This document shows, in pieces, positions 1 through 64,000 of a stretch of 64,000 bases of DNA (positions are counted from its first letter, which is position 1; each line of letters starts with the position of its first letter). The position numbers and the translations under genes are program-made. Under the pieces are notes generated by a model. That model was given only the letters and a program-made list of their open reading frames with translations. It did not search any database and had not been told where the DNA came from. Origin of the DNA: Leucoraja ocellata (lineage: Eukaryota); NCBI GenBank assembly GCA_036785375.1, contig JAWMAR010000406.1:1054001-1118000 (forward strand). The letters run 5' to 3'.

Positions 1-1191
1 GGGAGGACGTAACAACAATGCTTCCAGAGGATATTCTTGTGGTATGGCCTAGTGAGGATATATGTGTAAAACAGAATCAAGAATGGCATGATCACTTTGC
101 TGAGGCTGCGTTAGACACCCCCCACACTTTAGGCAGTGGGAATTAGAGAGAAGATGTGTCAGAAGCTCGCATAAGCTATAGTATTAGTGGGAGATTTGAA
201 ATGTATTTATATTGACTGGATGTAATCCATAGTGCAACGGGCTTGAACAGGGTGGAATTTGTATTGTCCCTACTACAGAGGGCACAACACTGGTGGAAAG
301 AAAATGACTTCAGCTTTGAGCTCCTGAGAGAAGAATATTTTAAGTGACGAATGAGTGCAACCAGTTAAGATTCAATGCTGCCAAAAAAATCTAACATTAC
401 ACTGAGTCTCACTGTAAAACAAAACTTGCTTAAAAACATTTAACAATGTGAATGACCAATGACATACCACAAATAAACAATATGCACTGGTCATAAACAC
501 ATTGTCGTATCACAGTTTTGTCTCAATCTCATTTCCACTTCTTGAATTTTTATTTTAATGATTTATTGAATACATAGAAAATCCAAAATCTTACCAGTTT
601 CTTTAGAGATAAAACATTTTTAAAGCTATGTTGCTGATTAACTTATGTTTGATTATAACTTGCACACATGCCATGTCCTGTGCAGAATTTACAAGACTAC
701 ACATATTTGTATGCAGTTTCTAGACATCCACTTCCTCCATAAAGCACGTTTATCATGGTTCTACTCTACTGTGAAACAGAAAGCATGTTCGTCAACTCTA
801 CGGACAGCAGAATCAATGGCCTTTGATGAAGTCTCGTTGACATGAGGTCCAGCAGTTGCCAAAGCGTGCACTTCTTGAAACTGATGCAATGTTTTTCCAT
901 ATGTGGCAGCCTTAGAGGAAATAGTCCTGAGCACTGGAAACAGACTGAGAGGCATGCAACTCAGAAAGAGGATCACAAGATCACTTGTGTGGGAAAAGGA
1001 GGACAGGAATGAAATGAGTGTGTGCTTCTGAATGGAATTGCATCGCTGACAATCCAAAGTAAATATTTTGCCCATATGTGCATTGGAGAACGTCATATGA
1101 CTTTCAGGCTTCAAGGCACTAAAATCTAAATGGTACAAAGTGACAGCAGAGAGGAAACAAAATAAAGTAACAGGCAGGTAACAGTAAACGC

Positions 1192-1290
1192 CAGTCTGAA
1201 GAAGGGTCTCAACCCGAAATGTTACCCATTCCTTCTATCCAGAAATGCTGCCTGTCCCGCTGGGATTCTTCAGCATTTTGTGTCTATCTT
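1192..1290 (+). repeat. Penelope-type terminal repeat family copy
   Basis: cagtctgaagaagggtctcaacccgaaatgttacccattcc...cagcattttgtgtcta; further copies at ~5330, 7310, 26125, 28490, 48185, 50478, 50945, 56270. Confidence 0.75.
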
Positions 1291-1949
1291 CAAAGTAACA
1301 GGAAAGTTTGGCAGACAGTGGCAGAAAACTACATTTCCCAATACATCACAATTATCCAAAATAGCAGGATCCTGGCAAATTCAATGTTTGCTTTAAGTAG
1401 GATTTGTGGATTTCTCGTGCATTGGAAATGTAATTATAACTTGATCCATGTATTTTGTTTACAGCACAGAGTTGATGTATTCTATACACAAGACAAAAGT
1501 CTGTGACAATACCAAAGTCAATTCAATTCTTATAACAAGGAGATCTTGCACTTTGCAGATTTTATTTGCGATTTTGTCATTTTCCACAAAACTTGAAAAC
1601 AAGCCCATAGCTGATCATTCTGGAATTCTCTCCTTCAATTCTCCACTTCAAAAGAATATTTTTTAAATCACCACTTGCCAACTTAACTTAAATCAAAAAT
1701 AAACTACAAATTTCAAATAATCAAAAAGTCACAGCATTCCTGCACGTCGAGTGCTTACGACTACAATCATGATTATATATCGTTCCTTTGAATCCTAAGA
1801 ATGCTTTTTGTTGAAGGGGAACGTCTTATGGGTCAGAGCCATAGCAAACAAAGACCCTTAAGTTAGCATGATGTCGTTTAACTAACTAAAAACTTTCCAC
1901 ATATTGCCGGTAGCAAACAAGGCTATTAACAAAGCTGCATACAAGTGGA

Positions 1950-2958
1950 CAGAGACCCGGGTTCAACCCCGACTACGGGTGCTGTCTGTATAACCATATA
2001 ACCATATAACAATTACAGCACGGAAACAGGCCATCTCGACCCTTCTAGTCCGTGCCGAACACGTATTCTCCCCTAGTCCCATCTACCTGCACTCAGACCA
2101 TAACCCTCCATTCCTTTCCCGTCCATATAACTATCCAATTTATTTTTAAATGATAAAAACGAACCTGCCTCCACCACCTTCACTGGAAGCTCATTCCACA
2201 CAGCCACCACTCTGAGTAAAGAAGTTCTCCCTCATGTTACCCCTAAACTTCTGTCCCTTAATTCTCAAGTCATGTCCCCTTGTTTGAATCTTCCCTACCC
2301 TCAGTGGGAAAAGCTTATCCATGTCAACTCTGTCTATCCCTCTCATCATTTTAAAGACCTCTATCAAGTCCCCCCTTAACCTTCTGCGCTCCAAAGAATA
2401 AAGCCCTAACTTGTTCAACCTTTCTCTGTAACTTAGTTGCTGAAACCCAGACACCATTCTAGTAAATCTCCTCTGTACTCTCTCTATTTTGTTGACATCC
2501 TTCCTATAATTAGGCGACCAAAATTGTACACCATACTTCAGAATTGGCCTCACCAATGCCTTGTACAATTTTAACATTACATCCCAACTTCTATACTCAA
2601 TGCTCTGATTTATAAAGGCCAGCACACCAAAAGCTTTCTTTACCACCCTATCTACATGAGATTCCACTTTCAGGGAACTGTGCACAGTTATTCTCAGATC
2701 CCTCTGTTCCCCTGCATTATGCTGTATGGAGTTTGTACGTTCTCCCCGTGACCGCGTAGGTTTTTTCCGAGATCTACGGTTTCCTCCCACACTCCAAAGA
2801 CGTACAGGTTTATAGGTAATTTGGCTTGGTACAAGTGTAAATTGTCCCTAGTGTGTGCCGGATAGAATTAATGTGCGGGGATCGCTGGTCGGTGTGGACT
2901 CGGTGGGCCGAAGGGCCTGTATCGGCGCTGTATCTCTAAACTAAACTAAAGTAAACTA
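1950..2958 (+). mobile_element. tRNA-derived SINE (HE1-like), split by the CR1 insertion
   Basis: B-box-like GGTTCAACCC, body gtacgttctccccgtgaccgcgt..., LINE-derived tail ending (AAACT)n. Confidence 0.85.
1992..2721 (-). mobile_element. CR1-clade LINE 3' fragment inserted into a SINE
   Basis: LYKALVRPILKYGVQFWSP...ERRRLRGDLIEVFK (CR1 ORF2 C-terminus); short repeat tail (TAACCATA)n; candidate TSD CTGTAT at 1986-1991 and 2722-2727. Confidence 0.92.
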
Positions 2959-3599
2959 AGCTTGGTGTGCAGTAAATTGAATTTTGTACATTTTGCATAA
3001 TTTTTCGTCCAATTTATTGACTGGTTTCGAGCTGATTTTTAAACAATTTCATTAATTTTCCACAATTCACAAAATGGAAAGCGAAGCAACAAATTGCATC
3101 TGTATACTCCACAGAAATGTTTTAATTTTCAATAAATAATATGCTACGTATACAATATTTTTCCTGAGAGGTATGGCCCATTAAATTATTTTTGTGCAAA
3201 GTAACCGTTACATTTAAATAGATGTTTTAATCTTTTTTCTCGGTAATGCACAATAATTTCAGAGAATTGCAGTTCAAAGAAACAACCATCAAAGAAGCAG
3301 CTTCTAAGTGGGGATGTCAAGCAAGGGTGAACATCAGTTACTGTTTGCTCTTCTCTTCTCTGAGCCTTTGCACCAATAATTGCTTTCTAAAATAAATTGG
3401 ATATTGCAACAAAAGAGTATTAATTTTGCATGGTTAATTGTGTTTTCATTTCCCTTTGAGCTTAGAACAAAGCAATTCCAAAGCCATTCTGCTTATAAAG
3501 CACACTCACTTCACTCCTGTATTTTTCAATTAAAACAACTTCACTTAAAAGTCCCGAGTACTGGACACAAAGAAAATCAAACGATATTTGAAGATTTTT

Positions 3600-3895
3600 G
3601 GGCGGCACAGTGGCAGAGTTGTTGCCTTATGGTGCCAGAGATCCGGGTTCGATCCCAACTATGGCTGCTGTCTGTAGTTTGTGCGTTCTCCCCGTGACCT
3701 GAATTGGGTTTTCTCCGGGATCTCCTTTTTCCTTCCACACTCCAACGACATACAGGTTTGTAGGTTTTTTTTGGCTTCGGTAAAAATTGTAAATTGTCCC
3801 TAGTGTGCTTGTGTAAACAGTGATCGCCGGTCGGCACGATTTCGGTGGGCCAAATGGCCTGTTTCCGCATTGCATCTCTAAACTAAACTAAACTA
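3600..3895 (+). mobile_element. tRNA-derived SINE (HE1-like), near full length
   Basis: ggcggcacagtggc A-box, GGTTCGATCC B-box, same body and (AAACT)n tail. Confidence 0.88.
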
Positions 3896-4734
3896 GGAAA
3901 GTAAGATTGATGAAAAAGCCAGCCATGATCTCATGAATGCATGGTAGAGCTGTCTCAATCGCATATTCCTATTTCTGTTCCTATTAATAACTGGGTACTT
4001 GGGACTAATCCCAAAGTTGTAAACTTAACTCTGGGTTGGGAAGCTGGTTTAAAATTGGCAGCTGGCTCTGGTCCTGCAATTTACAATCTTTCAAGGAGGA
4101 TAATATTGCAGGATTAATTCCAACAAATAGAAGATGAAAGTAGTGGAACACAAATCGGTTCACATAATTCCATAAATGGAGCCCTGAAATATAAAATCAG
4201 GCTTCTGTGTAATGCTATTCAAAGTAGTGCACGTTTTAAGTTATAGAGCGAAAATTTTATTCTGACAGCTTTGAACTGCCAATGAACTGCCACTCAATAA
4301 AAGGGATACAGTCTCTCAAAAGGTACTCAGTTACCATGTTTATTCATCAAGATTCGACTACAGTGGAACCATTCGAAATAACCAAAGGCTAATTTTGAAA
4401 GTTCAAAATATATTAACGAACAGTCCATAAATCAAAGTGGCTATTTACATCACACAATTCCCTTTTGTGTAGGTTTATATTTGATATAATACACTGCCAA
4501 ATGAGCCTACTCAAAATAACATTTTTAAGGGACATTTTAATCTTACTGGATGTTGGAATTCCACCACCCTCACCCTTTGCAAAAAAATAAATAAACACAC
4601 ACCAAAGACATTTCCTACAAAGAAATAGTTACATTATTATATATTGCCTGGTGAAATAAAAATTGTCAGTTATCTGAATATCGGAAGCCTTCAAGCTAAA
4701 TATTATTCAATGCTAAAATTACAACAACGGTGAT

Positions 4735-4942
4735 TTCTATCACTGGTGACCCTCGGACTATCTTTGATCGGACATCACTGGCTTTACCTTGCACCAAACC
4801 TTATTCCCTTATCATGTATCGGCACATTGAGAATGGCTCGATTGGAATCATTTATTGTCTTTCCGCTGACTGGTTAGCAAGCAACAAAAGCTTTTCACTG
4901 TACCTCGGCACACGTGACAATAAACTAATCTGAACCGAACTA
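4735..4942 (+). repeat. Non-LTR element 3' tail repeat (related copies ~23765-23845 minus and ~62335-62430 plus)
   Basis: Shared gcaacaaaagcttttcactgtacctcgg-acacgtgacaataaactaa motif in three places. Confidence 0.7.
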
Positions 4943-7900
4943 TCGGTACCGTATGGGTGTACGGTTAGCAGCTTACACGCTCATTGTCTATTCCCTTCGG
5001 AGTCCTTCTATTTATGCAGCCAAATGGTTAAGAGTTAAGCACAATTCATCACTGTACTTATTTAGCAATGGGTGTAGCTTAAGAATATTTTTTCTTTGTG
5101 CAAGGTAATGCATGGTAAGAGGGGAGAAGAGCAAGATCCCCTGGCGGGAGATTGTGGATGCTGTGGATGGAGAGAAGCAGAGAGCCTAGGCATATTTGTA
5201 TTTCAGGTACAGCTATTTGCAATGAGATGGACAGATGGGAACGGCGGCTTGTCTCACACCTCGATGCTCAGAGAAGTCCTGGCGCTGAGCCAAACCAATG
5301 ACTGGAACGTAGGCAATCAACTAACTCAAACAACACAAAGTGCTGGAGTAACTCAGCAGAGGTAAGGCAGCATCTCTGGAAAACATGGAAAGGTGACGTT
5401 TCGGCTCAATACTTTTCTAATTAAACAAAGCATCAACCTTCAACGGGGCTAAATTTGTTCATCAGCTTTGGGGAAAACAAACATTTGTGCAACTCCTGCA
5501 AACTATATCTGAACTTCCTCCTCTTTCACCCTCACCAACCCTCTCTCCTCATTGCCTCTCACATCTCTTTTTCCTCAAATGCCTCCCTCATCTCTAAGCC
5601 CTTACGTTGACCTTCATTTCCCTATGGAGGACTTGCTTGTGCCAGAGGTGCTTTGGGCCACTTCATTTATTGCAACAAAAATATTTTTATTCTCTTAACA
5701 CAAACAACGAACGTGTTAATTTGCAACTGCAGTTATCTGACGGCCCCGATTATTTTTGTAATGAGAGCGATTATACATAAAGTATCCTAAAAGCCAGATC
5801 AAGGTTTTAAATTTAAATGGTAACAGAGTGCAATCATAAACCAAAAATCATTTTGCTTATTCAGGTAATTCAGCTGGAACAACATAATTCTGTTGATTAG
5901 ATCCTTACATTCACAATGATGTAGCAGCACAATTAATTTCTGAAATTAACACACAACACAATTAATGTACTGAAGGCATTGATCCTTCTGATGTATTTAG
6001 GATTCCAGCATCTGCAGTTGCTCATATCTCTGCCTTGATTCTGTGGGTTGGGTCACTGTAGTTGTTATGGAACCTCAAGGACTGTTGGTATCTTCCACCT
6101 TACTATGATCTAGTTGTTACCCAGTATATGATTGGTGTTTTCCTGTGCATGTAGATTCATAGGAATATATTTTCAAGTAGCTGCTGTTCAACAACGGAGG
6201 TCCTTGTAACCCAATCCAAATTTTCCATCATCATTCCACACATGGTCTTATTTCACGCAGAGGCCAATGAGAAACAATCCATGGTTTCTGACATTTCCTC
6301 TCCTGAACCCCCACAGTTCTAACATTACACAGTCTGGGGAAAGGTCCAAGGACAAATTGGGGATATCTCTGGTTTGTAGTAATCATGAAAGTTGCCTCCA
6401 AGACTTTAGGAACAATTTTATATCCTTTGCGGAGGAAAGCAGAATGTATCCAGTGTGATATTGTGTACAAATGAAACATTGAGGGGAAAGAATGTGTGTG
6501 ATTTTTTTTGGAGCCAAATCCATAAAGTATCCTGTGTTTCTCAGGCATTCAACTTGGAACCTATCCATTAGAAACACAGGACACCAGACCCCCAAGCTAG
6601 TTATTACTTAATAAGTAGTTTAACCAGGTCTAAAAATGTGATAATAAAGTCCTGAACCCACATTTCCCTTGTGTTTCAAATAAGTCCATCTTTGCACAGT
6701 AGCATAATGGTGTACATTGTAAAATAGGGGCACAGCGCATCAAGCTCAAGGTCTATTTAGATGAATAATGTAAAGAACCCAGTAAGATTTAAAAACGATT
6801 TCCTGTGCTGAGACAAATCATGTGTCAGAAATATGTGAACAGTAGTTATTCGAGCCAAAAGGATTGTTTCATTGAATGATTGTATGAAAGAATGTCAAAT
6901 TCCACTGATGCAACAGAGCAATAAAGTGTGAATAACTAACCTTCTGCCAAGAAGATTTAACAAAATGATGAACACTTCTGGCGTTCAACCAAACACATGC
7001 CGTCTGTGCTAATAAGACTCACGTTATATACTGCAAAGATTCTGCCTCGGACACTCGGATACCCATTACCCTCCACATCAAGATACAAAGAGCTACTTCT
7101 CCATAAAGATTTGCTGGAATCTACTTAAATCAAGATCAGATTGCACTGTGCTTTAGCGTTGCACTTTCATCTCTGGAATCTGGGTTTAAATTCAGACCAA
7201 GCTGATGGGATGTATGGGGTTTTTTTGTCTGGGGTTCCAAGGGATCAATATACGGATACTTTTTCCCCAGGGGCATTGACCTGCCCACAACGGAGCAGAA
7301 TCATCAGTAGAAACAAGGAACAGCAGATGCTGGTTTACCAAGGAAAGACTCAAAATGCTGGAGTAACTCAGCGGGTCAGGCAGCATCCTGAAGAACATGG
7401 ATGGGTGATGTTTCGAGTTGGGACCTTTCTTCAAACTTCAGATTTTGCGTCTTTCCTGAGCAGAATTATCAGTTTCACAAAGAAGGCATAAGGAGAGGAC
7501 TGGAATTATTTCAGATTGTTCAAAAGGGAGTGCTATCTTTAGGCTGGGATATAAATACAGTATCTAACTGGGCTCAATTTAAATTGGAAAATATGCCAAC
7601 ATTGTGTTACAAGGAATGGAGAACTGTAATGTTTGCAAGCACAGGTATCCCCACAAGCATTCACAGATGTAAGCAACAATATTGGTGAATCCAAAAAGTA
7701 AAAAAAAAAAAAAAAATTTAATTCTAACTTCTTCCTCGCCCTTCGCAATAGTCTATTCCAATATGGGTACAATTTAGATGAACCTTCGATGAAATTAAGC
7801 CATGTCATGACTATGAATGTGTTTCGTGTTAAGAGTGCACTATCATGTTCATTTTTCATTGGAGTAAAGTACTTGTATTGAAATTTCCATCCCATTCTTT

Positions 7901-8921
7901 CCCAGTGATGGGATGTAGCAATCTGGTTCTGGGTCTCAGACTGTGTCATTAGTGAATCCAAAATGGACAGATTAGTTTTCTCTTTCCACTTGCAAAAATA
8001 TATTGCCCTGTTAGCCTTGTTACCTCGAGGTCTAATAAATACCAAAAACTAAAAATCAAACCACAGATACATGAACAGGACAGGTTTGGAAGGATATGGA
8101 CCAAGCACAGGCAGGTGGGACTAATGTAGCTGGGACAATGTTGGCAGGTGTGGGCAATTTGGGCCGAAGGGCCTCTTTCCACACTGTATCACTCACTCTG
8201 TGACTCAATAACTATAAGGGCAGTGTGCAGGTAAAGGAAGTAATTGCAAAGGCAAATAGAATCTTGGCCTTCACTGCAATGGAGATAGGGTGGGAAAAAA
8301 AAGCACTATCCATATGAACAGGCAGGAAACAGAGATGAAAGGAAAAGAGTAACATCAGTGTTTACAAAATTCAATGTCGATATTTTAAACGATGAATAAT
8401 TAATGTAATTGATAGAATAACAAGTAATTTAAATTATTTAGTTTTCCCTTTGAACTAAGGGTCAAACCCATAACATTCAATAACGTGGGAAACATGCTTG
8501 ACGTTACAGAGTGGAGGTTAAAGTCAAGTTCGTTTCACAAAGACTTGACAATTATACATTGTAAATTTAGAAAGGGAATACCATGCAGATGGAAGCAGTT
8601 CCATAAGCTAATGTGAAGGAGAGGACCATAGGAATGGTAACCATGTACAAGTACGTATTATAAAATAAAAACAATCGTAGTGTTTTGTAAAAATTTAAAC
8701 AACCATAGGATTCAAACAGTTATAGTCATTAGGTCCCCTCCTTTGTGGTTATGATAGGGTTAAAAACTGAGGGAATAAAACTGAGGGAAAACAGGTCAGG
8801 AGTTTACTGATATTTTAAAAACCATGTTCAATGTGCACATTACCAAATGCTTTCATATAAATTACATTAATATCACAATAATATTAAGGATGTATTGCCT
8901 ACACGTTTGGGAAAATACTTC

Positions 8922-11351
8922 TTACATAGAAAAACATAGAAAGTAGGCGCGAGAGCAGACCACCAGGTCCATCGAGCCCGCACCGCCATTCGCTCATGGC
9001 TGAACACTAAACAGACACACTTACCCACAAACAGTAGACACAAGACACAGAACACAAGACACTACCCTCCCCTTTATACCGCTATCACCCCTCTCCACCC
9101 CAAGAACCTCGTGATCTCCTGGGGGAGGCAAAAAACCGGATAAAAACCCAGGTCCAATTCGGGAAAAAAATCCGGGAAATTCCTCTCCGACCCCAATCTA
9201 GGCGATCGACACTTGTCCAGGAGATCACTCAGGTCTTACTATACTAACCATACCTAGGTCCATATCCCTGCCCTCTCCCCGTAGCCCCTTATCCCCTTGG
9301 CAGCTAAAAAACCATCTATTTTAGTCTTAAATATATTTAAAGTTTCTGCTTCCACTGCTCCCTGGGGCAGTGAATTCCATAAATTAACCACCCTCTGGGT
9401 GAAGAAGTTCTTCCTCATCTCAGTTTTAAAAGAGCCCCCCCTTATTCTGCAACTATGTCCCCTAGTTCTAGTTTCCCCGATCATTGGGAACATCCTCGGT
9501 GCATCCACCCGATCAAGGCCCCTCACGATCTTATATGTTTCAATGAGATCGCCTCTCATTCTTCTAAACTCCAAAGAGTAGAGTTCCAGCCTACTTAACC
9601 TTTCCTCATATGTCAATCCCCTCATTGCAGGAATTAATCTTGTAAACCTTCGCTGCACTGCCTCCAGGGCTAGTACATCCTTTCTTAAGTATGGACCCCA
9701 GAACTGTACACAGTATTCCAAATGTGGTCTCACTAATACTGTGTACAGCTGCAGCAAGACCTCCGTGTTTTTATACTCAATCCCCCTAGCAATAAAGGCC
9801 AAAACTCCATTGGCCTTCCTGATTGCTTGCTGCACCTGCATACTAACTTTCAGTGATTCATGTACTAATACCCCTAGATCCCTTTGCGTTGCATTACAAC
9901 GCAGCTCCTCCTCATTTAGAAAATAACTTGCCCTATCATTTTTTTTCCCAAAGTGAATGACTTCACATTTATTAGTATTAAATTTCATCTGCCAAGTTGT
10001 TGCCCACTCACCTAGCTTATCTATATCCTTTTGCAGACTCTTCCTATCCTCCTCATCCCCTACTTTTCCTCCCATTTTTGTATCGTCCGCAAATTTTGAT
10101 ATATTACACTTGGTTCCCTCCTCCAAATCATTTATATAAATTGTGAACAACTGGGGTCCCAGCACCGACCCTTGCGGAACCCCGCTAGTTACCGGTTGCC
10201 ATCCCGAGTATGAACCATTTATCCCCACTCTCTGCTTCCTATTTGTTAGCCAATCCTCTACCCATGCTAATATATTACCCCCAATCCCATAATTTTTTAT
10301 TTTTAGCAATAGTCTCTTATGTGGCACCTTGTCAAAAGCCTTTTGGAAGTCCAAGTATACCACATCCACCGGTTCCCCTTTATCCACCCGGGTTGTTACT
10401 TCCTCAAAGAATTCGAGCAGATTCGTTAAACAGGACTTCCCCTTCACAAAACCATGCTGGTTCTGTCCGATGAAGTCATGTCTATCCAAGTGCCCCGTTA
10501 GTGTTTCTTTAATAATTGTCTCTAACATTTTACCCACCACCGATGTTAGACTAACCGGTCTATAGTTACCCGCCTTCTGTTTACTTCCTTTTTTAAATAT
10601 AGGTGTTACATTGGCCATTTTCCAATCCACTGGGACCGTTCCTGCCTCCAGGGAGTTTTGGAAAATTATCACCAATGCATCCACAATCCCCACCGCTATC
10701 TCCCTCAAGACCCTTGGATGTAATCCATCAGGCCCAGGGGATTTATCCTCCTTCAGTCTCATTAATTTCCCTAATACCACCTCCTTGGTGATCTTAATAG
10801 TATTTAGCTCCTCCATTCCTACCGCCCCCTGTTTATCCAGCGTTGGAATATTTTTTGTGTCTTCTATGGTGAAGACTGATACAAAATACTCGTTTAATGC
10901 CTTTGCCATTTCCATGTTCCCCACCAACAACTCTCCAGTCTCACCCTCCAATGGACCAACGTTCACCTTAGCCACCCTTTTTCTTTTTATATAGCTATAA
11001 AAACTCTTACTATTAGTTTTTATGTTGTTCGCTAAATTCCTTTCATAGTCTATTTTCCCCGTCTTAATTAATCTCTTAGTTATTTTTTGCTGACCTTTAA
11101 ATGCTTCCCAATCCTCTACCCTCCCACTATCTCTGGCTACCTTATATGCCCTTGCCTTCAGCCGAATACTATCCTTTATAGTTTTACTGAGCCATGGCTG
11201 ACTGTTCTTACCCTTACCCCTTTTTTTCTTCATAGGAATAAATTTTTCTTGAAGGTTATACAGTATACCCTTAAACGTACACCACTGCTCATGTACCGTC
11301 TTATTCTTGAGTCTGCTATCCCAGTCAACTTTGATCAGCTCAATTTACATA
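8922..11351 (-). mobile_element. Young 5'-truncated CR1-clade LINE with uninterrupted RT frame (ORF 9254-11233, open up to 11344) and full 3'UTR
   Basis: Motifs NYRPVSLTS, YLDFQKAFDKV, GVPQGSVLGP, FADDTK; (TTTCTATG)-type tail; candidate TSD TTACATA at 8922-8928 and 11345-11351; no endonuclease domain. Confidence 0.95.
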
Positions 11352-13613
11352 AGCAAACAAGTGATGGTCAAATTGCAGACATACTCTAACATCCTATATG
11401 ATGTCAGGTAACTTTCAACACCCCCACTAATAAAGCTGCCCTGAATAACTTAAAAAAATATATTAAAATGAGTATTCATAACCCTCAATACTGGAAAAAA
11501 AGTTGTTTCTAACGCCTGAAGTGCACTTGTGATATCGGCAAGAATGACCAAATCACAGTAAAGCCCATGCTTCTTAAAACATGATATCTAGGACAAATAC
11601 AAATGTTGGAATATTCTGATCAATGCCAATGATGCAACAATTAAAAAGGACCTAATGTAAAGAAAAAGTTCTCTATGTGATTGTGGGTTGTGCAAATTAG
11701 CTAGTCTATTATAACTTAGACAGGTGTATGGATAGGACAATTTTGGCAATTAAACAGGTATATGGATAGGACAGGTTTGGAAGGATATGGACCAAACGCA
11801 GCCAGATGGGGCATGTTGGCCGGCGTGGGCAAGTTGGACTCAATGACTCTAAAACATTAATGTTTTCAGTTTAGATAATTTGCTCTGTCACCACTTAATT
11901 AGCTCCTCGTACATTTTCTTCTTAACACTTCCACAAATTAGATTTACTAAAATCTGGTGTGTTCTGGAAAATATTCCTATAATTGTGTAGACATACGAGC
12001 AAGAATCAGTCCCCAAACACGCACTCCCATGATCATAACTAAGGACCTGGCTCGGAGCCAGGCATTACTATAATTAAAACAAAACCACAAATCGTTTTAA
12101 ATATTCGGCAGCTCAGGCAACATCTGTGAACAAAGAAACCAAGTTGAACATTTCAGGTCACGATCAGAGTTGAAATGCCATTGTTAAGAGTTGCTGACCA
12201 TCTCAACAGGTGCTGCCTGACCTGCTGAGCATCTCAAGTCATCTTTACCTTTATTTACATTTTCCACCATTTGCAATTTTTGGTTTACCTGTAAATTACT
12301 GCATTCAGATTGCGGTCAGAACATTGGAAGAAAATCTGATTAAATTCTCCTTATGATCCCCAAACATCTTAAGTACACTAAACACCAGATCCAAATTTGT
12401 CTCTGTAAAAATAGCATGATAAACATGAGCCAGATAATGCTTGTTCAAGCGCAGTGACCTCATTTATTTTGGATCACCCTGAGAGTCCATTTAAGTCTTA
12501 GGTCTGGCAGCCACATCTATCAAGTCAAGTCAAGTCACATTTATTTATATAGCACATTTAAAAAACAACTCTCGTTGGCCAATAAGAATAGCGTAAACAG
12601 ACAAACTACATACATATATACATCTATGCTGCAAGGTGGAGCAGACCAGCTACTGAAATGCCTCTGAAGTGCTTTTAATTGCCGCTGATGGCCACAAACA
12701 TTTGAAAGCAGTTCAGAGGATTTTAAAGAATTTAAATAAATTTACTTTCAAACACCTCATAAATTAAGTAAAATTAAGGGGGGAGGGGGGGAATAAGCCA
12801 TCGGCCTGTGCTTAACTTCACTCTCCAGATTGGTAATTCCCTTCGAATGAACAGGTTCAAGGTACACAAGCCAGCCAAGTTACACAATACCAGGTGTAAA
12901 TTCAAAGTAGACACAAAATGCTGGAGTAACTCAGTGGGACAGGCAACATCTCTGGAGAGAAGGAAATTGTGGTTTTGGGTTGAGATTCTTTAAAGTCAAG
13001 GTGATGAATATCAAATACAATTGACCCTCCACTCAGTCTGCCCCCTAAACCCATTTGCGAAACACAGCTGCAGATCGGAAGGTTGGAAAGGCCGCTGTCT
13101 AGCCTCATGTGCATTGGTGTGAATGAAGAGGGTCTGGAGAAGGGTCACGACTCCCAAATGGCACCAATTCCTTCTATCCAGAGATGCTGCCTGTCCTGCG
13201 AAGTTACTCCAGCATTTTGTGTCTCCATCATTGGTGTGAAAGCCTGGAATGTGTTGAGCCACATCCTGCAGCTGGCTGGATGCTCTCTCTAGAATAGCCC
13301 GCTGAAGACCAGCATGATCCGTCACCATTGAATATTCCACCTGAACTCAGCAGAACAGTAATTTTGGGTAAGCAAAGCTTCTTTTTTATTTTTGTGAAGA
13401 GTACCAGCACTGACTTTAGGATTTAAAGAAATAACTTCTCCCCTTTAATCGTCTCAAACTACAGTTATATAATTATTTAATTGTATAGATTCAACGGAAT
13501 ACACCGAGATTCATGCTCATAATTTAACACTATTACTCCAAGTATCGTTCTGCTGATTCTGCACTGAAACCTCTCCTGATGTATACTCCCCAAGAGCTGG
13601 GGATACTCTAGAG

Positions 13614-13952
13614 CAGTGGTTCCCAATCTTTTTTTGGCCATGCCCCACCTAATCACCTCTAAAATCCTGATGCCCCCCCCCATGTGGTGATATATAATTC
13701 TTATCATTTAAAAAGTGAACTCCGTTTCAGCTGAAGAAGCTTAAAACGGCAATACCTTGGTTTAAACAAGCTTCAAAAGAACATGGCATCCATGAAAAAG
13801 AAAGATGAAATAAACAAAAGACAGTTAAAGTTCTGAGCAAGAAATTACTAAAAAATTGTTAAAAAAAAGAAAAAAACATTAGGTGGAAATTGCCCCCCTT
13901 AAAAATCAAATTGCCCCCCTGTGGGGCGTACGCCACACGTTGGGAACCACTG
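13614..13952. mobile_element. hAT/Charlie-type MITE, 339 bp
   Basis: TIRs CAGTGGTTCCCAA / TTGGGAACCACTG and a perfect 8-bp TSD CTCTAGAG (13606-13613, 13953-13960). Confidence 0.93.
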
Positions 13953-13964
13953 CTCTAGAGAGTC

Positions 13965-15750
13965 AAATGTTCAATTGTCATATGCACCAGAAATGAAACA
14001 ATAAAGGTTTTACCTGCTGCAGTTTTACGAGACCATTAATGCATTAGCTGAACAATAAATATCCAATAATCAACAGTACAATAAATTAATAATCCGCAAA
14101 ACTAGGTAACCAGACTATAATAGTGCAAAAATGAACGTTGTGGTACAAAAAAAAACCCAAAGTAGATTGCTGCTAATGTCGGGATGTCCAGTGAGGGTGA
14201 TGGATGCTGGTAATAAGCAATTCCTGAACCAGGAAGTCATTCTTTTGTGGAACCTGCACTTTCTTCCCGATGGTAGCAGTGAGGTGAGAGCATGGCCAAG
14301 AGTAGGTCTTTGGTGATATTAGTTGCCTTTCGAGAAGCATTAATAATGGGGGAGGGTGTTCAATACCTGTGATGATCTGGGCAATGTCCACCACATTTTG
14401 CAATCTCCTTCATTACATGGTGTCCGAGTTAACACCTGTAGAAGTGCGGTAGAGTATGCACCAACATGCTGAATCCCTTCAATCTCCATAGGAATTCGAG
14501 ATGTTGATGAGCTCTCTTTATGATTGCATCAATATGCTGGGAAAATGTTCAGAGATAGGCACGTCCTGGAATTTGAAGTTGTTGACTTTCTCCACCGCCA
14601 TCCCGTTGATGAAGACGGGTTCATGGCTGCTTGGCTTTCCCTTTCTAAAGTTAACAATCAGCTCCCTGGTCTTGCTAATGTTGAGAATAAGATTGTTCTT
14701 CTTTCACAATTCAATCAAATTATCAATCTCCCTTCTGTACTCTGAGTCACGGTTCCCCATTATTACTTCAACAACGGTGGTATCATTGGTGAATTTAAAG
14801 TTGGCATTGGAGCTGAGTCTAATGGCACAGTCATGGGTGTAGATAGAGTACAGGGGGCTGAACACAACAGCCTTGAAGTGGTCCTCTGCCAGTGGTTATC
14901 AAGGAGGAAGTGTCGTTGCCAATTCAACTGATTGCGGATAAAAATGCATAGGGACGAGCAGAGACCCAGTACCCAGAGTTTCGAAGATGATGATGGTGTG
15001 GAATGGCAAGCTATTGCCGATGAACGACCTTCTGATATACATGTTCCTGTTGTCCAAGTGGTCTGATGCAGAATGGAGGCAGTGAGATCGCATCAACTGT
15101 TGATCTGTTGGGGCTGCAGGCGAATTGTAGTGGGTACAGGTCCTTACAAAGGCAGGAGTGGACAGGCATCATAAACAAACCCTCAAAGCACTTCATCACA
15201 CAGATGTGAGTGCCACTAGGGAGGTTGTCATTTAGGGAGGTCACCTTGCTATTCTTGGGCATTGGGTAATAAGGATGTCTATTTAAAGCAAGAAAGGACC
15301 TTGGGCCTCAGTAGTGAAAAGATGCTGTCTGCAAAAACTCCAGCCAGTTGGCCCATGCAGGTTTTAAGGACCTGGTCAATATCATCAACAGGAATTTCTG
15401 AGGTTTACTTCTGACATTGACCTTGGTGACTGAGATGGCATTGTCTCTGGGGGCTGTGGGAACTTGGAAAGGTACACTGATATTTTCCCTTTGACAGTGA
15501 GCGTATAAAGCATTGAACTCATCTGGGAGTGATCCATCACTCTCACGTGAGCTGCTTGGTTTCCTCTTATAAGTAGTAATGGCATGCTACTCTGCCGCAG
15601 TTGCCAAACGTCCATCTGATCCTCCAGCTTAAACTTGAAGTGTCTCTTTGCTTCCTCGGTGGCCTCCTCAAGGAGGTATTTAACTCTAGTTGGTATCTAA
15701 TCAGACGTGCAGACAACTACGATGTGCATTTGTACTTCAGATGAAGATAG
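13965..15750 (-). mobile_element. Degenerate Rex1/Babar-clade LINE RT remnant
   Basis: Frameshifted PKNSKVTSLND...VMKCFE...PLQFA..PNRSTVDAI and QGC..SPLYSIYTHDC motifs. Confidence 0.8.
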
Positions 15751-16764
15751 ACATTTCGTCAATGTCTTAAATTACTTTTTTGTAGCTGTCCCAACAGCTT
15801 TAAATGACTTCTTTGATTGGACCCCTCAATCTCCATTCATCCTCAGATGCCAGGTTTGATCAATTTACAGTATATTTTTTCTCTGGTTCAAAGAGTTCAA
15901 GTTTATCCACAATGAATTCCATCTGCCAAATGTTACTGAATGAGTCTATCAATGTATCTTTGTAAATGTCAGCTTCCATGTGCACCATTGACTGTGCCAG
16001 TGTCCTCAACAAACCCATCACTTGTTATTCTTATGATAGGTCAACCTGAAACATTAGCTCTTCTTTTCTCTCAGCCATCACAGCCTGACCAGCAGAGTGC
16101 CTCCAACATTTTGTGCTTTATTTCACGTACTGCTCAATGCACCTAGATTCAAATTATTTTAAGATTCAGTTGAAGCGTGTAGTCCCAGTAAAGACCCCTG
16201 CGGGATATCACTGGTTGCCTGTTGCCAATTTCAAAATATACTCATTATTCTTATTCTCTTTAACTGAGCTTTAAACCAAATCCCTTTGTAAGCCAACAGT
16301 TGCTTTCAATTCAATGTTCCCTCATTTTATGTGAAAGCTCACATAAATAACACTGAAACCTCAGTTAATTTTTTTTAAAATTGCAGATGCTGGAAATCTG
16401 AAATAAAAACAGAAATACTGGAAAGACTAAACGGTTTAGGCAGGTTCCATGGAAATAGTTTAAATTTGTAAAACCCGTCAAAGGGCAAAGGGTTTTCGAT
16501 GAGAAGTGTTAACTCTGTTTCTCTTTCCACAGGGGCTGCCTGAACTGCTGTTTTTATTACAGGAACTTTGGAATCTGCCTTGTTAACAACTGCCTCAGTG
16601 ATTTCAACCAGGTCTGTTGCTGTTTTTATTATAGGATATAGACATCTACAAAAAAGATTTAACAATGGTTTAACAACATAAGTAGATAAATTATCTTGTC
16701 CAACGGAAATAGATCACAGGCTGTTGTGCAGTTAGAGGGGAAAAAGTGGGGGCTCAGATCTTTC

Positions 16765-17240
16765 CCCTCTGCTCTTAAACCTATAGCCGCTGGTTTGTGA
16801 TTCTCCTACCTCCTCCGATAACTCAGCCCCTATAGTCATGGCAACATTCTTGTAAATGTTCGATCCATTCCTTCCAGCTTAATTAATAGTCGCATGACCA
16901 AAACTGAACACAATACCCAAGTGTATCCTCACTCATGTCTTGTACAAAGGGATCATAATATCCCAACTTCTAAACTCAATTCCCTGACTTATGAAGGCCG
17001 ACATGCCAAAAGCCAACTTCATCATTCTATCTACCTGTGGCGCCACTTTCAGAGAACCATGTACTTGTACTCCAAGATCCCTCGACAACACACCAAAGGC
17101 CCTACTATTCACCGTTAAGGTTCTGCCCTGAATCGACTTCCCAAAAAGCAACACCTCATACTTATCTAAATCAATCTGTATTCCTCAGCCCACTTATTCA
17201 GCTGAACAAGATCCCTGTAATTCCTGATAACCATCTTCAC
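16765..17240 (-). mobile_element. Degenerate CR1 fragment
   Basis: RDLGVQVHGSLKVAPQVDRMMKLAFGMSAFISQGIEFRSWDIMIPLYKT. Confidence 0.85.
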
Positions 17241-17254
17241 TGTCGATGTGTCTA

Positions 17255-17460
17255 CCTTAACTATGCCACTCAGCCACATGCTTGTAGAAATTTACAGCAG
17301 TACGTCTTTGGGATGCGAGAGGATACCGGGGCATCCAGGAGAAACCAATAGTGTCATGAGGAGCACATGCAAACTTCACATAGACAGCAACAGAGATCAA
17401 GATAGAATCTGGGTCTCTGGTGGTGTCGACTGAGGCTCGACTAACTGCGCCACTGAACTG
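17255..17460 (-). mobile_element. Degenerate SINE of the same family
   Basis: Reverse complement of SINE head and body (gtacgtctttgggatgcgagagg...ctgcgccactg). Confidence 0.7.
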
Positions 17461-19235
17461 TCCAATTAATTTATGTTAACTAGCACCCAATGTTCCAAAT
17501 GAATCTGCCCAAACCAGTCCAATGGGTAGATAGTAACATGAATAAAAACCATCAGATTAATGTAAGGACTTGTGTCTTTGTTATAATAGATAAGACTGAA
17601 AAGCGATAGCTTGCAGACTTTGCCCTTAATAAATCCAGCAAGAAACAATTTGGTCACATATGAAGAACAGGGAAAGTGTGTAAAAAAACTTATTTTAATT
17701 GTAATTATTGTCTAATTGAAATAAATTGGAAAAAAGCGAAACAAAAGGGAATTAATCATCGATGAAGACCTTGCTGCTTGCTCATCGGTAAACATGGATA
17801 CCATTTATATTCTTCGCCACCATCCAAATTTTAAACAGTTACAAATAGCAAATCTTCAACATCTGCCTCATTGCTAGGCAACATATAGAAATATCTCTAT
17901 AAACAAAAGTATCCTGCTGATCCAGATTTTTTGAACTAATGTAAGATGTAACATCAGAAACTTATATTTTAACATCTGGAATACCAGCCGAGCACTTCTA
18001 CAATGTTTGCATAATTAGGCTTTTTATGTTTTGCCGTGGGAAACAAATTTTGTTTGGTCACAATTTCAAAGGAAATTATACACCCTCAAGTTTGTTTTCT
18101 TAAGAAATCTATTTTTGTGAGTCCAAACTGGATAGCCATTCTGATGATAATTTCAGTACGGATTGGCAAATTATTACATGTATGGGAACAGACGCTGGGT
18201 CTGTACAGAAGGTCAATGGCAAGTGTCACTGCTTCATCTCTGATCCCAGCAGTTACCCACAAAAGTTCAGACCCAGAAAGCAAATGTAGCAGATTTAAAG
18301 CAGCTTTGATCTCAAAAGGAAGAAAATCAAAAAAATTACAGAACATATATCTCAATTCTGAACAAAATTTTACGTACTTAAAACATTTCAAAATAAAAGT
18401 GCCAAAAAAACATAAGAACATTTTGATATTTAATCACCTGTAGGGTACACAAAATCATCCAGAACGTTGGTTTATCCGCAGATAAGAATAACTATTTTTG
18501 GGTCAGTTTAATTTATTTTACTTAAATGTTGTCATTTATTCTTTTTTGTAATATGAACAGAAATCAAACATGTTAAAATCTTCATGAACTATCCATGATT
18601 CTATACCCTTGGGGAAAAAAAATCAATAAAGTAGCCCAAATAACTCTATTTGAACAAGAGCATGAATTCAATTTCTCTTTCCAAAGATGTCGTTTTATCC
18701 AGCATTTTCTGCTGTTATATCAGATTTGCAGCATCTGCAATTTTTAGATTATTTAGGCAATCTGCGTCCTTTGTCGCTCTACACGATAACGGTGTTAGTA
18801 TCTCAGCATTATTCAAATAGTTTGTACACATCCATTAAGCCTTGTTGTCAATTACGCCGAAAACTAACATATATAAAGATTAAAAGCATCCCTCTGCATC
18901 GTAATGTCTCGGAAGCATGTACCATCTCTGGCAGAAAAGTCCGTTGAAGACGTTTCAAGCCTGAGCCTAGGTTGCTGTCCAACTAGACATGAGCATTTGC
19001 ACAAAGGTTCGGCAGAATACTCGCTCAGTTCAATTTAAAGCATTTCTCTCACAACAACACATTATGAATGAAACTAATTGAGAGGGCAACCTTAAGATAA
19101 ATATTACATACTACTACCTCACAGCATTGGAAGCAGCAAATGCAAACACTGCTGACACCGTTTTCGTCAATACTACATAATTAAATGCTTCCTCAATGTC
19201 CCGAGCAATTTCAGTACCCAAATTACATTTGCCTC

Positions 19236-19436
19236 TTAGATTAGTTTTTAGAGATACAGTGAAACAGGTTTTAGGGAAACAGGCCCTTCGGTCCACTAAG
19301 TCCGCACCAACCAACCATCCCCGTACACTAGCATTATCCTACACATCAGGGACAATTTACAATTTTACCGAAGCCAATTAACCTAAAAACCTGTACGTCT
19401 TTGGAGTGAGGGAGGAAACCCACACGGTCACGGGGA
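19236..19436 (-). mobile_element. SINE 3' half
   Basis: ttagtttttagagatacagtgaaacagg...cacacggtcacgggga. Confidence 0.8.
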
Positions 19437-20406
19437 GTCCATATCACCTCCACCAATGTACAACAGTAGAAAAGGCAAGACACTTGAAATATTTGAAAGT
19501 CTTCACAGCAAAATGGTAATCAAGCAATTCTGTTTAAAATTTAGAACAATAACAAGTTTTTTAAAAGACGCAAGATGTTGGGGTAATTATGTCTACACTG
19601 TAGGTTTTTGCCTGCATCACACGAATTTTCAATTACTCCAAATGTTTGGTTTAATGTGGAAATAGCCGCGAGGGACTTAATTCTTCCTCCGCGGGCTTTG
19701 TTAACGGTAAATTGGTGGATTTGAAATGGAATCAAATCACATACAAATCGGTCTCACGATAAATATCTTGAAAATGCATGATTTCAGTTGAACAAACAAG
19801 GTAAAAGGTGTGCATTGTAAATTCCTCACATCAATATTTCACGATCAATGAAAAACAGTGTGGCTTCAAAGCCGGTCTGGGCATCTGCTGCTTTATATTT
19901 TGACATGAAGATAGCAGGAAAATAGATCTGGATCAGAGGAAATTAACTCCAATGAAAATTGATTTCAGGAACAATTTATAAATATTGATTCATGTGAGCG
20001 AACCTAAAAAGGGATGAATGTCAGTTTCAAATATGTACCAGAGTGCTATTGCCTCTTTAGATAACACAAAGTTACCAACCGATATATGGCTGCTTATACC
20101 TTGTCACTATATTTTTTTGTAATTCAACTGGAGATGAAAAGTTCCAGCTCGAGGAACAGAAAGAGCAAATTCAACAAACCTGAATTTTCTAGATAAGAGT
20201 AATCCTATGTAACACTTTTAACATTATAAAGGAATTGACAAAATCATTTAGAAAAAGATAGTCAAATAGATTTTTTTTTAAAAGAGCTTAATCATTTTCA
20301 GAAACAAGTTACAAGAAAGGGCAGTACATGTAAGCGCAAGTCGATGAAAGAATTTCAATGGACCAATGCATTTCGTACTACCATGAATTTTAATGTGGAA
20401 ACTCAC

Positions 20407-20546
20407 CATTCGCCAAGTGCCTCCAAGCAGCGCATCCGCCCAAGAACAAGCTCAGGGTCGTCTTTGTTCATGTCCATTTTCTTGTCATATGCCACCAAAG
20501 CATCTTCCCATTCATGCAATTTCTCATACCACGTTGCTTGGATCTC
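20407..20546 (-). CDS. MTOR: MTOR internal exon (~human exon 30), 140 bp, FAT domain
   Basis: [46 protein letters not shown](W); taacag| acceptor, |gtgagt donor. The next exon (GQLHQQCCEKW...) was not found in 1-20406, so it presumably lies left of the window. Confidence 0.97.
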
Positions 20547-21449
20547 CTGTTAAACAAATCCCAAAATGTACACAATACAAAGGCACACCTAACAGTACCC
20601 TCCTAATATCTGTAGACAATTCTCCTTCAACACATGCATTTCATATTATCCATTATGCTTTGAAACATTGGTACTTCCTCCAGAAGGCAAAACACAGATG
20701 GTAACACATCCGAGACCAGTGGGTTGCAAATTCACATCCAACCATGGATATGTAAATTCACTTAATGTTTTTTTTCCCTTATGGAATGCAATAAGAAATG
20801 TATTATACATACCAAGCACATCCAAAAAATCCTTACTTCAAAGGACATCATAACTTTTTGAGATGTATGATCTTACCTACACAATCATAATTAAAATTGA
20901 CCACAGAATTCTCATCCATCAATCATGCTAATACACTGAGACAAAGCGTTCAACAGACTCTTCGCATGATGAAAACAATTTCAGTTTCGGGGATATGGTG
21001 GTGATGTTGCATCTAAATTACCAGGCAAGTAGACCAGAGACTTGAATTAAAATTGCAAAAACGGCAGTCTTGGAGTTTAACTTTAGTGAGTACGTGACAT
21101 TTTTATGAAAAATCTGGTTCATTAATGACCCATAAACTCGACAATCAAAGGATCAAACAAAAACGCAGCAGTCCTGCACATATGATCACAAACAGTGGTC
21201 GAAAATTAAACAGCTAACTGGAGGAAAATACTCCAACCACATCTCCGACCTCAGCGATGACAGGGCCCATTTTCAGAAGGCTGAAGAAGATGCTGAAACA
21301 TTTGTGGCCAAGTTCAACAGAATGTGCTAAGTACATGCTCCGCCCCAGCTTCCTGCTGAAATCCCAACAGCACAAGATCCAGTCTCCGGGCAATTTGATT
21401 CATTCCATGAGAATGGCTAAATTCCACACTTACTGTTTTGGGATTACTC

Positions 21450-22745
21450 ATCCAGTATTTTAGCTGAAACACCACCTCCTTATCCTCGGGACTCAAATTG
21501 TTTCTGTCAGAGGAAGCGTTTGCTGGACACCTCAGTGTATTAACATGATGGAAGGGCGAGAATTCTGTTGTCAATTCTAGTTACGATTGTGTAGCCAAGA
21601 CTACGGAACTGGACATCATCCTGGCTTCAGTAATGAAGAACTACACTCCAGAACTATCTAGATTTATAACCAGACCGTTCCAGTATAAAGCAGGAATTTA
21701 TCCAGCAATGTGGAAAACTGCCCAGTTTATGTTCCATTCACAAGAAAGCTGGACCAGTCCAATCAAATTAATTACTGTCAGATCAATGCACGCAGTCATC
21801 AATAATCAAATGAAAGTGCTGTCCACAGTGGTGTGTATCCACATTCCCCCTCCAATAATGTGCCCTCTGGTCCCCAGTTCTGGTTCTGCCAAGACCACTC
21901 ATCTCTGGAACTCATCATTGGCTTAGAACAGACATGAACCAAAGAGTTCAACTCAAGAGTAATATCCATCGATATCAAAGCAGTATTACATTGGATGTAG
22001 AAACAGTGACACAAAAACAAAATTCAAGTGAAACCGCTTCAGACTAATAATCCCAGCCCCAGGATATCAGTGCAGGAGCTCCACAGGGTGTGTTCTCGGC
22101 TCAACCATCTTTAGCTACTTCATAAATCACCTTCCGTTGACAGAAAGTAAGAGGTGCAGCTAATTGTAGATTATTGCTTGATAGTCAATTCTATTCAGAA
22201 TTCTTCAACAAAATACAGACAATGATCAGGCATGGGTTGATTTGTAGCAAGTACCATTGGTGCCAAAGCGGCAGGCAATAGACAGTTCCAAAACTAAATA
22301 AGTCTAACTACCAACATGTAACATTTCACACCATTACCATCATCAAATTCTTCAACATCAACATCCTGGAGGGGTGTCATCATGGACTAGAACCTCAACT
22401 GGACCATTCACATTAAAGCTCAGACTGCAATAGAAAGTCAGAGGATGTCATTTATTGAGACCCCAAAGCCTTTCCACCATCTACAAGGCACTAATGTGTG
22501 CCAGTAATACTCTCCCCTTAAATAGATGAGCACAGCTCAAACATTTGGGTCTAAGCAGCCCACTTTAATGGATCCCCAACAACCACACTAAGCATTAATC
22601 CCTAGATCAATGGTGCACACACATTACTCACTCAAGCTACTCCAAAAGCAACCCCCAAAACCACAATCTCTACAACAGATGTAGATAAGGAAACCGCACT
22701 AATGGAATATTTCCCTTCAAGCAACACACCACCATGACTGTTGGG
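21450..22745 (+). mobile_element. Old, highly degenerate LINE RT remnant (CR1/L2-like)
   Basis: Residual PEL...FQY..GIYPAMWKTAQ and ccacagggtgtgttctcggc (PQGSVLG-like); similar to 54340-55500. Confidence 0.65.
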
Positions 22746-24029
22746 CTCCCGGGTGTCTCCAGCCTCCACCCTGACGACTCTTGTAGACAGCTATCTGCCC
22801 ACCCAATTCCAGGCCTTGGGATCACCCAATTTTGCAGTAGACCCGTGAGCCTGGTTTGGAGCAATGAACTGTACTAGACGGTAATAATCCAAAAAAGACA
22901 AGGGTATAGTATAGTAACAACCTGCTGGCATAATTTAAATGTAGTAAAAAGAGTAGAAGTGTCGACACAGTTTACAATCATTGCCCCAGAAGATAATGCG
23001 CATAATTGACATTTGCAAATTACCACAATTAATAAAAGTAAATATTACTTTTCTGCAATTTTGTCTTCAATGTCTACAGACAGGCGCAATTTTGTTCTAT
23101 GAAGTTCAGCCAGCAAATTACTTTGGCTTTGGATAAACCAGATGGATTTAATCAAATTTAAATTTGGAAAGATTACTTCATTATTTTTTTGGTTGCTTCC
23201 TTCTGGATTTGCAAGACCTCTGGTATGAAGCTGAATGCACAACAATGGCATTTGACCAATACAATCGCTCTTTCTGATAAGGGCTCAGCAGAGTTGACAG
23301 GGGCGTGGAAGTGTGAATCTAATAACGCCTCTGCACTAGGCTCGCAAAGACACATGTTGAGCAGATCAGATGTGGATTTCACATCAACGCAACACTGAGA
23401 ATGTGGGAGAGCATTATCCAAAAATTATTATAACAATGAAATATGATAGGAATGGAGCAAGGACCATTCAGACTTTCAAAATAGCCAGGTGTTTAGAAAA
23501 TACAGACAGAATTGCCTAAGGGATTTGGAACCCTTTCAAAAACAATACAACTCTTGGGCAGGATGCAAGGCGATTCAAAGATGATGGCCAAGGTACCTTC
23601 CATTCACACCTTCATTATTAACTGGCCAGCAGTCATTTTTTCTTTGTTGTTCATCCTGTCTGATGACACGTTTCCCCTCCGTTAACGTTGTTTAAAGATG
23701 TGGAGCAATTTTGTTTAAATTTTGCAGGAACCAATGTATTTTTACGAACAGCTGATTGTCTCACAATAACCCGAGTTTAGTTTGCTGTCACGTGCACCGA
23801 GGTACAGTGAAAAGTGTCCGTCGCGTGCTAACCAGCCAGCTAACCAACTGTGCTGACTTCACTCTTGCTTTACCATCTCATCGTGTAAAGAATTCAAGCG
23901 ACCAAACTACAGGTCACTCTGATGTAACATTGTGTATAAAGCACACGATAGGTGGATGAGATAGCGATTTCACTGTTTTAATTTGCGCTGTAAGTTAAAG
24001 CTTCATTGGAGTTTGACACCAGCTCAGAG

Positions 24030-24450
24030 GAGAAATCAGAGTCATACATCATGGAATCAGGCCCTACAGCCCAACTTGTCCCTGCCGACCAAGATGCTTG
24101 TCAACTCATTATACTTCACTCTTTATTTCCTTTGTCCCACCTAAGCAAGTCAAATTTGCCTGCATTTGGTCCATATCCCTTTGAAACTTTCCCATCCATG
24201 TACCTGCCAAAGTGTCATTTAAATATTATTATTGTACATTCCTCATTTATCTCCTCCGACAGCTCATTCCATATACCCACCGCACTCAGGTTCCTGTAAA
24301 ATTTCTCCCCCCTCACTTTAAATGTATGTCCTCTGGTTTTTGATTCCCCTATCCTGGGTAAAAGACTGCGCATTCACTCTTTCAAATACCCTGACTGACG
24401 AAGGCCAATGTACCAAAAGCCTTCCTTACCATCCGATCTACCCTGTGGCA
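24030..24450 (-). mobile_element. CR1 3' fragment
   Basis: agagtcatacatcatggaatcaggccc tail; gcatttggtccatatccc; matches other CR1 3' ends in the window. Confidence 0.75.
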
Positions 24451-25684
24451 GCTGAAAATTAATCCTGTGTTTTTGTGATCACCAGGCAAATTATCACAAT
24501 GGGTTTCCAACTCACCACTCTCCTATTTTCCACAAACTTCAGTCGTGTGTTTGGTTCTTAACGTCCTCTCACCCTTGGTCCCTCTCATTTACACTGGCTC
24601 TGCATCTGCCAAAATCTCACATAAATACTGAATGCTAACATTCATACTGCAGGGTGGTGGGAAATAGCAGAATACACAGAAGGCTGTATCCATCATTTAT
24701 TGTGCCCAGTGTTTCACTGTGCGGGCAGATACGAGTTGGTCTTGACATCCTGTTCGGCACAGAAATTGTGGGCTGAAGTGTCTGTTCCTGTGCTTACTGT
24801 TCGATACACACTAAATGCTGGTGTAACTCAACAGGACAGGCAGCATCTCTGGAGAGAAGGAATGGGTGACGTTTCGTTCTCTCCAGAGATGCTGCCAGTC
24901 CCGCTGAGTTACTCCAGCATTTTATGTCCATCTTAAATCAGCATCTGCAGTTCCTTCCTACACTCTACTGTTCTATGTTCTGTGTGCCTAAACTGATTGA
25001 TAGATTATACATGTCACATGATTGCAAATAAGAACATAGGAAATAAAGAGTGAAGTCTAATGTTGAATGGTATCGTCACTGACAAAAAAAAATCCATTAA
25101 AAAACCTAAGGAATTATTACATCGTTGTAATTTCAAATAAATACTAATTAAGTCATTTTCCTAACACTGCTTTACTATTAGGCTATTTCAATGTATTCAG
25201 CTTTCCAACCGCTTGTAAAACTGCTGTGTGTAGACACGACGTGAGTGTTTCCTTATATATTACCTCAAAAATAATTATCCCCAAATGAGAAAATTAATCC
25301 TTACAAAAAAAACATAATATCCATCTGTCTCCCTCTCCTCAGTAACTGCGATATGGCAATCACCAGTTTGTTTATTTTATCCAACCCCTTTCAAAAAGTG
25401 TTTAAAAATAAAGCTGTTATTTTATATTTCAGAAATCCTGATTTACTGGGGAATAAGCATCTGTTAAATAAACATGTATTTTTAATGCAAATGCAGTGTT
25501 CAATTTACAGAATTCATGCAACTGCTCCCTCATTCTTCCAGTGTAGTCATTTCATTACCTTTGTTTCATAGGTACATTACTTTGTGACATTTTAATCTGT
25601 TTGTTTGGTGGTAACAGAACAAGCTTAATGAGCTGACAAGCGACATTCATCTAAATATCCAAGGCCTGAAGGAATTTCCACTTT

Positions 25685-27430
25685 ATAGAACACAGAACAG
25701 CATGGCAGTGGAACAGGCTCATTGGCTCATCAAGTCTGCACTGACAATGATGCCAATCTAACTAATCCCATCTGGCCACACATTAGCTTAATCCTATTAT
25801 TCCCTGCCTGCTTATGTGCCCATCTGCCAGCCTCTTAAATGTTATCATATCTACTTTTTCCACCTCCCTTTTGAGGAACCTATTTCTCTCCGTGTTAAAA
25901 AAAAACATTTGCAAATTAACCCCCCTCAACTTGAACCTATGCCTTTGAGTATTTGACATTTCCATCCTGGAAAAGAGACTGACCATCTGCCCGGTCTACG
26001 CATCCTAAATGTTCTATACTTTTATGAGGTTTCCTCAGCCTCCGATGCTTCAGAGACAGCAGTCCAAGTAAGTCCAATTGCTTATAATAGCTGATATTAT
26101 CCATTCCAGGCAATATCCAGGTGAAGAAACAAGGAACTGAACATACTGGTTCACAAAAAAGACACAAAGTACTGGAGTAACTCAGCAGGTCAGGAACTAT
26201 CTTTGGAGAACATGTTTACGGTTGGTCATTAGGTCACAAGTAATAGGATCAGAATTAGGCTATTCAGCCCATCAAGTCTACTCCACCATTCAATCATGGG
26301 TGATCTATCTTTCCCTCCTAACCCCATTCTCCTGCCTTCTCCCCATAACCCTGGACACCGGTACTAATCAACAATCTAACTATCTCTGCTTTAAAACTAT
26401 CCATTGACTTGGCCTTCGCAGACTTCTATGGCAAAGAATTCCATAGATTCACCGTCCTTCTTCAGATAAGTTTTTTTTAATATCTCGGGGAACCTCTTCT
26501 GCGGCCTCGGCCTCCACATCCTTCCTGTAGAGTAGTGACCAGAACTGCATAAAATATTCCCAATAAAAGTTTTATGCAACTGCAACATGACTTGCCAACT
26601 TTTATAACTCAATGCCCCAACCAATGAAGGCACATATTCTTTACTACCCTATCCATCTATGTTGTCACTTTCAGGGAGCTACAGAGTTTGCATCTGGGTC
26701 ATCATCTATGTTACTGAGTGTCCTGGCATTTACTCTATACTTTCCCCTTACATTTGACCTCCCAAAGTGCAGCACCTCACACTTGTCTTGGATCGGGTGT
26801 TAAAAAACACTTGCCTTGGTTGCAGAATTGTGTTGTAGAAGTGGGCAAGTCATGTTGCAGCTGTGTAAAATGTTTATCAGGCCACGTTTGGAACATTGTG
26901 TGTGGTTCTAGTTACTACACCACAGGAAGTTTGTGGTCGCTTGTTGCAAAAGAGATTCACCACTTTTCAGTATTATACTCCATCTGTCATTTTTCCACCT
27001 AACTTTCCAACTGTTCTCTATCATGCAGTATCCTTTGCCAACCCCATTCGTTATCCATAACTCCACTAATTCTTGTGTCATCTACAAACTTATGATTCAG
27101 ATCAACCACATTTTCCTCCAAATCATTTTTGCAGATCCTTGTCACAGACCTCCAGTCAGCAAAGCGCTCTCTCTGTCTTCTATGACCAAGCCAATTTTGT
27201 ACCCAAATTACTAACTGACTGTGAATCCCTCGTGACTTAGTCTTCTGGATCAGCTGACCTTTTCAAATGCTTTAGTAAAGTCCATATAGATAACATTCAT
27301 TGCTTTACCCTCATCGATCATCATTCACAAAAATAATTAATCAAGTTTGAGAGACAGGCCCTCCCCATAGAGAGCCATGCTAACTATCCGTGACACGTCC
27401 AAGCTTCTCCAAATGCGTGTAAATTCTGTC
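25685..27430 (-). mobile_element. Cluster of nested, degenerate CR1 fragments (mostly minus strand) plus a Penelope-type repeat
   Basis: YYKQLDLLGLLSLKHRRLR; YKSWQVMLQLHK; minus-strand YMDFTKAFEK at ~27260-27290. Confidence 0.75.
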
Positions 27431-28804
27431 CTCAAGAATCTTCCGAAAACGTTTGATTCTCACTTACCAAAATGTCAGTCTGCTACAGAAACAAAGCCCT
27501 AACTTCCCTCACACAGTGGCAGCTAAGGCAGCAAAAGACAATAATCGATCTCCTTGCATTAATAGTGACTAAGACCACAGTGAATGAATGATAATCTTGA
27601 AATTGTCTTAAACCTGTGACAATGCTATTGTTCATGCAGCCTTTAAGCCAGGCTGTGCAATTTTAAGGAAACTTCTTCATAACCTCCAGTAGACTGGACA
27701 AAATAAAATGGCCAACGAAAGCCAGAAGTATTTGATTCCACAGTGTCTGAGTTTTAAAATAATTTTCATTATCAACCAATGAGAAATAAGCCAAAGTTGC
27801 TTGAAATTGCCAATGATAAACAGATAACAGTTGGCCTCAGGTTATGAATACCCAACTTATGTTTAGTCTGTAGGCATGAGTGATTGTTTGGGAGACCAGA
27901 GGGATGGATTTGCCAACTGCAAATATCAGGGGCTATGGGGAAAAGGCAGGAGAATGGAGTCAGGAGGGAGAGATAGATCAGCCATGACTGAATGACAGAG
28001 TAGACTTGATGGGCCGAAGGCCAAATTTCTGCTCCTATCACCTATGACCTTATGATCTGCTGCAAGCATCTTCTGCCACATGGGAAGGTGGCTCGTGGCA
28101 ATATCTGACTGCCGAGTTAATTGCGCTGGTTTAACTACACATTGCTCTCGATGACCTATGTTTTTATTTAAATGTTTTGCCAGGCGCCCACATTTCTGGT
28201 TTGTGAACTGTTAGGGTTATAAGCAGTTCTCAGGAGCTGAACCTTGCCGTAACCTGGGAAGGACATACAGAAGAACTAAACCTCATTGTTAAATAAAGAG
28301 TTTTGGCAACAATAGTGGAGAATTTCTGCTGACAACCAAATACCAGTGACTCCATTCAAGTAGTGCCAAACATCTATGAGTCATATTTTCCCCATTCTAG
28401 AGCTCTGGCAAGTTGCAAATGTGTCACGGCAGATTGGTGAATACAATGTACAAAGGTGCTCCACGCATTGAAGAGTACATTTCAAAATGAAGAAACAAAG
28501 AAATGTAGATGCTTGCTGATTAATACACAAAAGGACATAAAGTGCTGGAGTAACTCAACGGGTCAGGCAGCATCCCTGGAGAATATGGATAGGTTTCGAG
28601 TCGAGACCATTCTTCAGACCACTCCGGTGAAGCAGTATTAATCTAGTCTGCCACCAACTTATACTCGCAATGCACTCAATTCTGAGTCCCTGATTTCAAT
28701 TAGTGGTGAGCTGGCATGTGAACATGAGGATTTTCTCACAGGAAAACTTTATTTCAGGATTAAAAAAAAAAAAGCTTGAACAGCAAGGTACTGAGAATAC
28801 TTAC

Positions 28805-28880
28805 CAACTCTCCGTAGTGCTTCATTGCATATTCCAGGACCCCAGCTGCTGCCTCTGGTTGCTGCAGTTTGTTATTTATG
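28805..28880 (-). CDS. MTOR: MTOR internal exon (~human exon 29), 76 bp, FAT domain
   Basis: (S)INNKLQQPEAAAGVLEYAMKHYGEL; ttgacag| acceptor, |gtaagt donor; completes the AG|C Ser codon of the previous exon. Confidence 0.96.
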
Positions 28881-30384
28881 CTGTCAACGAAATTAGATAA
28901 TTTAGTACAATTCCAAGAAAGTGGCCGAGGATGTACATTACACTAAAAGATGTCCCAAAGTGCTCCAGGTCTAAAGAATTAACTTTGAAGTGCAATGACT
29001 GTTACGTGAGCAAGTTTGGAAGCCCGGATTTCAGTAACTAGAAGCAGAGTGGGCAAGGGGGGGACGGTCATGTGGCGTCTCTTACTTGTCACTATTCAGA
29101 GTCAAGAATTTAAGAGATTAGAGGGAGAAAATACGAAAACAAATGTAAGTTTAAATGCAAGTCAGACAAAAACAAATACAGAAGAACACTACATAATGAG
29201 AGTCAGAAGTACACATTCGATCTTTGCTAGTTCAGATTTAATGGTGTTAATCGTGCATCAAGATCCATCGGTACCCGTGAAGTACATATACCATTAATAT
29301 TTAGTTACTGTTGTGAATACGCATATAATCACTTCAAAAATGTGTCATCCACCAAATTTAAGAAACCACATACTATCTGCTTCACAATAATGTCTCCATT
29401 GGATTTGCAGGAAGAATCCTGTTAAGGAAATCAGCAGAATTTTATTGTAGTTACAATACCATTTTGTCACAATTTAATGCAAACATCCTCTAAAATATAG
29501 CTAGATTTACAACTTCCAATGCCCACCTTGGCTGATGCAATTGCAGTTAAATCATAAAGGATGTAATTTTGCCACTGTGACAAAAAGATACGTCTTGACT
29601 GGGTTTAGTTATGTTTGGCAGAAATTGACGCTGCTGTATTTAAAATCAATCATCAAGTATTTGAAAAACGGTTGAAAAGTTTCTGGAGGAATCAGGTTAA
29701 CTTTGAACGACTACAGCATGATTTGCTCAGTATAATCCATAACAGGCAATTACTGAGTAAAGTTAGAAGTTATAAAAAATTCAAACATGCAACATCAATA
29801 GGTGAAATGTTATTTAAACAGGTGGACCCAACCTCCATGTTGAATACTGTAGTGTTAAATTACCAGAACAAAGACAAACTGATAAAAAGCATTGAGAGTC
29901 TAAGAAGGAGGAGGACTATATATTTATACAGGTTACCTGAAGGACATAGTATGCAATGTAAACATACAACCTATTATTGCTATACTATTCACTTGTGCAT
30001 CATCTTATAAACTGACTGGATATCTTCTCCTTCGAAATGGAGTTCCTCATACATTGCATAACAAGATGATGTGGAGCAACAAGTATTTCAGTGTCTTTTG
30101 CCCATGACCAAGATTTGGTATCAACTTTTTTAACCAAGATCTCAGGAAAAAGCTACACACTAACAGAGGCAACGGGCCTTGGGATTCACAAATGACAGTG
30201 CGATGTAAAATATAAGAACAAGAATAACCGATGTTAATGACATTTAAACTGACTGAAGAATAACATATTTTTATCTAGGAAAACAAACATTGATATTTTC
30301 CCTTTGTCCCCTTCAAACTTCTACCACATCTCAAAATTGGTGGGCGGTATCGTGCACCTCATTGTTGAATCACCTTCGAGCCCA

Positions 30385-30555
30385 TCTTCCTTATCTCTGC
30401 GTCTCCCTCTCCCCTGACTCTCAGTCTGAAGAAGAGTCCCGACCCGAAACGTCACCCACTCCTTCTATCCAGACATGCTGCCAGTCCTGCTGAGTTACTG
30501 CAGCATTTTGTGTCTATCTTCAGTAAACCAGCATCTGCAGTACCTTCCTACACAT
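30385..30555 (+). repeat. Penelope-type terminal repeat with hammerhead-like core
   Basis: tcagtCTGAAGAagagtcccgacccGAAACGTCacc. Confidence 0.75.
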
Positions 30556-31473
30556 GTTCCTAAACCTACAGGACGTGGCTCACATTGTGTCCACCAACAC
30601 AGACGCGAACACAGACAGATTAACACAGTGAAACAATGGTGCAAACATTTATTTTCCTTTATCATTGAACATTTAGGTGAGTTGTCTATAAACAAATTCA
30701 CTTGACATCTTTATTTTAAGTTAACTGTATGTTTAATATCCAAAATGACTCAAAAGCACCAATACAACTAGAACTACATATCCTATCCTGTGCAACCAAA
30801 CACTGACTTCCCCTATCCAGATGCTATTGACGATGAAACCCTCATGCAAGCTATCTCAAATTTCTCCAAAACATCACCAACAACACATCTTCTTATTCCT
30901 AAGTGTCATAACATACTAAACCTTTGCTTTTCTGCCTCTCCTTCCTTGCTTCCAAAATTAATGAAGGATGCTTCAGTTATTATACCAATGCATTCTAACC
31001 CCAGCAATTCTCTATTTACAAATTAACTTGAATCTCAAATGTATTTATTTTGACTAAGCCATCAGTCCCCCTCCCCAACAGTCCAATCAACTTCTTAGAC
31101 ATATTTCTTAGGTGATAAGTGAAAGTTGATGTTGTGGACATAAAATTAAACCATTTAATTTCAGAATACGTTTTATGATTTTTCAAAAAATCTTTCTGGC
31201 AATGTGATTAAAAGACTTTCACTTATTATTTATGGATACATGCAAATACTAGCTTGGGAATCTTGCTTTTAACAAAGCGTTGTGCTACTGTTCCAATAAC
31301 AAATGTGTTTACTCACATTGTCGCTCATCGGTTTTTAAGTTTTGAATACATTGGGGAAAACAACTCCAATCAGGGCAATCCTCAATATAAATAATTTTGC
31401 TGAGGTAGTGCATTATTTGCAAATTAGTAACTTTAACCTTGCTTCCTTTCATTCGCCAATGTTGCACACAACA

Positions 31474-31790
31474 TACAGTGCCTTTCATAATGTTTGGGAC
31501 AAAGACCCATCATTTATTTATTTGCTTCTGTACTACACAATTTGAGATGTGTAACAGGAAAAAAAAAATCACGTGGTTAAAGTGCACATTGTCTGATTTT
31601 ATTAAAGGCCATTTTTATACATTTCGGTTTCACCATGTAGAAATTACCACTGTGTTTATACATAGTCCCCCCATTTCAGGATACCATAATGTTTGAGACA
31701 CATGGCTTCACAGGTGTTTGTAATTTCTCAGGTGTGTTTAAATGCCTCCTTAATGCAGGTATAAGAGAGCTCTCAGCACCTAGTCTTTAA
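31474..31790 (+). mobile_element. Tc1-like transposon left end (IR/DR type)
   Basis: TA|CAGTGCC terminus; direct repeat ATAATGTTTG(G/A)GAC at both ends of a ~220 bp IR; homologous to 46958-47160. Confidence 0.85.
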
Positions 31791-34309
31791 ACGCTTGGTT
31801 TAAGTTTTTGCTGATCATCACAAATGTGTGCAACTATTCAACCCCATAAGTGCACGGCACATGGAATTTACCAGTCATTTAAAACCATTAATAAGATTCT
31901 GTGTGTCAGCTTTATTTTGAATATTTGCAGTGGAGATTATCACAGTACATATGAAAGGAGAAAGAAAAATGGACAAATGTCGCCCAAAAATCTCCCTAGC
32001 TTAAATCAATATGGCAGAATAATCACCAGGGTCTCAATAGTCCAAAGGGCTTCAATAGTGCCATTTATTAAGACTAACTAGGGATAGTGTCAGTAATTGT
32101 AAAATTGCCAGTTTTGCCAAATCCAGCACCAAGACAAAAATCTAATTTGAAGATAAACATCATTCTGCTTGACCATTCCTCTCAAGTGTGAAGATGGCAT
32201 GAGGAAATGATTGATCATCCTTCAGCATCAAGTGTCCTTGTATTAACGCAGTGAACATTTAAAACAAACATGGAGGCTTCACCTACAGTTTTGCTGATGT
32301 GCACATCTGGGTTCCACCTGACCACTGCTGTCGTCTCCAAGTCCCTCCAGATGGAAAAAGATATGAAAATGTGTCACTAAAAAACCACAACAAAACATTG
32401 GCTTGTCAACTTCTTTGAATGTTCTGGTCAACCACATTTTTGTTATTTAAACAAGATTAGTGAAGCATGACAGTAAACAAACATGCTTCTTTTCAAGAAA
32501 TCCATCAAATATGTCCATGAAGAAGGAAAAAAATGACTTCTACTGATGTTAGATTTGATGTGAACTTGACAGCGTTATGATTCAACCATTAAAGTATAAG
32601 AGACAAATATGACCTTTTACGATGTTTCGGAAAATGAACACAGATATTTTATTGCACAAGTGGAACCAACATACATGTACTGACAATAGGTAAACTGAGA
32701 AATAATGTGGACAAATGCAAAAATAAAGCAACAAAAAAAACATGTAAACATAACAAAATCTTTTCACTAACATTGTGTTTCGGGTATCAAGACCAGAATT
32801 AAATGGTGAAATAATTTAAGCCACATGAATACTTTCATTGTTTAGCCTGATGAACAAGACTTCTATTGAATGAAATAAAATGTTTAAAAACGTTTCGAAC
32901 TACTATCATTTTGCATATGGATATAAAGATTTTGAATATCTCTGAACTATTCTGAGGCTGAGTAGGTGTGTGGCTGTATGACTGAAACAAAAGCAAAGAA
33001 TAGCACTGTGACACAGAGTGACACAGCATTGAAACAGGTCCTTCGACCCAACTTGCTCACACCGGCCAATATGTCCCAGCTACACTGCCCTCATTTGTTC
33101 CATATCCCTCCAAATCTGTCCTATCCATGTACCTGTCTAACTGTTTCTTAAACTAATGGGCTTGTCCCACTTAGGCAGTTTTTTAGGCGACTGCCAGCAA
33201 CTAAAATCAAATTGCATCAGTTCTGTCCCAAGAACATGTTGCCTCAAGCTGCTCAATGATATGTTGCACCTTGTACTATGCCGAGAAAAAAGGTGCATTG
33301 CCATTATCTGGCTTAGTTCTAAGAAGTGGTCAAACCATCTCAGCCATTTTCCTCAAAACACAAAAATTGGAAAATTACAGATACAATTCAACATGAAACA
33401 AATCTAGGATAAGCCAACTCAACTTTTCTTTGACCACAAGGAGAGAATTAAGTCTGGCCCCTTGAACGAAGGCATCATAATGAAGTAATGCCAAAGAAAT
33501 CCATGCGGTTGGATATTTCGCACAATCACTAAATGGCAAAATAATCAGCATCTGACAGCACAGATATTTCTGGTCAGTTTCAAAACAGCAAAGTTCAATT
33601 GTGTTCCAGCTTTGATCAAGTACGTTCACCATTAAACACTGACCTTGACTTAGAACATTTTGCTTTTGGCTTCAGCTGATAACACCCAAGAAAAACACTC
33701 TCAATTACTCAAAATTGAGCTTTTAACCCCAGCATAGATTTCCCACATAAATTGCCATGCCAGAAACATCATGTACCCTGCTAAACATGCTGATTTCTAC
33801 ATCCATTCTTTCTGCATTAAGAAAGCTTATGGTAATTTAAAGACTCATACAGATACCTGACCAATCCCTCTTGCTTGAGGGATGTGCAGGCCAGAGGTAA
33901 GAAAGACTGGATGACTAAAACTGCGAGTTGGAAGTTGGAGATTGAGAAGAACATAAAGTGTTCAAGGTTGCATCACAGAATGTTAAGATTTGGTCAGAGA
34001 AATAATTAAGGTAAGCCCTTAACAAGTCTGAAATTCCTATTATCAACTGGCTTTGATTTAGTTAGGCTTTATTGAGACCTTGTGTTCATGCATTAATTCA
34101 ATGAGGTTTCATTTAAGTGACTGAAAAGCCACAATTTTATTGAACAGTAATAAAAAATTACCCTGGAACTGGATCAAAACTGCAAATCATAACCAGTTTG
34201 AAGTGTCGGTGATTCAAACATTATATAAACACACATTCTTATGAAGTTTGTCATAAGTATTCTTTTGGAATATGTTCTCTGCGCTTGTGGAAAGAAAATC
34301 AAATAGGGG

Positions 34310-34750
34310 TGCAGGTGAGGGGGGAGGGAAGAGAGGGAGAGAGGGGCAGGTAGAGAGGGGGGGAGAGAGAGGGGGGAAGAGAGAGGGGGGAAGAGAGAGG
34401 GGGGAAGAGAGAGGGGGGAAGAGAGAGGGGGGAAGAGAGAGGGGGGAAGAGAGAGGGGGGAAGAGAGAGGGGGGAAGAGAGAGGGGGGAAGAGAGAGGGG
34501 GGAAGAGAGAGGGGGGAAGAGAGAGGGGGGNNNNNNNNNNNNNNNNNNNNNNNNNNNNNNNNNNNNNNNNNNNNNNNNNNNNNNNNNNNNNNNNNNNNNN
34601 NNNNNNNNNNNNNNNNNNNNNNNNNNNNNNNNNNNNNNNNNNNNNNNNNNNNNNNNNNNNNNNNNNNNNNNNNNNNNNNNNNNNNNNNNNNNNNNNNNNN
34701 NNNNNNNNNGGGGAGGGGGTGGGGGTGGGGGGAGAGATGGGGAGAGAGGG
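34310..34750. repeat. Polypurine minisatellite (GGGGGGAAGAGAGA)n spanning an assembly gap (N at 34531-34709)
   Basis: Direct observation of the 14-nt unit and the 179 Ns. Confidence 0.95.
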
Positions 34751-35234
34751 ACTTGGCAAGAAAATATGTGATCACATTTCTATTCTGGCTAGAACCAGCA
34801 ACATAAAGAAAATGTTATATGCTTTGAACCTTTGCAACAAACTGAAGGGGAAAGTTACAACCTATTTTGCTGATTAAGGTTCATCAACACAGTTATTTTT
34901 AAAATATTACAAATAAATTAACAGTTAGTATGTTGGCTACCTATCACAAACACAGGTTCATGTCCCTAATTTGTAACACAAGGCGTTCCTGTGCCTAATT
35001 GAACAAACTGGGTGAAAGGAACATGTGGATTCCTTCCTTACCAGCCAATTCTAGAGGATACGCTGGAGGTCTGGGGGGTTTGTGGATGTAGGTTGCGAAA
35101 GGAAGATGGTGTGGGTGATGGTTAAGGTGGGGTGGGGGGGGGGGGGGGGGTTGATGTTCAGAGGGGTCATGGATTAAAGCATGGTGACAGGGGAAGTATA
35201 GTTGAGGCTGAGAGATTAACCAGTGTAAGAACTG

Positions 35235-35526
35235 GTTAGTTTAGTTGAATTTAGAGATACAACGCAGAAACAAGCCCTTTTGCCCACTGAGACCACACCA
35301 ACCACAAACACTCGTTCACCAGTTCTACCCTACACACTCGGGACAATTTACAGAAGCCAATTAATCTACGAACATCCACATCTTGGGAATGCAAGTGGAA
35401 ACCCAGAGCACCTGGAGAGAACCCACCCGGTCACAGGAAGAACATACAAACTCCCCACATTCAGCACCCGTAGTCAAGATCCAACCGGGTCTCTGGTGTT
35501 GTAAGACTCTACTGCTGTGCCACTGT
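35235..35526 (-). mobile_element. SINE, near full length
   Basis: Tail ttagtttagtt...agagatac, through to head gctgtgccactgt. Confidence 0.8.
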
Positions 35527-36719
35527 CATGGCTACTGAGGCTCCACACAATACTGTGTGTCAGAGAAAACATCTTGCAAATGAAGAACGCAGCAACACTA
35601 CACTCTGAACCATCTGTTTATGTGTCCTTGAACTGGCGAGAGTGTGGGTAATGGCTACTGTCGGATGTGACTACCAACCGAATCAGTTTGGCAATGTTAT
35701 AACCAGATCTTAATGCCCCCATGGTATTGCATGCTAACAACATTTGTTGCTTTATTTGCATTATGTTTATTTATTTTCCCCCACTTAAATTTCATACATG
35801 CGAGTTTTATTCCTTGCCCCTGAGTTTTGGGCAATGATTTGCAAAATCCATAAGGGTAATCCTCCGTCACCTAATAGCCATAATGTGGGGGTTGGCTTTA
35901 ACAACTTTTAATAGGAGCTAATTATTAAAATAACAATAAGCAATAAAGTGTATGGGATTAAAAACCTCAACTCTGGTCAGAACTTTAGATAGAACAAACC
36001 AGCTCTTGTCTCGCCCTGGTGAAAGATCAATGTTTTATCCATGTTCCAAAAAGGAAACCAGATGTCTGTGTTGCTCCCGTGGTTTTATCAACTATAGACT
36101 AGATGTGGTCTGGAATCACTGTGGAACATGCCACAACAGAGCTCTACACAATAATTTGCAGCATACTTGCAACTTACCACATTTTCCACATTAAACCCCA
36201 AATTACACCGCAAAGCTTTTCTGCAAAAGTTGGAAACGCATTACTTTTAAATTGTTGTGAAATGCGACATCTTTTGCACAATGCTTCAGAAGCGGCTTTA
36301 GATGCTCCGTTAATTGGAAGATTGGGAAAAAGACTAAAATGAGAAATACTCTTACATGCATGAATTATGCAAACTTCACTCATTCCTTTTATCCAGGGAG
36401 TTAAGTTCAACTCACAGCTGGTTTCAAATTGCAATTATCATTATGGAATTAAGACAGATGTTGGCAAACTGAAATTTGAAGAGTTGGAGACAGATTATTT
36501 CTTCTAAAGCATATAAAAGTTAGACTCACATTTATAACTGGTTCACAAATATGCTTTAGGGAAAAATCTCAGCTGTCTTTACCCAGCTATGACTCCAGGC
36601 TGACAGCAATGTGACTGATTCTGTACTGCGCTCCAAAATAGTCTAGCGGACTCAGTTCAGGATCAAGCATCAGGATAAGACAAACATAAACTGCTGTTGG
36701 CAAAGCAACAATTCGGTGA

Positions 36720-36935
36720 AAGATACAAAATGCTGGAGCAAGTCAGCGGTTCAGGCAGCATCTCTGCATAGAAAGAACGGGTGGTGTTTTGGGTTGAGAA
36801 GGTCTGAAGAAGGGTTTCGACCCGAAACATCACCCATTCCTTCTATCCAGAGATGCTGCCTGTCCCACTGAATTACTCCAGCATTTGGTGTCTATCATCG
36901 GTGTAAACCGGCATCTGAAGTTCCTTCCTACACAA
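36720..36935. repeat. Fold-back (inverted) pair of the Penelope-type repeat
   Basis: acaaaatgctggag...aggcagcatctctg pairs with cagagatgctgcctg...ctccagcattt; similar pairs at 12909-13224 and 24803-24932. Confidence 0.85.
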
Positions 36936-39132
36936 CTCAGTGAAAGGTTCTCCAAGATCTGCCCTAAACTCCAGTCTTTTAGTGCAATACATTGCCCGCC
37001 GTTTAATGTTGCTCGCCGTTTCATCATGACTGATCTATTTTTTTCTTCTCAAACCCATTCTTCAGTCTTCTCACTGTAACCTTGGACACTCATGGCAATC
37101 ACGAACCTATCAATCTCCATTTTAAAAATACCCTTGGTGGTCTTATGATCAGGTGTATGCTGAAAGGTCCAGGACTACATGCTGAGGGATGAAATGGAGT
37201 CGAGCTGGAAAGGGTCATGGTTTAGGAATACAAGTTGATGCCCGCTCACTCATATTAAAACCCATTTGCTGGGCTCGGTGCATACAAAATGATCACTTAT
37301 GTCAAGCTAATGTGAAGTAATTGGAATAACTTGAGTTGCATCGAGAATATTGAACTATTAACGGCAATCCAAGACTAAGAACTAAGAAATAAAGCAAAAC
37401 TGAAGCAGCCGACAATATTCCTGCATTACTGGAACTATGCCGGACGTTGCAGTTTCAATTTATTACTTTGCAGATTTTGTTTCTTTGGTTCAGTTTTAGT
37501 TGCAACTCATTGCAACAAAAAAATTCCAGTTACGTAACATTAGCCTGACATCAATTATCATTGATGTGCAGCCAGTCGAGTAATAGTTGATGGGGTTTTA
37601 ATGTAGATCTGTGGGCTTCAGCTAGAAGTCTTTCTCCTGAAGTGAGTGGAAAACTTAACTGCTCATTCAATGTTAAGTCCCAAGGTCAGCCACATATCTT
37701 GGTGGATGATGAGGTCCTGCTCCTTAAACTTACATTGTGAAGCATTGGAACAGTGCAGGAGTCCAAAGACAGAGGTCTTTGTGGAAGTGGGATTGAGAAT
37801 TAATGTGAATGGTGACTGGAAGCTTAAGGTGACCTTTGCGGATTAAATAGAGATATCTTCATTTGCATTGAATTCTCCAAAGGGGAGACAGCATTTTGAG
37901 CAATGAATGCAATAAACCAAATTCTCATGACATATAGATGATAGTTAGGCTGAAGTAATACCAGGCGGTTAATAGGTTGGTTAACTGGTTCACTGGATAC
38001 AGGTGCAGGATCACCAACAGCAGCTTTGGAATGGGGCAGCTTCCACTGACCATATTGGAGCAGTTTAGTTTTAAGAGCCAAATAGTTTGAAAAGTTACAT
38101 TCTAAATCAAAATGAGCACCCATCACTGCTAATGGGTGACATATGTTCAAAATGCAACACTGTCATTTGGAAGAAAGTGCAAGACGGCAAAGGTTAGGCC
38201 GAAAACAGGGTATAAGTCATAACAGATTTAACACATTCAAAAGTGGACTGAATTCTGGGTAAAGTATAATGGTGCATTATAGAATGTTTCTTTTGCGGTA
38301 GCTCTTGAAAAACAGTGTTAAATTAAGAAAATACAATGACCCCAGGAAATAAGGGAAATAGGAAATTTCTACAACATTTCAAAATGTAGCGATTTTGCTG
38401 CTTCACATTATAACTTCCATGTGGAAAAAGTTCAGCAAAAATTTATTTTGGATATGATTCCAACTCTCAAAATTCCGCTTTGCACAGATTGTCAAACCCA
38501 TTATCATTGTTACTTTTAATATCCAAGACATAGAACAGGAATACAATTGCATTTTGAATCTTCCACAGCTGGCAGTAAAATAAATGTAAATCTTAACTAC
38601 TCCGCCCACTATGGTTGCAACCTGTTTTAATAACAGCTCAGACGTGTGCATTAAAGAACGGAATTGGAACAAGATATCTACACTGGAAACATTGTGATGA
38701 GAAAGGCAGGTTCTTCTAGATACACTGCAAACTGAATCACCTTTGTTCTGCAAGAGCGATTTTTAGCTTCCAGCTGATTAGCACTGGTTTCAGTTACTCA
38801 ATTAAACAAAATTGACCAAATTAAACCATAAGATTAAACCCAATCAACCGTGAAAATGTAAACCATTTTATAGAATGTTTTGTTCTACCATTCACTACTT
38901 CACCACAAAGGAATTTGAACTGGAGAGTGCATAATATTCCGCTGTCTGACATTAATAAAGCATAAGTTAACCATACTTATTATACATTATTCTGCCCACT
39001 CAGTCCAAAACGTTCTTTGCAGATATAACTAAATACAAATGCAGCTTTTATGAAAACGCAGCCTGGATCCAGGATTCACGGCAATTAATTTATTTTAAAG
39101 AATATCCTGCCATTTGGGAAGGTTTAACAGGA

Positions 39133-39360
39133 GTGGCACAGTGGTACAACTGGTAGAGCTGTTGCTTCACACACCAGGGTGTTGACTGTGATCTTGTGCG
39201 TTTCCACTTGGTGCTCCGGTTTCCTCCCACATCCCAAAGACGTGTGGGTTTCTCAGTTAAGTTGCCTCTGTGAAATTGCCCCTTATGTGGACGAGAAGGT
39301 GGGATAACACAAGACTAGTGTGTACGGGTGACCGATGGTCAGAGTCAAATGGCAGTTTCA
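39133..39360 (+). mobile_element. SINE, internally deleted
   Basis: gtggcacagtggtacaactggtagagctg...ggtgctccggtttcctcccacatcccaaagacgtg. Confidence 0.75.
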
Positions 39361-39779
39361 GACATTTGCCAGGGAGAAGGATGGAGTTGGCAATTAGGAA
39401 AGCGTTTTTGATGGAGCCCAACGATGGTGACCTTGATCTTCCCAATACAGAGTTGGAAGAAATGATCGGACAATGTAAAGAGAGCAGTGAGGTCATAAAA
39501 AGTTAGCATTAGCTCATGACGTGCTCTTTTCAGAAAGTCACTATGCACAAAATAAAAGGGCAGGGACAGATCTCGAATGGACACTTGCAGTAATGGTGCA
39601 GATACGAGAAGCAAAGCCATTGAGGATGATCCTCAGCAATGAGTGCATAGAAAAAGAATGGAAGGCGGCTAGCATGATTTGCCCAAGTGGCCAACATTGG
39701 GAAGGCAGTACAGTGTGGAAACTTTTGTTGAGGTGCCCTCAAGTAGGTCAAGGAGGAATAGATATATCTGTGACAATGA

Positions 39780-40222
39780 GATAGAATCATAGTGTGGAAT
39801 CAGGCCCTTTGGCCCAACTTGCCCATTCTGACCAATACAGTAGGTCCCATCTACACCAGTCCCACCTGCCTGCGTTTGCCCCATATCCTCTGAATCTATC
39901 CTAGCCATATACCTGTCTAAATGTTTATTAAACTTTGCCAATATTACCTGCCTTAATGGCCTCCTCCAGCAGCTAGGTCCATACACCCAATCATCCTTTG
40001 TGCAAACAAGGCCCCCCTCAGTTTCCTATTAAATCCCTTCTCACATTAAACTCCTGGTTCTCGATTCCCCTACTCTGTGAATTTACTCGATCTATTCCTC
40101 TCATGATTTTGTACACCTCTATACGATCACCCCTCATTCTCTTGCGCTCGAAGGAAGAGTCTCAGGTTGCCCAACCTTTCCCTATATCTCGGGCCCTTGA
40201 GTCCTGGCAACATCCTCGTAAA
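39780..40222 (-). mobile_element. CR1 3' fragment
   Basis: atagaatcatagtgtggaatcaggccc tail; gatcacccctcattctcttgcgctc (ERKRMRGD reversed). Confidence 0.8.
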
Positions 40223-41304
40223 AATAGATAGAATATCATATTGAGTTTGATCAGGTAATTCACTACTGTGAAAAGTATGTCTGAAAGGAGGGATTTGTAG
40301 TCAAATGGGCATGAAATTGGGAGACAAGCTTCTGTTGAATCTGCTAAGTTATTCATTTTCTGTTGCTTAATCAAATTTGGCTGTTCTGACTTTTCCACTC
40401 TTTTTAAAACTGGGCTACATCTGCAAAAAGAGATTTCACCAATGCACATATATTTACAGTTGGACGTTTTCCGATATAGAGTTACGTAATCTAATTGCCT
40501 GAGACCAAACAATGCTCTTCTGTTCAGAATTCCCCAGTTACGTTGGTCTCGAATTGCCATCAAGTTAAGTGTGACAACATCAGGCATCTGCGTAATCTAT
40601 TAAACATCAGGCACTAGATTTCTGCGAATGCAGTTTACCTGATGCAACTATTCTAGACGTGAACAATGTAAAATATGTCAACAGAGAGTACTTTTGTAAT
40701 ACAGGCCAAACACTGGATAATATTGCTGGAGAAACTACACAGAATATTGAAAAGAGCTTTAGCCAAAGCAAATGGCTTGACCTACACAACGTCTTATACT
40801 TCAACTTGCATATAAATCACCATTACAAACTTTCTACATTAGTTGTAATCCAGAGCTGCAGGGTTTATGGTTTATGCATTTAATGACAGAACTACCAATA
40901 AAGGCAAATGGAGCAATCACCAGAACAATTATTTATCAAATAAATGTAGGATTTCCCGCAGAAAAAAATCAACCCAATGTCTGTTTTTGAATTCCTCTCA
41001 TAATATTTTCACAAAATTACATTTCATTCAGGTCAATTCCAATAGTGGTTATCCTGCTAACTAATGGTTTACTGAATGGTTTGTCCCACATGGCAGAAAA
41101 ACCAACAGGAAATTTTAGCTTGTTACAGTTTTGTCTAAAATTACTGAGTTTTATTTCTCCATTCTGCTCATAAATGTAGAATGTTTGGGAATGGTAGCAT
41201 GTTAATTTGCCCTTGAATTTTCAGAAACATATGTGGAAAAAGAAACTGAAAAATGCTCCAATGTAAATGGTCGAATAGGGCAGCATGGACCTACTGTAGA
41301 GCTA

Positions 41305-41515
41305 CGTTCTCTCTGTGACCATATGGGTTTCCTCCAGGTGCTCCGGATTCCTCCCACATCCTGTAGATGTGCAGGTTTGTAGGTTAATTGGCCTCTGTAA
41401 ATCGCCCCGAGTGTGTTGGGAGTGGATGAGAAAAGTAGCTGAACGTGGAATTAATGTGAACGGGTCGGCCTGGACCAGAGGGGCCCGTTTCCGTGCTGCA
41501 TCCCTACACTAAACT
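41305..41515 (+). mobile_element. SINE 3' part
   Basis: gggtttcctccaggtgctccggattcctcccacatcc...ccgtgctgcatccctacactaaact. Confidence 0.75.
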
Positions 41516-42034
41516 CAGTGTCAGGGCACAACACATGGAGTTTTAAAGATAAGATTGAAGCATTCAAAACAAACTGAATTAGAAGTCCTTTCTGATACCT
41601 AACAAACAATAGCTGTGTACAAGAACAATGGTAGCAGACAACATCCCAGCTGTAGTACCAAGAAGTTGGACTCTCCATTAGGCATGCAATTCCAGCCGAT
41701 ACAGTACCAACAATGCAGAACATTTCCGAAGTTATGTCCTGGTGTAAAGCCTCGATTGAAAATTCTTCCAATGTTTGCAGTTATCCTTTATTCTCAAAAC
41801 AGCAAGAAAGGAATTCAACCAATCTTATTAACTTCAAAGCAAAAAAAAACAAACTGCTGGAAGAACTTAGCAGTTCAAGCAGCATTTGTGGAAGCAACCG
41901 AATAGTTGACTTTTTAGGTTGAGGGAAGATATCCAGTATAGAGAGGCGAGATTGAGGAGTTAGGCAGGGGTGGCAGGAAATAGGTGGAACCAGGTGAGGA
42001 AGATAGGCAGATGAAGTTAGATGAAGAAGGAATT

Positions 42035-42185
42035 ATTGGCTGATGGAGTGAAAGGTAAGGACCCGGGAGACTCTGTCCCTGTTGTGATTGGGAGGAGGGG
42101 GAGCAAGAGTGGAGCTACTGGATGCCGAGGAGACAGGTGTGAGGGCCTCATCTATCATAAAAACAGGGAACACTCTGAAGGGGTG
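42035..42185 (-). mobile_element. Penelope-like element ORF remnant
   Basis: FPVFMIDEALTPVSS...LAPPPPNHNRDRVSRVLTFHSISQ resembles the RT to GIY-YIG linker (P-L-V-L-T-F/Y-H-P motif) of vertebrate PLEs. Confidence 0.55.
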
Positions 42186-42584
42186 GAGTAGACGATAGTG
42201 GCTGGTAGGTAATAGGGAGAGAGATACGGAGAGGGAAACCAGGGAGCAGATGGAGTGAGGTGTGGGAGGGGAGGATGGAGATAATGACGGAGGTTGGAAG
42301 GTGATAAGTGGAAACACAAGAGGCTGCAGATGCTAAAATTGCCAAAGAAGCAAGTGATAAGTGAAACCAGATAAGGACGGGATGATGGACAAATGGACCC
42401 AGGTGGGGGTGGAGAACAAAGCTGGATAACAGATGAGAGGAGCACAGAAAGAGTATGGAGCACTGGAAGAGAGGGTAGCTGAATAGGAAAATTAGAGAGG
42501 TTATTACCCTACCCAGGCACGGTAAGAGAGCTGTTGTGTAGGAAGGAACTGCAGATGCTGGTTTAAACCAACTTTGATGTACAT

Positions 42585-43990
42585 GTAGATTAGTTAGTAC
42601 ATTTACAGACAAAACCAAAATTGGTGGAGTTGTGGATAATGACGAAGAGGAAGGGTATCAAAGTAGACAGCAGCATATAGATCAGCTACAGAAATGGGCA
42701 GAGAAATGATAGATGGGAGTTGTCTTTTTTTATTTTTTTGTCTAGTTAAATGTAGTTGTTGTGTTTTTTTTTATACTGTTTTTAACTGTGTATATGGGGG
42801 GGGGGGGGGGGGGGGAACTGTTAAAAACCTCTTCCCTGTACGGGAGACCCGACTTTTCCCTGTCGGGTCTCCGTTGTCGTTGGGGCCTAGCACCGTAGAG
42901 CGGCCTCCTACCGGAAAGATCTGGGGGCTCCAGTCGAGGAGCCTGCGGAGCTGCGGACTTACCATCATGGGGCTGGCCGGCCTCGGAGCATGGGGAGCGG
43001 TGGTGGCTCGCTGCTGCGGCCCGACCCCGGTGTTCGGAAGCTCCAGGTACAGCCGCAGGTCCGGTGGACTTGGACATCGGGAGCTCGCGGGTCCGAGTGA
43101 GAGACCGCTTTCCGGAGCTCCCGCAACGCGACTTCTCCAGCCCGTGTCGCGGGGTTGGAACGACCCGGAGCGGGGCCGTACATCACCCGGCACGGCTTTA
43201 TTGGCCGCGGGACATTCCAGCGCCCGACGGGGCTCCAACTTTGTGACATTTGGGCCTGGAGCATGGCCTTACATCGCCCCGCGCGGCCTAAAATGGCCGT
43301 GGGACTTAACATCGCCCGCCTGGGGCTTCAACATCGGGAGAAAAAACGTGCAGGGGAGAGAAAAGACTTTGCCTTCCATCACAGTGAGGAGGAGGTTCAC
43401 TGTGATGGATGTTTGTGTAAATTGAATTGTTTGAATGTCTTGTAAGAATTGTCTCTGGTTGTATGGCTGTGGAAACTAAGTTTTGTTTTAGGTTCAAATG
43501 ACATGTAATTTGAACCCCCCCCCCCCCCCCCCCCGCTTCCCTACTGGAAGGAAGTGGACGTTTTGGAGTGGGAGCAGAATAAATTTACCAGAATGGCAGC
43601 CTGGATTTGAGGGTATTAAACAATTGATTGTTATCTATGGAGCGTTGGGGGATGAGGGGAGACCTGATAGAAGTATACTGCACTGTGTGAGGAATAGATG
43701 GGGATGAGAGTAAGTATCTTTTTCCCCGGTGTGGAAATGTCAAAGAATGAAGGGCATAGTGTTTAAAGGTGAGAGGAGCAATGCTTAAAGGAGCTGTCAG
43801 GGCACTTTTATTTATACACACAGAGATGGTGAGTGCCTGGAACACGCGGTTGGGTGTTGTGGTGACATTTAAGAGGCTTTGAGTTAAGCGAATAGATATC
43901 ATGTGCAGACAGAGATTTGTTTAACATTGCATCCTGTTCGGCATGGACATTGTGGGCCGAAGGGCTTGTTCCTGTGCTGTACTGTTCTAT
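42585..43990 (+). mobile_element. Degenerate CR1 fragment interrupted by a GC-rich element
   Basis: FTDKTKIGGVVD (FADDTK) at ~42600; resumes ~43540 with RGDLIEVY-like sequence and ends ctgtgctgtactgttctatg. Confidence 0.75.
42720..43535. mobile_element. CpG-rich non-autonomous interspersed element, unclassified
   Basis: Abrupt GC/CpG-rich block interrupting a CR1; internal hairpins; repeated ACATCGCCC-like motifs; no recognisable protein. Confidence 0.6.
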
Positions 43991-44249
43991 GTAAATGGAC
44001 TGTAACAGTTCCAGAATGTGGTACACCACCTTCTAAACACACATATGCTGAAAAATGATTTATTTTTCATTTTGGTACTGAGTTTAAATGAAATGCTTTA
44101 TGTGCAGGGGATTTTACGTTTAAATCACTGAAACCCAATTAAAATAAATGGAATTATTATGCTGCTTCTCAACTGCCCCAGTCACTGCAATTTATAGTTT
44201 AACTCACTGTGGCATTTATAACAAAGTAGCAAAAATTAAGCAGACCGGG

Positions 44250-44758
44250 TGTTTAACCTCCCCCTCCCAACCCCAGTCATTTGACATCAGGAAAAGTCGA
44301 CAGGGTTGGGAGGTCTTCCACTTGCCAAAACTCAAACAAAAGACATTTTTCTTCCAGCTCGCATTCCTGTCAGCACCTTGATTTAATTGATGGATGGGGA
44401 GGGGCCTGTCACGCAAGCAAAGAGTGGGAGGGGCACAGACTACACATGTGTTAGATATTTAAGATGCGGCCTCTGGGCCGTCTCAAGACTGCTTACGTTT
44501 TTTTTCTGAAGAGGACACTGCAGGGAGACTTTGCTAGCTCAAGCAAATATAGTGCTCACTGGATGAAGTGTGCACAAGAGGAACATTTTTTTTTAAAGTG
44601 TTACGAGTCAGCCCTTTAAAGCACTCGGTCAAAGAAGTCGAACAGGACTCCAGTGCTTTTGACAATCTGCTGCAAAGCTTTAGCAAAAGTAACCAAACAG
44701 TGGCAAGTGTTTCAAACCCAAACGTATAGAGTGCTGTCATTTCAATAATCACAAAAGA
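44250..44758 (+). promoter_or_regulatory. Putative ANGPTL7 proximal promoter / 5'UTR
   Basis: Repeat-free segment before the ATG with GGGAGGGGC Sp/KLF-type boxes (~44397, ~44425) and a weak TATA-like aaatatag (~44545); TSS not determinable. Confidence 0.4.
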
Positions 44759-45140
44759 ATGCCGGACAAAATTTTCCTCTGGCCTTTCCTGTTAATTTTT
44801 CTGCTCTGCAACTTCCCTCCATGCTACAGCCGGGCTCAGAAAGCACCCCGGAGAAGGGGAACGGCAGGAGGATTGAACCTTTTGAAGCTTGCCACCTGTT
44901 GCGAAGAGGTGAAGGAGCTGAAGATTCAGGTGGCCAACCTGACAGGCTTTGTCGCTGAGCTTAACAGGAAGCAAGAGACCGACTGGATAAATGTCGTCAT
45001 GCAGATGATGGAAGTCGAAAACAACTGTCGTCAGATTGAATCTCGCATTACAGAAGCTGAAGGAAAATACTCGGAAGTGAACAATAGGATAGACATTATT
45101 CAGCTTCAGGCAGCTCAAACTGTTACAGAGACATCAGCAG
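44759..45140 (+). CDS. ANGPTL7: ANGPTL7 coding exon 1 (signal peptide + coiled coil)
   Basis: ATG, hydrophobic signal peptide, then CCEEVKELKIQVANL...IQLQAAQTVTETSA as in ANGPTL7; donor cag|gtaagt; 382 bp, phase 1. Confidence 0.96.
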
Positions 45141-46955
45141 GTAAGTGATGGAAATCGGGAGAAGGAGATGTTATTAAACACATGTATTCTCACGAGGTTC
45201 AATACTCCCAAGCATGACCCTGTAAATTTAAGTTTTAAAAGGTGACGAAAATAATCGGTAACTGCCCTTATTAGTCAAATTTGAATTACTTAGTCAACTT
45301 AATTATTTTATATTGACTTTAACCAAGTAAAATGTTCCAAGACACTTAAACGGATCGTTAACAACATTTGACAAATGGAAGCCACATGTTAAATTAATAA
45401 GGCACAGCTGTATAAAATGGTTTGGGAATTTACCATTTTCTTAAATATGAACCTATTCAAAATCATAAATAATTCAAAGGCATTCAAGGATGTCAACTAT
45501 AGTAAAGGAACAATCAATCGGGCATCTGCATGGAACTGAAAATAATAATCACCCTTCGCCAAATCATTTCAATGCTTCCAAACGCACTCACCCCAACTAA
45601 GTTTGACAAAGGCTCCACGAGCCTTTTGAAGTTAATACGGTTAAAATAACGTTTTCCTACATTTGTCAGATTCCATTACTCTACAAATAGCTAACTAAAC
45701 GGAGTGGGTTACCATACAAAACAAAATCATACTTGATGTGAATTATTTTATGGGCAATAGATTCAACTGTGATATTAATTGAAATGAAACTTCTCAAGAT
45801 AAATGAACAAATGATATATTATGTTGTTCAATATGCCTTTTGAGAAATAATTATATTCAAACCATACTTTATTTCAGCTCAACCCCATGTGCACTAATCT
45901 GAACAGAAGCAACACATTCAAATATATCAAACAATGTTACCCTAAATGGCCTGACATGTGAAGTCATCACATTGATTTTATTTCTGACCAACTGCAGTAT
46001 GTACTTGCAATTAAAAGGGAAGACTGATTAAGAAGGTTATTTATTTTCCATCTATAAGGCTAGACAGTGTCTTAACAGAAGAAAGCCTTTTCAAAAGAAA
46101 TTGCAAATAAAGCCTGTGTCTTTTTCTATCATATGTTAACAAGTGATTGAACTTAAATCCAAGTTTAATAGCAGACTGCAAGCCCCAAGCCCTTATGTTG
46201 AACAATATTATCATTAATGTGAGCTAGCATTATCTGGGTAATAATCACAGTTGTTATTCTATTCATCCACCGGGCACGCTGTGAAGCAAAAAAAAAAAAA
46301 AAAAATCCCAAAGCATTTAGCTTTGCTGAGCTATTGTGAAGTAGCAATTACTGGTAATGTTAAAACTATGTGGCAACAGAAGTGCCCCCTGCACAAGAAT
46401 TACAGGTTTAATAGAGCTCATACTTGCACCCTGTAGCTATAGATGATGGATTACAGGTTTAACAGATTAGATGCATTTCACATAAGTAACTTTTAGTTGG
46501 AACTCAGGAAAGGAATACTCAGAAGCCATGGGTTAGAATTCTGCCCACTGTCATATTTAAAGAAAAACGTGTTAAAGTAACAGTAACTACTGCAGATTTT
46601 ATTTTGTTCGGTTCCACTGAAGGCAAATCATCAAAGTGACAGAGGAGAAAGTTGTACCCTAGTGTCACATGGAATTTCCTCAGACAGATGTCTAATCAGA
46701 CAAGAAACTTCAGGGGTAATAAATTCTCACAAGCAAGCCACTTGGCTTCTCAGTCACAATCTGAAAACAATGCACAAATCTTTTTATCTTTGCGTTTTAT
46801 CTTCAATGAACCGGCTTCAAGAGTTGGGAGCTCAGAGAGCAATTTTCTTAGTATTTTTAGGATCCGTTTGAGAAAGCAATTTTAATTATCTTCTCCCTTT
46901 TACAGTCAACACCAGGAGTCTGCAACTTCTGCAACTATGCTGCACCCTGCACTGA

Positions 46956-47656
46956 TACAGTGCCCTCAATAACGTTTGGGACTAAGACCCATCATTTGAT
47001 TTATTTGCCTCTGTACTGCACAATTTGAGATTTGTAATTGAAAACAAACACATGTGGTCAAAGTGCACGTTGTCAGATTTTAATAAAGGCCATTTTTACA
47101 CATTTTGGTTTCACCATATAGAAATTACAGCAGTTTTCAGGAGACCATAATGTTTGGGACACAGTAATGTCATGTAAATGAAAGTAGTCATGTTTAATAT
47201 TTTTATGCACATCCTTTGCATGCAATGACAGCTTGAAGTCTGCGATTCATAGACATCACCAGTTGCTGGGTGTCTTCTCTGGTGAAGCTCTGCCAGGCCT
47301 GTATTACAGCCATCGTTAGCTTATGCTTGTTTTGGGGGCTAGTCCTCTTCAGTTTTCTCTTCAGCATATAAAAGGCATGCTAAAATGGGTTCAGATTGGG
47401 TGATTGATTTGGCCACTCAATAATTGACCATTTTTTAGCTTTGAAAAACTCCTTTGTTGCTTTAGCAGTATGTTTGGGTTCATTGTCTTGCTGTATAATG
47501 AACCACCGGCCAATGAGTTTTGAGGCATTCGTTTGAACTTGATGGGATGTGTCCATACAAATCAGAATTCATTATGCTACTAATATGAGCAGTTGTATCA
47601 TCAATGAAGATAAGTGAGCCAGTACCTTCAGCAGCCATACATGCCCAGGCCATAAT
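46956..47656 (-). mobile_element. Tc1 (DD34E) right end with dead transposase C-terminus, in ANGPTL7 intron 1
   Basis: TA|CAGTGCC terminus; minus strand reads [40 protein letters not shown], with 34 residues between D and the stop that replaces the catalytic E. Confidence 0.92.
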
Positions 47657-50208
47657 TTGTCTGTGTTAACAAATTCAAAACAGCTCATGGTGGTTGCTCC
47701 ACAGCAGAGGGTTTGATCAATGTCCTGGGCAGCATCAATTCTCACCCAATAACAATAAAATGGTCATTAATCTGACTGTGGACTGTTTGCAAATCTCTGC
47801 TGTTTCCCTAAATGAATATTGAATGCCAAAGTGACCAATTGTCACAGTTGAATCTATCCCTCCAATTATTTCATCACTCCAGCACATAGTGCTATTTTTG
47901 TTGCCAAAATGACTAAGCCACTTCCTTTTTCTTCAATGATGAAAGTATTTGTATACATTTGCTCTACAGAATCTGGTTCCTAAGCAGCAGTGTCCTGCCA
48001 TAATTTTGGCAGCTCGATTTTATCCGGTTGTTCTAAATATTACAGAAATGACATATCACCATTAACCATGCTTCACCGATCTCAGTTTGGTTGAATTTAG
48101 AATTAAGTTCACCGGTTTTACAAAATACACAATCAACCTGTTCAGAGTAGAAAATGTGAATGCCATTAACCATAACAGCTGTTTCAGATCAGAAGAGTCC
48201 CGACCCGAAACGTCACGTATCCACGTTCTCCAGAGATGCTGACTGACCCGCTGAGTTACTCCAGCATTGTGCGTCTATCTTTGGTATAAACTAGCGTCTG
48301 TAGTTCCTTTTTATGACAGTTGTTTTAGCCCTTGGCATGCCTCTGATTGAGACAAACTTGATTTGTTTGACTCTGTTGCTGCTCTACTGAACCCTCGCCT
48401 GATAAAAACTCAAATCAACAGGTAATTCAGACATCCTCATTAAATCAAAGCAAAAACCGCACAAGGCAAACACTAAATATCATGCTTCCTGAAACACAGA
48501 AGCAGCAAACTAGAGTTGATACTGCATTTTCTACATGCTTCACTAGTTTACAGAGTGTACCTCGCAGTTATTGAGCAGGCAGAAGAATGTCAGTTATGTA
48601 CACACAGGTTCACACAAGGAGCACAATTATCTCGTCTCATGGATGGCCCCTCAGCTCCATCCAACCTAAACCCACATGAACATAAAAGAAACAAAAAGCA
48701 AAGTATAGACACTGGGAAACTGAAATAAAACAGAAAAAGCTGGAAGTACCTTGTAAATCATTCAACATCTCTAGGAAAAAAATGTTAATCATTCAAATTG
48801 ATTTTTTTTTTAAATCTGAATAATTCCGTTGAAAGGTCAGAACCTTTTGATTACTATTCAGGAACTAAAATTTAGATTTTGATTTTTAAATAATTATCGC
48901 ATGCATAAGACTTAGCTCAACACTGCTTGCTCAAAGTTAAATTTAAAATAGGCCATGTATCTTTATTCACTTACATCTAAAGCTATTAGTAAACAGGCAT
49001 GGCAGTAGCATCATTAAAAGTGCAGACATATTATTAGATGGGACTTTTGGATTTGTAAAGATAAAATAATTAATTTGACACTGGCCCCAAAATCACCAAT
49101 GTTATTTTGATATATTCTGCTGAAAGCACATTCCCATGAGTGTGGAAGGAAAGTCAAATTTAACTAAGAACAAAAAAAAAAAAAAAAAAAATCAGGAATA
49201 ACAGGTATCTTAACTGAAAGGTGGAATCCAAAATGCAACCCTTTAATTTCAGGATAATAATACTAACTTATCGGAAAGAAAATATGGATAGGTGCATGAC
49301 AACAAAAAAAATGCAGGCTTCTCCCATGCCTGAAGAATGGGGTGGATTCCTAAAGAATATTTTGTCATTCAAAAATGTATACAGCAGTAATCCTTTAACT
49401 TCCGCCAAGGAATACCAATAGCTTTTGATGCCAAAGTCATCAGAAGCTCGTCAATCTCCTCCCAGTAAATATGCTGTAAATCAAAAGCAAACCATGCTCT
49501 CAGTCTGAGAAGCTGAAAGATATGCATCAAAATGTTATTGGCAAATGGAATAGTGCAGATGGTCAAGAAAATGCCACCACCAACAACACATTTTAAGAGA
49601 TATGTTTCAGAGACTCTTTAACATTCAGACAATCAAACGGGCTGTTAAATGCAGAGATTCTCATGGATCTGTGCTCGAAAGATAGTCTCCAAATCCGTTC
49701 CCTCTGTTTTGTTGCAGACAATGATGCCTTCATAAGACAACAAATTAAATTAAAACAAATCCCTTATTTGTCGAGATTTGTAAAGTGAGTGTCTTCCGAC
49801 TGGAGGAGACGTGTATGTGGAAAATTACAAAGTGACGGACATACATACCACATCTGTGGGTATTCATCGATCCCCACAGCTAATAAATTAATTGGAGACA
49901 TTTTTAAATTTGCACAGTTCTTGAATTGCTTTCGTATTGGTGTATTTAGTCTGGCTTCATAGACAGTGGCAGAGCATGCAACAAAAGAAGGCTTCTTGCG
50001 TGAGTGGGCTCCATAAATAAACAAGAGAGTTTTTACTGCTCCAACTTGGAAAAGTCCATATGTGTCAGGAACGAAACTAAAACACTGTTCATAAAAGGTC
50101 ACTTTATTCAATGTTGCTCAAATGTGACTGCAATCTTGAAATGCTTCAATTTAAATCTCAGGGATTCTAAACCACTGAAGTAATCCCTAACCTTCTGTTT
50201 GTTTGCAG

Positions 50209-50309
50209 ATGCTACGTACGACTGCAATGCACTGTACCAGAAAAATTACCGAATTTCTGGCGTATACAAACTGCCGGCAGACGAGTTCCTGGGAACTCCA
50301 GAACTTGAG
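50209..50309 (+). CDS. ANGPTL7: ANGPTL7 exon 2 (start of fibrinogen-like domain)
   Basis: (D)ATYDCNALYQKNYRISGVYKLPADEFLGTPELE; tttgcag| and |gtgacc; 101 bp. Confidence 0.96.
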
Positions 50310-51342
50310 GTGACCCTTTCCAAAATATATTTACTTCATATTCTTGTATGCCCTCTTTTGAACATGTTTGTGGCTGTTGAGTTTTAAATCAAGTTGTACT
50401 TGTACTGACTGTCTCTTGCAGGGCAATCATTATTCATCAGGTTTCATTTTAATAGTGCGAATATTGCTCGTGCATAAGAAAGGTCTCGACCCGAAACGTC
50501 ACCCATTCCTTCTCTCCAGAGATGCTGCCTGTCCTCGATGAGTTACTCCAGCTTTTTGTGTCTATCTAAAATTTGACAACTTACTTCATTTTACTGTAAT
50601 CTATTTAACCTGAGCAAACATTTCCTATGATTTTATGAAGTTTATCTTTAGAACATTAACCATATCTTGCTTTTTGCCCAGGATCAGTGTTCTGAATCCA
50701 ATCAGCAGTGCTGCGGTAGATACCCAGCGCTGGTAAAAGCTGCTTCTTCAGTCAGATTTTTCTTCCACATATCAGCGCCCTCCTAAATTAGAAGAGTTGC
50801 CTGAATCGGTAGTCAAACCTATACTAAATAGTTAAACTTGTTGGAAAGCAGAAAACATGTTAATTCGTCTCTCTACCATCGTCTGGGTAACTAGGTTTAA
50901 CTCCACATTCGGCATAAGGTACCAAAGTGAACTAAAAAAAATGGAGAAGGGTCCCAACCCAAATCATCAGCTATCCATGTTCTCCAGAGATGCTGCCTGC
51001 CCCGCTGACTTTGTGTCAGTTTGTGTAAACCAGCATCTGCAGTTCCTTGTTTCTGAAAATTTACCATGGCTGCTATTAAACTTTTCTAATTAATTTGTTC
51101 TGACAAATTGAAAATTATGAAAACAAAACTATATTTCTAATGTATATATCTAATTCATAACATTCAATGGAATGCGCCGAATAGAAAATCCATATCAAAA
51201 TTCTCCATGTGAAATCAAAATAATATTATTGGGCCACTCAAGCTTGGACTGAGCCGCTGAATATTCTCAATTTCTTAAAATAGTGAAACAATTCCTGTTC
51301 TATTGAAGTATGCTGCCTATTTTTACTCAAATCTTGTTATAG

Positions 51343-51537
51343 GTGTTCTGTGACATGGAATCTGGAGGTGGTGGCTGGACCGTTATACAACGTCGTAAGG
51401 CTGGCCTAACCTCTTTTAATCGTGACTGGAAACAGTACAAACGAGGATTTGGGAACATCCGTGGGGACTTCTGGTTGGGAAATGACCATATTTTTCGATT
51501 GACCAGACAACCAAGCATACTCAGGATAGACATGGAG
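51343..51537 (+). CDS. ANGPTL7: ANGPTL7 exon 3
   Basis: [19 protein letters not shown]...[31 protein letters not shown], fibrinogen C-terminal motifs; ttatag| and |gtaact; 195 bp. Confidence 0.97.
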
Positions 51538-51669
51538 GTAACTCATCCGAAATTTCAATTCATTATCCCGAATGTTATTCCAAATTTGCTTCTTTGTGCA
51601 TGAAACGTTCAACTTGTTAGTAACAAGAATCTACAACTTAAATATGTATCCAAAAACAAATTAAATTAA

Positions 51670-51822
51670 TGTGCTGGTATCAGCCTGTATAACAGCAAAT
51701 AAACTGTGAAATTACTTCACCTGCATAAATACAGGACTGGGAAGGACAGATTCTCTATGCAGAATAAGCTGCTTTTCTATTAAATAAATAGCGATAAATT
51801 ATTAATTGGAAACTATAATGAG
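51670..51822 (+). pseudogene. Decayed partial duplicate of ANGPTL7 intron 3 end + exon 4 5' half (pseudo-exon)
   Basis: acag|GACTGGGAAGGACAG identical to the real exon 4 start; homology continues to TTAATTGGAAACTATAATG and ~65 nt into the upstream intron; stop TAA at 51765-51767. Confidence 0.9.
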
Positions 51823-52293
51823 TGACACAGTGGTGCAGCGGTAGAGTTGCTGCCTTACAGTGCCAGAGACCCAGATTGGATTCTGCTATTGGCTTATCTT
51901 TGTGGAGATAGAAACATAGAAAATAGGTGTAGGAGTAGGCCAATCGGTCCTTCGAGTCAGCACCACCATTCAATATGATCATGGCTGATCATCCAAAATT
52001 GGTAACCCGTGCTGGCTTTTCCCCCCATATCCCTTGATTCCCTTAGCCCGAAGAGTTAAATCCAACTCGCTTGAAAACTAGATTGTACATTCTCCCTGTG
52101 ACCGCGTGGGATTTCTCCGTGTGCTCTGGTTTCCTCTCACATTCCAAACAGATGCAGGTTTGTAGATTGATTGGTTCCTGTAAATTGCACCTATTGTATA
52201 GGATGCCAATGTGGGATGACATAGAACCAGTGTCCGGGCGGTCGGTGAGCCCAAGGGCATGTTTCCACACTGTATCTCCAAACTAAACTAAAC
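51821..52293 (+). mobile_element. SINE in ANGPTL7 intron 3 with a nested antisense CR1 3' tail (~51908-52076)
   Basis: Head gtgacacagtggtgcagcggtagagttgctgcc; insert atagaaacatagaaaataggtgtaggagtaggcc...; SINE body resumes and ends aactaaactaaac. Confidence 0.85.
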
Positions 52294-52421
52294 AAGTATC
52301 TTTAAACCCAAGTATCTCTAAATGTGAATTTATATAATCAATAAAATTCTCTGGTGTACTGGTGTATCAGTTTGTATAAACTGCAAATACATTGTCAACT
52401 GGCTTAATCTGTAAATTACAG

Positions 52422-52620
52422 GACTGGGAAGGACAGGCTCGGTATGCAGAGTACAGCTATTTTTCGATAAGCAACGAAGTAAACAGCTATAAGTTACTAA
52501 TTGGAAATTACAATGGGACAGCTGGACGGGACTCCCTCAGGTATCACAACAACACAGCTTTCAGCACAAAGGACAAAGACAATGACAAATGCGTAGACGA
52601 CTGCGTACAATTCCGCAAAG
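52422..52620 (+). CDS. ANGPTL7: ANGPTL7 exon 4
   Basis: DWEGQARYAEYSYFSISNEVNSYKLLIGNYNGTAGRDSLRYHNNTAFSTKDKDNDKCVDDCVQFRK(G); ttacag| and |gtacgt; 199 bp. Confidence 0.97.
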
Positions 52621-52855
52621 GTACGTGCTAATCTGTAAGCAACTCGTCATTTGGCACTGAAATGGGTCCTGGCACTAATATCTATTTAATTACACAAGGC
52701 AAACAAAAGGGTATTCAACATATGCTGCCAATTCATGAAATGTGACCCGAGAATAAAAACCGTATTCTCACATAATTAAAAAAAAATCGAATTGAAATAT
52801 ATGACAGAATTTATATCTTTCACAATATAATAACTTGGAATTCCTTTAACTGCAG

Positions 52856-53025
52856 GAGGTTATTGGTACAACTGCTGCACAGATTCTAATCTGAATGGAG
52901 TTTACTATCGCCAAGGGTACCATACCCACAACTCTGATGGCATTACATGGTACGGCTGGCATGGTTCGAGTTATTCACTCAAGTATGTGGAAATGAAGAT
53001 TCGCCCACAAAACTTCAAGCCTTAA
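52856..53025 (+). CDS. ANGPTL7: ANGPTL7 exon 5 (terminal coding exon)
   Basis: (G)GYWYNCCTDSNLNGVYYRQGYHTHNSDGITWYGWHGSSYSLKYVEMKIRPQNFKP*; ctgcag| acceptor; the five exons total 1047 nt = 348 aa + stop. Confidence 0.97.
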
Positions 53026-53795
53026 GACCTACAATATGCCCACGACTTCATTAATGAGAAACTTAAAACCGTCACCATTCATTGAAGGATTTGTCTTTGC
53101 AAAACCTTGGGCACCTTCATAGACAGTTCTTTGTCCTTTCACTAATTACACACAGATGGTTAGAAGCCCAAAAGAGCACCAATATAAAGTGAATGAAAAG
53201 CGCTAGAACCCACAATAGGTCTTTGCAATTTACAGCAAAATTAAATAAGTACGATTTTTGGGGGGGAAATAACTACAGTAATCTCACTGTAGCCTTCAGT
53301 GGAATAAAATGGTGGAAATTAATTTTGCAATCTGGAAAACAGCTACTTTAGGAATTAGATATTATGTAACTCCATGGAGTATCTTGAAAAAAACTTCAAA
53401 ATTATCTTAATTTTTTTTCATAATACATTTCAACAAAGTGAAATGAGTTGTCCTGCTTTCCCAGCAACCCAATGCCACATGTACATATCAACTGGCAACT
53501 CCAAATCAAGTTTTATAAGAAAAATATTTTTTTCAGTAGCATTTTAGTCTTTTGTATCAATTAGATTATTTGGAAAGTGTTTGAACTGTAAGCACGAGAC
53601 AAGATATTTACTCTGTTAAAGATGTTTTACAAATGCAAGTTGTTACTGTTTGTGATGGAACCTGAACTGATCAAATGTTACTCGTTTCCTCTTTGTTGCA
53701 TCAAACTTGCATCAGAAAAAGAAAAGTATTCTCAAAATGTTCCAGTTAAAGAAGTGTCTATTTTGTATGTTCATTAAGAAGCCATATATATAAAC

Positions 53796-53801
53796 AATAA
53801 A
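53796..53801 (+). terminator. Likely ANGPTL7 polyadenylation signal (alternative AATAAA at 53303-53308)
   Basis: AATAAA ~770 nt after the stop, with upstream TGTA and a downstream GT/T-rich tract (gtggtattttcc). Confidence 0.5.
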
Positions 53802-54339
53802 TGCAGTTCTTAAAAAAAGTGGTATTTTCCTTAAGAAGAAACGTTGGGTGGCAAAACTAGTCGTTATTTTATACTCTTCACGATAGGCTGTGGTTATTTC
53901 CTGAGACAGGGCAAATGTAGCCTAGTACATGCCCTTAAATAACTTTGCAAGGCAATCGCTATCCGTTAATTTCACAAATTGCCAAGATTTGGAAAAATAA
54001 TAAAAATAAAAACCTGCAGGCATTTTCAAGAGGAAAATTAAAGTTTCTAGCATCAAATTAAGATCATAGGATCTCACAGCAAGATATTTGGTACAACCAT
54101 ATACTCTTGTTTCCTTCTGCTTTAAGACTTCAATAAAGTAATTTAAGGCAATCAAAGGCATTTCAAAAATTTCTAAGACAAAATGAGATGACAAGTACCC
54201 TCATCTTACTCGGCCCATTCACATTTGCTCTCTGCAGTTTGATGTTAGCCCAGGGGCAAAGGCTCACCACCAACCTTTATACTTTATATTTGTAGTTCCA
54301 GATATAGAACTGATTTTCACATGAAAAGGTTTACTCAAA

Positions 54340-55500
54340 TTTTCCGACCCACAGCAATGTGGTTGATTCTGATCTGCTCTTTGAAGTGGACACACAGTAG
54401 GGCACTCAGTTGCATCACAACCAATGCAATGAAGCAAAAGAAAAAATCTGATTGATCACATGGCATTAATCAAGGTACCTGGCTAAGTTGCGCCAAGCTG
54501 TAACCCCACCCACCCTCTCAACTTGGCCAGGTTCTCCTCACAAAGCTGGTGCATAAATATGGACAAATGACCTTAATTACTGTTTGCCATCCTTCCTCTG
54601 CTCCAAGTGTTGAATAACACTGAGAAGAACCAAGGGCACCTGAAACTATCAAGGGCAGAGTACTCTGGGTGGGGAACTTCAATGTCCATCACCAATCAAT
54701 AAGAATTACTTGGTAGCACCATCATTATCAAGTCCTGAAAGACATTTGCCACACTGGGTCTGTGACCAAGCGAACAAACTAACACAAGGGATGAACCTAC
54801 ATAACCGCACTTCATCAACCAACGTCTGTGCACAAGAGCATTGGCAGGAGTAGCCATCAAACAGTCTTTGTGGAGACACACCTTGTATCCAGCACCAACT
54901 TAAATGAACATCGCCCCAATCTATAACATTATGGCCTCACTCCATCGTCATAAATAGTTTAATAAGAAGGTTAGGAAGCCTTTGCAGTAGTAGAACTAGG
55001 TGCACCTTAAAATCCAGCATCAACCAAATGAAGTGGAAATACATGCATGCTACATAGCATGCCATAGTCAGAAGCAAGCAGGCCAACAACCAAAGGATCA
55101 GATTCAGGTTCTGTGGTCTTGCTGCATCTTGTTGTAAAAGTTGGTGGACAATTAAACAGACAGCAGGAGATGACACCAAGAGCATTCCCATCCCCAAAGC
55201 TGGGGTGAGCTGCATTCAAGTGCAAAAGACAATGTTGAGGTAGTAGCATACATGTCCAGCCAGGTGTGCCAGGTCATTCCAAGATCTCCACTGCCACAGA
55301 AACCAGTCTTTGGCTAACTTGAGTCACACCAAGTGGTACCAAAAATGGTCGAGACTATTGTACCCTGCAAAGGCTGTGAGACCAGACAATATCCCAGTTG
55401 TATTATTGATGTCTTGTACAACTAGGAATTACCCATCTCTTGCCAAAACCATTCCATTACGGGCACAACGGGTGCATTTTCTTGACATGTGGAAAAATGT
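54340..55500 (+). mobile_element. Old LINE remnant (endonuclease to RT linker), same family as 21450-22745
   Basis: gtggggaacttcaatgtccatcac (VGNFNVHH, APE GDFN motif) and KAVRPDNIPVVLL. Confidence 0.65.
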
Positions 55501-55519
55501 TTTTCACAAATAGCATGGA

Positions 55520-55806
55520 AAAAAAATGCACTAGCTTTGCGTTTTCACCCAGCAAACAACTAACAATGACCCATTTCCTTTATCATCATCACTTTTCTGC
55601 ATATCTTTTATTCATTGTTCTTTATCGCTATACATCATCGTCTATATCTCTCGTTTCCTTTATCCCAAACCAGTCTGAAGAAGGGTCTCAACCCAAAACG
55701 TCACCCATTCCTTCTCTCCAGAGAGGCTGTTGTCCCCGCTGAGTTACTGCAGCGTTTTGCATCTATCTTTGGTTTAAACCAGCATCCTGCACTTCCTTCC
55801 TACACA
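55520..55806 (+). repeat. Longer Penelope-type terminal repeat copy
   Basis: Same core at 55671-55706; homologous to the reverse complement of 58888-59140. Confidence 0.75.
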
Positions 55807-55954
55807 AAAAAATAATAAATCTGGCTAATGACTGCCCAATCAATGTAATCTTCATCAAGCATGAGACAGGAAAAGTGCGATATTTTCTTGAAGACACGAG
55901 GAACTACTTAACTCTTGAACAAAGCACAAAGTGCTGGAGCAAGTTTGTGAGTAA

Positions 55955-56246
55955 AGGGCCTGTCCCACGATGCAAGTTCACCCAAGAGCTCCCCCGAGTT
56001 TAAAAAAAAAATCTAACTCGTGGTACAGTACCTCATCACGAGTATATTTTTACTCCTGGAAATTTTTCACACTGTTGAAAAAATTTCACGAGTTTCCACT
56101 TTCCCCAAGTACCTGCCGTTAGCATTACGAGCCGCTACGAGACATCCACGAGCTCCGATGTACCCGCTACGTACTTACCACGAGTTTGATTTTTGTTTTA
56201 AACTCGGGAGAGCTTTTGGGTGAACTCGCATCGTGGGACAGGCCCT
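55955..56246. mobile_element. PIF/Harbinger-type MITE inserted in a Penelope-type repeat
   Basis: ~70 bp TIRs AGGGCCTGTCCCACGATGC... / ...GCATCGTGGGACAGGCCCT; flanks TAA/TCA (imperfect 3-bp TSD); related end fragment at ~33155-33195. Confidence 0.8.
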
Positions 56247-58887
56247 TCAGTCAACACACAGTATGTGGAGGGAATGGACAGCTGATGTTTCGGGTCAGGA
56301 CCTTTCTTCAGACTGCAGGTTCTGAGATTTGGAGCAGGAAAATGGTAGGGAAGGTTTTGATATTATGTACTTTGAGGAGATGAAGGCAGGTATAAAGATT
56401 TTAACTGAGAGCATGGTAATATCAAATCAAACTTTAATTAAGCAAAAGTCAGACCCCAGTGATGGCAAGTTTTAGTTTAAAGACCAGTGGCCTGCAGCAC
56501 AACAAAAAAGTCCAAGAGAGACAAGGGGTCTTGAGAAAGAATCAGATAAACACAAAATGCTGAAGTAACTCAGGGGGAAAGAATAAGTTAGATCATGAGG
56601 TCATTTAAAAAAATGGGACGACTGGGATAGGTATAAGAAGATAATGTTACAATGTGTTGGAAGTTTCAAGAGCATGATGTCACTCACAATTTATAGCATG
56701 AGGTGAAGCTGACTTCTCTCCTTCAAGGGAATTATTAATTCAAATTCCAAGTAGAAGAACTAAAAGCAGCAAGCAAGTTTAAGCAGCAACTCCTTCTGTA
56801 AATAAATGGCCTGAAAAGTTTAGGCCATTTTAGGCTAATTTCATGTAACTTCAAGTAAACATCGGTATTCTTGAAATTTTGTCATAGTCATATCAATCAA
56901 CTTGCTATCTTGCTCCCAAGCAGCATGAAGACATTTTTCAAAGTCCATCTTCAGAGTTTCATTGACCGTTATACTGAACAGTCCCACAAAGAAGCTAATT
57001 TATTTCTCATTATCTCATTATCCATTTCTGACAGAGCCATCGCCTAACACATTATCTTTTTTTTTGTGAGGATACTGATAATCTCACCATGTATTTTCAG
57101 CAATTGTTATCTGGGTAGAAAGTCATATAATTTCACAACATAATGCACATTCAATGCAAGTCTCTTGGCAACATCTGTTTTAGCGGTGTGAGCACAGGTC
57201 TGAAAATAAATCACTGTTTTTTTTAAAAATAGAGAAACTTATACATCTATAGTAACACATAAAACAAAATCTGTTGAAATTCTTATTCATCATTGCATGC
57301 ATTCTCCCTTTGTTAAGTAATGGAACGAGAAACAGAAAACTTTCCTTGCCAAGAAATGAAAGAGATACTGGGAATGATGATGATGGTCTACTTATAATGC
57401 ATTGCAATTTATTACACTCAACTTTTTTGGCAAGGCTTTAAATTAAGAATGGCATCATGAAACTGTTGAAAATTAACTTGACGGAGAGTAAAATATCCAC
57501 TCTGCCTAGGTGTGGGGTATAGTCCACAACAGAAATGACAAAGAACAATTTAGATGTACTATTGCCCTTTATTATATTACTATATATTGTCATCCTTGGA
57601 GAATTTTCATAATACATATATCCTCAATAAGCCATTGAGACAATCGACACTGCCACTGCTTGGAGAATCCTCGCCCCCATTTGTTTTACTGTAACATGCT
57701 CACTACCAACTACCTAGATTCTTCCACCAGTCACCTCACAGTAACAGAATAACATGACAACCAGCACCTACTTGGGATGTGTCGATGATGTGTCCCCCAG
57801 AATAGGGGGACGTAATGTGATCACGGGAAAACATGCAAATTCTACACAGAAAGCACCACGAACTGAGAGGCACATGCACAACTCTGGTACCACAGTGTCA
57901 GTCTATAATATAGACTACTACAAGGAAATCTAAATCCACCACATACCAAGAAAAAGGGCAAGTTTATCTTTTGGAGTCTTAACATTAGTTTAGCCCACTG
58001 TATTGTCTTGTATTGGATGAATGTTTATTGTCGGGGTATTTCAGGTTTGAAATAAGAGTTAAAAAAACAGAATTTAAAAGTGGTTCAAAAAAGTTGTTTT
58101 AAGTTACAAAGTTATTTTTAAAAGAAATAAAAACATATTTGATAATTGCCAATAAATATAATTGTATGTGGCTAATGTAGATTATTATGCTGAGTTCCAA
58201 ATGAGATTAACTGAACAATTTTCATGCAGTGAACTACCAATTCGCAATAAAGTATACCAGCCAAATTTCAAATACCAGTCAACCAGCTAACACAGTGGAA
58301 GTCTTTAATCATGAAGGTTTCAAAGGGCATTCAAAGGAAATAGAGTGCATGACTGAAAGCAAATTTTGATTACTTATGGATTCAAATTATTTCCAAAATA
58401 AACAAAATGAGAACCTGCAGCATGTTACACAGGTTGCTTGAAAGGTGAGTCAAGTGTGTGACTGAAACATACTTCAACTTTAATGCATTAGGAGTGTTGC
58501 AATGCTGTTGGTGCTTGAGGGCTTCAGAACTCTGGCTAAATTAATAATATATTCTGCACGTTTGATTCTGATATAAACATTAAATCCCAATAATATGAAG
58601 CAGCATATAAAATTCAAAAGCTGCCATGCAGTTTTTGGTCACAATTGTATACACAAACTATACTTGTGGAAACTAGAATTGAATGAAAGCTTTGTCAAGA
58701 CGTCTTAAGGGAGGGGAAACAGGGCTAGTTATGGTGGCCATACACCGGTTCAGATCACAGGCCACCCTCCCAAGCCAATTATATGCCCCCCCTCCCAAGC
58801 TCGGGTATTCTTGATAAGGAAACACAGTGTGCTCACTGGTAAACATTCTGGGACCAGAGGCAGTATAACTGAGATGGCAAGGACAAT

Positions 58888-59140
58888 TTGTAGGAAGGAA
58901 CTGCAGATGCTGGTTTACACCGAAGATAGGCACAAAATGTGAGAGTAACTCAGCGGGACAGGCAACATCATTGGAGAGAAGGAATGGCTGACGTTTCAGG
59001 TCGAGACCCTTCTTCAGACTGAAAGTCATGGGAAAGGGAGTTGAGAGATATGGAAAGGTAAGGTGTGAAAATGACAGATCAAAGCAGATGATTATAAGGC
59101 TATGTAGAATGGTTCATTGTTAGGGGAAGGTGACAAATTA
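58888..59140 (-). repeat. Longer Penelope-type terminal repeat copy
   Basis: tgtaggaaggaactgcagatgctgg...gacgtttcaggtcgagacccttcttcagactga. Confidence 0.78.
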
Positions 59141-59329
59141 ATGTAAATGTTTGTTTGTTTTAAGTTGTAAATAAAGTTATTTTATCATAGAAAGGAAATA
59201 TGCAACAAATATCATAATATCGTGGTGCATAGGAACAAAGGCTGCTTAGTGTGTTTGTTCATGGGTTCTTAGAGGACAGATTAATAAGATGGTTAAAAAT
59301 GACGGCTTTCTTCATAGGCAGGGCATTGC

Positions 59330-59725
59330 ATAAGAGAAGGGAACTGTATAAAATGCCACTTCGACTTGCCAATTGCACACAACCCTGGTCATATTTCAGA
59401 AACCTGGGGAGTGAGGGGAGGAGGGTGCTGCCAGCATCACAAATTAATAGCTCCAAGGAAAGACAGGGTAAACTGGAGTTGTTTCCTTTGGAATCAAGGC
59501 ATCAGAGGGGTTACTTAATTCAGGAGCATGAAATTCTGATAATGTAGGATGGACCCAGAGACACAGATTTGTAGTACTTGTTAATTTCGAAATTAACAAG
59601 ACACCCTCAGGACATTTAAACCATACTTTGACGTGTTCTTACAAAGCCACTATTTGCAGAGTTGTCGATTTTATGCTGGATGGTGGGATTAGACTTGGTA
59701 GTTCTTGAAGCAGTACAGAGATGAC
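59330..59725 (+). mobile_element. Very degenerate CR1 3' fragment
   Basis: KLELFPLESRHQRGYLIQ resembles the CR1 LGLFSLEKRRLRGDLI motif. Confidence 0.55.
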
Positions 59726-61358
59726 GTGCTGTGAACCCTCCGTATGTGTCATTATTTTTTGGCAATTCCATTATATCTCATCAATGACAAATAGTTTTCT
59801 TTGCTAAATTCTGAATACTCACAAACAGAAATCTAAGACGCATTTAACAGCCACTCTTTAGTTACGCACTTATATGTTTTACATATCTCTGCAGTACCTT
59901 CTCCTTCATCACCTTAAAAAGCAGCAAATTAAAGGCCAGTTTTAAAGTTGCATAATCTGGACCGTTAATGGAATATAAGTGGAAAAAGTCAGAGAAAAAT
60001 AATTATGAATACATCTAGCAGAAATATTATTGCATGAGCACCTAATCTCCAGCATGCATACTTTGCAAATTGTTAATCACCATCGTTGAATCAACCTGCT
60101 GGTAGAATTGACTTCAATTAATACAACTCCTAAGAAAAACAAAATTAATTTTTTAGGATGTTAGATTGCGTTTCATTTAAAAAAAAAGAAATTAGACACA
60201 AACTTATTGCTCATCACAAGCCATCTCCCATTTTCAATGAGCTTTAACGGGGGAAAGCTATTCACTCCCGTCCATAAGAAATCATTAAGTTAATTTATTT
60301 TTACCTAGAAAAAACAAAATAATCAAAACTCATTTTAATAGTTTCCTACTGACCTTTCAATGAGATTTATTTAGATCTCTAAACTTGAGGGTAATTCTTC
60401 AAAGATACCAAAATGAAAACTAAACTATGCAACATATTTCAAACAATGTACTTTTAACCACATTAAGAGTGGAGACATTTTCCAAATGTAAGTGCATAAT
60501 TCTCAAGAGAGAAGGAAAGGTTTGAAATCTGGTTAATATAAATGTAATGTAAAGACAACATGTTCTGCTTTTAAAATCATCATTTTACTTACGCAGCTGC
60601 TTTTTTAAATATCTGTTTTGACAATGAATATATTTTACTCAGTTCACATTTTCAGTTTAGATGTAGAAATTCAGTTTGTAGATTTAAATACGGAACACTT
60701 CTTAGGCAATGCTATCATTAACTAGCTCCACTTTGACTAAAGGTATACTGCCCTTAACATGGAATCAACAGCATGTAATGGCAAACCAGCGGGGAGTGGA
60801 AACAATACTGTACAACCTCATTGTGGGCGATATTCTACTGAATAAAATTGTACAGTATTGCTTTCACTCCTTGCTGGGTTGCCATTATATACAGTCAATT
60901 TTGCATAGGGGACGGTACCAATTATGTGCCTCAAGCAAATCAATTGTTAAGGTTGCAAATTTCAAATATGCATACTTTTTTAAACTACAACCTCAATAAT
61001 TACAACCTGGAATCTTTAAATTGAACCCATTTCTCCCTCTCTTCAATATATGCAACCTGGAGACTTTACTTGAGGACGAGTGCTGGAAATTGGATACGAG
61101 TGGGCTACATTATAGGCTGTATTGCATTCATCTCCTGTCTCCTGTCAGTAATAACCACTCCATTGACTCCAGATGGGCTGGATATCAAAAGCCAAATGCA
61201 GTTTTACTTTTTTATTTTCTCCAGGTCCAGTGTGGTTGGCCAGTTTATCTTCCAAACCACAAAGATGTTAATCATTATTGTCTTTTGGACCAACTGCTGC
61301 AAACAAAACCAGAGTACAGTAACATGTGTGGCATTTTAAACAAAGCAGCTCTACCTAC

Positions 61359-61504
61359 CTAATTAATGATTCAAGAATTGCAGGGCAAGGGCCTTTCTGG
61401 AACTCCAGCTCTTTATAATGCAAGGCTTTGGCATATGCACGACATTTAGCTGCTCTCTCTCCAAGGAGGACAATGCCATTATCATCTCTCAAAGGTAGAG
61501 GCCC
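61359..61504 (-). CDS. MTOR: MTOR internal exon (~human exon 28), 146 bp
   Basis: [48 protein letters not shown](S); catcag| acceptor, |gtaggt donor; phase 0 in, phase 2 out. Confidence 0.97.
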
Positions 61505-61729
61505 CTGATGAAAATGAAGAAGTTAGCCAGTTTGCCAAGATTAAGAAATTGATTTGTTCTTATTATCCTAGTACAGATTTACAATTAGTAAACAAAAAAT
61601 AGTAGGAATTAACACGTTTTTGGGGAGGGGATGCTAGAATGCAAGTAGAAGGAACCTGCAAGAATCAGAGGTTATGCCACAACTTATTTTTAATCTACAT
61701 CATTGACAAATGAGGGCTGTATGGAATGT

Positions 61730-62310
61730 ATCCAATTTGATACAAAGTTAGGAGAAAGGCAAGCTGTGAAACAAGATAGAAGCTGTATAGGCTTCCTTAG
61801 CAGAAAGGCTTTAGTCGAAAGAAATTATGACATTGGTAATGAGTCAGAAAACATTTTTTGCCAATCTTACCATATTGCAGTATATTAAGAAACCAAGTAC
61901 AGCAAGCAGCAATGAAGCAAAAGGCACATCAAGCTTCACTGTAAGTGGATTGGGAGTATAAAAATAAGGAAGCCTTGTTGTAACCAAGAGGCTTTGGTGA
62001 GATTATGCCTCGAGTGCCAGAAACCAGTTTTGGTTTCCTACTTGCCCAAGAGGGCATGCAACAAAAGTGCACTTGAATAGGTTAATAGGAGAGTCCATGA
62101 TTAGAGAAGGAATATAACAGGCCTATATCTTCCAGAATTTTGAAAACTGAGGTGCATACATATAGAAATTATTAGATCCTGAGAGGGCAAAAGCACAGAT
62201 GCTATTTCCCTGGCTCGATTGACTGGAATGAGGGATTATGGCTTCAGGATGAGGTCAGCAATTTAGAAGGGAATGGAAGAAATGACTTCACTCAAAGTGT
62301 GCAAGATCTT
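61730..62310 (+). mobile_element. Very degenerate CR1 fragment
   Basis: gatacaaagttagga (DTKLG), gagtataaaaataaggaagccttg, gctttggtgaga, gacttcactcaaag. Confidence 0.55.
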
Positions 62311-62404
62311 GATTGAAAACATGTATGCTTGAATGATATTTCGTCATTTCTTTGACTGGATACCATGCAACAAAAAAGCTTATTACTCTACCTTGGTACA
62401 TATG

Positions 62405-62858
62405 ACAATAATAACATTAAGCTAAACTAAATCTTAAAGATAGAATAGAAACATAGAAAATAGATGCAGGAGTAGGCCATTCGGCATTTCAAGCCAGCGC
62501 CGCCATTCAATATGATCATGGTATATCATCCAAAATCAGTACCCCGTTCTCCCCATATCCCTTGATTCCATTAGCCCAAAGAGCTATCCCACCTCCAAGG
62601 AATGTGAGCATTCAATGTGCATTTTCACCAAAGGAATCAAGGCATTTGGAGATGGGCAAGGAAAACAGTGCTGTAAAAGTTCTGCCATAATCATACTGTC
62701 AATAATAAAACAATGATAAAAATAACTAAACTAAACCTTAAAGATATCCCACTTCTGAGCGATGTGAGCATTCAATGAGCATTTTCACAAAAGGAATCAA
62801 GGCATTTGGATAAAGGCAAGGAAAACAGTGTTGTAAAAGATCTGCCATAATCTTACTG
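62405..62858. repeat. Local tandem duplication of ~150 bp; first copy interrupted by a CR1 tail (~62442-62585)
   Basis: gtgagcattcaatg-gcattttcac-aaaggaatcaaggcatttgga...ctgccataatc-tactg occurs twice. Confidence 0.88.
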
Positions 62859-63181
62859 AGTAGTGGACAGGCCTTAAGATTCTCCATGCTCTACTAGCTG
62901 CGCCACTGCACTGCCTGTATTTTGATAAGCGTGAACATTTATAGAATTTGATAAGAGACAACCTTTCCTTGGAAAGCGAAATAAAACTGACAGATTCTGG
63001 AAATTTGACATAAAACAGAAATAGCTGCAAACACTGCAGGTCATGCAGCATCTGTGAAAAAAAGAAACAGAAATGACATTTCAGGTCCGAGAATGTTATC
63101 TTTACTTCTCTTTCTGTAGATGCTGTTGGACCTGCAGAGTGTTTCCAGCATTTTCGGTTTGTGATTTGGCTTCTCCTTTAC

Positions 63182-63344
63182 CTTGTCACTGTGCTCCATG
63201 AACTCAGCCAGGTTAAGCAGTGTTTGCGTGACCTCAGCAATGTCCTGGGAAATTAAAGCTTGCTCAATACTTCTGATCAGCTCATCTTGCTGAGATTCAT
63301 GCAGTTCCGACCAACAGGAGAGGAAGGCTGCATTAAACAGGTCC
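63182..63344 (-). CDS. MTOR: MTOR internal exon (~human exon 27), 163 bp
   Basis: Minus strand reads (R)[54 protein letters not shown], recognisably mTOR; acceptor ...atacag| and donor |gtaaag. Confidence 0.97.
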
Positions 63345-64000
63345 CTGTATTACAAGAAAGTCCAAAACGTTAACATGTAGTGAGAAAAACAAATATCAAA
63401 ATATTTGTTCACTATAATTAAAAAATGAAAAATTAGAAATGTAGTTTTAATCAAGCATTTTTTACTTATGCTTACAATACAGGAGACGGCCATTTAACAC
63501 ATGGGGTCCATTCCAGTTCCAAGAGTAGTAATCCCTTTGGTCCCATTAACGTTATCCCTATTTCCTTGTATCCTTCCAAATTTATTTATGACTAATTTAT
63601 TTCCCTTTTACTGTGGGCACTGTGTGGACTGATTACTCTCCAAAGTGGCTAATTTCCCAGTGCAAGCCTAGACAGAGACTGTTAACTGTTCATTCAACGA
63701 TGGACAGCAGTGTCAAAACCAGATCGGACCCAGATTTTTCACTGTGGCTTGGAAACTTTGGCATTTTTTCACCGAAAATATATAATTGCCTTCCCAGACT
63801 GAACCCCCAACCCTATGCTAGCTCATTTTGGCTTAAAAGAAAACATCAGTGCATAAACATTAGCCAAATTACCTCAGGTTCAAAAGCAATAGGGTTCCAC
63901 ATTGGTGCTTAATATTATTGCTTTCTTGTACGAGGTAAAAAAAAACTTACAGCTTCTGAAAAAATTATATTCTCTCATTGACAGCAGAATAATTTGCAAC

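What the first reader, a model, noticed from the sequence alone, without database searches (positions are those of the whole stretch)
51670..51822. Hidden decayed duplicate of ANGPTL7 exon 4 with an intact acceptor and in-frame stop (candidate poison or truncating exon)
Seen: 687 nt upstream of real exon 4 is a copy beginning acag|GAC TGG GAA GGA CAG (19 identical nt across the junction), with ~65 nt of homologous upstream intron. It reads DWEGQILYAE*, because loss of one C turns TAC AGC into TAA. Many other differences are silent (GAG/GAA, TCG/TCT, ATA/ATT, AAC/AAT, AAG/AAA, CTA/TTA, AAT/AAC, TAC/TAT), and the copy ends where a SINE begins. Inference: exon 3 ends in phase 0, so this acceptor could compete with the true one. 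That would give an NMD target or a secreted coiled-coil isoform lacking most of the fibrinogen domain. The silent bias suggests an old duplication and possibly a former alternative exon, although selection on the live copy alone could also cause it.
Basis: partly seen in the sequence, partly recalled or inferred. Interest (0 to 1): 0.72.

Follow-up and report, generated by a model that had tools for sequence, protein, structure and literature searches.

The report
SINE insertion footprint duplicates exon start
In skates, a dead copy of the start of one ANGPTL7 exon and an intact copy flank an old jumping element, which likely landed inside the exon and duplicated about 210 bases around itself so that the gene survived; assembled RNA skips the dead copy, so it is likely a harmless scar rather than a regulatory switch.

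Summary
The copy is real (75% identical, 2 matches in the genome), but it is probably not a former or poison exon. It is the left arm of a ~200-220 nt direct repeat flanking a full-length SINE (51820-52294). The left arm stops at the SINE's first base. The right arm starts at its tail and holds the acceptor plus intact exon 4. Best reading: a long target-site duplication (TSD) from a SINE that inserted ~93 nt into exon 4 on the skate stem; the right arm rebuilt the exon and the SINE became intronic. Support: 3 of 334 other full-length copies have unique 47-146 nt repeats at both ends (null 0 of 668), and arm divergence is about twice SINE divergence. All 3 RNA contig sets that held the gene join exon 3 to the true exon; rare use is not excluded. 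The copy has 8 replacement or nonsense changes and a frameshift, as a neutral copy would. Silent changes are in unexplained excess (11 vs about 5-6). The scan noted short-TSD acceptor duplications on other DNA before. New here: the TSD length and the exon-deep rescue.

The parts
51343..51537 (+). ANGPTL7 exon 3; donor GT at 51538, phase 0
   Evidence: tblastn of skate ANGPTL7; RNA contigs; 348-aa frame
51621..51734 (+). Left repeat arm, intronic part (likely the original intron-3 tail), with the unused decoy acceptor AG at 51733-34. 51670-51734 is firm; 51621-51669 is weaker.
51735..51819 (+). Left repeat arm, exon part: decayed copy of codons 1-31 of exon 4; 1-nt deletion makes TAA at 51765-67; a further 7-nt deletion lies near 51776 in the window and organism A only
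51820..52294 (+). Full-length ~308-nt SINE (Pol III/tRNA-like head recalled, CTAAA-repeat tail), split by a nested insert; HE1/V-SINE-like (name recalled, not tested)
   Evidence: alignment to the majority of neighbouring copies from base 1 to the tail
51909..52081 (-). Later nested 3' fragment of another dispersed repeat with a (CTATGTTT)n-type tail (CR1-like, name recalled)
   Evidence: 81% match to window 62445-62586; reads of other SINE copies skip it
52295..52421 (+). Right repeat arm, intronic part, starting at the SINE tail; holds the acceptor in use (AG 52420-21)
52422..52620 (+). Live exon 4 (52422-52514 belongs to the right arm); donor GT at 52621
   Evidence: 100% identity to three skate proteins; RNA joints
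44759..53025 (+). Host gene ANGPTL7 (exons 44759-45140, 50209-50309, 51343-51537, 52422-52620, 52856-53025; 348 aa), lying between MTOR domains encoded on the opposite strand

Best explanation
The decayed exon piece is one of two direct-repeat arms that flank a full-length SINE, and it is likely the left half of an unusually long (~200-220 nt) target-site duplication made when the SINE inserted about 93 nt into ANGPTL7 exon 4. The right half would have recreated the intron tail, acceptor and whole exon, so the insertion became intronic. Inferred steps: target-primed reverse transcription with a first nick about 114 nt upstream of the acceptor and a second nick about 210 nt away inside exon 4; the true acceptor is preferred because only it has a good donor 199 nt downstream (exon definition); the upstream copy, unused, decayed neutrally. 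Any leak to it would meet a stop after 10 codons and likely be removed by NMD. Shown: the geometry, the family's other long flanking repeats, the matching ages, presence in 4 related organisms, and skipping in assembled RNA.
For: Geometry: the left arm ends at SINE base 1 (exon AAT|GGG vs SINE head GGG) and the right arm starts at the tail; both-end-anchored score 131, against 76 for the best other copy and 15 or less for the remaining 188. Family habit: 3 of 334 near-full-length copies in 1.84 Mb have unique 47-, ~100- and 146-nt repeats abutting both ends (a fourth, low-complexity, dropped); 0 of 668 mismatched pairs pass. Ages: arm K2P 0.27-0.30 over two branches vs SINE non-CpG 0.14-0.16 over one; the three other cases give ratios 1.6, 1.8 and 2.8, ours 2.2. 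Decay: 9 replacement or nonsense differences vs 8.7-12.7 expected (P(<=9) 0.15-0.64). These include Y23D (Y in 120 of 120 homologues), E19* (E in 119 of 120) and a frameshift in Y11 (120 of 120). Among organisms A-D the copy took 2 replacement changes, 1 silent change and a 7-nt deletion in 85 nt, against 7 changes in 197 intronic nt and 3 silent plus 1 conservative change in exon 3 (codons read). RNA: X13, X14 and X18 (organism B, 3 studies) each give one ~1.94-kb contig joining 51537 to 52422, depth 149, 37 and 149.5. Precedent: a 1228-bp TSD in 1 of 25 ZfL2-2 insertions (PMC2666801, passages); L1 TSDs over 100 bp in up to 10% of HeLa insertions (PMC5223499, passages).
Against: Silent differences are in excess: 11 vs 4.6-6.5 expected (P 0.003-0.042), which an older duplication would explain better. 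The first 15 exonic nt are identical (P 0.03-0.12, post hoc). The upstream ~50 nt of the arms align poorly (shuffle p=0.12; 8-nt test p=0.31). At ~210 nt this TSD is longer than the 3 others found (47-146 nt). The same geometry would follow from a SINE insertion that deleted the middle of an older duplication. No pre-insertion allele or outgroup DNA was seen. The decoy acceptor is no weaker by pyrimidine count (10 vs 9 of 16), and it lies only 197 nt from the exon-3 donor. Contigs drop rare forms.
Confidence: 0.72

Rival explanations
1. An older tandem duplication of exon 4, perhaps used for a time as an alternative exon, was later cut by the SINE, whose insertion deleted the copy's 3' half and donor. 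Replacement changes built up only after that.
For: It fits both counts: 8 copy-branch replacement changes match the SINE's age and 11 silent changes suggest about twice that. LINE insertions with target-site deletions are known (PMC2666801, passages; a 71-bp deletion in NF1, PMC3219598).
Against: It needs two rare events. The intronic arms are only 0.27-0.30 diverged, half of what the silent clock would need. No remnant of exon 3' half or donor is found. The SINE family makes long flanking repeats by itself. Codon 26 (Ile in other batoids, Leu in skates and in the copy) puts the copy on the skate stem (parsimony). None of the 19 chondrichthyan ANGPTL7 proteins printed shows a second exon-4 form.
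Confidence: 0.15
2. The decoy acceptor is used in a regulated way and couples splicing to NMD (poison exon), or yields a 236-aa truncated protein.
For: AG, the TAA and 51724-51775 are unchanged in 4 of 4 organisms (about 2 changes expected, not significant). The 20-nt junction block is identical. The decoy is the first acceptor after the donor, at a short-intron distance.
Against: 3 of 3 RNA contig sets join across it. Variation in and around the copy is intron-like. The best cryptic donor downstream scores 2.4 at 510 nt against 5.6 for the true exon-4 donor (rough recalled matrix). No stored protein (120, plus those) contains ILYAE. Human Arg177* and Trp188* products are not secreted (PMC9529959).
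Confidence: 0.06
3. The duplication arose apart from the insertion. Either a plain tandem duplication had the SINE land later at its junction, or a template switch at the GGG microhomology joined a SINE-free allele to one with the SINE in intron 3.
For: Old local duplications without a spacer exist here (about a dozen of the 26 non-satellite hits). GGG is shared at the left junction.
Against: SINE density (334 in 1.84 Mb) gives about 0.4% for a hit within 10 nt of a given junction, yet 4 SINEs (ours included) fill such gaps. The template-switch route needs a polymorphic stage and leaves nearly the same trace.
Confidence: 0.07

Closest known systems
Canine merle SINE-Cf in PMEL (PMC7349775, passages)
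   Same: A SINE insertion whose TSD duplicates a splice acceptor, leaving two acceptors around the element.
   Different: The merle TSD is 15 bp at the intron/exon boundary, antisense, recent and splice-altering. Here it is ~210 nt, sense, ~93 nt inside the exon, ancient and fixed, with normal splicing in assembled RNA.
NF1 c.1642-1_1642insAluY with duplication of -11 to -1 (PMC3219598, passages and table)
   Same: A sense SINE with a TSD that copies the acceptor AG.
   Different: The TSD is 11 bp (6-17 bp across that study) and causes exon skipping and disease. Here the long TSD also carries the branch-point region and the gene is intact.
Long TSDs of LINE insertions in cultured cells: ZfL2-2 1228 bp (PMC2666801); L1 over 100 bp (PMC5223499); passages
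   Same: A single insertion with a distant second nick duplicates over 100 bp; PMC5223499 notes such TSDs could duplicate exons.
   Different: Those are de novo cell-culture events. This is a fixed germ-line case from a SINE, with three more in the same contig.
ATP2A1 intron born by intragenic tandem duplication (PMC3265369, abstract and Discussion)
   Same: A local duplication supplies splice signals so that extra sequence is spliced out with the protein unchanged.
   Different: That case made a new intron from an AGGT in coding sequence with no retroelement. Here an existing intron was lengthened by moving its acceptor.
HE1 SINE of zebrafish and elasmobranchs (PMC2911107, passages)
   Same: A tRNA-derived SINE without a poly(A) tail in cartilaginous fish; known to be exonized in zebrafish.
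   Different: The element here is ~308 nt against a 402-bp HE1 consensus; no sequence comparison was possible.

Membership tests
Target-site duplication of a non-LTR retroelement | Direct repeats abut both ends of the element | tested here: met
   Left arm ends at 51819, SINE base 1 is 51820; anchored score 131. The tail-side start is weaker: p=0.007 for the junction 12-mer, p=0.12 for the whole extension.
Target-site duplication of a non-LTR retroelement | Repeat is unique target sequence, single-copy before insertion | tested here: inconclusive
   Only 2 matches in the genome. All 4 organisms laid carry the insertion, so no empty allele was seen.
Target-site duplication of a non-LTR retroelement | Arms and element are the same age | tested here: met
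   Intron arms 0.27-0.30 vs SINE 0.14-0.16. Silent sites disagree.
Target-site duplication of a non-LTR retroelement | The family produces TSDs of this kind | tested here: met
   3 of 334 copies with unique 47-146 nt repeats at both ends; null 0 of 668.
Poison exon / AS-NMD | Premature stop over 50 nt upstream of a later exon junction | tested here: met
   TAA at 51765; 236-aa product; the exon 4/5 junction lies downstream.
Poison exon / AS-NMD | Splice site used in transcripts | tested here: inconclusive
   Not seen in 3 of 3 contig sets that join across it; contigs drop rare forms; the raw-read run had no ANGPTL7 exon reads.
Poison exon / AS-NMD | Nucleotide conservation above flanking intron | tested here: not met
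   4 changes in 85 nt of copy vs 7 in 197 nt of intron across organisms A-D; small numbers.
Poison exon / AS-NMD | Isoform rises when NMD is blocked | not testable with these tools
   No such run was offered.
Tandem duplicated (mutually exclusive) exon | Whole exon with its own donor and open frame | tested here: not met
   Only codons 1-31 of 66, no donor, frameshift and stops.
HE1 / V-SINE | Sequence match to the HE1 consensus or V domain | not testable with these tools
   No repeat library is held; Rfam gave nothing above chance. The name is recalled.

The most novel reading that the evidence does not exclude
A SINE landed deep inside a coding exon and rescued its own host gene with a ~210-nt target-site duplication that rebuilt branch region, acceptor and exon. 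About 1% of this elasmobranch SINE family's germ-line insertions carry such long TSDs, making it a general, overlooked source of partial exon copies and decoy acceptors in skate genomes, some of which may have become NMD switches.
Probability: 0.55. Interest if true: 0.5.

Novelty: new variant of a known kind. Interest (0 to 1): 0.37.

Why it matters
TSDs that copy a splice acceptor are known, but in the cases read they are 11-15 bp and harmful. Here the duplication is long enough that an insertion ~93 nt inside a coding exon became intronic with the protein unchanged, and it was fixed in skates. It is a natural germ-line case of the long TSDs seen in cell culture, and the ~1% family rate makes a genome-wide search feasible. 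It also warns that decayed exon-like copies beside retroelements can be insertion scars rather than lost alternative exons. It does not reveal a new function for ANGPTL7.

Tried and rejected
Assembly artefact or second gene copy: rejected (25% diverged arms; 2 matches at one locus; contigs of 4 runs span copy and SINE head; only X4 has 31 or more letters on the SINE side). Structured RNA: Rfam gave 2 chance-level hits (E 0.5-0.6). Run search: no holder on record as RNA; rows X13-X20 are 'RNA?' guesses, though the contigs laid are spliced. I laid 4 of the 11 RNA or RNA? rows and 4 of the 13 other rows. X22 (raw poly(A) reads, ~6% read) had no ANGPTL7 exon reads and is uninformative. Lack of contig cover over the copy is not counted by itself; only the joint across it is. 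First TSD screen of 29 copies found none; the larger screens did. A null hit of 76 came from a dispersed repeat (2 of 1200 null pairs at 30 or more, both repeats). Re-deriving a SINE subfamily majority did not lower the SINE's divergence. Adding AT-biased and CpG rates did not remove the silent excess. No truncated isoform among proteins fetched; weak evidence. Whole-contig self-BLAST timed out and was redone in chunks, which missed two known cases, so its counts are lower bounds. Paper searches found no report of this locus or of an exon-deep insertion rescued by a long TSD; the library lacks most subscription papers, and no supplements were read.

Full report
1. Observation. The duplicate is in the sequence as described. 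Window 51677-51820 aligns to 52364-52515 at 74.5%, E 2e-20, with acceptors 687 nt apart. The own genome (3.44 Gb) holds only these 2 matches. The copy reads DWEGQILYAE* (TAA at 51765-67) and all 8 silent pairs listed are right. The host gene is ANGPTL7: five exons, 348 aa, with exon 4 identical to the Leucoraja, Amblyraja and Rhinoraja proteins, so the organism is a skate (inference). MTOR domains lie on the minus strand on both sides of the window. Human ANGPTL7 lies in MTOR intron 28 (PMC9529959, passages).

2. Anatomy. Between the two copies lies a full-length SINE. Against the majority of 25 neighbouring copies it runs from 51820 to 52294, split by a later insert at about 51909-52081. The exon-like copy stops at the SINE's first base: the live exon reads AAT GGG and the SINE head begins GGG. 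The partner arm begins at the SINE tail: 10 of 12 letters match at that junction (shuffle p=0.007), although the upstream 50 nt alone are not significant (p=0.12). The layout is therefore: intron tail + acceptor + codons 1-31; SINE; intron tail + acceptor + whole exon 4. The arms are about 200-220 nt. The copy has no donor and no trace of the exon's 3' half.

3. Does this SINE family make long flanking repeats? In 1.84 Mb of the same contig, 334 near-full-length copies were tested; ours is split and not among them. Four had a repeat abutting both ends. One was low-complexity and was dropped; three were unique sequence of 47, about 100 and 146 nt. None of 668 mismatched flank pairs passed (on a 189-copy subset). 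A separate search for old unique local duplications gave 37 hits, 11 from one satellite. Among the other 26, the spacer is a SINE in 2 clear cases (ours included), likely a LINE 3' piece in 1, and SINE-like but unclear in 2. Chance landing at a junction is about 0.4% per duplication (computed from the SINE density). Long TSDs are known from cell culture: 1228 bp in 1 of 25 ZfL2-2 insertions (PMC2666801, passages), and over 100 bp in up to 10% of L1 insertions in HeLa cells, where the authors note that exons could be duplicated (PMC5223499, passages).

4. Age. The intronic arms differ by K2P 0.27-0.30. The SINE differs from the family majority by 0.14-0.16 outside CpG. The ratio of about 2 is what one event predicts; the three other cases give 1.6, 1.8 and 2.8. 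DNA contigs from 4 of 4 organisms laid (A-D) carry the copy and run into the SINE head. The 7-nt deletion is confined to the window and organism A. At codon 6 other batoids mostly have Thr (Narcine Ser), all three skates have Ala, and the copy keeps the ancestral first base. At codon 26 other batoids have Ile, while skates and the copy have Leu. By parsimony the event falls on the skate stem (inference from two sites).

5. Is the copy constrained? With the codons of organisms B-D there are 11 silent and 9 replacement or nonsense differences in 30 codons. Eight of the 9 fall on the copy branch by outgroup proteins. They hit columns invariant or nearly so in 120 homologues (Y23, E19), and the frameshift hits Y11. 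Simulations of a neutral copy and a constrained live exon, with rates scaled from local SINEs, expect 8.7-12.7 replacement differences (observed is normal) and 4.6-6.5 silent ones (11 is high, P 0.003-0.042). I cannot fully explain it. It is the best evidence for the rival in which an older duplicate was later cut by the SINE. Two of the 11 sites vary among close relatives, one back to the copy's base. Recent change in the copy is intron-like: 2 replacement, 1 silent and 1 deletion in 85 nt, against 7 changes in 197 intronic nt. Exon 3 took 3 silent and 1 conservative change in 195 nt (codons read). The AG and the TAA are unchanged in all four organisms, which is within chance.

6. Is the decoy used? 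Contigs of three runs (organism B, three studies; 'RNA' is the tool's guess, but the contigs are spliced) each give one ~1.94-kb sequence joining 51537 to 52422, at depth 149, 37 and 149.5. No 51537->51735 joint is among the 15 joints shown; 9 weaker ones were not shown. Contigs drop rare forms, and the one raw-read run had no ANGPTL7 reads, so low-level or NMD-hidden use remains open. The decoy is no weaker by pyrimidine count (10 vs 9 of 16). The likely reason it is skipped is exon definition: the true exon has a donor 199 nt on (score 5.6), while the best cryptic GT after the decoy scores 2.4 at 510 nt (rough recalled matrix). Use would give 236 aa with a stop far upstream of the last junction, so NMD is expected (established rule). 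Human Arg177* and Trp188* products are not secreted.

7. Mechanism. Most likely (0.72), one target-primed insertion with a distant second nick put the SINE about 93 nt into exon 4 and duplicated about 210 nt. The downstream arm restored acceptor and exon, and the upstream arm became an unused decoy. Geometry, family habit, ages, distribution and major splicing are shown. The nicking mechanism, the exon-definition choice and the absence of minor use are inferred. Rivals: an older duplicate cut by the SINE (0.15), duplication separate from insertion (0.07), a regulated poison acceptor (0.06).

8. Comparison and novelty. It works like the merle SINE (15-bp TSD holding the acceptor; PMC7349775, passages) and the NF1 AluY with an 11-bp acceptor duplication (PMC3219598, passages). 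In outcome it resembles the duplication-born ATP2A1 intron (PMC3265369, abstract and Discussion). It fails the test for a duplicated alternative exon and does not meet the conservation test for a poison exon. Earlier scan notes describe acceptor- or donor-duplicating insertions in other genomes (unchecked); none lies near this place. Ten paper searches found no account of this locus or of an exon-deep rescue by a long TSD, within a library that lacks most subscription papers. Verdict: a new variant of a known kind, tidy and testable, without evidence of function. Interest 0.37.

Noticed in passing
G000:C406:1846190-1846797 (L165): Full-length SINE flanked by a unique 146-nt direct repeat at both ends (71% identical): a second long TSD.
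   Followed up: partly
G000:C406:1416558-1416997 (L042) and 744995-745385 (L102): Two more SINE copies with unique ~100-nt and 47-nt repeats abutting both ends. The first stretch also has a 99% match on contig C23, probably a duplicate haplotype in the assembly.
   Followed up: partly
G000:C406:469473-470500 (L134): 98-nt unique direct repeat (83%) around an 832-nt spacer that ends in the same CTATGTTT-type tail as the nested insert: likely a LINE fragment with a long TSD.
   Followed up: partly
window 51770-51783: The 7-nt deletion in the copy lies between short CTATT direct repeats and is absent from organisms B-D: a recent slippage deletion and possible lineage marker.
   Followed up: partly
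window 51347: The window encodes Phe where runs of B, C and D (and one contig of A) encode Tyr in ANGPTL7 exon 3: a polymorphism or lineage-specific change.
   Followed up: no
window 52303-52328: A short tandem repeat (CAAGTATCT unit, twice) just after the SINE tail, in the right arm only; it blurs the start of the repeat.
   Followed up: partly
window 62582-62858: Local direct repeat of 117 nt at 88% beside a fragment of the same repeat that is nested in the SINE.
   Followed up: no
window 1191-1291, 7309-7437, 24800-24963, 30383-30561, 36714-36935, 50476-50567, 55641-55807, 58880-59055: An abundant ~130-nt dispersed repeat, often in inverted pairs. Earlier scan notes describe a ~135-nt ribozyme-headed mini-retroposon in this genome; whether this is the same family was not checked.
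   Followed up: no
P0122, P0129: Heterodontus and Mobula birostris have annotated shorter ANGPTL7 isoforms X2 (328 and 326 aa) that lack ~20 aa upstream of exon 4, not within it.
   Followed up: no
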